In this document: piece by piece, positions 1 through 5,490 of the stretch
Numbering within the stretch: position 1 is the stretch's first letter
Layout of the letters: each line of letters opens with the position of its first letter
Origin: Escherichia phage MG1
Length of the DNA stretch: 5,490 bases
Sequence record: OR702609.1
Direction: 5' to 3' (one strand)
Position numbers and translations under genes: made by a program
Notes under the pieces: generated by a model
Database searches by the model: none
Told to the model about the DNA's origin: nothing
What the model saw: the letters and a program-made list of their open reading frames with translations, nothing else

Positions 1-1635
1 ATGTCTGTAGAATTAGTAAAACCACTCGTCGAAGCTGCTGGCATGTCGACACTTACACAATCCCCAAACCTCCGTATCTGGAAACAGGTAAACACTCGCG
101 TAAAATTACTTGAAGAAATTCTTGCTCACTGGACAAACGGAATCCGTCGCTGCCCTGAAACTCAAGACTTCTACATGAACCCAAATTCTCAATTGGCTAC
201 TACTATTGCCTATCGTGCCCATCAAAAAGGACACAACCCAAAACTCATTCAATACCCTGACACATTTACTCTCGACGACATTATTCGCCGTAAACCAATC
301 CCTCAAACTGCCCCTAACGAATTACGCCTCTCTGATGAAATCGGTGAGGATTACCGCCTTACAGTCATCGCCATTGCTGACGAACTGCAAGAATGTTACG
401 ACGTGCTCGAACAACTTGATATTAATAACACTATAGACCACACCCCTAAAGGTAACGCCCATTGGAGTATGCTTTATGATAAACCTGTTAACACCCATTG
501 GTCACAGCTCGTATCTAAACGACCCCTTAAAGATATCCGCGCCGATTACAACTATGCAAAGGCGAAGGGTATTAAGGATGAATGCTCAAAAATGCTTGAG
601 GAATCCACCATGAAATCAAGACGTGGCTTTACCGTTCAAAGATTGATGAATGCTATGCGCCAAGCCCACACTGATGGTTGGTATGTTGTATTCGACACTC
701 TTACTCTGGCCGATGATCGCATACAGGCTTTCTATGATAATCCCAATGCTCTTCGTGACTACTTCCGTGATATTGGTCGTATGGTGCTTGCTGCCGAGGG
801 TCGCTCTGCTAATGACTCACACGCCGACTGCTATCAGTATTTTTGTGTTCCAGAGTATGGCACACAGCACGGTCGTCTACATTTCCATGCAGTGCACCTT
901 ATGCGCACACTTCCTCTGGGTTCTCGTGACCCTAACTTCGGTAAGCTGGTACGCACTAATCGCCAAATAAATAGCTTGCAAAACACTTGGCCTTACGGCT
1001 ACTCTATGCCCATCGCAGTCCGGTACTCGCAAGACGCATTCTCGCGTTCTGGTTGGCTCTGGCCTGTCGACTCAAAGGGTGAACCCCTTAAAGCTACCTC
1101 GTATATGGCTGTCGGCTTCTACGTCGCTAAATACGTCAACAAAAAATCTGATATTGACATGGCCGCAAAAGGCCTAGGGAATAAAGAATGGAACGCATCA
1201 CTCAAGACCAAAATATCTCTCCTACCAACCAAACTATTCAGAATCCGAATGTCCCGCAACTTCGGGATGAAGATGTTATCAATGGCGCACCTGACCGCCG
1301 AAACATTAATCCAACTGACCCAACTGGGCTACGACTCGACCCCGTTCAACAACGTTTTGAAGCAGAACGCCAAGAAAGAGCTGAAATCGAGGCTGGCAAA
1401 AGCATCTGTCGCGACCGTTTTGGCGGCGCAACCTGTAACAACGAATCTGCTAAAATTTATGCGCGATTTGACCCGAACAATCGGAGCGTCCAACCTGCAG
1501 AATTTTATCGCTTCAATGACTCAGAAATTAACACTCATGGATACTTCTGATGAAACCAAAAACTACCTTGCTGCTGCAGGCATTACTACTGCTTGCTTAC
1601 GAATTAAATCGAAGTGGACTGCTGGTGGAAAGTGA
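1..1635 (+). CDS. A: Replication initiation protein A (rolling-circle HUH endonuclease), 544 aa
   Basis: Long ORF from ATG at 1 to TGA at 1633-1635. Strong similarity to phiX174 protein A from about residue 120 onward. HUH motif HFHAVH at 880-897. Paired catalytic tyrosines in [10 protein letters not shown] (Tyr codons 1120-1122 and 1132-1134). Contains the 30-nt origin at 412-441. N-terminal ~100 aa diverge from phiX174. Confidence 0.93.
412..441 (+). other. Viral (+) strand origin of rolling-circle replication; protein A nick site between G418 and A419
   Basis: Exact match to the conserved 30-nt microvirus origin CAACTTGATATTAATAACACTATAGACCAC as I recall it from phiX174/G4, located inside gene A. 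Confidence 0.85.
610..1635 (+). CDS. A*: Protein A* (in-frame internal initiation within A), 341 aa
   Basis: In-frame ATG at 610 (MKSRRGF...), at the position I recall for phiX174 A*. GAGGA at 598-602, 7 nt upstream. Predicted length 341 aa equals phiX174 A*. Expression not provable from sequence. Confidence 0.6.
977..1005 (+). promoter_or_regulatory. Candidate promoter pB (inside gene A, upstream of B)
   Basis: TTGCAA at 977-982, 17-nt spacer, TACTCT at 1000-1005 (4/6 to TATAAT). Position is about 185 nt upstream of B, roughly where phiX174 pB lies. Weak hexamers. Confidence 0.25.
1188..1550 (+). CDS. B: Internal scaffolding protein B, 120 aa
   Basis: ORF in an alternative frame wholly inside A. 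ATG at 1188 with AGGGA about 9 nt upstream. Same length as phiX174 B, with conserved C-terminus ([26 protein letters not shown]). Confidence 0.9.
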
Positions 1636-1714
1636 AGAAATTCAATCTTGCGTTAAAGAACTCGAGAGGGTCTTACTTTGCGACCTTTCGGCATCAACTC
1701 GCTATACTCTCTAA
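1550..1714 (+). CDS. K: Protein K, 54 aa
   Basis: Not in the ORF track (short). ATG at 1550 overlaps the B stop (TGATG); ends TAA 1712-1714. Third frame across the A/C junction. Translation [54 protein letters not shown] resembles phiX174 K ([15 protein letters not shown]). Confidence 0.75.
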
Positions 1715-1892
1715 GGCTGATGCTCTCGACGAGGAAAAATGGCTTAACATGATGGGCGCTCTTCTTAAGGACTGGTTCCGCTACGAACAACATTTCGTAC
1801 ATGGCAAACGGTCTTTAGTTGACATATTAATCGAACGGGGGTTACTATCCCCCACACAAACAACCCGTAACAACAAAGGAAATACCAAATGA
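1632..1892 (+). CDS. C: Protein C (DNA packaging / stage III replication switch), 86 aa
   Basis: ORF similar to phiX174 C ([49 protein letters not shown]). No in-frame ATG near the 5' end. GTG at 1632 overlaps the A stop (GTGA) exactly where phiX174 has ATGA, and gives 86 aa as in phiX174. An alternative GTG at 1614 would give 92 aa. Confidence 0.8.
1819..1848 (+). promoter_or_regulatory. Candidate promoter pD (inside gene C, upstream of D)
   Basis: Consensus -35 TTGACA at 1819-1824, 18-nt spacer, -10 TACTAT at 1843-1848. Same hexamers and position as I recall for phiX174 pD. Confidence 0.55.
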
Positions 1893-2344
1893 ACTCCAAT
1901 GAATCTGCTGTAGCCTTTCAAACTGCAATCGCTTCTATCAAAATGATTCAAGCCTCATCCGTCCTCGACCTTACCGAAGACGACTTTGAATTTTTAACTG
2001 GTGACCGTGTCTGGATTGCTACCGACCGTTCTCGCGCTCGCCGTGCTGTGGAGGCCTGTGTTTATGGCACACTGGACTTTGTCGGGTATCCTCGCTTTCC
2101 TGCTCCTGTTGAGTTTATTTCTGCTGTTATCGCTTACTACGTTCATCCGGTCAACATCCAGACCGCTTGTCTCATCATGGAAGGAGCCGAATTTACTGAA
2201 AACATCGTCAATGGCGTTGAATCCCCAGTTAAGGCTTCCGAACTCTTCGCTTTCGTTCTCCGTGTCCGCGCTGGCTGTAAAGACGTCCTCGAAGGTGCCG
2301 AAGACAACATCCGCGCTAAACTCCGTGCACAAGGGATCATGTAA
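1889..2344 (+). CDS. D: External scaffolding protein D, 151 aa
   Basis: ATG at 1889 overlaps the C stop (ATGA); AAAGGA 8 nt upstream. Very high similarity to phiX174 D (VLDLTEDDF.FLT, WIATDRSRARR.VEACVYGTLDFVGYPRFPAPVEFI.AVIAYYVHPVNIQTACLIMEGAEFTEN). Confidence 0.95.
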   Translation: MNSNESAVAFQTAIASIKMIQASSVLDLTEDDFEFLTGDRVWIATDRSRARRAVEACVYGTLDFVGYPRFPAPVEFISAVIAYYVHPVNIQTACLIMEGAEFTENIVNGVESPVKASELFAFVLRVRAGCKDVLEGAEDNIRAKLRAQGIM

Positions 2345-2351
2345 TGGCTAA
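2064..2351 (+). CDS. E: Lysis protein E (MraY inhibitor family), 95 aa
   Basis: ORF in the +1 frame inside D. ATG at 2064 with GGAGG at 2050-2054. N-terminal hydrophobic helix MAHWTLSGILAFLLLLSLFLLLSL followed by a basic Ser/Pro-rich tail (RPLVSSWK...), matching phiX174 E architecture. The track ORF begins at an upstream GTG (2001), which I consider an over-extension. Confidence 0.8.
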   Translation: MAHWTLSGILAFLLLLSLFLLLSLTTFIRSTSRPLVSSWKEPNLLKTSSMALNPQLRLPNSSLSFSVSALAVKTSSKVPKTTSALNSVHKGSCNG

Positions 2352-2430
2352 AGGTAAATCTTATCGCCGCGGCTCTGCTGGCAACAAAAAAGGCTCCCGC
2401 CTCTGGTACGTTGGCGGCTCACAATTCTAA
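2344..2430 (+). CDS. J: DNA-binding protein J (small basic core protein), 28 aa
   Basis: Not in the ORF track (short). ATG at 2344 overlaps the D stop (TAATG); AAGGGA about 8 nt upstream. Translation MAKGKSYRRGSAGNKKGSRLWYVGGSQF is highly basic and ends with the conserved RLWYVGG.QF motif of phiX174 J. Confidence 0.88.
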   Translation: MAKGKSYRRGSAGNKKGSRLWYVGGSQF

Positions 2431-2438
2431 TCTCCTAT

Positions 2439-2463
2439 GTGGGACTTCGGCCCCACTCTATTT
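2439..2463 (+). terminator. J-F intergenic stem-loop with UUCG tetraloop (candidate TJ terminator)
   Basis: GTGGG (2439-2443) pairs with CCCAC (2452-2456). An inner C2445:G2450 pair closes a TTCG loop, after an A/C mismatch. Followed by TCTATTT. phiX174 has GGGGCTTCGGCCCC at the same place. Confidence 0.4.
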
Positions 2464-2474
2464 AAGGATACAAA

Positions 2475-3761
2475 ATGTCTAATGTTCAAACTTCTGCCTC
2501 TCGTGATGCAATTGATTTATCACATCTGGTCTTCAACACTGGCGCTATTGGTCGCCTTAAAGTCGCGTCATGGACTCCTGTTGTCGCTGGTGATTCTTTC
2601 CAGCTTGACGCTGTTGGTGCTTTACGCTTATCCCCTCTGCGTCGCGGCCTGGCTATTGACTCAACTGTTGATTACTTCACTTTCTACATTCCACACCGTC
2701 ATATCTATGGCGATGCATGGATTGAATTTATGAAAACTGGCGTTGCTGCCACTTCTCTTAACCCTGTAACTACTGCAGCCTATGTTGACGGCGCTTCTTA
2801 TCTTGGTGTTATTCCTTCTGCTGACAACAAGGTTCCTAAGTTCCTGCATCAAGGCTATCTCAATATTTATAATAATTACTTCAAAGCACCTTGGATGGCT
2901 GACCGTACTGAGGCAAACCCATCTAACTTAAATGATGATGATCGTCGTCATGGCTTCCGCTGCTGTCACTTAAAAAATATTTGGTCTGCGCCTCTTCCTC
3001 CTCAGACGGAAATTACCCGCGCTATGACTACTGGTGCTACTTCCATTGACATCATGGGTCTTCAAGCTGCTTACGCCCAACTTCACACTGACCAAGAACG
3101 TGACTACTTCATGCAACGTTACCGTGACGTAATCTCTTCGTTCGGTGGCAAAACTCACTATGACGCTGACAACCGTCCTCTTTTGCTTATGCGCTCTAAC
3201 TTCTGGGCTTCTGGCTATGACATTGACGGTACTGACCAAACTTCATTAGGTCAATTCTCTGGTCGCGTCCAACAAACTTTCCGCCACTCTGTTCCTCGCT
3301 TCTTCGTACCGGAACATGGCGTTATTATTACTCTTCAACTTGTACGCTTCCCACCTACCTGTACTGAGGAAACTCACTATCTCGTTGGCAAAGGAGCACT
3401 AAACTATACTGACCTCGCGGGTGACCCTACTCTTTACGGTAACTTACCTCCTCGCGAAATCGAAATGAAAACTCTCTTCCGTGGCGCTGCTGGCTCTACT
3501 GAAAAAATCAAAATTGCCGAGGGGCAATGGTATCGCTATCATCCTTCTTACGTTGATGGACAATATCACAACCTCCAAGGCTTCCCGTTCATCCCAAATG
3601 GTCCAACTGGCAACATGGAAAACCGTGTACTGATTGACCATAAAAAATATGACGAATGCTTCCAGTCACTTCAATTAACCCATTGGAATGCTCAAGCTAA
3701 ATACAATGTCACTGTATATCGACACATCCCGACTACTCGTGATAGCATCATGACTTCTTAA
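2475..3761 (+). CDS. F: Major capsid protein F, 428 aa
   Basis: ATG at 2475 with AAGGA about 8 nt upstream. Near-colinear with phiX174 F (MSN.QT, DLSHL, ALRLSPLRRGLAIDSTVD, QGYLNIYNNYFKAPWM, RTEANP, GFRCCHLKNIW, ERDYFMQRY, RDSIMTS). Confidence 0.97.
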   Translation: MSNVQTSASRDAIDLSHLVFNTGAIGRLKVASWTPVVAGDSFQLDAVGALRLSPLRRGLAIDSTVDYFTFYIPHRHIYGDAWIEFMKTGVAATSLNPVTTAAYVDGASYLGVIPSADNKVPKFLHQGYLNIYNNYFKAPWMADRTEANPSNLNDDDRRHGFRCCHLKNIWSAPLPPQTEITRAMTTGATSIDIMGLQAAYAQLHTDQERDYFMQRYRDVISSFGGKTHYDADNRPLLLMRSNFWASGYDIDGTDQTSLGQFSGRVQQTFRHSVPRFFVPEHGVIITLQLVRFPPTCTEETHYLVGKGALNYTDLAGDPTLYGNLPPREIEMKTLFRGAAGSTEKIKIAEGQWYRYHPSYVDGQYHNLQGFPFIPNGPTGNMENRVLIDHKKYDECFQSLQLTHWNAQAKYNVTVYRHIPTTRDSIMTS

Positions 3762-3773
3762 AGCCTATAACGT

Positions 3774-3810
3774 GACAGGGGGAAAAATTTTAATTTTTCG
3801 CCCCCTGTCA
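3774..3810 (+). other. F-G intergenic stem-loop (candidate TF terminator and/or complementary-strand priming site)
   Basis: Perfect 9-bp GC-rich stem: TGACAGGGG (3774-3782) with CCCCTGTCA (3802-3810). It encloses AAAAATTTTAATTTTT, itself self-complementary (AAAAA/TTTTT). The same A/T core occurs in the phiX174 F-G intergenic region. Confidence 0.55.
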
Positions 3811-3860
3811 GGTTGAACAAGCGCAAGCGCGTTAGCTGCCTAACTACAAGGACTACTCAA

Positions 3861-4385
3861 ATGTTTCAGAACTTTGTTACTAAACACAATTCTCCTCAAT
3901 TTACTACTACTATCACAAAGGCCGTCACTCCCGCCGCGTTGGCTCCTGTTATTAATACGCCAACCGCTGCGCGTGGCAATCTCTTTGTGAACCTAACTAC
4001 TACCGCCCTAACTTCTCCGGGCGGTATCTCTGCTGTTGTCGCTATTGACAACTTTTCTCGTACCGACAATCAGGTTATTTCTATTGCTGCCTCTCTTTCT
4101 ACTACTGGCAGTCTAGTACCTGTTCTTTGTCGGTTTGAATCTGCTGCTGTACCAACGGCTATTCCCGCATCTGCGGTTACTTACTATCCGTTGGACTTTA
4201 CATCATCTGCTACCGCTCTGTCCGTCAAGGACTGCGCTACTGTCTCTACTCTTTCTCGCTCTGGCAATCCTGTTTATGTAGGTATTGCCCTTATTGCGAA
4301 ATCATTTACCGCCGGCACTGTATACGGCTCTATCTCAATTAATCAGGTTGACCAAGAAATCACAACTCTGCAACCTCTCAAATAA
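3861..4385 (+). CDS. G: Major spike protein G, 174 aa
   Basis: ATG at 3861 (MFQNFVTKHNS...) aligns with the phiX174 G N-terminus (MFQTFISRHNS); AAGGA about 10 nt upstream. Conserved motifs CRFES..VPT, VKDC.TV, NPVYVG, LQPLK. The track ORF starts at an upstream TTG (3813) that I consider non-genuine. Confidence 0.9.
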   Translation: MFQNFVTKHNSPQFTTTITKAVTPAALAPVINTPTAARGNLFVNLTTTALTSPGGISAVVAIDNFSRTDNQVISIAASLSTTGSLVPVLCRFESAAVPTAIPASAVTYYPLDFTSSATALSVKDCATVSTLSRSGNPVYVGIALIAKSFTAGTVYGSISINQVDQEITTLQPLK

Positions 4386-4394
4386 GGAATCTCT

Positions 4395-5432
4395 ATGTTT
4401 GGTGCAATCGCTGGCGGCATCGCCTCTACTCTTGCTGGCGGTCTAATGTCCAAACTGATGGGCGGCAATAAACAAGCCGCCCCCTCAACTCCCGGACAAG
4501 GCCTCTTCGCTACCCCTGAAGCTACTATCTCTGCTGATAATGCAGGTATTCAATCTGTTATGCAGGGACCCAACCCGCCTGGTCCTGACCAAGCGGCTCC
4601 TTCATTTACCGAATCTGCCGTCTCCTCACTTAAGGATGCTGGCAAAGGACTCCTCGATGGTACTCTACAAGCTGGCGGCTCTGCTGTTCAACAAGCTCTT
4701 CTTAACAAAATTGGCCTCGGTGGCAAATCTGCTTCTGATAAAGGCAAGGATACTAAAGATTACCTTGCTGCTGCGTTCCCCGAGCTCAACCCGTGGGAAC
4801 GCGCTGGCGCTGGTGCTTCCTCTGCTGGTATGGTTGACGCTGGTTTTGAAAACCAAAAACAATTAACCAAGATGCAACTTGACAATCAAGTCAAAATCGC
4901 TAAGATGCAAAACGACACTCAGAAGGATATCGCTGGTATCCAGTCTGCCACATCACGCATGAATACCAAGGACTCTGTATATGCTCAAAACGAAATGCTC
5001 CAATACAACCAAAAGGAATCTATGTCACGTGTTGGCGCTATTCTCGAAAACACAAGCCTCACCAAACAGCAACAAACTTCTGAAATTATGCGGCAAATGC
5101 TTACTCAGGCTCAAACCTCAGGGCAACACTTTACTAACTCTCAAATCCAAGAACTTACTCGAAAAGTCGGTGCTGATATTGATGCTGTTCGTGCTAACAC
5201 TGAACGCACCCATGTAGAAACTGACCGCTCAAAACAGGAAGTCCAAAACTCACGTTACGCATCATCACAGGTCGGTAAAACCGCCAAGGACGTATCAAAT
5301 GTCATTAGTGACGCATCTTCTGGTATTGTTGATTATTTTCGCGGCGTTGATAAAGCTGTGGCTGACACTTGGAACAATTATTGGAAAGATGGTAAAGCCG
5401 ACGGAGTAGGCTCCAACATGTCTCGCAAATAG
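4395..5432 (+). CDS. H: DNA pilot (minor spike) protein H, 345 aa
   Basis: ATG at 4395 with TAAGGA overlapping the G stop. Gly-rich hydrophobic N-terminus [16 protein letters not shown] as in phiX174 H. Long conserved blocks ([83 protein letters not shown]). Confidence 0.95.
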
Positions 5433-5433
5433 C

Positions 5434-5463
5434 TTGACAATCACATCATAAATCCTATCTAAT
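5434..5463 (+). promoter_or_regulatory. Candidate promoter pA (H-A intergenic region)
   Basis: Consensus -35 TTGACA at 5434-5439, immediately after the H stop. Best -10 is TCTAAT at 5458-5463 (5/6) with an 18-nt spacer. phiX174 also has TTGACA just after H. Confidence 0.5.
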
Positions 5464-5485
5464 AGCCTCCATTAACACGGAGGCT
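5464..5485 (+). terminator. H-A intergenic stem-loop (TH-like hairpin carrying the gene A Shine-Dalgarno sequence)
   Basis: AGCCTCC (5464-5470) pairs with GGAGGCT (5479-5485); 8-nt loop ATTAACAC. GGAGG lies in the 3' arm and, if the molecule is circular, 8 nt upstream of the A ATG at 1. Only a 3-nt T run follows, so terminator activity is uncertain. Confidence 0.4.
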
Positions 5486-5490
5486 TTAAC

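Follow-up and report, generated by a model that had tools for sequence, protein, structure and literature searches.

The question raised by this locus is whether the window, the whole 5,490-nt stretch of DNA analyzed here, is an entire circular microvirus genome that happens to be written from gene A, and to which lineage such a genome would belong. With a probability of about 95%, the window spans, once and completely, the circular ssDNA genome of a Bullavirinae (phiX174-like) coliphage of the Lilleput/SECphi17 cluster, linearized at base 1 of gene A. The finding is an ordinary one, a small coliphage of ~5.5 kb that is related to G4 and phiX174 and already described. The lineage is known from the work of Olsen et al. 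(2020; PMC7552041), who have described its members as phages from wastewater, with MG1655 as the plating host.

Extent and Circularity of the Genome

The whole-genome reading rests on a full-length match to Lilleput, on the continuity of the end junction, on circles closed by terminal overlaps, and on the Pfam matches, gene overlaps, origin, spacers and trees described below. Lilleput (MK629525, 5490 nt) is co-linear with the window from end to end, shares its start coordinate, and is 96.4% identical with 196 substitutions and no indels. Five further isolates are co-linear over the full length at 93.5–96% identity, and the closest relatives found, Logan contigs from SRR27294584 and SRR27294582, are 97.6% identical. 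No record identical to the window was found, and neither its A nor its F protein has an exact entry. Similarity to Bullavirinae was overwhelming, with 569 records matched. Terminal redundancy was looked for in the window and none was found. The junction from 5490 to 1 is unbroken in more than eight independent records or assemblies cut at other places; lillemer (600 nt at 97.3%), SECphi17 and the circular record PJNS002 read straight through it, as do metagenome and Logan contigs with other cut points. In addition, terminal k-mer overlaps yielded circles of 5483–5484 nt in six independent assemblies. The circularity of the window's own molecule we infer from these relatives. The proposal of the initial annotation that this is an entire circular genome starting at gene A, along with the junction check that it suggested, was thus borne out.

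Gene Content

All eleven phiX174-type genes that had been proposed were found in canonical order on the + strand, with their elements where the initial annotation had placed them. All reading frames are intact, the start/stop overlaps (TGATG, ATGA, TAATG) are canonical, and 9 of 10 proteins passed the Pfam gathering cutoff. Gene A (1–1635, 544 aa; Phage_GPA, 202 bits) encodes the rolling-circle replication initiator, with the HUH motif HFHAVH at residues 294–299 and the twin-tyrosine motif YVAKYVNK at residues 374–381. The protein is 99% identical to that of Lilleput, 83% to those of ID2 and G4, and 66% to that of phiX174. When the ends are joined, reading upstream from base 1 meets its first in-frame stop, TAA, at 5473–5475, so the ATG at base 1, proposed earlier as the A start codon, is the first possible start of gene A. 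The in-frame internal start of A* (610–1635) is the ATG at 610, residue 204 of A; it aligns with the annotated A* methionine of ID2 and has GAGGAATCCACC (GAGG) just upstream. Gene B (1188–1550, 120 aa; Phage_B, 148 bits), the internal scaffolding protein, lies in another frame inside A and is 65–66% identical to its ID2 and G4 counterparts. Its stop overlaps the start of gene K (1550–1714, 54 aa; Protein_K, 60 bits) in TGATG. Gene C (1632–1892, 86 aa; Phage_C, 134 bits) is annotated at the same coordinates in Lilleput and starts with GTG, overlapping the A stop (GTGA), where ID2, G4 and phiX174 have ATG.

Gene D (1889–2344, 151 aa; gpD, 272 bits), the external scaffolding protein, is 100% identical to that of Lilleput. 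It is followed by gene J for the DNA-packaging protein (2344–2430, 28 aa; Microvir_J, 36 bits), with a conserved C-terminus, RLWYVGGSQF, and by gene F for the major capsid protein (2475–3761, 428 aa; Phage_F, 501 bits), which is 74% identical to phiX174, 71% to alpha3 and 66–68% to G4 and ID2. For the major spike gene G (3861–4385, 174 aa; Phage_G, 104 bits) a mechanical reading frame runs from TTG at 3813, and the homologous start is the ATG at 3861; the protein is 39–42% identical to each reference clade. Gene H, encoding the pilot or minor spike protein (4395–5432, 345 aa; Microvir_H, 472 bits), ends with its stop at 5430–5432 and is 71–73% identical to G4 and ID2. By homology to phiX174, B and D would scaffold the F/G/H procapsid, J would pack the DNA, and E would lyse the cell.

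Lysis Protein E

Gene E (2064–2351, + strand, 95 aa) lies in the +1 frame inside D, and its product aligns without gaps to the E chains in PDB 8g01 and 8g02 (E = 1e-9). Its score against the Pfam Microvir_lysis C-terminal model was 18.8 bits, under the 25-bit cutoff. GenBank records of the cluster annotate only six or seven genes, or none, and E is annotated in none of the lineage records examined.

Residues 19–26 of E (nt 2118–2141) read FLLLSLTT where LLPSLLIM is otherwise invariant, and Pro21 is gone. In context, SLLLPSLLIM is rewritten as SLFLLLSLTT in every genome of the Lilleput/SECphi17 lineage. All 20 other intact E frames examined have Pro21, and the residue has been reported as essential by experiment in phiX174 and ID52. 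The rewritten segment is still under purifying selection. This unexpected loss is the single oddity of the genome.

Spacers and Putative Promoters and Terminators

Promoter, terminator and origin functions in the window were all assigned by homology. The putative pB promoter (976–1012, + strand) comprises TTGCAA, an 18-nt spacer and TACTCT, with a predicted start near 1012; the annotated phiX174 transcription start 4899 corresponds to this position, in a block conserved across all clades. The candidate pD promoter (1819–1848, + strand; TTGACA, an 18-nt spacer, TACTAT) was found by scan and by homology. It is the best promoter-like site of the scan, with 10/12 positions, and conservation of the block preceding D extends to all clades. 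In the J-F spacer, a hairpin with a T-rich tail (2439–2456, + strand) was called terminator-like and would be terminator TJ by homology. ID2, G4 and phiX174 have homologous hairpins, the one in G4 with compensatory changes; the fold in the window is by itself not significant (z = -1.05).

The last 58 nt (5433–5490, + strand) are, as had been proposed, the H-A intergenic spacer, and their architecture, with pA and a hairpin, is conserved in all three clades. The promoter-like TTGACA pointed out earlier is present at 5434–5439 and homologous to phiX174 pA, but the consensus scanner did not call it as a promoter, since the best -10 element, TCTAAT at 5458–5463 after an 18-nt spacer, lacks A at position 2. 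Positional homology to phiX174 pA therefore carries the assignment of this putative promoter, whose -10 element is weak. The annotated phiX174 start 3962 corresponds to 5471, the likely start of pA transcripts, just past the 5' arm of the hairpin. The hairpin (5464–5485) pairs AGCCTCC with GGAGGCT over 7 bp and folds at -12.6 kcal/mol (z = -5.1), with an equally good fold in 0 of 200 shuffles. Its 3' arm contains the gene A Shine-Dalgarno sequence, GGAGG at 5479–5483. The initial annotation was right about this hairpin and one base off in the gap between GGAGG and the A ATG, which is 7 bases (CTTTAAC) and not 8.

By homology to phiX174, transcription would run clockwise from pA, pB and pD, and leaky hairpin terminators would follow J, F and H. 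Two jobs are likely for the H-A hairpin. On upstream transcripts it would serve as terminator TH, and on pA transcripts, which probably begin just beyond its 5' arm, GGAGG would be left unpaired and free as the gene A ribosome-binding site.

Replication Origins and Lineage

The viral (+) strand origin lies inside gene A (412–441, + strand), where CAACTTG is followed by ATATTAATAACACTATAGACCAC and the nick site falls between 418 and 419. It matches phiX174 4299–4328 at 30/30 positions, was found in all relatives examined, and places the phiX174 rep_origin annotated at 4306 on position 419. By homology to phiX174, protein A would nick at 418/419 and drive rolling-circle synthesis.

The F-G spacer (3762–3860, + strand) contains a long hairpin (3769–3814) with a AAAAATTTTAATTTTT loop region, followed by a GGTTGAACAAGCGCAAGCGCGTTAGCTGCC core (3811–3840). 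Folding gave -20.7 kcal/mol for DNA (z = -4.8) and z = -4.5 for RNA. Over ~87 nt the spacer does not differ from the one in ID2, and it is a homologue of phiX174 2301–2371, with ~77% identity over 70 nt. From this identity, and from what we take to be the position of the n' site in the phiX174 spacer, it is presumed to be a phiX174/ID2-type complementary-strand origin (a PriA primosome assembly site) together with terminator TF. Conversion of the incoming single strand to duplex would then begin here, presumably by PriA-dependent primosome assembly and not from a G4 primase-only origin. The primosome assembly site of phiX174 has been described as a hairpin (PMC5778457). The origin hallmarks of G4, St-1 and alpha3, described in PMC6783573 and PMC13037366, are absent; a G4-type complementary-strand origin was searched for across the entire circularized window and none was found.

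The window is G4-like genome-wide and for A, D and H, but the genome is modular. By global alignment it is 73.0% identical to ID2, 71.6% to G4 and 64.3% to phiX174. Trees of A, D and H place its lineage as sister to the G4/ID2 clade, in the F tree it falls outside the G4 clade (100% support), and in the G tree it stands on its own long branch, G being roughly equidistant from all clades. Its evolutionary position is that of a sister to G4/ID2 in A, D and H which has a private G and an F that is not of G4 type. The earlier assignment to a G4-like lineage rather than phiX174 proper stood for the genome as a whole and for A, D and H; it did not extend to F, G or the F-G spacer, which is of phiX174/ID2 type.

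It could be argued that the window represents a G4 strain, or an ordinary member of Gequatrovirus, that replicates as G4 does with DnaG primase alone from a three-hairpin F-G origin. Gequatrovirus is the nearest named genus genome-wide, six genes (A, B, K, C, D and H) have their nearest counterparts in G4 and ID2, and Olsen et al. have filed the cluster under this genus. However, identity to G4 itself is low, F stands apart with 100% bootstrap, G is only 42% identical, and the whole circularized window has neither of the G4 hallmarks, hairpin I (GGCGAAAGCC) and the start site (CCCTACTGC), whereas a G4-versus-alpha3 control detects them. NCBI also leaves the cluster as unclassified Bullavirinae. 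A G4 strain is therefore very unlikely. Placement in Gequatrovirus as such is borderline, at 71–73% by the global alignment used here vs 59–68% with the BLAST-based measure that Olsen et al. applied.

Integration and Assembly Artefacts

That a larger replicon, such as an integrated prophage or a plasmid, is the source of the window, which would then start at gene A by chance, is already effectively refuted. Prophages of Microviridae are described in other subfamilies (PMC3091885; PMC9753089), and, as noted, no identical record was found. However, megablast of 5,426 complete E. coli genomes gave no match, the junction 24-mer and a lineage-specific 24-mer were both absent from 185,579 GTDB genomes, and no copy inside a larger replicon was found in these sets or in JGI metagenomes. 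The identical D protein occurs on nine long contigs, all nine stand-alone at 5.3–5.6 kb, and the window holds exactly one genome unit whose ends join into a conserved spacer. The larger replicon that the initial annotation had named as a refutation was not found in E. coli genomes, GTDB or contigs, and its other refuting outcome, a want of significant similarity to Bullavirinae genomes, did not occur either. Just as improbable is that the mixed ancestry, in which A, D and H are G4-like, F is not, and the spacer is of phiX174/ID2 type, comes from two co-occurring microviruses assembled by mistake into a chimera: small, similar genomes sharing a sample can be mis-joined, and cluster records do contain artefacts (a 55-nt terminal repeat in SECphi17, a 155-nt gap in Lilleen), but two laboratories have cultured six isolates with this same arrangement, and it is also that of PJNS002 and of at least six independent metagenome or SRA assemblies made with differing assemblers, and the frames of the window are intact throughout.

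Comparison with Known Phages

The cluster includes, besides Lilleput, Lilledu, lillemer, Lilleto, Lilleen, SECphi17 and Logan/ENA assemblies. Lilleput has D and J proteins and an H-A spacer identical to those of the window and a likewise Pro-less E; its K is 87%, its B 93%, and its G and E 94% identical. ID2 (Gequatrovirus talmos) and G4 (Gequatrovirus G4) have the same eleven-gene order, with D 84–87% and G 41–42% identical (A, F and H as given above). Compared with theirs, A in the window lacks 10 N-terminal residues, and both keep the Pro21 of E that the window has lost. The G4 figures given in the initial annotation were only approximate: G4 has a J of 25 aa, an A of 554 aa and 5534 nt, and ID2 has 26 aa, 553 aa and 5486 nt, respectively. 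The F-G spacer of G4 carries a primase-type origin, unlike that of the window.

Phage phiX174 (Sinsheimervirus) has an identical 30-nt origin, the same gene set and start/stop overlaps, and homologous pA/hairpin, pB and pD blocks. Its F-G spacer is homologous too, sharing the AAAAATTTTAATTTTT loop and the GGTTGAcCAAGCGAAGCGCGGTAG core. Its F is slightly closer to that of the window than G4 F is. In contrast, its J has 38 aa, its A is 31 aa shorter, and the N-terminal part of A (window 1–450) is barely alignable. Salmonella phage PJNS002 (PQ479935), the next-closest relative outside the cluster at 78.5% by global alignment, groups with the cluster weakly in A, D and F (57–64% bootstrap) and well in H (94%), whereas its G groups with ID2 and phiX174, apart from the window (98% support). 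Its E shares the Pro-less segment and keeps Pro29, and its F-G hairpin stem has compensatory differences relative to that of the window.

Genome completeness and relatives

Olsen et al. (2020, PMC7552041) have reported the isolation of five "Lille" phages from Danish wastewater on E. coli MG1655. These phages cluster with SECphi17, share 59–68% nucleotide similarity with recognised Gequatrovirus species and almost none in gpG, and were assigned to the gequatroviruses by synteny despite the low similarity (PMC7552041). The species criterion is genome-wide nucleotide identity of at least 95% (PMC7552041). When genomes were rotated and compared with the window by gapped global alignment, Lilleput (96.4%), Lilledu (96.0%), lillemer (95.8–95.9%) and Lilleto (95.5%) all lay above this line; Lilleen fell within 95.5–96%, and SECphi17 (93.5%) lay under it. 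Identity was 78.5% to the Salmonella phage PJNS002, 73.0% to ID2, 71.6% to G4, 64.3% to phiX174 and 47.4% to alpha3. The window adds one more isolate to an already described, species-level cluster of coliphages from wastewater; its lineage is not new. The NCBI listing of the Lilleput cluster is unclassified Bullavirinae. The general ICTV guideline for a genus asks for genome-wide nucleotide identity to its members of ~70% or higher. Against Gequatrovirus the window reaches 71.6–73.0% by gapped global alignment, and the cluster 59.1–67.9% in the BLAST-based comparison of Olsen et al. (PMC7552041).

The window was initially annotated as an entire circular microvirus genome, and this is borne out by an end-to-end match to Lilleput (MK629525) and by the records of relatives in which its two ends are contiguous. 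The Lilleput record has the same length and first base as the window, from which it differs by 196 substitutions and no indels. No terminal redundancy was seen on inspection of the window ends. In records cut elsewhere, a 600-nt probe found the 5490-to-1 junction contiguous in lillemer (97.3% identity), SECphi17 (89.3%) and the circular PJNS002 (88.5%). The ID2 and G4 records, both circular, are cut directly after H and so span the spacer on its other side. In six independent assemblies the two ends repeat each other directly over lengths equal to an assembler k-mer overlap (119 nt in one, 55 nt in another and 30 nt in four); these assemblies close into circles of 5483–5484 nt, each with a different cut point, and five of the six read through the 5490-to-1 junction. 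As judged from junction continuity and the terminal-overlap assemblies of relatives, the window is a complete genome that is very probably circular, in line with Bullavirinae, whose circular single-stranded DNA is packaged in a T=1 virion.

A phiX174 spike-in or laboratory contaminant is ruled out by an identity to phiX174 of just 64%. An origin from a prophage or other larger replicon is likewise ruled out, by searches of E. coli genomes, of GTDB with 24-mers and of contigs carrying the D protein. None of 5,426 complete E. coli genomes contained a match to the window. Two 24-mers, one spanning the junction and one lineage-specific, were absent from 185,579 GTDB genomes; the junction 24-mer had no match in the JGI metagenome collection, and the lineage-specific one matched a single metagenome contig and nothing in IMG/VR. 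Searching for exact copies of the D protein gave ten contigs, nine of them stand-alone (5.3–5.6 kb) and none part of a larger replicon; for the A and F proteins of the window, the same kind of search gave no record. Thus neither of the two findings that would contradict a whole microvirus genome, an enclosing replicon or a lack of similarity to Bullavirinae, was obtained.

Gene content and state of the public records

Genes were recovered from a mechanical ORF list with homology-guided refinement and Pfam. All eleven phiX174-type genes named in the initial annotation were located on the plus strand in canonical order: A (1–1635, 544 aa), A* (610–1635), B (1188–1550), K (1550–1714), C (1632–1892), D (1889–2344), E (2064–2351), J (2344–2430, 28 aa), F (2475–3761), G (3861–4385) and H (4395–5432). 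A* begins at an in-frame ATG that aligns with the annotated Met of ID2 A* and has its own GAGG. Start and stop codons overlap at B/K (TGATG), C/D (ATGA) and D/J (TAATG). Gene C starts with GTG (1632–1634), overlapping the stop codon of A as GTGA, where ID2, G4 and phiX174 have ATG (ATGA). Nine window proteins exceeded Pfam gathering scores, and E was the sole protein short of its cutoff, with 18.8 against 25 bits for the C-terminal model. The external scaffolding protein D and the major spike protein G are markers that separate Bullavirinae from Gokushovirinae, and both are present in the window (gpD 272 bits, Phage_G 104 bits). At 5490 nt, with overlapping genes in A–H order on one strand, the window also agrees with the Bullavirinae plan of ~5.4–6.1 kb, and it has the 30-nt origin and the HUH/twin-tyrosine initiator of that subfamily. 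A search of the window against Rfam found no RNA family at gathering thresholds.

Of the 11 genes, public records of the cluster annotate between none and seven. The Lilleput, lillemer and PJNS002 records have six or seven (Lilleput six) and lack A*, B, K, E and J. The lillemer record is a reverse complement cut inside F, with every gene labelled hypothetical. SECphi17 (LT960607.1) is unannotated, and the ends of its record share a 55-nt direct repeat left by the assembly, so that the true genome length is 5483 nt and not the deposited 5538. In Lilleen (MK629526.1), 155 nt are missing that correspond to window 3746–3900 and take in the last part of F, all of the F–G spacer and the first part of G; in that record F and G are called as overlapping genes. 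The gap is probably an assembly collapse and not a viable deletion. A complete gene and signal map is supplied here for an under-annotated cluster to which the genome itself adds little, and the most noteworthy reading concerns a protein E without its proline, not the identity of the genome.

Modular ancestry

The initial annotation assigned the window to a G4-like lineage rather than to phiX174 proper. This holds genome-wide and for A, D and H, but not for the coat protein F or the spike protein G. The window A protein is 83% identical to those of both ID2 and G4, 66% to that of phiX174 and 40% to that of alpha3. The corresponding values, in the same order (ID2, G4, phiX174, alpha3), are 84, 87, 80 and 70% for D and 73, 71, 68 and 55% for H. 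For F they are 68, 66, 74 and 71%, and for G they are 41, 42, 39 and 40%.

Neighbour-joining trees of each gene (200 bootstraps) gave the same picture. The lineage grouped with G4 and ID2 at 100% (A), 84% (D) and 64% (H) support, as sister to a G4+ID2 clade that excludes the window and is itself supported at 96, 70 and 100%, respectively. In the A tree, alpha3-like phages and phiX174 were split from all others with 100% support. In the F tree, an equally supported split (100%) set the G4 clade against the window, PJNS002, phiX174 and alpha3, and in the G tree the cluster stood alone on a long branch. The cluster is modular within Bullavirinae, with G4-like replication, scaffold and pilot genes, a coat gene that is not G4-like, and a complementary-strand origin spacer of the phiX174/ID2 type. 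This modular ancestry bears on the place of the cluster in Gequatrovirus. Gene trees also departed from overall relationships elsewhere: the G gene of PJNS002 grouped with those of ID2 and phiX174 (98% support) and not with its nearest whole-genome relatives, and the F genes of two alpha3-like genomes (L016 and L022) grouped with the G4 clade (100% support).

Viral-strand origin and transcription signals by homology

An exact copy of the 30-nt viral-strand origin of phiX174 is found inside gene A at 412–441, and the nick annotated in phiX174 aligns with window position 419. Protein A carries the HUH motif HFHAVH and the twin-tyrosine motif YVAKYVNK and matches Pfam Phage_GPA. With the ends joined, the nearest in-frame stop upstream of the ATG at position 1 is TAA 5473–5475, and since this is the first such stop, ATG 1 is the earliest available start of A.

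The H–A spacer comprises the last 58 nt of the window, H ending at 5432, and contains a TTGACA (5434–5439) and a hairpin, AGCCTCC-N8-GGAGGCT, at 5464–5485 (-12.6 kcal/mol, z = -5.1). The GGAGG that was said to lie 8 nt upstream of the A ATG once the ends are joined is indeed present, at a distance of seven bases. The TTGACA of the predicted A promoter, pA, was not reported by a generic promoter scan of the window, because its best -10 element (TCTAAT, 18-nt spacing) has no A at position 2. Transcription starts annotated in phiX174 align with window 5471 (pA) and 1012 (the B promoter, pB), both in blocks conserved across clades. The conserved hairpin has the arms GCCTCC...GGAGGC, and in phiX174 the pA start directly follows the 5' one. 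Because of this placement the hairpin may have two roles. By homology to phiX174, the hairpin and its T-run would act on upstream transcripts as TH, the leaky terminator after H, or as their stabiliser. Transcripts from pA would start inside the hairpin (~5471), leaving the GGAGG unpaired to serve as the ribosome-binding site of gene A. Such a dual role would refine the remark made on this hairpin in the initial annotation.

The top promoter-like site of the scan was pD (1819–1848, plus strand), with TTGACA, an 18-nt spacer and TACTAT, which is conserved upstream of D. A plus-strand hairpin with a T-rich tail between J and F (2439–2456) corresponds to TJ, the terminator after J. A second perfect TTGACA lies inside H at 4878–4906, followed by a 16-nt spacer and TAAGAT (10 of 12 positions). 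The site falls in a 19-nt stretch that directly repeats the pA -35 region (5433–5451) with 84% identity, 555 nt upstream of it. Promoter-like sites were not enriched over shuffled sequence (10 against 6.7 ± 2.7), and therefore the site in H and the repeat may be due to chance.

Complementary-strand origin

Studies on G4 have shown that primase and SSB alone initiate the complementary strand at three stem-loops in the F–G spacer (PMC6783573, PMC13037366). Hairpin I contains GCGAAAGC in G4 and GCGTTAGC in St-1 and alpha3, inside a GGC...GCC stem, and a CTG on the 3' side is where priming begins (PMC6783573, PMC13037366). These hallmarks are visible in the F–G spacer of G4 and in the G–H spacer of alpha3. 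Neither spacer matched the circularised window (best 8–13 nt, E > 0.5), and the same search recovered the alpha3 origin with that of G4 as a positive control (E = 1.5e-4). A primase-only (DnaG) origin of the G4 type was thus not found in the window, where an isolated GCGTTAGCTGCC occurs at 3829–3840. The mini-hairpin motif GCGNNAGC is matched just twice in the genome, by GCGCAAGC and GCGTTAGC, which adjoin each other at 3821–3836 within the F–G spacer. The homologous spot in phiX174 has GCGAAGC instead, and GCGTTAGC is the variant reported for the St-1 and alpha3 origins.

The F–G spacer of the window is 99 nt long (3762–3860) and is homologous to phiX174 2301–2371 with 77–79% identity. The two spacers share a AAAAATTTTAATTTTT block (16 of 16) and a GGTTGA-CAAGCG-AAGCGCG-TAG core. 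The spacer folds strongly (z = -4.8), and where the window, PJNS002 and phiX174 differ in the long stem, the pairing is kept. The PriA primosome assembly site of phiX174 lies within its F–G spacer, and by sequence the F–G hairpin of the window is a presumed homologue of this site. Besides phiX174-like phages, the subgroup of ID2, FL76 and ID18 has spacers of this type; G4- and ID11-type genomes do not. Over ~87 nt (3759–3845) the window is 100% identical to ID2, and since the flanking identities to ID2 are 65% (F) and 48% (G) at the nucleotide level, it seems that the block was either exchanged or held under very strong constraint. In phiX174, priming takes place at a hairpin primosome assembly site bound by PriA (PMC5778457), and the lineage most likely uses this PriA-dependent complementary-strand route, to judge from the spacer sequence.

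Lysis protein E

Gene E lies in the +1 frame inside D and has its own ribosome-binding site, with the ATG at 2064 preceded by GGAGG. Residues 19–26 of E (nt 2118–2141) read FLLLSLTT in the window, Lilleput, lillemer, SECphi17, PJNS002, one metagenome contig, and Logan and ENA contigs. Outside the lineage, 20 intact E frames from three genera were compared (phiX174, G4, ID2, alpha3, St-1 and 15 IMG/VR genomes); the segment reads LLPSLLIM in 19 of them, and Pro21 is present in all 20. The single exception, an ID11-type genome with F19 and T26, keeps Pro21. The N-terminal transmembrane helix of the window E is therefore without the conserved proline: a Leu occupies position 21, and no proline occurs before residue 34. 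The alignment of the window E to the E chains of the MraY–E–SlyD structures 8g01 and 8g02 is gap-free (E = 1e-9), and hence position 21 is truly Leu.

A separate departure was seen in an IMG/VR contig (L011, IMGVR_UViG_2534682327_000003, 5883 nt), in which a phiX174-type E frame ends after six residues (MVRWTL*). This contig is probably phiX174-derived, and its truncated E presumably resembles the laboratory am3 amber allele.

Several reports attach importance to the missing residue. For phiX174 E, Pro21 is reportedly needed for function and for lysis (Witte 1997, as cited in PMC11126076). The substitution P21A abolished lysis by ID52-E (PMC11126076). In the cryo-EM complex, the E helix has been described as bent at the conserved transmembrane proline (PMC11812184).

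The rewritten helix differs by six changes (L19F, P21L, S22L, L23S, I25T and M26T). All six fall at third-codon positions of D, where five are silent and the sixth comes with one Ala-to-Ser change. Constraint on the segment was measured by comparing the changed D-synonymous sites in the E helix block with those in the D flanks (Fisher's test). Within the lineage (window against PJNS002), 4 of 30 sites had changed in the helix block and 41 of 102 in the flanks (p 0.008). Between two phages with canonical E (ID2 against phiX174), the counts were 3/30 and 42/98 (p 0.0009). Across the switch (window against ID2), they were 10/29 and 48/99 (p 0.21). Such counts are consistent with E having changed in a burst on a single branch and then come under purifying selection again, and because of them the rewritten helix is probably functional. 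The window E carries both His3 and Phe19, the latter (L19F) presumably a slyD-bypass substitution. According to a table in PMC3324380, R3H is one as well.

With the segment under purifying selection and the phages forming plaques, E probably still kills the cell. Killing by a Pro-less E would require that an unkinked helix engages MraY, or that another target is used. We tentatively put forward, with a probability of about 0.3, that the E of this lineage has dispensed with Pro21 and still kills the cell by one of these two routes. Since E is unannotated in every GenBank record of the lineage that was examined, the variant has probably gone unnoticed. The first 18 residues of the window E are almost identical to those of G4 E, and the helix that follows, lacking Pro21 yet constrained, offers a ready-made test of whether inhibition of MraY by this "protein antibiotic" needs the kinked helix of the cryo-EM structure.

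Follow-up and report, generated by a model that had tools for sequence, protein, structure and literature searches.

The window analysed here, 5490 nt of Escherichia phage MG1, is the complete genome of a member of the Bullavirinae. Its closest match is Escherichia phage Lilleput, with 96.4% nucleotide identity over the full length, and identity to the G4-like phages is 79–81%. The gene order, A-B-K-C-D-E-J-F-G-H on a single strand, was established from the open reading frame (ORF) map, from tblastn synteny with 11 relatives and from the annotations of ID2, G4 and phiX174. The coordinates of A, B, K, C, D, E and J are exactly those given by the first-pass annotation, whose gene identities and assignment to a microvirus also proved right on the basis of Pfam and PHROG matches and of homologs in relatives. 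In each of the 11 relatives, homologs of all seven proteins of the block occupy matching relative frames.

All features described below lie on the + strand. Gene A (1–1635, frame 0) encodes the replication initiator, an HUH endonuclease (Pfam Phage_GPA, 1.1e-59), for which gpA is annotated at identical coordinates in Lilleput, and both B and the first 86 nt of K are overprinted on it. Inside A, positions 412–441 match exactly a conserved 30-nt Bullavirinae sequence, a match reached by 0 of 200 shuffles and which, from what is known of phiX174, we take to be the origin of viral-strand synthesis. An in-frame internal ATG preceded by a GAGGAA Shine-Dalgarno site (−6.2 kcal/mol) probably starts A* (610–1635), the position being that of the annotated A* of G4 and ID2. 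Gene B, for the internal scaffolding protein (1188–1550, frame 2; Pfam Phage_B, 1.7e-43), is wholly nested in A/A*, as had been claimed. Gene K, for a small membrane protein (1550–1714, frame 1; Pfam Protein_K, 2.1e-16; PHROG 1713, 5.8e-25), spans the A/C junction, sharing sequence with the 3' end of A and the 5' end of C. Gene C, involved in DNA maturation and the switch to single-stranded DNA synthesis (1632–1892, frame 2; Pfam Phage_C, 1.3e-39), begins with GTG, and gpC is annotated there in Lilleput. A sigma-70-like promoter inside C (1819–1848, TTGACA-18-TACTAT, 10/12) is probably the positional equivalent of phiX174 pD, which is located within gene C (PMC11527146). Gene D, for the external scaffolding protein (1889–2344, frame 1; Pfam gpD, 1.6e-81), is the host frame for the lysis gene E (2064–2351, frame 2; PHROG 1472 (lysis), 7.8e-21, residues 1–90). 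Gene J, for the DNA-binding packaging protein (2344–2430, frame 0; Pfam Microvir_J, 9.3e-9), is followed by a terminator-like GC-rich hairpin with a T-rich tail (2439–2456), the positional equivalent of TJ. The Phage_GPA, Phage_B, Protein_K, Phage_C, gpD and Microvir_J matches are above the Pfam cut-off, and E scores under it (18.8 versus 25 bits, with a C-terminal model).

The gene order, the nesting frames of B, K and E, the namesake families and the 30-nt origin are those of the Bullavirinae. The block is thus very probably the canonical A/A*-B-K-C-D-E-J module of a phiX174/G4-type microvirus belonging to the 'Lille' lineage (Lilleput, SECphi17). This overlapping cluster of phiX174/G4-like coliphages is a classic, known since 1976, and its overlapping genes were the first to be reported. 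All four start/stop overlaps of MG1 (B-K, A-C, C-D and D-J) have also been described for wild-type phiX174 (bioRxiv 10.1101/2020.06.10.143693; PMC11527146), so the architecture flagged in MG1 is an ordinary one and its detection a rediscovery that brings nothing new on genome organisation. Its practical use is in annotation: the public records of this lineage list 6 of 11 genes and omit B, K, E, J and A*.

Comparison with phiX174 (Sinsheimervirus) at about 69% nucleotide identity reveals the same gene order and relative frames, B nested in A, K across A/C, the B-K TGATG, A-C, C-D ATGA and D-J TAATG overlaps, and an identical 30-nt origin in A. The two genomes differ at the A/C junction (ATGA in phiX174, GTGA in MG1), in the length of J (38 aa in phiX174, 28 aa in MG1), in the end of E, located 5 nt before the D stop in phiX174 and 7 nt beyond it, into J, in MG1, and at residue 21 of E (proline in phiX174, leucine in MG1). 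The Lille-group phages (Lilleput, Lilledu, Lilleto, lillemer, Lilleen and SECphi17) are 93.5–96.4% identical to MG1, have the same gene coordinates and share with it an 8-nt E/J overlap and an E protein lacking Pro21; in Lilleen, a 6-nt insertion displaces the E/J overlap and leaves D and J 5 nt apart. The publication on the Lille-group phages classes them as gequatroviruses with six annotated CDS (PMC7552041), and B, K, E and J are unannotated in their records. G4 and the ID2-type gequatroviruses carry the same module, with B/K and A/C junctions of the same type as in MG1. In G4, however, C and D do not overlap (+1 nt), 42 nt separate D from J, E passes the D stop and stops short of J, and both G4 E and ID2 E have Pro21, unlike MG1.

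The four start/stop strings lie where the first-pass annotation had placed them, each with a −1 or −4 geometry. The B stop/K start TGATG (1548–1552) is a −1 overlap found invariant in 12 of 12 genomes including alpha3, and it is the sole invariant junction: A/C, C/D and D/J are each broken in at least one of G4, alpha3 and Lilleen. The A stop/C start GTGA (1632–1635) is a −4 overlap crossed by K. The C stop/D start ATGA (1889–1892), also a −4 overlap, is present in the Lille group, ID2, PJNS002 and phiX174, and missing in G4, with a gap of 1 nt, and in alpha3, with one of 26 nt. The D stop/J start TAATG (2342–2346), a −1 overlap, is missing in G4 (+42), Lilleen (+5) and alpha3 (+1). Two details of the earlier description had to be amended. 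E had been placed inside D, but its last nucleotide is 2351; it outruns the D stop (2344) by 7 nt and has 8 nt (2344–2351) in common with J. This overlap is specific to the Lille group, the E stop being 5 nt ahead of the D stop in ID2, PJNS002 and phiX174. All three frames had been called coding between 1632 and 1635; three frames are indeed used there, but only nucleotide 1632 belongs to a sense or start codon in all of them, 1633–1635 being the stop codon of A. Two further three-frame positions had been missed, namely 1550, which is sense in A and belongs to both the B stop and the K start, and 2344, which is sense in E and belongs to both the D stop and the J start.

The nested frames could in principle be chance openings within real genes and remain untranslated. 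Interruption of B, K or E in relatives had been proposed as the refuting observation, and no interruption was found: in 11 of 11 boundary-mapped relatives each frame is intact from its ATG to its own stop. Projection on an alignment of 17 relatives, with six IMG/VR genomes added, gave stops resulting only from differing gene ends or from the poor alpha3 alignment. ORF length discriminates less well. For B in A, the length exceeds what synonymous-codon shuffles of A produce (2–7 of 5000 reach it), whereas the length of E in D, reached by 614–1099 of 5000 synonymous shuffles, is not beyond chance because +1 frames are generally open in the MG1 genome. Unannotated +1 ORFs of 78–108 codons in A, F and H are likewise open in many relatives. 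We therefore rejected length as evidence for E and K, whose case rests on homology and site-specific constraint. B, K and E match curated Pfam or PHROG families; E has a match in the E chains of the solved MraY-E-SlyD complex (PDB 8g01_B and 8g02_B); the three frames and their start codons are kept across ∼40% nucleotide divergence; and synonymous sites of the host frames are significantly constrained exactly beneath the conserved cores of the three proteins. By contrast, the control ORFs have no family match and are broken in G4, phiX174 and alpha3, and those at 4540–4866 and 4981–5217 in H and 2482–2733 in F gave no consistent constraint signal. All 11 phiX174 proteins are experimentally established. 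The chance of B, K and E being untranslated frames is thus negligible, and we consider this reading already refuted by in silico standards.

Constraint was measured as the number of variable third positions of the host frame in the alignment of relatives. A simple comparison of positions inside and outside each overlap was dropped, since the negative control misbehaved: third positions of A are also less variable in an unannotated +1 ORF at 650–970. This indicates regional heterogeneity, so that plain inside/outside comparisons need care, and we turned to contrasts between sub-segments within each overlap (the transmembrane part of E versus its tail, the N- versus the C-terminal half of B), which are sturdier. 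Third positions of A are variable at 45% versus 76% under B residues 61–120 (p=1.7e-6) and at 35% under K residues 2–27 (p=1.6e-5), and those of D at 50% versus 93% under E residues 2–35 (p=4.5e-6). The remainder of each overlap behaves like single-coding sequence: 73% of third positions are variable under B residues 1–60, 72% versus 78% under K residues 30–54 and, in the broad cross-clade set, 86% versus 93% under E residues 36–93. The 'very strong multi-frame constraint' ascribed to the whole block therefore holds under these three segments only and is overstated elsewhere. Selection on the second frame is centred on functional cores: in B the C-terminal half, which binds the coat, in K the hydrophobic N-terminus and in E the transmembrane helix. 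Outside them the overprinted protein follows the synonymous drift of the older gene. The map offers a quantitative view in which dual coding restricts evolution only beneath these three cores.

The same arrangement lends itself to a scheme for expression, in which we infer both the transcription units and any translational coupling. All genes of the block would be read off the same strand from polycistronic mRNAs. By analogy to phiX174, there would be a promoter ahead of A, another within A serving B-K-C and a third within C serving D-E-J. As to the overprinting, B uses the −1 frame of A, E uses the +1 frame of D and K straddles the A/C boundary; each small gene starts at ATG except C with GTG. 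Adjacent cistrons abut by −1 (TGATG, TAATG) or −4 (GTGA, ATGA) overlaps, so that on completing B, A/A*, C or D a ribosome would sit on or beside the next start, where it could reinitiate or unfold the RNA locally and so let in a new 30S subunit. The first-pass annotation had taken the shared nucleotides to imply translational coupling; judged from the junction geometry, coupling in MG1 is plausible. Bacterial and archaeal termination-reinitiation pairs (ATGA/TGATG) have the same −4/−1 geometry, with a Shine-Dalgarno site embedded in the upstream gene; the likeness of MG1 to them rests on sequence geometry and, unlike these pairs, one of its junctions is GTGA.

Alternatively, the overlaps might be by-products of compaction and of start/stop turnover, with independent initiation and little or no role in expression, to which we give an appreciable, though minor, chance. 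A recognisable Shine-Dalgarno site of its own (−4.9 to −9.3 kcal/mol) precedes each of C, D, E and J, and where alpha3, G4 or Lilleen lacks the A/C, C/D or D/J overlap, a gap of 1–42 nt takes its place. The E/J overlap arose when E lost its stop codon by substitutions that leave D either unchanged or with a conservative Val to Ile replacement. Moreover, a fully decompressed phiX174 is viable (PMC11527146), and the overlaps are thus not essential. On the other hand, the B/K TGATG stays unchanged between genomes as far apart as the Lille group and alpha3 despite varying flanks, and K is almost without a Shine-Dalgarno site, its −3.1 kcal/mol (window mean −1.7) being the weakest in the block, against −5 to −9 for the other genes. 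Removal of the overlaps from phiX174 coincided with ∼6-fold less protein C and with less B (bioRxiv 10.1101/2020.06.10.143693), and −1/−4 overlaps (ATGA/TGATG) generally couple translation in Escherichia coli reporters, where they support termination-reinitiation (PMC6728339). A direct test of coupling for any Bullavirinae junction was not found in the searchable literature. Coupling would probably matter most for K and may matter for the C gene of MG1, with its GTG start in a predicted base-paired region; D, E and J would be able to initiate independently.

The start of C is a private feature of MG1. An A-to-G change at 1632 converts the usual ATG to GTG, whereas the start codon is ATG in six of six Lille-group phages and in all 380 phage records sharing the upstream 28-mer, and the junction reads ATGA in every examined relative with an overlapping A/C junction, which makes the GTGA of MG1 atypical. 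The count for the phage records comes from a search with a 32-mer and its ATG control; the GTG variant was likewise recovered in no IMG/VR contig (six with ATG) and in no metagenome contig (63 with ATG). A 39-mer megablast test was discarded as uninformative, since other nearby mismatches also abolish the seed. G1632 could stem from faulty sequencing or assembly, or be a transient polymorphism, the true phage having the canonical ATGA. Besides the uniqueness of G1632, this reading has in its favour that MG1's precise A and K proteins are absent from all other public assemblies, where we sought the exact genome, so that the base lacks independent confirmation. However, the change leaves the A protein unaltered (AAA to AAG) and causes a conservative replacement in K (N28S), and GTG is a legitimate bacterial start codon. 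In addition, G1632 sits among 10 private substitutions clustered in 1632–1811, all synonymous or conservative in C, which looks like real evolution filtered by selection rather than random error. We accordingly regard an artefactual or transient G1632 as unlikely.

The wider cluster of private substitutions in MG1 (1581–1811) alters seven K residues. Recombination was rejected as its source, given that no database sequence is closer than 94.4% there and that at several of the private positions all other genomes share one base, although an unsampled donor may have contributed it. An upstream GTG at 1614 was also set aside as a start for C: it has no Shine-Dalgarno site (+0.1 kcal/mol) and, while it is conserved in relatives with an overlapping A/C junction, the sequence is constrained by A and K anyway. 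Taking the GTG at 1632 as genuine, the start codon of C is predicted to be mostly paired (probability of being unpaired 0.10, versus 0.57 for an ATG revertant). The private GTG may make gene C expression reliant on reinitiation by ribosomes terminating on A/A*.

The lysis protein is the one point of the block that specialists might pursue. From mutagenesis of the E proteins of phiX174 and ID52, Pro21, which puts a kink in the transmembrane helix, is reported to be required for lysis (PMC11126076, PMC5039524). MG1 E, which has Leu21 and no proline before residue 34, departs from this hallmark of an MraY-inhibitor lysis protein E. It does have the single N-terminal transmembrane helix that in this class carries the lytic activity (residues 6–24, mean Kyte-Doolittle 2.68, comparable to phiX174 E). 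Besides MG1, the clade without Pro21 comprises PJNS002, a Salmonella phage, and the six phages of the Lille group. When E homologs were sought in a database of 5.8 billion proteins, only nine G4/phiX-like sequences came back, all with Pro21, and the Lille-type E is absent from that database. As E is also unannotated in all seven records carrying the variant, this natural form of a structurally characterised 'protein antibiotic' has apparently gone unnoticed. A different MraY geometry, or a different chaperone dependence or target, is a speculative idea to which we attach a low probability. If true, the Pro21-less E would represent a second, naturally evolved way for single-gene lysis to work under the constraint of an overlapping scaffold gene. 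Residues W4, T5, L6, L10–L15, S17, L18, L20, L24, F27 and I28 are invariant across clades, and purifying selection on the transmembrane segment is as strong as in the Pro21 clades. The change from PSLLI to LLSLT at residues 21–25 was achieved through four substitutions that are synonymous in D.

The 5490 nt of the window make up a whole circular microvirus genome, opened at the gene A start codon (ATG). When 50,697 phage records were searched with megablast, the Escherichia phages Lilleput, Lilledu, lillemer, Lilleto and SECphi17 gave full-length matches at 93.5-96.4% identity, Lilleen covered 97% of the window, the G4-like phages ID2, ID18 and G4 reached 79-81% identity, and no record was identical to it. 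The exact A and K proteins of the window were not found in public assemblies. The Lille phages, from Danish wastewater and with E. coli K-12 as host, have been published as gequatroviruses with six CDS annotated per genome (PMC7552041). A 328-kb metagenome contig (FUFK010037421.1) holds many tandem phiX174 genome copies at a repeat spacing of 5386 nt and almost certainly arose when a sequencing spike-in was misassembled. Inside gene A, 412-441 is an exact copy (CAACTTGATATTAATAACACTATAGACCAC) of the 30-nt origin of viral-strand synthesis known from phiX174, and a private G-to-A substitution at 410 (G137E in A) lies 2 nt upstream of it. The F-G spacer contains a long imperfect hairpin (3769-3814); it belongs to the ID2 type, without the insert that in G4 carries the primase-dependent complementary-strand origin. 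In the H-A spacer, a 7-bp hairpin (5464-5485) contains the gene A Shine-Dalgarno sequence (GGAGG).

The block at 1188-2351 lies on the plus strand and involves the genes for the replication initiator A (1-1635, frame 0), the internal scaffolding protein B (1188-1550, frame 2, inside A), the small membrane protein K (1550-1714, frame 1), the DNA maturation protein C (1632-1892, frame 2), the external scaffolding protein D (1889-2344, frame 1), the lysis protein E (2064-2351, frame 2) and the DNA-binding packaging protein J (2344-2430, frame 0). Adjacent genes meet at TGATG (B/K, 1548-1552), GTGA (A/C, 1632-1635), ATGA (C/D, 1889-1892) and TAATG (D/J, 2342-2346). The first-pass annotation had described this overlapping arrangement, and it is confirmed with small corrections: an ORF map and frame check reproduced all gene coordinates and junction strings, and homologs in 11 relatives and family matches bore out the gene identities. 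E, however, does not lie inside D as had been claimed, since its stop is 7 nt beyond the D stop and it overlaps J by 8 nt. Coding in three frames, proposed for 1632-1635, holds at nt 1632, which each frame reads as part of a sense or start codon, but not at the other nucleotides. Two nucleotides that had gone unlisted are also used in three frames, namely 1550, where an A sense codon, the B stop and the K start meet, and 2344, shared by the D stop, an E sense codon and the J start. By arithmetic from the gene coordinates, rather than as tool output, two-frame sequence totals 819 nt, or 14.9% of the genome. The architecture itself is already known, a textbook case that dates from Barrell et al. 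1976 and Sanger et al. 1977.

Openness of a frame is a poor guide to coding in this genome. In 5000 rounds of synonymous-codon shuffling inside each host gene, the B frame of A gave an ATG-ORF of 120 codons in two shuffles and an equally long stretch without stops in seven, whereas 614-1099 of the 5000 shuffles reached the length of the E frame of D, which is thus not exceptional. Moreover, comparable unannotated +1 ORFs are present in A (650-970), F and H, without any family match in Pfam or PHROG. We therefore rejected openness alone as evidence for E or K, and the case for these two genes rests on homology, curated family matches and frame integrity. All seven proteins match homologs in the same relative frames in the 11 relatives, which span 96% to ~60% genome identity. 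Phage_GPA, Phage_B, Protein_K, Phage_C, gpD and Microvir_J score above the Pfam cut-off, and E matches a PHROG lysis family (7.8e-21) and the E chains of PDB 8g01 and 8g02. Interruption of the B, K or E frames in relatives would have refuted the first reading; instead, these frames run unbroken from ATG to their own stop in 11/11 boundary-mapped relatives; when the alignment was projected onto 17 relatives (these 11 and six IMG/VR genomes), stops came solely from differing gene ends or the poor alpha3 alignment. Two ATG ORFs in the +1 frame of H, one of 108 codons (4540-4866) and one of 78 (4981-5217), are open in most relatives, with no family match and no consistent drop in H third-position variability, consistent with generically open +1 frames.

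The window was aligned with the 17 relatives, and variable third positions of A, C and D were counted in a 14-genome set. This per-frame check, which the first-pass annotation had proposed, revealed uneven variability along the overlaps. Where A is alone, 76% of its third positions vary; the figure is 73% under B residues 1-60 (p=0.63), 45% under B residues 61-120 (p=1.7e-6) and 35% under K residues 2-27 (p=1.6e-5). For C, 78% vary where it is alone and 72% under K residues 30-54 (p=0.59). Third positions of D coincide with second positions of E; they vary at 93% where D is alone, at 50% under E residues 2-35 (p=4.5e-6) and at 86% under residues 36-93 (p=0.36). The lack of constraint under the E tail is limited to this broad comparison, because in the seven-genome Lille set (the window, the five phages with full-length matches and Lilleen) the tail is also reduced (17% versus 42% variable, p=0.0043). 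Dual-coding constraint is thus real but restricted to those parts of the overprinted proteins that form their functional cores; the 'very strong multi-frame constraint' first suggested was overstated, the reduction in the 14-genome set being significant only under B 61-120, K 2-27 and E 2-35. Outside these cores, B, K and E track synonymous drift in the older genes A, C and D, and this accounts for their low amino-acid identity (against G4 and phiX174, 46-60% for E and 82-89% for D). The map agrees with the classical analyses of Miyata & Yasunaga 1978, Fiddes & Godson 1979 and Pavesi 2006, as outlined in PMC8227390. Variability at A third positions is also significantly lower inside the unannotated 106-codon ATG ORF at 650-970 (plus strand, frame 1, inside A) than elsewhere in A (11% versus 27%, Lille group). 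This frame has no protein family match and is broken in G4, phiX174 and alpha3. The segment codes for the HUH core of A, and the low variability probably reflects regional constraint on that core or on RNA/DNA structure rather than a gene. Given such regional heterogeneity, we relied on within-overlap contrasts.

The junctions differ in their conservation. B/K TGATG is unchanged in 12/12 genomes, alpha3 among them. A/C is ATGA in every genome examined except alpha3 (26-nt gap) and the window (GTGA), C/D ATGA is missing in G4 (+1 nt) and alpha3 (+26), and D/J TAATG in G4 (+42), Lilleen (+5) and alpha3 (+1). Three of the four proposed couplings are therefore dispensable in viable relatives. In Lilleen (its positions 2344-2357), a 6-nt insertion after the D stop leaves a D-J gap of 5 nt and makes E two codons longer; the D/J overlap can thus vanish inside a very close group. 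Among the genomes examined, the E/J overlap is confined to the Lille group, including the window: the E stop was lost through GGAGTAATG to GGGATCATG, a conservative change in D (Gly-Val-Met to Gly-Ile-Met), and E continues to a TAA across J codons 2-3.

Predicted pairing with the anti-Shine-Dalgarno sequence is strongest for E (-9.3 kcal/mol, GGAGG, against the weaker tcGAGGc of most relatives), followed by B (-6.0), D (-5.6), J (-5.1), C (-4.9, with short spacing) and K (-3.1), the window background mean being -1.7 kcal/mol. The E site (2048-2056) reads GGAGG in the window, Lilleput, SECphi17 and Lilleen and tcGAGGc or ttGAGGc in other relatives, a difference due to a D-synonymous GTC-to-GTG change, and may lift E expression. 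A sigma-70-like promoter (TTGACA-18-TACTAT, 1819-1848) lies inside C at the position equivalent to phiX174 pD, and J is followed at 2439-2456 by a hairpin and T-rich tail. K combines the weakest ribosome-binding site with the sole invariant junction and is the leading candidate for obligatory reinitiation by ribosomes that terminate on B. In E. coli, experiments have shown coupling at ATGA and TGATG pairs (PMC6728339; reviewed in PMC12548453), and the same four overlaps have been explicitly described in phiX174, where a genome with overlaps removed and other changes is viable with ~6-fold lower protein C and lower B (bioRxiv 10.1101/2020.06.10.143693, PMC11527146). Translational coupling in this phage, as the first-pass annotation proposed, is plausible.

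The GTGA junction results from A-to-G at 1632. In A this change is silent (Lys), in K it causes N28S, and in C it turns the start from ATG to GTG. All 380 phage records with the same 28-nt upstream context carry ATG (100% match for the ATG form, 31/32 for the GTG form), and GTG was found in neither IMG/VR (0 versus 6 ATG) nor metagenome contigs (0 versus 63). Private substitutions are clustered here, with 10 in 1632-1811 (binomial p ~2e-5), and across 1581-1811 each of them is either synonymous or conservative for both A and C. Within the K/C overlap (1652-1703), five alter K residues, and K carries seven private changes in total: E11A (nt 1581), N28S (nt 1632), I35V, R44C, N45D, P48A and N52Y. 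No known donor explains the cluster, the closest database sequence being 94.4% identical. Either, then, 1632 is an error, or the GTG start and the cluster reflect real lineage-specific evolution in which C expression leans more on reinitiation. By predicted folding, G1632 pulls the C start codon into a helix (probability unpaired 0.10, versus 0.57 for the ATG revertant). An alternative C start, GTG at 1614, was rejected for want of a Shine-Dalgarno sequence. We record the GTG start as a lineage-specific lead.

The sole element of the block that may surprise a specialist lies outside the first-pass finding. Pro21 is present in the LLPSLLI segment of E in phiX174, G4, ID2, alpha3 and all database E homologs; a review calls its kink 'absolutely crucial' (PMC5039524), and P21A abolishes lysis by phiX174 E and ID52 E (PMC11126076). 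In the window, the six Lille-group phages and Salmonella phage PJNS002, E instead reads LFLLLSLT, with no proline before residue 34. Residues 21-25 (nt 2124-2138; E codons 1-35 span 2064-2168) are LLSLT in place of PSLLI, through four third-position changes synonymous in D (GCC to GCT, GTC to GTT, ATT to ATC, TAT to TAC) that leave its peptide unchanged. Besides the window, only these seven phage records have the variant; E is annotated in 0/7, and the variant was not found among 5.8 billion database proteins. In the proline-less clade, D third positions vary at 4/28 under E residues 2-29, a lower share than the 33/57 in D-only sequence (p=1.5e-4) or the 31/58 under the E tail; Pro21 clades show the same pattern (6/28 versus 50/57). 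This low variability indicates that the proline-less helix is kept by purifying selection. The phages that carry it are plaque-forming isolates, and we record the variant as a lineage-specific lead.

Follow-up and report, generated by a model that had tools for sequence, protein, structure and literature searches.

In phiX174, DNA is cleaved and religated at G4305/A4306, inside the 30-nt ori+, and the A protein carries two catalytic tyrosines (Tyr343 and Tyr347) together with a metal site made up of His263, His265 and Glu254 (bioRxiv 10.64898/2026.07.25.740675). The same study lists nine detrimental synonymous mutations from A residue Q107 to D115, attributed to ori+, and, on the basis of an AlphaFold 3 model, proposes a wedge formed by Phe455 and Phe471 that enters the AT-rich segment of ori+ (bioRxiv 10.64898/2026.07.25.740675). 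HUH initiators with two tyrosines follow a rolling-circle scheme with re-initiation (review PMC5714925; bioRxiv 10.64898/2026.07.25.740675), and the A protein is cis-acting (PMC3606162). The phages of the Lilleput group, which came from Danish wastewater with E. coli K-12 as host, were placed in Gequatrovirus by their describers (PMC7552041).

Here we analyse the genome of Escherichia phage MG1 (OR702609.1); the whole stretch of 5490 nt is referred to as the window. An earlier interpretation made from the letters of this DNA (the sequence-only reading) had proposed that a perfectly conserved 30-nt replication origin lies at 412–441, within a gene A that has diverged from that of phiX174, with a nick at G418/A419. 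We conclude with high confidence that 412–441 is the viral (+) strand origin of a G4-like microvirus (Bullavirinae). The element is a textbook phiX174-type origin, carried by a newly isolated member of a phage group described earlier, and in this sense it is already known. Its comparison across lineages bears on which parts of the origin are fixed and which are free to change.

Results

Genome organisation and relatives of MG1

The window is a complete G4-like microvirus genome with all genes on the + strand, and the list of open reading frames gives the single-strand order A(A*,B,K)-C-D(E)-J-F-G-H. The closest record in GenBank, Lilleput (MK629525, also 5490 nt), is 96.4% identical over 100% of the length, followed by Lilledu, lillemer, Lilleto, Lilleen and SECphi17 at 93–96% identity, and by ID2, ID18, G4 and PJNS002 at about 79–83% identity across 72–86% of the window. 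The features by which Gequatrovirus is recognised, namely a size of about 5.5 kb, a one-strand gene order and close nucleotide similarity, are all present in MG1. Matches to the known genes identify B (1188–1550, +), K (1550–1714, +), E (2064–2351, +; beginning MAHWTLSGILAFLLLLSL...) and J (2344–2430, +; MAKGKSYRRGSAGNKKGSRLWYVGGSQF). The A* frame (610–1635, +) begins at an in-frame internal start, Met204 (MKSRRGF...), which aligns with Met173, the A* start of phiX174, and with the annotated A* CDS of G4, ID2 and ID18.

Annotation of the related records is sparse in places: just six CDS are annotated for Lilleput and its origin is unmarked, and the viral-strand origin is unannotated in all the G4 and Lilleput-group GenBank records that we examined. 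The SECphi17 record (L011, LT960607, 5538 nt) is linear, has coordinates that begin outside the gene A start, and contains the 30-mer at position 154 as well as two copies of its first ten bases; the record may include a duplicated end left by circular assembly.

The F–G intergenic region of the window (3762–3860) can be aligned well to that of ID2 and, with lower quality, to those of ID18 and PJNS002, but it does not align well to the G4 region annotated in RefSeq as primer RNA and complementary-strand origin. At about 3772–3814 it holds a long hairpin that is GC-clamped and has an AT-rich loop; a small GC hairpin comes after it, and this hairpin region may be regarded as a candidate (−) strand origin of the clade to which MG1 belongs.

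The initiator protein encoded by gene A

Gene A (1–1635, +) encodes a rolling-circle initiator of the HUH endonuclease type and contains its own origin. The 544-aa product belongs to Phage_GPA (Pfam PF05840, E=1.1e-59), and alignment places its HUH motif, His294-Phe-His296 (880–888, +), opposite phiX174 His263/His265, Glu285 opposite Glu254, and the catalytic tyrosines Tyr374 and Tyr378 (YVAKY; 1120–1134, +) opposite Tyr343/Tyr347. Both tyrosines are invariant in a protein alignment of six lineages. Thr233/Thr235 and Arg292 are also kept, and the MG1 protein has every residue singled out in phiX174.

Over its length, the A protein is 99% identical to that of Lilleput, 85% to that of G4, about 66–73% to that of phiX174 and about 44% to that of alpha3. 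Residues 5' of the 30-mer share 40% identity with phiX174 (89 aligned) and 20% with alpha3, and those 3' of it share 79% and 48%, respectively. The description of gene A and its N-terminus as diverged therefore holds against phiX174 and alpha3, but not within the G4-like clade of MG1 itself, where gene A identity is 82–99%.

A single exact copy of the phiX174 viral-strand origin

The 30-mer CAACTTGATATTAATAACACTATAGACCAC has one exact match in the window, at 412–441 on the + strand, and a search of both strands of the window with up to three mismatches gave no further match. None of 200 dinucleotide-preserving shuffles of the window matched it. Since the origin is present in a single copy per genome at this tolerance, termination is expected once per round. 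The element is identical at 30/30 positions to phiX174 (NC_001422, 4299–4328) and G4 (NC_001420, 500–529), and the same 30-mer is present in ID2, ID18, PJNS002 and Lilleput, in the last of these also at 412–441. Two phage records contain it with one mismatch. The sequence-only reading allowed that the 30-nt consensus it used might depart from the true origin at several positions; this consensus equals the sequence of both phiX174 and G4, and its placement as a unique, exact match at 412–441 is confirmed.

The 30-mer begins on a codon boundary of the 544-aa frame and covers codons 138–147 of A, which align in frame with phiX174 A Q107–H116 on the same strand and in the same codon phase. As in phiX174, the 30-mer and all genes share one strand. 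The phiX174 RefSeq record places a rep_origin feature, labelled 'origin of viral strand synthesis', at 4306. Since this is base 8 of an identical 30-mer, the phiX174 cleavage site G4305/A4306 maps to G418/A419, and by analogy we infer that MG1 DNA is nicked between these two bases, as had been proposed.

Constraint on the nucleotide sequence beyond coding

Gene A was aligned by codons in the window, PJNS002, ID2, ID18, G4 and phiX174 (six genomes), with alpha3 and ID21 added for a set of eight. In the six-genome alignment, the longest invariant nucleotide run of the gene is the 30-mer itself, with edges at exactly 412 and 441; 51% of gene A columns are invariant in this set, and runs of at least 30 would be expected about 3e-6 times under independence. 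All ten third-codon positions of the 30-mer are invariant, against 34% of third positions overall in six genomes and 19% in eight, and synonymous alternatives exist for each of the ten codons. The phiX174 residues Q107–D115, at which the detrimental synonymous mutations lie, correspond to the first nine of these codons; the list does not extend to the tenth, which ends in position 30.

The conserved block stands out from its surroundings. In a comparison by blocks of 30 nt, the 30-mer matches phiX174 at 30/30 positions, the block before it at 20/30 and the block after it at 16/30; against alpha3 the corresponding values are 28/30, 7/30 and 10/30, so that the divergence around the origin described by the sequence-only reading is borne out at the nucleotide level. 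At the codon next to the origin on its 5' side (409–411), the window has GAA (Glu137), whereas Lilleput, PJNS002, ID2, ID18 and G4 have GGA (Gly), phiX174 has CCC and alpha3 has GCC. Since this codon differs among phages, the left edge of the conserved block is sharp; the GAA codon adjoining the origin is a change private to the window. Taken together, these comparisons show constraint on the nucleotide sequence of 412–441 beyond its coding role.

Elsewhere in gene A, the second-longest invariant run spans 22 nt (1604–1625, TTAAATCGAAGTGGACTGCTGG), in the overlap of the A, K and C frames near the start of gene C.

Two fixed modules and a variable spacer

At 99% identity or above, the full 30-mer was found in 543 phage records, all of them microviruses (megablast, 28-base word size). 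Since most of these are laboratory lines of phiX174 and ID11, they represent few independent lineages. Variation appears beyond the phiX- and G4-like phages: all alpha3-like genomes carry CAACTTGATAATAGTAACACTATAGACCAC, with T>A at position 11 and A>G at position 14, giving the spacer ATAGTAA. Both substitutions fall on second-codon positions and turn Ile-Asn into Asn-Ser.

A profile search of IMG/VR with A proteins returned 23 loci encoding an A relative. In 20 of the 23, the locus is alpha3-, G4- or phiX-like and has the origin, on contigs already known from a pattern scan. The three most distant loci lie on contigs of about 5.48 kb, two of them GC-rich, and encode A proteins 33–50% identical to that of MG1; they carry CGACTTGATAATACATGCACTATAGACCAT or CAACTTGATATATTAGGCACTATAGACCAA in frame at the homologous place. 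A fourth distant lineage, with CGACTTGATATAAAATACACTATAGACCAG, came from the pattern scan; as the motif itself led to it, it adds no independent evidence. The distant Bullavirinae-like contigs, L246 (IMGVR_UViG_3300020043_006353), L247 (IMGVR_UViG_3300020045_012296), L248 (IMGVR_UViG_3300030243_000404) and L249 (IMGVR_UViG_3300020045_001231), are about 4.9–5.5 kb long, with 53–55% G+C in three of the four, and their A proteins span the same 33–50% identity to that of the window. Their spacers are ATACATG, TAAAATA and TATTAGG, position 2 is G, and position 30 is T, G or A. A further metagenomic locus, L023, has the exact 30-mer although its A protein is just 53% identical.

The earlier description of the element as invariant thus applies across the phiX- and G4-like phages, but alpha3-like phages have two changes in the spacer and the distant metagenomic lineages have seven origin substitutions. 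Across all origin variants, positions 3–10 and 18–29 are fixed, A or G occupies position 2, and all four bases occur at position 30 (441 in the window). The 30-mer can accordingly be divided into a recognition decamer, CAACTTGATA (412–421, +), which would contain the nick at G418/A419 and whose positions 3–10 are the same in 5/5 variants; an AT-rich 7-nt spacer, TTAATAA (422–428, +), the sole internal segment that differs between lineages; and a right-hand module, CACTATAGACCA (429–440, +), fixed in all lineages found, among them the three that came independently from protein homology. The spacer is always 7 nt long and occurs in five versions (TTAATAA, ATAGTAA, TATTAGG, TAAAATA and ATACATG), each constant within its own lineage. 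The right-hand module is presumably the duplex-binding part, in line with the older phiX174 literature. The pattern of fixed and variable positions matches the division of the origin into three parts in work of the 1980s: the recognition sequence, in which the cut lies, the AT-rich spacer, and a sequence for binding that is required on duplex DNA.

The residues corresponding to Phe455 and Phe471 are Phe in phiX- and G4-like A proteins and non-aromatic in alpha3-like ones. Co-variation of the spacer with these two residues was considered and rejected: L023 combines TTAATAA with Gln455, and L249 combines another spacer with Phe471.

Secondary structure and additional decamer copies

Folding of 382–471 as single-stranded DNA gave z=-1.6, which is not significant (11/200 shuffles fold equally well), and a hairpin at the origin was therefore rejected. 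The lack of significant structure is in keeping with an origin that works without a stem-loop, in contrast to most sites of HUH initiators.

One copy of the decamer with a single mismatch, CAACTTGACA, lies at 4875–4884 (+) in gene H and is the only near copy on the + strand. It is common to the window, Lilleput and PJNS002 and absent from G4, ID2, ID18, phiX174 and alpha3; it is compatible with chance, and we rejected it as a functional second decamer. The contig of L023 (IMGVR_UViG_3300005306_000004) has a second exact decamer, CAACTTGATA, at 3066–3075 (L229), directly past the gene J stop codon and just 5' of the J–F terminator hairpin. In phiX174, a partial copy, ACTTGA, occurs at 986–991, 3' of the equivalent hairpin, and this position is an extra-origin A/A* cleavage site (PMC3606162). 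Nothing comparable to that site was found in the J–F region of the window.

Matches outside microviruses

The 30-mer is absent from all 5,426 complete E. coli genomes searched. Matches in bacterial genome assemblies span many phyla and are overwhelmingly phiX174: among genome contigs, all 121 share 99% identity or more with it across about 800 nt around the origin, and the same is true of 75 of the 82 metagenome matches. Contigs of about 5.4 kb that are phiX174 at 99% identity or above (L109–L228) occur in assemblies of unrelated bacteria and an archaeon, for example Phaeobacter, Clostridium and Methanoculleus, and six 5386-bp 'plasmids' with the 30-mer (H166–H171) are recorded for Vibrio, Cellulomonas, Edwardsiella and E. 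coli. The phiX174 matches in bacterial genomes, in 'plasmids' and in most metagenome contigs are sequencing spike-in contamination. An origin outside the microviruses was therefore rejected, the element being absent from complete E. coli genomes and the bacterial matches being phiX174.

Discussion

Selection on an essential A peptide, with no DNA element involved, would account for part of the pattern, since the peptide is largely kept even in distant lineages as [QR]LD..xTID[HQ] and some amino-acid constraint is possible. However, coding constraint does not predict that 10/10 third positions are fixed against a background of 19–34%, nor that synonymous changes at the equivalent phiX174 codons are detrimental (bioRxiv 10.64898/2026.07.25.740675). 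Moreover, the alpha3 changes are non-synonymous (I>N, N>S) and confined to the spacer, which implies that the protein is more tolerant of change than the DNA modules are, and we consider an explanation by coding alone very unlikely. The AT-rich centre of the element is superficially promoter- or UP-like, and origin and packaging functions coincide in phiX174, such that packaging is part of the role; one could thus envisage a role in mRNA structure, as a promoter or as a packaging signal in its own right, in place of a nick site. Such a role is still less probable, given that the single-stranded DNA has no significant structure (z=-1.6), that bipartite conservation around a free spacer of fixed length fits a site of protein binding and cleavage, and that cleavage in phiX174 has been mapped to this very sequence.

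Contamination by phiX174 is widespread in sequence databases, and the identity with phiX174 could in principle reflect an assembly that is chimeric with spike-in reads, or a patch acquired by recent recombination. Yet the in-frame 30-mer is shared by Lilleput, Lilleto, SECphi17, PJNS002, G4 and ID2/ID18, which were sequenced independently, the block of identity is exactly 30 nt with non-phiX flanks and so lies far below read length, and an equally sharp block is seen in L023, with its A protein at 53% identity. The probability that remains for a chimera or patch is close to nil. The proposal that 412–441 serves as a replication origin, by comparison, is supported by its identity to the experimentally defined ori(+) of phiX174 and by its position in the gene of a Phage_GPA protein that has the catalytic residues.

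As a viral-strand origin, the 30 bp at 412–441 would be bound by the A protein on the supercoiled replicative form, and the + strand would be cut at G418/A419, with Tyr374 or Tyr378 becoming joined covalently to A419 at its 5' phosphate. This would leave a free 3'-OH on G418 as the primer for rolling-circle synthesis, in which Rep helicase and DNA polymerase III of the host would take part. When one round was complete, the regenerated origin would be cut by the second tyrosine and the ends joined by the first, which would yield a circular + strand and allow re-initiation. Both RF replication and the packaging-coupled synthesis of single strands in late infection would start in this way. The cut position, the covalent chemistry and the host factors in this scheme are extrapolated from phiX174 and G4 biochemistry. 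The cis action of A fits the location of the origin inside its own gene.

MG1 resembles phiX174 ori(+) in 30/30 nt, in strand, in codon phase and in an initiator family with an HUH motif and two tyrosines. It differs in that its origin lies 411 nt into a gene for a 544-aa A protein, compared with 318 nt into that for the 513-aa protein of phiX174, and in that the A residues upstream of the origin are just 40% identical. G4 and the Lilleput group (Gequatrovirus) share the identical 30-mer with MG1 and differ in the codon 5' of it (GGA for Gly, compared with GAA for Glu137 in the window). With alpha3 and St-1 (Alphatrevirus, CAACTTGATAATAGTAACACTATAGACCAC), MG1 has in common the decamer, the right-hand module, the 7-nt spacer length and the frame, and it is set apart by the two spacer substitutions that give Asn-Ser instead of Ile-Asn in alpha3. 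The origins of geminiviruses and circoviruses, the pT181/pC194 dso and the Ff gpII origin likewise depend on a site-specific nick by a tyrosine of their own initiator, a covalent 5' link and priming of the leading strand from the 3'-OH (PMC5714925). Unlike these HUH origins, the present nick site has no stem-loop and is embedded in the coding sequence of the initiator, and unlike other HUH initiators, A has two catalytic tyrosines and re-initiates without inactivation (PMC5714925).

The MG1 origin raises no new question about replication. Its value for annotation is that the viral-strand origin can be placed at 412–441, with the nick at 418/419, and it provides an example of a DNA signal that constrains synonymous sites within a gene, which is relevant to recoding, to engineering and to estimates of dN/dS for gene A. 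A mildly new point, of a comparative nature only, is that the pattern of two modules and a spacer holds where the initiators are just a third identical. It is conceivable, if rather doubtful, that the origin is built of two fixed modules and a lineage-specific 7-nt spacer which A proteins may read in a sequence-specific manner. In this scenario, the Bullavirinae would be split into initiator–origin compatibility groups that limit cross-replication in co-infection, and MG1 would belong to the phiX/G4 group.

What the first reader, a model, noticed from the sequence alone, without database searches (positions are those of the whole stretch)
2064..2351. Lysis protein E lacks Pro21 and carries His3 and Phe19
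Read directly from the sequence, E begins MAHWTLSGILAFLLLLSLFLLLSLTTFIRSTSRP. Residue 21 is Leu (CTG, 2124-2126) and there is no proline in the hydrophobic helix. From memory, phiX174 E has Pro21 there (LLLPSLLIMFIP), reported as required for lytic function, and R3H and L19F are the Epos substitutions that relieve SlyD dependence; this E has His3 and Phe19. By my recollection of phiX174, the Pro-to-Leu difference corresponds to a silent Ala codon change in the overlapping D frame. Either this lineage's E works without Pro21 or its lytic activity is altered.
Basis: partly seen in the sequence, partly recalled or inferred. Interest (0 to 1): 0.65.

Follow-up and report, generated by a model that had tools for sequence, protein, structure and literature searches.

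The report
Proline-free phage lysis protein E
This small phage, like its eight known relatives, carries a conserved version of lysis protein E that lacks the proline reported as essential in every other phiX174-like phage, so the proline requirement probably depends on neighbouring residues.

Summary
The window is a complete Bullavirinae genome, 96% identical to Escherichia phage Lilleput. Gene E (2064-2351, +1 frame inside gene D) encodes MAHWTLSGILAFLLLLSLFLLLSLTTFIRSTSRP..., with Leu21 (CTG 2124-2126), His3, Phe19 and no proline before residue 34.

It is not a sequencing error or a private mutation. The same proline-free membrane helix occurs in 8 other genomes: five Lille phages, SECphi17, a metagenome contig and Salmonella phage PJNS002. 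All 15 distinct E N-termini from phiX174-, G4- and alpha3-like loci keep LLLPSLLIMFIP.

P21L comes with S22L, L23S, I25T and M26T, all silent in D, plus L19F (D Ala to Ser).

The new helix is under purifying selection. Only 1 of 19 D-synonymous sites varies inside E10-28, against 28 of 47 upstream of E (p = 3e-5). Four of the five fixed D-silent differences between the clade and all other loci lie in this helix.

SECphi17 lyses E. coli K-12, so this E most likely still works. I infer it is still an MraY blocker, with co-substitutions replacing the Pro21 kink.

His3 and Phe19 are not special: His3 is common, and G4 has both together with Pro21.

This is a new, unannotated variant of a known protein. 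Function is untested.

The parts
2064..2351 (+). Gene E, 95 codons plus stop. It lies in the +1 frame inside gene D and runs 8 nt into gene J.
   Evidence: phmmer matches the solved E proteins 8G01_B (E = 1.1e-9) and 8G02_B (2.8e-9). The ORF is open and 91-97 aa long in all 9 clade genomes.
2050..2054 (+). GGAGG Shine-Dalgarno-like sequence, 9 nt upstream of the E start codon.
   Evidence: Read from the sequence. GAGG is kept at the same place in the relatives.
2070..2072 (+). E codon 3, CAC = His. This is the same state as the phiX174 Epos R3H.
   Evidence: His3 is also found in G4, ID2 and WA13-like loci.
2091..2150 (+). E residues 10-29, the core of the membrane helix: LAFLLLLSLFLLLSLTTFIR. 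It contains no proline.
   Evidence: Residues 10-28 are the same in all 9 clade genomes except S17N in lillemer; residue 29 is Arg in eight and Pro in PJNS002. D-silent polymorphism is 1/19 over E10-28 against 28/47 upstream of E. AlphaFold2 predicts a helix over residues 6-31, with pLDDT 95 and 86 for residues 11-20 and 21-30.
2118..2120 (+). E codon 19, TTT = Phe. Its third base is the first base of D codon 78 (TCT, Ser). This is the same nucleotide state as Epos L19F / D A79S in phiX174.
   Evidence: PMC4825663. Phe19 is also present in reference G4.
2124..2126 (+). E codon 21, CTG = Leu, in place of the CCG = Pro of all other Bullavirinae examined. The change is silent in D (GCT instead of GCC, Ala).
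   Evidence: Residue 21 is Leu in 9 of 9 clade genomes and Pro in 15 of 15 distinct non-clade N-termini.
2127..2141 (+). Linked substitutions in E codons 22-26: TTA TCG CTT ACT ACG = L S L T T, where phiX174 has S L L I M. All four changes are silent in D.
   Evidence: Four of the five fixed D-third-position differences between the clade and the 14 other loci compared in that test fall in E10-28 (4/19 against 1/123 elsewhere, p = 0.001).
2148..2150 (+). E codon 29, CGG = Arg, where other phages have Pro29. The change is silent in D (CCG instead of CCC, Pro).
   Evidence: Residue 29 is Arg in 8 clade members. PJNS002 keeps Pro29.
2166..2183 (+). E residues 35-40, LVSSWK, just after the membrane helix. 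S37, W39 and K40 are invariant across the 9 aligned E proteins.
   Evidence: Alignment A1, invariant columns S37, W39, K40 and also L44, K46, T47, M50. There is a weak Pfam PF04517 match over residues 36-64.
1889..2344 (+). Gene D (external scaffolding protein), the frame that hosts E.
   Evidence: Pfam PF02925, E = 1.6e-81. It is annotated at the same coordinates in Lilleput.
2344..2430 (+). Gene J (DNA-packaging protein, MAKGKSYRRG...). Its first 8 nt overlap the end of E.
   Evidence: Read from the sequence. The position is equivalent to J in G4, ID2 and phiX174.

Best explanation
The ORF at 2064-2351 is the working lysis gene E of a distinct Bullavirinae lineage: the SECphi17/Lille phages, a metagenome contig and Salmonella phage PJNS002. 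Its membrane helix has moved to a second, proline-free sequence state. What is shown: on the branch leading to this lineage, P21L became fixed together with S22L, L23S and I25T. L19F and M26T are also present, as they are in reference G4. R29 was added later in the E. coli subclade. Five of these changes are third-position, D-silent changes. After that burst the helix froze again. What is inferred: the protein still inserts with its N-terminus in the periplasm, binds the host MraY translocase through the retained helix face (L13, L16, S17, L20, L24, F27, I28), and blocks lipid I synthesis through the retained SSWK..L.KT segment after the helix. This would cause lysis at septation, as for phiX174 E. 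The need for Pro21 seen in phiX174 E and ID52 E would then depend on sequence context. In this lineage the hydroxyl residues S23, T25 and T26 and the bulkier F19 may supply the helix bend, flexibility or packing that the Pro21 kink gives elsewhere.
For: Homology: the protein matches the solved E proteins 8G01_B and 8G02_B (E = 1e-9). Residues 1-18 are identical to G4 E except residue 2. The gene sits in the same +1 frame and position inside D, with a GGAGG upstream. Lineage feature: the proline-free helix is in 9 of 9 clade genomes from independent sources, and the clade is monophyletic in the F tree. Pro21 is present in all 15 distinct non-clade N-termini. Only 7 of 562 Bullavirinae records in the phage collection carry this helix DNA. 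Constraint: between the window and PJNS002, D-silent differences are 1/20 in E10-29 against 22/47 upstream of E (p = 7e-4). Within the clade, polymorphic D-silent sites are 1/19 against 28/47 (p = 3e-5). The proline-containing group shows the same freeze (1/17 against 24/28). Discrete shift: 4 of the 5 fixed D-silent differences between the groups lie in E10-28 (p = 0.001). Lysis competence: SECphi17 is grown to culture collapse and plaqued on MG1655. The Lille phages were isolated on MG1655 (PMC7552041). Retained face: in residues 19-29 all unchanged positions (20, 24, 27, 28) fall within 260-360 degrees of a helical wheel, and all changed positions fall within 20-220 degrees.
Against: No experiment has been done on this E. 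P21A abolishes lysis in ID52 E (PMC11126076), and Pro21 was reported as required in phiX174 E (Witte 1997, cited), so a working proline-free E contradicts the simple reading of those results. The low divergence of the helix DNA between PJNS002 and the Lille phages could partly reflect recent recombination of a short segment and not selection. The Pfam E-family model scores below its threshold (18.8 against 25 bits). The compensation idea (Ser/Thr bending the helix) is inference only. AlphaFold2 predicts a longer and more confident regular helix (6-31) than for G4 E (6-27), which gives no sign of a kink. MraY as the target is assumed from homology.
Confidence: 0.72

Rival explanations
1. E in this lineage still lyses the cell, but through a changed binding mode or a different membrane target. 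Seven helix positions, including the kink-forming proline, were replaced. The protein might therefore no longer fit the MraY groove beside helix 9 and may act on another step of envelope synthesis or disturb the membrane directly.
For: There are six to seven substitutions in a 20-residue helix that is otherwise invariant in three genera. Fixed differences are concentrated there. The C-terminal part is diverged, with Pfam below threshold and 46-60% identity to other E proteins. Other single-gene lysis proteins hit other targets, such as MurA and MurJ (PMC12506998).
Against: The periplasmic N-terminus and the first half of the helix (residues 1-18) are the same as in G4 E. One helical face and the SSWK..L.KT segment after the helix are retained. 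The hosts (E. coli K-12, Salmonella) carry the MraY that phiX174-type E already inhibits. A gradual path exists, because G4 has F19 and T26 together with Pro21.
Confidence: 0.13
2. E is weakened or inactive in this lineage. The ORF persists only because it is locked inside the essential D gene, and release of progeny is slow or depends on something else.
For: P21A abolishes activity in ID52 E. E is not annotated in any relative. SECphi17 plaque assays were run at 25 C, which might hint at unusual lysis physiology.
Against: A decaying overlapping frame would accumulate D-silent changes. Instead the helix is frozen (1/19 against 28/47), and the frame stays open for 91-97 codons in all 9 genomes while the third frame is full of stops. 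The phages form plaques and collapse cultures. No other candidate lysis gene exists in a 5.5-kb genome with the standard A-H gene set.
Confidence: 0.1
3. Leu21 is a sequencing or assembly error, or a private mutation of this one genome.
For: None found.
Against: The identical CTG and flanking codons are found in SECphi17, five Danish isolates, PJNS002 and metagenome contig OBLN01002562.
Confidence: 0.01

Closest known systems
Lysis protein E of phage G4 and G4-like Gequatrovirus (P0002, P0003, ID8, ID11)
   Same: It is encoded in the +1 frame inside gene D, with the start at the equivalent D codon. Residues 1-18 (M-HWTLSGILAFLLLLSL) are identical apart from residue 2. His3 is shared. Reference G4 also has Phe19 and Thr26. 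Length is similar (95-96 aa), and the end overlaps J.
   Different: G4 E keeps Pro21, Ser22, Leu23, Ile25 and Pro29. The window has Leu21, Leu22, Ser23, Thr25 and Arg29. Overall identity is only 52-58%.
phiX174 lysis protein E (PDB 8G02, the MraY-E-SlyD 'YES' complex) and ID21 E (PDB 8G01)
   Same: They are homologous (E = 1e-9), with the same gene arrangement and the same single N-terminal membrane helix followed by a basic tail. The SSWK motif is conserved.
   Different: Those proteins have the Pro21 described as bending the helix that lies in the MraY groove beside helix 9 (PMC11812184, which numbers it Pro-19). The window protein has no proline in the helix. Identity to phiX174 E is 46%.
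phiX174 Epos mutants (R3H, L19F; pos4B carries both)
   Same: The window carries the same two residues, and for L19F the same nucleotide state, which gives D Ala to Ser.
   Different: Epos alleles are laboratory suppressors in a Pro21 background that raise E synthesis and bypass SlyD. Here the residues are ancestral lineage states shared with G4, and nothing is known about SlyD dependence.
Unannotated E ORFs of SECphi17, Lilleput, Lilledu, Lilleto, lillemer, Lilleen, PJNS002 and contig OBLN01002562
   Same: They have the same proline-free helix and are 94-97% identical to the window protein for the database E. coli phages (the OBLN01002562 protein differs at only a few residues) and 60% identical for PJNS002.
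   Different: The differences are minor: A2/E2, S32/P32 and a few C-terminal residues. PJNS002 keeps Pro29 and has a phiX-like tail of 91 aa.

Membership tests
Microvirus lysis protein E (Bullavirinae single-gene lysis protein, MraY inhibitor; Pfam PF04517) | Encoded in the +1 frame entirely within or across the end of scaffolding gene D | tested here: met
   E is at 2064-2351 inside D at 1889-2344. The start is at the D codon equivalent to that in phiX174, G4 and alpha3.
Microvirus lysis protein E (Bullavirinae single-gene lysis protein, MraY inhibitor; Pfam PF04517) | Detectable sequence homology to experimentally characterised E proteins | tested here: met
   phmmer matches 8G01_B at 1.1e-9 and 8G02_B at 2.8e-9. 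Annotated G4, ID8 and ID11 gpE match at E = 7e-15 to 2e-10.
Microvirus lysis protein E (Bullavirinae single-gene lysis protein, MraY inhibitor; Pfam PF04517) | Single N-terminal hydrophobic helix with the conserved core LAFLLLLSLLLPSLLIMFIP | tested here: inconclusive
   A helix is present (AlphaFold2 H6-31). Thirteen of 20 core residues are retained and 7 differ.
Microvirus lysis protein E (Bullavirinae single-gene lysis protein, MraY inhibitor; Pfam PF04517) | Pro21 in the helix, reported as required for lysis | tested here: not met
   Codon 21 is CTG (Leu) and there is no proline before residue 34. Pro21 is present in all 15 distinct non-clade N-termini examined. For this reason I file it as a variant of the family defined by homology and gene position, not as a canonical member.
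Microvirus lysis protein E (Bullavirinae single-gene lysis protein, MraY inhibitor; Pfam PF04517) | Match to Pfam PF04517 (E, C terminus) above the gathering score | tested here: not met
   The score is 18.8 bits against a cut-off of 25, E = 0.0015, over residues 36-64.
Microvirus lysis protein E (Bullavirinae single-gene lysis protein, MraY inhibitor; Pfam PF04517) | Inhibits MraY and causes host lysis | not testable with these tools
   There is only indirect support. Clade phages lyse E. coli K-12 and the helix is under purifying selection.
Epos-type (SlyD-independent) E alleles | His3 and/or Phe19 | tested here: met
   Codon 3 is CAC and codon 19 is TTT. These are the same substitutions as in pos4B.
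Epos-type (SlyD-independent) E alleles | Lysis independent of host SlyD through raised E synthesis | not testable with these tools
   There are no data for this lineage. ID52 E (Arg3, judging by its R3A mutant) is reported as SlyD-independent, so these residues do not define the phenotype across lineages.

The most novel reading that the evidence does not exclude
The Pro21 kink is not intrinsic to how E proteins block MraY. A second, proline-free solution exists in nature, reached by a coordinated block of substitutions, with G4 (F19, T26) as a possible stepping stone. In the stronger version, this E docks on MraY in a different geometry or acts on a different target, which would define a second class of Bullavirinae lysis protein hidden in unannotated ORFs of a widely used laboratory phage (SECphi17).
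Probability: 0.15. Interest if true: 0.8.

Novelty: new variant of a known kind. Interest (0 to 1): 0.55.

Why it matters
Pro21 is the best-known functional residue of the phiX174-type lysis protein. It is reported as required in phiX174 and in ID52 E, it is invariant in all other lineages examined here, and it is described as the source of the bend that lets E lie in the MraY groove.

A natural, selectively maintained E without it gives a direct test of what the proline does. Swapping residues 19-29 between SECphi17 E and G4 E, alone and in combination, would separate three roles: helix shape, membrane insertion and interaction with SlyD.

That matters for work using the E-MraY interface as a template for antibacterial peptides and peptidomimetics, and for bacterial-ghost production with E variants.

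It is also a clean example of two alternative constrained states in an overlapping gene, reached almost entirely through changes that are silent in the host frame.

On the practical side, E is missing from the annotation of all seven database relatives.

Tried and rejected
1. Direct measurement of phiX174 P21L (nt C629T). I looked for it in the supplements of the phiX174 complete-mutagenesis preprint (10.64898/2026.07.25.740675). The stored tables are truncated and sorted as text, so the row for nt 629 is not held, and a search for 'P21L' returns nothing. This was a dead end.

2. Key papers. Orta et al. 2023 (Science) and Tanaka & Clemons 2012 are not held. Statements about the helix face that contacts MraY therefore rest on secondary citations or on my memory, and I mark them as such.

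3. Foldseek of the AlphaFold2 model of E against the PDB gave no matches, because the model is one short helix plus a disordered tail. It could not be used to compare helix bend with 8G01 or 8G02.

4. Searching for further proline-free E variants. A degenerate DNA pattern allowing any non-Pro codon 21 found 0 hits in IMG/VR, 1 in JGI metagenomes (a clade member) and 0 in GTDB genomes. The pattern fixes the flanking codons, so divergent variants could be missed.

5. A protein search with E found only nine annotated or predicted Pro21 proteins and no proline-free one.

6. Sequencing error was considered and rejected.

7. An upstream in-frame GTG at 2001 (116-aa ORF) was considered as the start. 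I rejected it because the ATG at 2064 aligns with every annotated E start and has the GGAGG upstream.

Full report
**What the window is.** The 5490-nt window is a complete Bullavirinae (phiX174-like) genome, linearised at the start of gene A. Over its full length it is 96.4% identical to Escherichia phage Lilleput, 95.5-96.0% to Lilledu, lillemer, Lilleto and Lilleen, and 93.5% to SECphi17. It is about 83% identical to Salmonella phage PJNS002 and about 79-81% to G4-like phages. The E. coli relatives were isolated on E. coli K-12 MG1655 from wastewater or sewage (PMC7552041). The gene order A(B,K)-C-D(E)-J-F-G-H is standard.

**Checking the observation.**
- Translating 2064-2351 gives a 95-aa protein, MAHWTLSGILAFLLLLSLFLLLSLTTFIRSTSRPLVSSWKEPN....
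- Codon 21 is CTG at 2124-2126, codon 3 is CAC and codon 19 is TTT. The first proline is residue 34.
- The ORF lies in the +1 frame of gene D (1889-2344) and ends 8 nt into J (2344-2430). A GGAGG sits 9 nt upstream of its ATG.
- phiX174 E in the reference record reads MVRWTLWDTLAFLLLLSLLLPSLLIMFIPSTFKRP.
- The T at 2125 that makes Leu21 is the third base of D codon 79 (GCT, where phiX174 has GCC; both are Ala).
They are R3H (G575A) and L19F (G624T, which is also D A79S) (PMC4825663; PMC3324380). The window has the same D Ser / E Phe nucleotide state.

**It is a lineage feature.** I extracted the E frame from every related genome I could fetch.
- The helix LAFLLLLSLFLLLSLTTFI is present in the window, the five Lille phages and SECphi17. 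It is also in metagenome contig OBLN01002562 (about 90% identical genome-wide) and in PJNS002. The only variation is S17N in lillemer.
- All 15 distinct E N-termini from phiX174, G4-like, ID2, ID18, alpha3-like and WA13-like loci have Pro21, Ser22, Leu23, Ile25 and Pro29. These loci came from GenBank and IMG/VR.
- In the phage collection, 562 records contain this region. Only the seven clade members match the window's helix DNA at 97% or better. The next best is G4 at 91%.
- A degenerate DNA pattern allowing any non-proline codon 21 found nothing in IMG/VR or in 185,579 GTDB genomes. It found only the OBLN contig in the JGI metagenomes.
- The clade is monophyletic in a tree of the F protein. 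All outgroups have Pro21, so Leu21 is the derived state.
- His3 is not unusual: 5 of the 15 non-clade N-termini have it.
- Reference G4 has both His3 and Phe19, plus Thr26, together with Pro21. This makes G4 a plausible intermediate.

**P21L is part of a block.** Compared with the otherwise invariant sequence, the clade differs at seven positions:
- L19F. This is the E third position and the D first position, giving D Ala to Ser.
- P21L, S22L, L23S, I25T and M26T.
- P29R, in the E. coli subclade only.

Apart from L19F, each change is a D-silent third-position change that alters the second base of an E codon.

**Evidence that the new helix is functional.** The third position of each D codon is the second position of an E codon. 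Any D-silent change there therefore alters E, and the density of D-silent variation reports constraint on E.
- Between the window and PJNS002, D-silent differences are 22/47 upstream of E, 7/20 and 12/27 in the E tail, but 1/20 in E10-29 (Fisher p = 7e-4).
- Across the nine clade genomes, polymorphic D-silent sites are 28/47 upstream against 1/19 in E10-28 (p = 3e-5).
- The proline-containing phages show the same freeze: 24/28 against 1/17 (p = 1e-7). phiX174 against G4 is 0/20 against 27/42.
- Fixed D-silent differences between the two groups are 4/19 in E10-28 and 1/123 in the rest of the compared D region (p = 0.001).

Together these figures point to two alternative, strongly constrained sequence states for the helix, separated by one burst of change. 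A decaying frame would not look like this. One caveat remains: a recent exchange of this short segment between PJNS002 and the Lille lineage could also lower divergence. The family-wide freeze makes selection the simpler reading.

**Lysis competence.** SECphi17 is routinely propagated to culture collapse and plaqued on MG1655 (bioRxiv 10.1101/2020.06.21.156273). The Lille phages were isolated on the same host. No other lysis candidate is apparent in the genome.

**How it most likely works.**
- Shown: the protein is homologous to the solved E proteins 8G01_B and 8G02_B (E = 1e-9). Its residues 1-18 equal those of G4 E apart from residue 2. Residues S37, W39, K40, L44, K46, T47 and M50 after the helix are invariant in the alignment.
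- On a helical wheel, the unchanged residues of the second half of the helix (L20, L24, F27, I28) lie within 260-360 degrees. They continue the arc of L13, L16 and S17. All changed residues lie within 20-220 degrees.
- Inferred: the protein still binds MraY along the retained face and blocks it with the retained segment after the helix. That is what the YES-complex work describes for phiX174 and ID21 E (summarised in PMC12506998, and PMC11812184).
- The proline requirement is documented by P21A in ID52 E (PMC11126076) and by Witte et al. 1997 (cited there). It would then be conditional on the neighbouring residues.
- A possible compensating factor, from general knowledge of membrane helices, is that Ser and Thr side chains hydrogen-bond to the backbone carbonyls at i-3 and i-4 and bend or loosen helices. 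T25 and T26 would act on the carbonyls of residues 21-23. This is speculation.
- AlphaFold2 on the isolated protein predicts a longer and more confident regular helix for the window E than for G4 E. The window E gives a helix at 6-31 with pLDDT 86 for residues 21-30. G4 E gives a helix at 6-27 with pLDDT 65. This fits loss of a helix-breaking residue and says nothing about the bound state.

**SlyD.** His3 and Phe19 match the phiX174 Epos alleles, which raise E synthesis and bypass SlyD. They are ancestral states shared with G4. ID52 E (Arg3, judging by its R3A mutant) is reported as SlyD-independent. I therefore draw no conclusion about SlyD dependence for this lineage.

**Comparison with what is known, and novelty.**
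- By homology, gene position and architecture, this is a Bullavirinae E protein.
- It fails one feature usually treated as defining (Pro21), and it scores below the Pfam PF04517 threshold (18.8 against 25 bits).
- E is not annotated in any of the seven database relatives.
- A search of 5.8 billion proteins returned only Pro21 E proteins.
- No held paper that mentions these phages was seen to discuss their lysis gene: none has lysis in its title or abstract, and the two I opened do not mention it.
- I therefore classify it as a new variant of a known kind. The finding applies to the lineage and is not peculiar to this window.

**Rival readings.**
- A changed target or binding mode: about 0.13.
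- An attenuated or inactive E: about 0.10. The frozen helix, the open frame in nine genomes and plaque formation all argue against it.
- A sequencing error: excluded.

**What led nowhere.** These attempts are listed with their call numbers in the tried-and-rejected field:
- the truncated phiX174 mutagenesis tables;
- the two key papers that are not held;
- the empty Foldseek search.

Noticed in passing
window 2064-2351, and the equivalent positions in L001-L007: Gene E is not annotated in any of the seven GenBank relatives. The Lille records list only A, C, D, F, G and H (no A*, B, K, E or J), and SECphi17 has no annotation at all.
   Followed up: yes
window 1-1635 (A), 2475-3761 (F), 3861-4385 (G): The genome looks mosaic. 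Protein A is closer to G4 (84.5%) than to phiX174 (66%). Coat protein F is closer to phiX174 (73.6%) than to G4 (66%), and the clade groups with phiX174 in the F tree. Spike protein G is at most 48% identical to any compared phage, which fits the K-12 host range.
   Followed up: partly
L013 (IMG/VR copy of reference G4) 2154-2444; P0002: Reference G4 E already carries Phe19 and Thr26 (and His3) while keeping Pro21. Other G4-like isolates have Leu19 and Met26. This could be a stepping stone toward the proline-free helix, or a convergent change.
   Followed up: partly
L018 (IMGVR_UViG_2534682327_000003), around 3170: This IMG/VR 'viral genome' is phiX174 with the E amber mutation (MVRWTL*DTLAF). 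It looks like the commercial am3 control DNA and not an environmental phage.
   Followed up: no
P0007, P0008 (sequencing-run-derived proteins): These phiX174-type E sequences carry L19F (LSLFLPSLL) and have N-terminal extensions from an upstream start call. The Epos-type Phe19 therefore also circulates in phiX174-like sequences in public read sets.
   Followed up: no
L006 (Lilleen) 2064-2357: Lilleen has a small insertion at the D/J junction that changes the E C-terminus (…KESCKYYG, 97 aa). Its record is also about 150 nt shorter than its relatives, and its annotated F and G CDSs overlap, which suggests an assembly problem there.
   Followed up: no
window 2148-2150: Pro29, at the cytoplasmic end of the helix and invariant in all other lineages, is Arg in the E. 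coli subclade but still Pro in PJNS002. The E. coli subclade therefore has no proline in residues 1-31 (Lilledu, lillemer and Lilleto have Pro32) or 1-33 (the window and the others).
   Followed up: partly
window 2432-2474: The J-F intergenic region contains a GC-rich hairpin (GTGGGACTTCGGCCCCAC) at the position of the phiX174 J-F hairpin (GGGGCTTCGGCCCC). It is probably the conserved terminator or mRNA-stabilising stem.
   Followed up: no

What the first reader, a model, noticed from the sequence alone, without database searches (positions are those of the whole stretch)
3762..3860. F-G intergenic region holds a nested perfect hairpin around a conserved A/T core
A 9-bp GC-rich stem (3774-3782 with 3802-3810) encloses AAAAATTTTAATTTTT, which is itself self-complementary. 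The A/T core matches what I recall in phiX174, but the flanking stem is different and perfectly paired here, suggesting compensatory evolution that preserves structure. In this family the F-G spacer is associated with the F-distal terminator and with complementary-strand priming (PriA-dependent assembly site in phiX174, DnaG-primed origin in G4), so this is the best candidate in the window for the minus-strand origin.
Basis: partly seen in the sequence, partly recalled or inferred. Interest (0 to 1): 0.5.

Follow-up and report, generated by a model that had tools for sequence, protein, structure and literature searches.

The report
phiX174-type primosome assembly hairpin
The hairpin between the coat (F) and spike (G) genes is very probably this phage's copy of the known phiX174 signal where the host PriA primosome starts copying the single-stranded genome, so it is real and strongly conserved in shape but a known kind of element.

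Summary
The window is a complete 5490-nt microvirus genome, about 96% identical to Escherichia phage Lilleput and G4-like in genes A-D. The reported hairpin exists. AAC 3769-3771 pairs with GTT 3812-3814. A CG bulge lies at 3799-3800 and the A/T core at 3783-3798.

It is the only long local inverted repeat in the genome (DNA fold z = -4.6). The spacer is homologous to the phiX174 F-G spacer, which holds the PriA (n') primosome assembly site and complementary-strand origin overlapping terminator T_F. It is not homologous to the G4 DnaG origin, and a G4-origin covariance model finds nothing in the window.

Across eight distinct phage and plasmid versions, 97% of cells pair and 15 of 25 pairs change on both sides. 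So compensatory evolution is confirmed. Downstream lies an almost invariant box, GGTTGAACAAGCGCAAGCGCGTTAG (3811-3835), containing a GCGNNAGC mini-hairpin motif. Enterobacterial plasmid 'ssi' elements share this box.

Best reading: a PriA-dependent complementary-strand origin, with at most a weak mRNA-level role because no U-tract follows. It is a new member of a known kind. The side observations are origin-cassette swapping within the G4 clade and sharing with plasmids.

The parts
3759..3761 (+). Gene F stop codon (TAA); left edge of the block that is 100% identical to phage ID2
3769..3814 (+). Hairpin I, 46 nt. It has an AAC/GTT clamp, a G.G mismatch (3772/3811), a 10-bp GC stem, an A/T upper stem and a TTTA loop. 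It is the homologue of the phiX174 hairpin at nt 2308-2351.
3773..3782 (+). 5' arm of the GC-rich lower stem (TGACAGGGGG)
   Evidence: covarying positions
3783..3798 (+). A/T core AAAAATTTTAATTTTT: AAAAAT 3783-3788 pairs with ATTTTT 3793-3798 around loop TTTA 3789-3792. The full 16-nt core matches phiX174; plasmid pIGMS31 and phages ID18 and PJNS002 carry shorter versions (AAAATTTTAATTTT, AAATTTTAATTT).
3799..3800 (+). Unpaired CG bulge. In phage Lilleto an extra CG in the 5' arm pairs with it.
3801..3810 (+). 3' arm of the GC-rich lower stem (CCCCCTGTCA)
3811..3835 (+). Nearly invariant box GGTTGAACAAGCGCAAGCGCGTTAG, shared with phiX174, ID18, PJNS002 and plasmid ssi elements
3816..3833 (+). 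Hairpin II: AAC AA GCG CAAG CGC GTT. The outer pairs covary (ACC/GGT in phiX174, GAC/GTC in IncX3).
   Evidence: phiX174 counterpart nt 2353-2373 is sensitive to mutation on both stems
3821..3828 (+). GCGCAAGC, a match to the GCGNNAGC 'mini-hairpin DNA' motif. phiX174 has GCGAAGC at the same place. A second match, GCGTTAGC, follows at 3829-3836. These are the only two matches on the + strand of the genome.
3831..3844 (+). Tentative hairpin III (GTTAG CTGC CTAAC). The only variation within the Lille group falls in its loop (3838). It competes with the outer stem of hairpin II.
   Evidence: weak
3848..3863 (+). Gene G ribosome-binding site (AAGGA) and ATG (3861-3863); right flank, not part of the element

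Best explanation
The region 3769 to about 3835 on the packaged (+) strand is a phiX174-type primosome assembly site (n'/PriA-dependent single-strand initiation signal), that is, the origin of complementary-strand synthesis. Inferred mechanism: after the ssDNA enters the cell, SSB coats it. The 46-nt hairpin I and the adjacent GCG(C)AAGC mini-hairpin box stay folded and free of SSB, forming a fork-like structure. PriA binds there, then PriB, DnaT, DnaB/DnaC and DnaG assemble into a mobile primosome. The primosome primes, and Pol III converts the ssDNA to the replicative form. What is shown here is the homology, the conserved structure, the strand, and the absence of a G4-type origin. PriA binding and priming are inferred from phiX174. 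Because all genes are transcribed in the same sense, the same hairpins also form in the mRNA. There they may act as a weak T_F-like barrier or 3' stabiliser, but the lack of a U-tract makes this secondary.
For: (1) Homology. Blastn aligns the window's F-G spacer with the phiX174 spacer but not with G4's. Read side by side, both have ATAACG-[hairpin with AAAAATTTTAATTTTT]-GGTTGAMCAAGCG(C)AAGCGCGKTAG. Model R1 scores window 3765-3839 (+) at 85 bits, and this is the only site in the genome.
(2) Function of the phiX174 homologue. It is described as T_F overlapping ori(-) and as a PriA binding site, with the second hairpin (nt 2353-2373) sensitive to mutation on both stems. Other papers call it the 'primosome binding site' and describe the pas as a fork-like hairpin on which PriA, PriB, PriC and DnaT load DnaB.
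(3) Structure under selection. 97% of cells pair and 15 of 25 pairs change on both sides; with 13 sequences the figures are 93.5% and 18 of 25. All variants fold into the same 44-48-nt DNA hairpin. Five ungapped variants keep 17-nt arms, and the window has 17 and 19.
(4) No alternative origin. The G4/alpha3 origin model finds nothing in the window, and nhmmer on the circularised genome finds nothing either. The F-G spacer is the only long spacer.
(5) Independent replicons. The same box plus a different hairpin sits in the 'ssi' of rolling-circle plasmids pIGMS31 and relatives, next to ssb on mobilizable plasmids, and in IncX3 plasmids.
(6) Boundary. Experimentally evolved phiX174 lines deleted 15-20 nt between the F stop and the hairpin, stopping exactly at the hairpin base. 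The window has only 7 nt there.
Against: There is no experiment on this phage or any Lille/ID2/ID18 relative; the function rests on homology.
In phiX174 many 5'-stem mutations raise laboratory fitness, so tight pairing is not simply optimal.
The plasmid ssi elements are dispensable for replication.
Several stems keep pairing through G.T wobbles (ID18, PJNS002). These are better tolerated as G.U in RNA, which hints at some selection at the mRNA level.
The 100% identity to ID2 over 84 nt may reflect recent recombination rather than constraint.
Confidence: 0.8

Rival explanations
1. The hairpins act only at the RNA level, as the F-distal intrinsic terminator (T_F) or an mRNA 3'-end stabiliser that sets the F:G expression ratio, and have no role in replication.
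For: The phiX174 homologue is annotated as the Rho-independent terminator T_F and blocks 20-40% of transcription. The RNA fold is as significant as the DNA fold (z = -4.35). Some relatives keep pairing with G.U-compatible wobbles.
Against: No U-tract follows hairpin I (GGTTGAAC) or hairpin II (GTTAGCTGCC) in the window, unlike the GGTTTTC of phiX174. The terminator scan does not call this site. The invariant 3' box also occurs in plasmid ssi elements and in plasmid spacers antisense to the flanking genes, which a phage mRNA terminator would not explain. No other origin candidate exists in the genome.
Confidence: 0.1
2. It is a G4-type origin: DnaG primase alone recognises the hairpins on SSB-coated DNA and lays a single primer, as in G4, alpha3 and St-1.
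For: The phage is G4-like in genes A-D (78-93% identity), and G4's origin lies in the same F-G spacer. The box contains a mini-hairpin motif of the kind found in G4 hairpin I.
Against: There is no sequence or structure match. Model R2 gives 142 bits on G4 and 174 bits on an alpha3-like locus, but at most 7.8 bits (E about 2) in the window. Blastn and nhmmer find nothing. There is no counterpart of the conserved G4 CTACTG primer-start context downstream of a stem-loop I. The spacer is 99 nt against G4's 136 nt.
Confidence: 0.03
3. It binds another factor, or is mainly a recombination cassette boundary with no priming role. Candidates are a phage protein such as A/A*, C or J, or a host protein that binds A/T-rich DNA.
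For: The A/T core is conserved among microviruses and pIGMS31, yet it is not needed for family membership (L103, L021, L076 and IncX3 have GC-rich tips). The window and ID2 share a 100% identical 84-nt block between diverged genes.
Against: No data point to such a factor. The plasmids that carry the element encode none of the phage proteins. The phiX174 homologue has a described PriA role.
Confidence: 0.04
4. It is a chance palindrome with no function.
For: None beyond the small size of the element.
Against: Fold z-scores are about -4.5. It is a unique long inverted repeat in the genome. Covariation is massive. It is conserved across phage clades and plasmids.
Confidence: 0.01

Closest known systems
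phiX174 n'/PriA recognition site (primosome assembly site, ori(-)) in the F-G spacer, overlapping terminator T_F (phiX174 nt about 2304-2375)
   Same: It lies in the same spacer and on the same strand. The hairpin has the same design: an AAC-G...G-GTT clamp, 17-nt arms, and the AAAAATTTTAATTTTT tip. It carries the same 3' box, GGTTGAMCAAGCG(N)AAGCGCGKTAG, with hairpin II.
   Different: Six of the ten lower-stem pairs differ, three of them by changes on both sides. The phiX174 tandem G.A/A.G mismatches are Watson-Crick pairs here. The window has an extra CG bulge. It has GCGCAAGC instead of GCGAAGC (a 1-nt insertion). ACC/GGT becomes AAC/GTT. No T-tract follows hairpin II. The spacer between the F stop and the hairpin is 7 nt rather than 23 nt.
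'ssi' (single-strand initiation) palindromes of pHW126-family rolling-circle plasmids (pIGMS31, pIGRK); similar elements beside ssb on mobilizable plasmids and in IncX3 plasmids
   Same: They share the architecture and nearly the same 3' box; the plasmid copies match phiX174 exactly over 26 nt. Hairpin length is 44-47 nt. pIGMS31 has nearly the same A/T core (AAAATTTTAATTTT). R1 scores are 48-84 bits. The literature assigns them lagging-strand priming.
   Different: They sit in double-stranded plasmid replicons, where they are dispensable (their loss causes multimers and a higher copy number). Their hairpin sequences are unrelated, and most keep the tandem G.A mismatch that the window lacks.
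G4-type DnaG-dependent complementary-strand origin (G4 F-G spacer; alpha3-like G-H spacer)
   Same: It plays the same biological role (ss-to-RF priming) and, in G4, occupies the same genomic slot between conserved F-end and G-start sequences. It also contains a GCGAAAGC mini-hairpin.
   Different: There is no homology. It spans about 140 nt with three hairpins and a CTG primer start, and it needs primase alone, without PriA. It is absent from the window.
Mini-hairpin DNA motif GCGNAGC / GCGNNAGC (Kimoto and Hirao review, PMC13037366)
   Same: The window's GCGCAAGC (a GBAA-type loop) and GCGTTAGC (a GTTA loop) fit the variants listed as acceptable. The motif is reported at phage ssDNA replication start sites and binds SSB poorly.
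   Different: The review discusses G4, St-1, alpha3 and RSF1010 ssiA, not this PriA-type site. The stability of these two particular octamers in this context was not measured. A Watson-Crick register (GCG/CGC) is an alternative fold.

Membership tests
phiX174-type primosome assembly site (PriA/n'-dependent ssi) | Lies on the packaged (+) ssDNA strand in a non-coding spacer (F-G in phiX174) | tested here: met
   R1 match at window 3765-3839 on the + strand at 85 bits. The minus-strand match (30.6 bits) covers only the palindromic hairpin. The spacer is 3762-3860.
phiX174-type primosome assembly site (PriA/n'-dependent ssi) | Stable hairpin of about 44 nt (phiX174 nt 2308-2351) that persists in ssDNA | tested here: met
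   A 46-nt hairpin with dG = -16.1 kcal/mol using DNA parameters, and the same shape in 11 variants. Covariation.
phiX174-type primosome assembly site (PriA/n'-dependent ssi) | Sequence homology to the phiX174 site, including the box after the hairpin (AAGCG repeats, hairpin II) | tested here: met
   Blastn alignment to phiX174 nt 2171-2371. Box GGTTGAACAAGCGCAAGCGCGTTAG versus GGTTGACCAAGCG-AAGCGCGGTAG.
phiX174-type primosome assembly site (PriA/n'-dependent ssi) | Binds PriA and stimulates its ATPase; priming needs PriA, PriB, DnaT, DnaB/DnaC and DnaG | not testable with these tools
   Biochemical property, known only for phiX174.
G4-type DnaG-only origin | Region of about 140 nt with three conserved stem-loops and a CTG primer start next to stem-loop I | tested here: not met
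   Model R2 gives 142 bits on G4 and 174 bits on an alpha3-like locus, with a best window score of 7.8 bits (E about 2). Nhmmer and blastn on the circularised window find nothing.
Rho-independent terminator (T_F) | GC-rich stem-loop in the transcript | tested here: met
   RNA fold -34.4 kcal/mol, z = -4.35.
Rho-independent terminator (T_F) | U-tract immediately after the stem | tested here: not met
   Hairpin I is followed by GGTTGAAC and hairpin II by GTTAGCTGCC. The terminator scan does not list the site. phiX174 has GGTTTTC.
Mini-hairpin DNA (GCGNAGC/GCGNNAGC) | Sequence motif with two G-C pairs closing a G(N)NA loop | tested here: met
   GCGCAAGC at 3821-3828 and GCGTTAGC at 3829-3836 are the only + strand matches. 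Both loop variants are listed as acceptable.
Mini-hairpin DNA (GCGNAGC/GCGNNAGC) | Extraordinary thermal and nuclease stability; poor SSB binding | not testable with these tools
   Needs melting and SSB-binding assays. Nearest-neighbour folding does not model this.
Filamentous-phage-type minus origin (RNA polymerase primed) | Hairpins that mimic -35/-10 promoter elements | tested here: inconclusive
   The promoter scan finds nothing inside the hairpin; the nearest site, 3719-3748, lies upstream within gene F. However, that scan is designed for duplex promoters. GTGACA in the stem is not conserved in phiX174 or ID18.

The most novel reading that the evidence does not exclude
The F-G spacer may be an exchangeable 'origin cassette'. 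Within one phage clade (the G4-like microviruses), a PriA-type site (this window, the Lille phages, ID2, ID18, PJNS002) and a DnaG-type origin (G4 proper) occupy the same slot between the conserved F end and G start. The window and ID2 share an 84-nt cassette at 100% identity although the flanking genes are only 55-66% identical. The same cassette design also circulates in enterobacterial plasmids: a hairpin of free sequence but fixed length, followed by the invariant mini-hairpin box GGTTGAMCAAGCG(N)AAGCGCGKTAG. On this reading the invariant box, not the large hairpin, is the sequence-specific determinant of primosome assembly, and origin type is a horizontally traded trait.
Probability: 0.4. 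Interest if true: 0.55.

Novelty: new member of a known kind. Interest (0 to 1): 0.35.

Why it matters
The finding assigns a replication-priming mode to a group of G4-like coliphages (the Lille phages, ID2, ID18, PJNS002) that one might assume prime like G4. They carry the phiX174-type PriA site, so they should depend on the host restart primosome, which is directly testable on priA or dnaT mutants. The natural variants amount to a ready-made compensatory-mutation series. They define what is fixed in this site: hairpin length, the AAC/GTT clamp and the mini-hairpin box. They also show what is free: the stem sequence and the G.A versus Watson-Crick pairs. That is useful for PriA-DNA recognition studies and for engineering phiX174-like genomes. 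For a specialist the main identification is unsurprising.

Tried and rejected
(1) G4-type origin. I built model R2 from G4-like and alpha3-like origins and searched the window with filters off, and ran nhmmer and blastn on the circularised genome. Nothing was found.
(2) Rfam. No family matches anywhere in the window.
(3) Intrinsic terminator. The consensus scan does not call the site, and no U-tract follows it.
(4) The genome-contig scan with the conserved box was swamped by phiX174 spike-in contigs in 'bacterial' assemblies.
(5) Several metagenome hits to the box are coding-sequence coincidences: GC-rich soil contigs, and L022, which I judged on sight to be an enterobacterial coding sequence. 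I discarded them.
(6) Per-nucleotide fitness values for phiX174 nt 2300-2394 were sought in the mutagenesis preprint's supplements, but the stored table is cut before that region.
(7) Shlomai and Kornberg 1980, Szymanski 2011 and Rokyta 2006 are not in the held library. The '55-nt fragment / 44-nt hairpin' description therefore rests on my own knowledge plus the coordinates.
(8) I found no paper in the held library stating that ID2, ID18 or Lille-type phages carry the phiX174-type site. It may still be noted in Rokyta et al. 2006.
(9) Hairpin III (3831-3844) is not consistently formable in ID18 or phiX174 and stays tentative.

Full report
**What the window is.** The 5490 bases are a complete microvirus genome with the gene order A-(B,K)-C-D-(E)-J-F-G-H, starting at the A start codon. 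It is 96.4% identical to Escherichia phage Lilleput and 93-96% identical to the other 'Lille' phages and SECphi17. The next relatives are the G4-like phages at about 79-81% identity.

**The observation.** The hairpin is real.
- TGACAGGGGG (3773-3782) pairs perfectly with CCCCCTGTCA (3801-3810).
- Inside lies AAAAATTTTAATTTTT (3783-3798), which folds as AAAAAT/ATTTTT around a TTTA loop.
- An unpaired CG sits at 3799-3800.
- Outside, AAC (3769-3771) pairs with GTT (3812-3814) across a G.G mismatch, giving a 46-nt hairpin.

The spacer folds far better than shuffles, with z = -4.58 as DNA and -4.35 as RNA and 0 of 200 shuffles as good. This is the only substantial local inverted repeat in the whole genome.

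**What it is homologous to.** A sensitive blastn of the spacer with its flanks reaches the Lille phages, ID2, FL68, PJNS002, ID18 and EMCL318. It then reaches about a hundred phiX174 records, aligning through window position 3835. It does not reach G4 proper. Reading the spacers side by side settles the matter.
- G4 and its close kin carry a 136-nt spacer with GGACGGCGAAAGCCGCCGTCCCTACTG.
- phiX174 has TATAACG-CCGAAGCGGT-AAAAATTTTAATTTTT-GCCGCTGAGG-GGTTGACCAAGCGAAGCGCGGTAGG.
- The window has TATAACG-TGACAGGGGG-AAAAATTTTAATTTTT-CG-CCCCCTGTCA-GGTTGAACAAGCGCAAGCGCGTTAGC.

The flanks ATAACG and GGTTGAMCAAGCG(N)AAGCGCGKTAG are conserved as well.

**What the phiX174 region does.** A 2026 saturation-mutagenesis preprint describes it as terminator T_F overlapping ori(-), the complementary-strand origin. 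It places the 5' stem of the hairpin at nt 2308-2326 and calls the hairpin a PriA binding site. It adds that a second, shorter hairpin at nt 2353-2373 is mutation-sensitive on both stems. That second hairpin corresponds to the conserved box found here. Another paper calls nt 2305 part of the 'primosome binding site'. A review describes the pas as a fork-like hairpin on SSB-coated phiX174 DNA where PriA, PriB, PriC and DnaT load DnaB. From my own knowledge (Shlomai and Kornberg 1980, listed but not readable here), the n' protein protects a 55-nt fragment containing a 44-nt hairpin. Here AAC...GTT in phiX174 spans 2308-2351, which is exactly 44 nt.

**Compensatory evolution.** The relatives supply several different stems in the same frame.
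- ID18 has TTGAACGGGTAC/GTGCCTGTTCAA.
- PJNS002 has TTGCCGGGGGAT/ATCCTTCGGCAA.
- phiX174 has CCGAAGCGGT/GCCGCTGAGG, with a tandem G.A/A.G mismatch.
- Lilleto carries an extra CG in the 5' arm that pairs with the window's CG bulge.
- One metagenomic relative has AACC instead of AACG, which closes the G.G mismatch.

In five ungapped variants both arms are 17 nt; in the window they are 17 and 19 nt. On an alignment of 8 distinct sequences with the structure I specified, 97% of cells form standard pairs and 15 of 25 pairs change on both sides. None of 500 shuffles reaches any measure, and sliding the partners by 1-3 columns drops pairing to 33-47%. The only non-pairs are the tandem G.A positions. 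Hairpin II also covaries: ACC/GGT in phiX174, AAC/GTT in the window, and GAC/GTC in IncX3 plasmids. Realigning 13 sequences to the model, including five that were not used to build it, gives 93.5% pairing and 18 of 25 double-changed pairs. That alignment leans towards the model. All eleven variants fold, with DNA parameters, into the same 44-48-nt hairpin (dG -10 to -24 kcal/mol).

**PriA-type, not G4-type.** A covariance model of the G4-type origin was built from G4-like F-G spacers and from the homologous region I found in the G-H spacer of alpha3-like phages. It scores 142 bits on G4 and 174 bits on an alpha3-like locus. It scores at most 7.8 bits (E about 2) anywhere in the window, ID2, ID18 or phiX174. 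Nhmmer on the circularised window is also negative. Conversely, the PriA-site model R1 finds one site in the window (3765-3839, + strand, 85 bits) and none in G4 or the alpha3-like loci. So the two origin types are mutually exclusive among these phages, and this G4-like genome carries the phiX174 type.

**Boundaries.** Two experimentally evolved phiX174 isolates (AF299307, AF299303) have lost 15 and 20 nt between the F stop and the hairpin. The deletions end exactly at (AT)AAC, the hairpin base, and leave everything downstream intact. This marks the 5' edge of what phiX174 needs, and it matches the window's compact 7-nt spacer. On the 3' side, the window and ID2 are identical up to 3845 and diverge afterwards.

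**The conserved box.** The stretch 3811-3835 contains GCGCAAGC (3821-3828) immediately followed by GCGTTAGC (3829-3836). These are the only two GCGNNAGC matches on the packaged strand. phiX174, ID18, PJNS002 and the plasmids have GCGAAGC at the first position. A 2026 review describes GCGNAGC/GCGNNAGC 'mini-hairpin DNA' as extraordinarily stable. It lists GBAA and GTTA loops as acceptable variants. It reports the motif at phage ssDNA replication starts and says it binds SSB poorly. A Watson-Crick register (GCG-CAAG-CGC) is an equally possible fold, and I cannot tell the two apart.

**Independent support from plasmids.** Scanning metagenomes with the box returned contigs that match phiX174 exactly over 26 nt (GGGTTGACCAAGCGAAGCGCGGTAGG) but are preceded by unrelated hairpins of the same size.
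- One type is the 2.5-kb rolling-circle plasmid pIGMS31 and its relatives. Its hairpin even keeps an AAAATTTTAATTTT tip.
- A second type belongs to related small Klebsiella plasmids.
- A third type lies beside an ssb gene on mobilizable plasmids.
- IncX3 plasmids carry a diverged copy, plus a weaker second one on the other strand.

The pIGMS31 and pIGRK papers annotate a palindromic 'ssi' for lagging-strand priming. It is dispensable, but its loss causes multimers and a higher copy number. I did not confirm from coordinates that their 'ssi' is this exact element. These contexts argue that the element works on DNA in priming, not as a phage mRNA signal.

**The RNA-level alternative.** The same hairpins form in the mRNA, and in phiX174 T_F blocks 20-40% of transcription. 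In the window neither hairpin is followed by a U-tract, and the terminator scan does not list the site. Any terminator activity should therefore be weak. The G.T wobbles in the ID18 and PJNS002 stems would be more comfortable as G.U, so a secondary role in mRNA stability cannot be excluded.

**A side result.** Between the window and ID2, the last 300 nt of F are 61% identical (45% at third codon positions) and the first 300 nt of G are 55% identical. Yet 3762-3845 is 84/84 identical. Other relatives show that the stem sequence is free to vary, so recent exchange of the spacer as a cassette is a more economical explanation than constraint alone. Short gene ends conserved across all these phages flank the slot (ATGAC.TC.TAA on the left, ATGTT.CAG on the right). 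The same slot holds the DnaG-type origin in G4.

**Verdict.** This is a new member of a known kind. Function rests on homology, so the decisive tests are plating on priA or dnaT mutants and reconstituted ss-to-RF priming.

Noticed in passing
window 3762-3845 versus L003 (ID2) 3830-3913: This 84-nt stretch of spacer is 100% identical between the window and ID2. The flanking F 3' end is 61% identical (third codon positions 45%) and the G 5' end 55%. This suggests recent exchange of the spacer as a cassette between lineages.
   Followed up: partly
L111 2090-2161 (pIGMS31); L106 1261-1333; L021 462-534; L103 1933-2004; L076 12936-13010; L233 1960-2032 and 3263-3335(-): Enterobacterial plasmids carry the phiX174 box GGGTTGACCAAGCGAAGCGCGGTAG (diverged in IncX3) after an unrelated hairpin of the same length. 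They include small rolling-circle plasmids, an ssb-adjacent site on mobilizable plasmids, and IncX3. IncX3 has a second, weaker copy on the opposite strand.
   Followed up: partly
L243 (Lilleen, MK629526), about locus 330-345: The Lilleen record lacks 148 nt, covering the F stop, the whole F-G spacer and the G start. Its F and G annotations consequently overlap. This is most likely an assembly artefact or a defective genome.
   Followed up: partly
L245 / L246 (evolved phiX174 isolates AF299307, AF299303): Laboratory-evolved phiX174 lines carry 15- and 20-nt deletions between the F stop and the hairpin that end exactly at the hairpin base. AF299307 also has a T-to-A change in the T-tract after hairpin II and a T-to-C change further downstream.
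   Followed up: yes
L005-L010, L012 (alpha3-like loci), F-G spacer and about 3060-3200: Alpha3-like phages have only a 37-nt F-G spacer, containing a GGGGCTTCGGCCCC hairpin followed by TTT. They carry a G4-type origin homologue downstream of gene G (55 bits by nhmmer, 174 bits with R2).
   Followed up: partly
window 3821-3836: Two back-to-back matches to the mini-hairpin motif, GCGCAAGC and GCGTTAGC, are the only matches on the + strand. The other five matches in the genome are on the minus strand.
   Followed up: partly
window 2439-2456 and 3719-3748: A terminator-like hairpin GTGGGACTTCGGCCCCAC followed by a T-rich tail lies just upstream of gene F, in the position I expect for the phiX174 T_J terminator. 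A promoter-like site with an extended -10 (TCGACA, 18 nt, TG-TAGCAT) lies inside the end of F, just upstream of the spacer.
   Followed up: no
L113-L232 (genome-contig scan) and hits H88, H89, H109-H114: Over a hundred 'bacterial', 'plasmid' and even 'phage' records are phiX174 sequencing spike-in contamination. They come from unrelated taxa (for example Protaetiibacter phage SSC1, Mycolicibacterium phage J1 and Vibrio 'plasmids' of 5386 bp). They saturated the genome scan.
   Followed up: no
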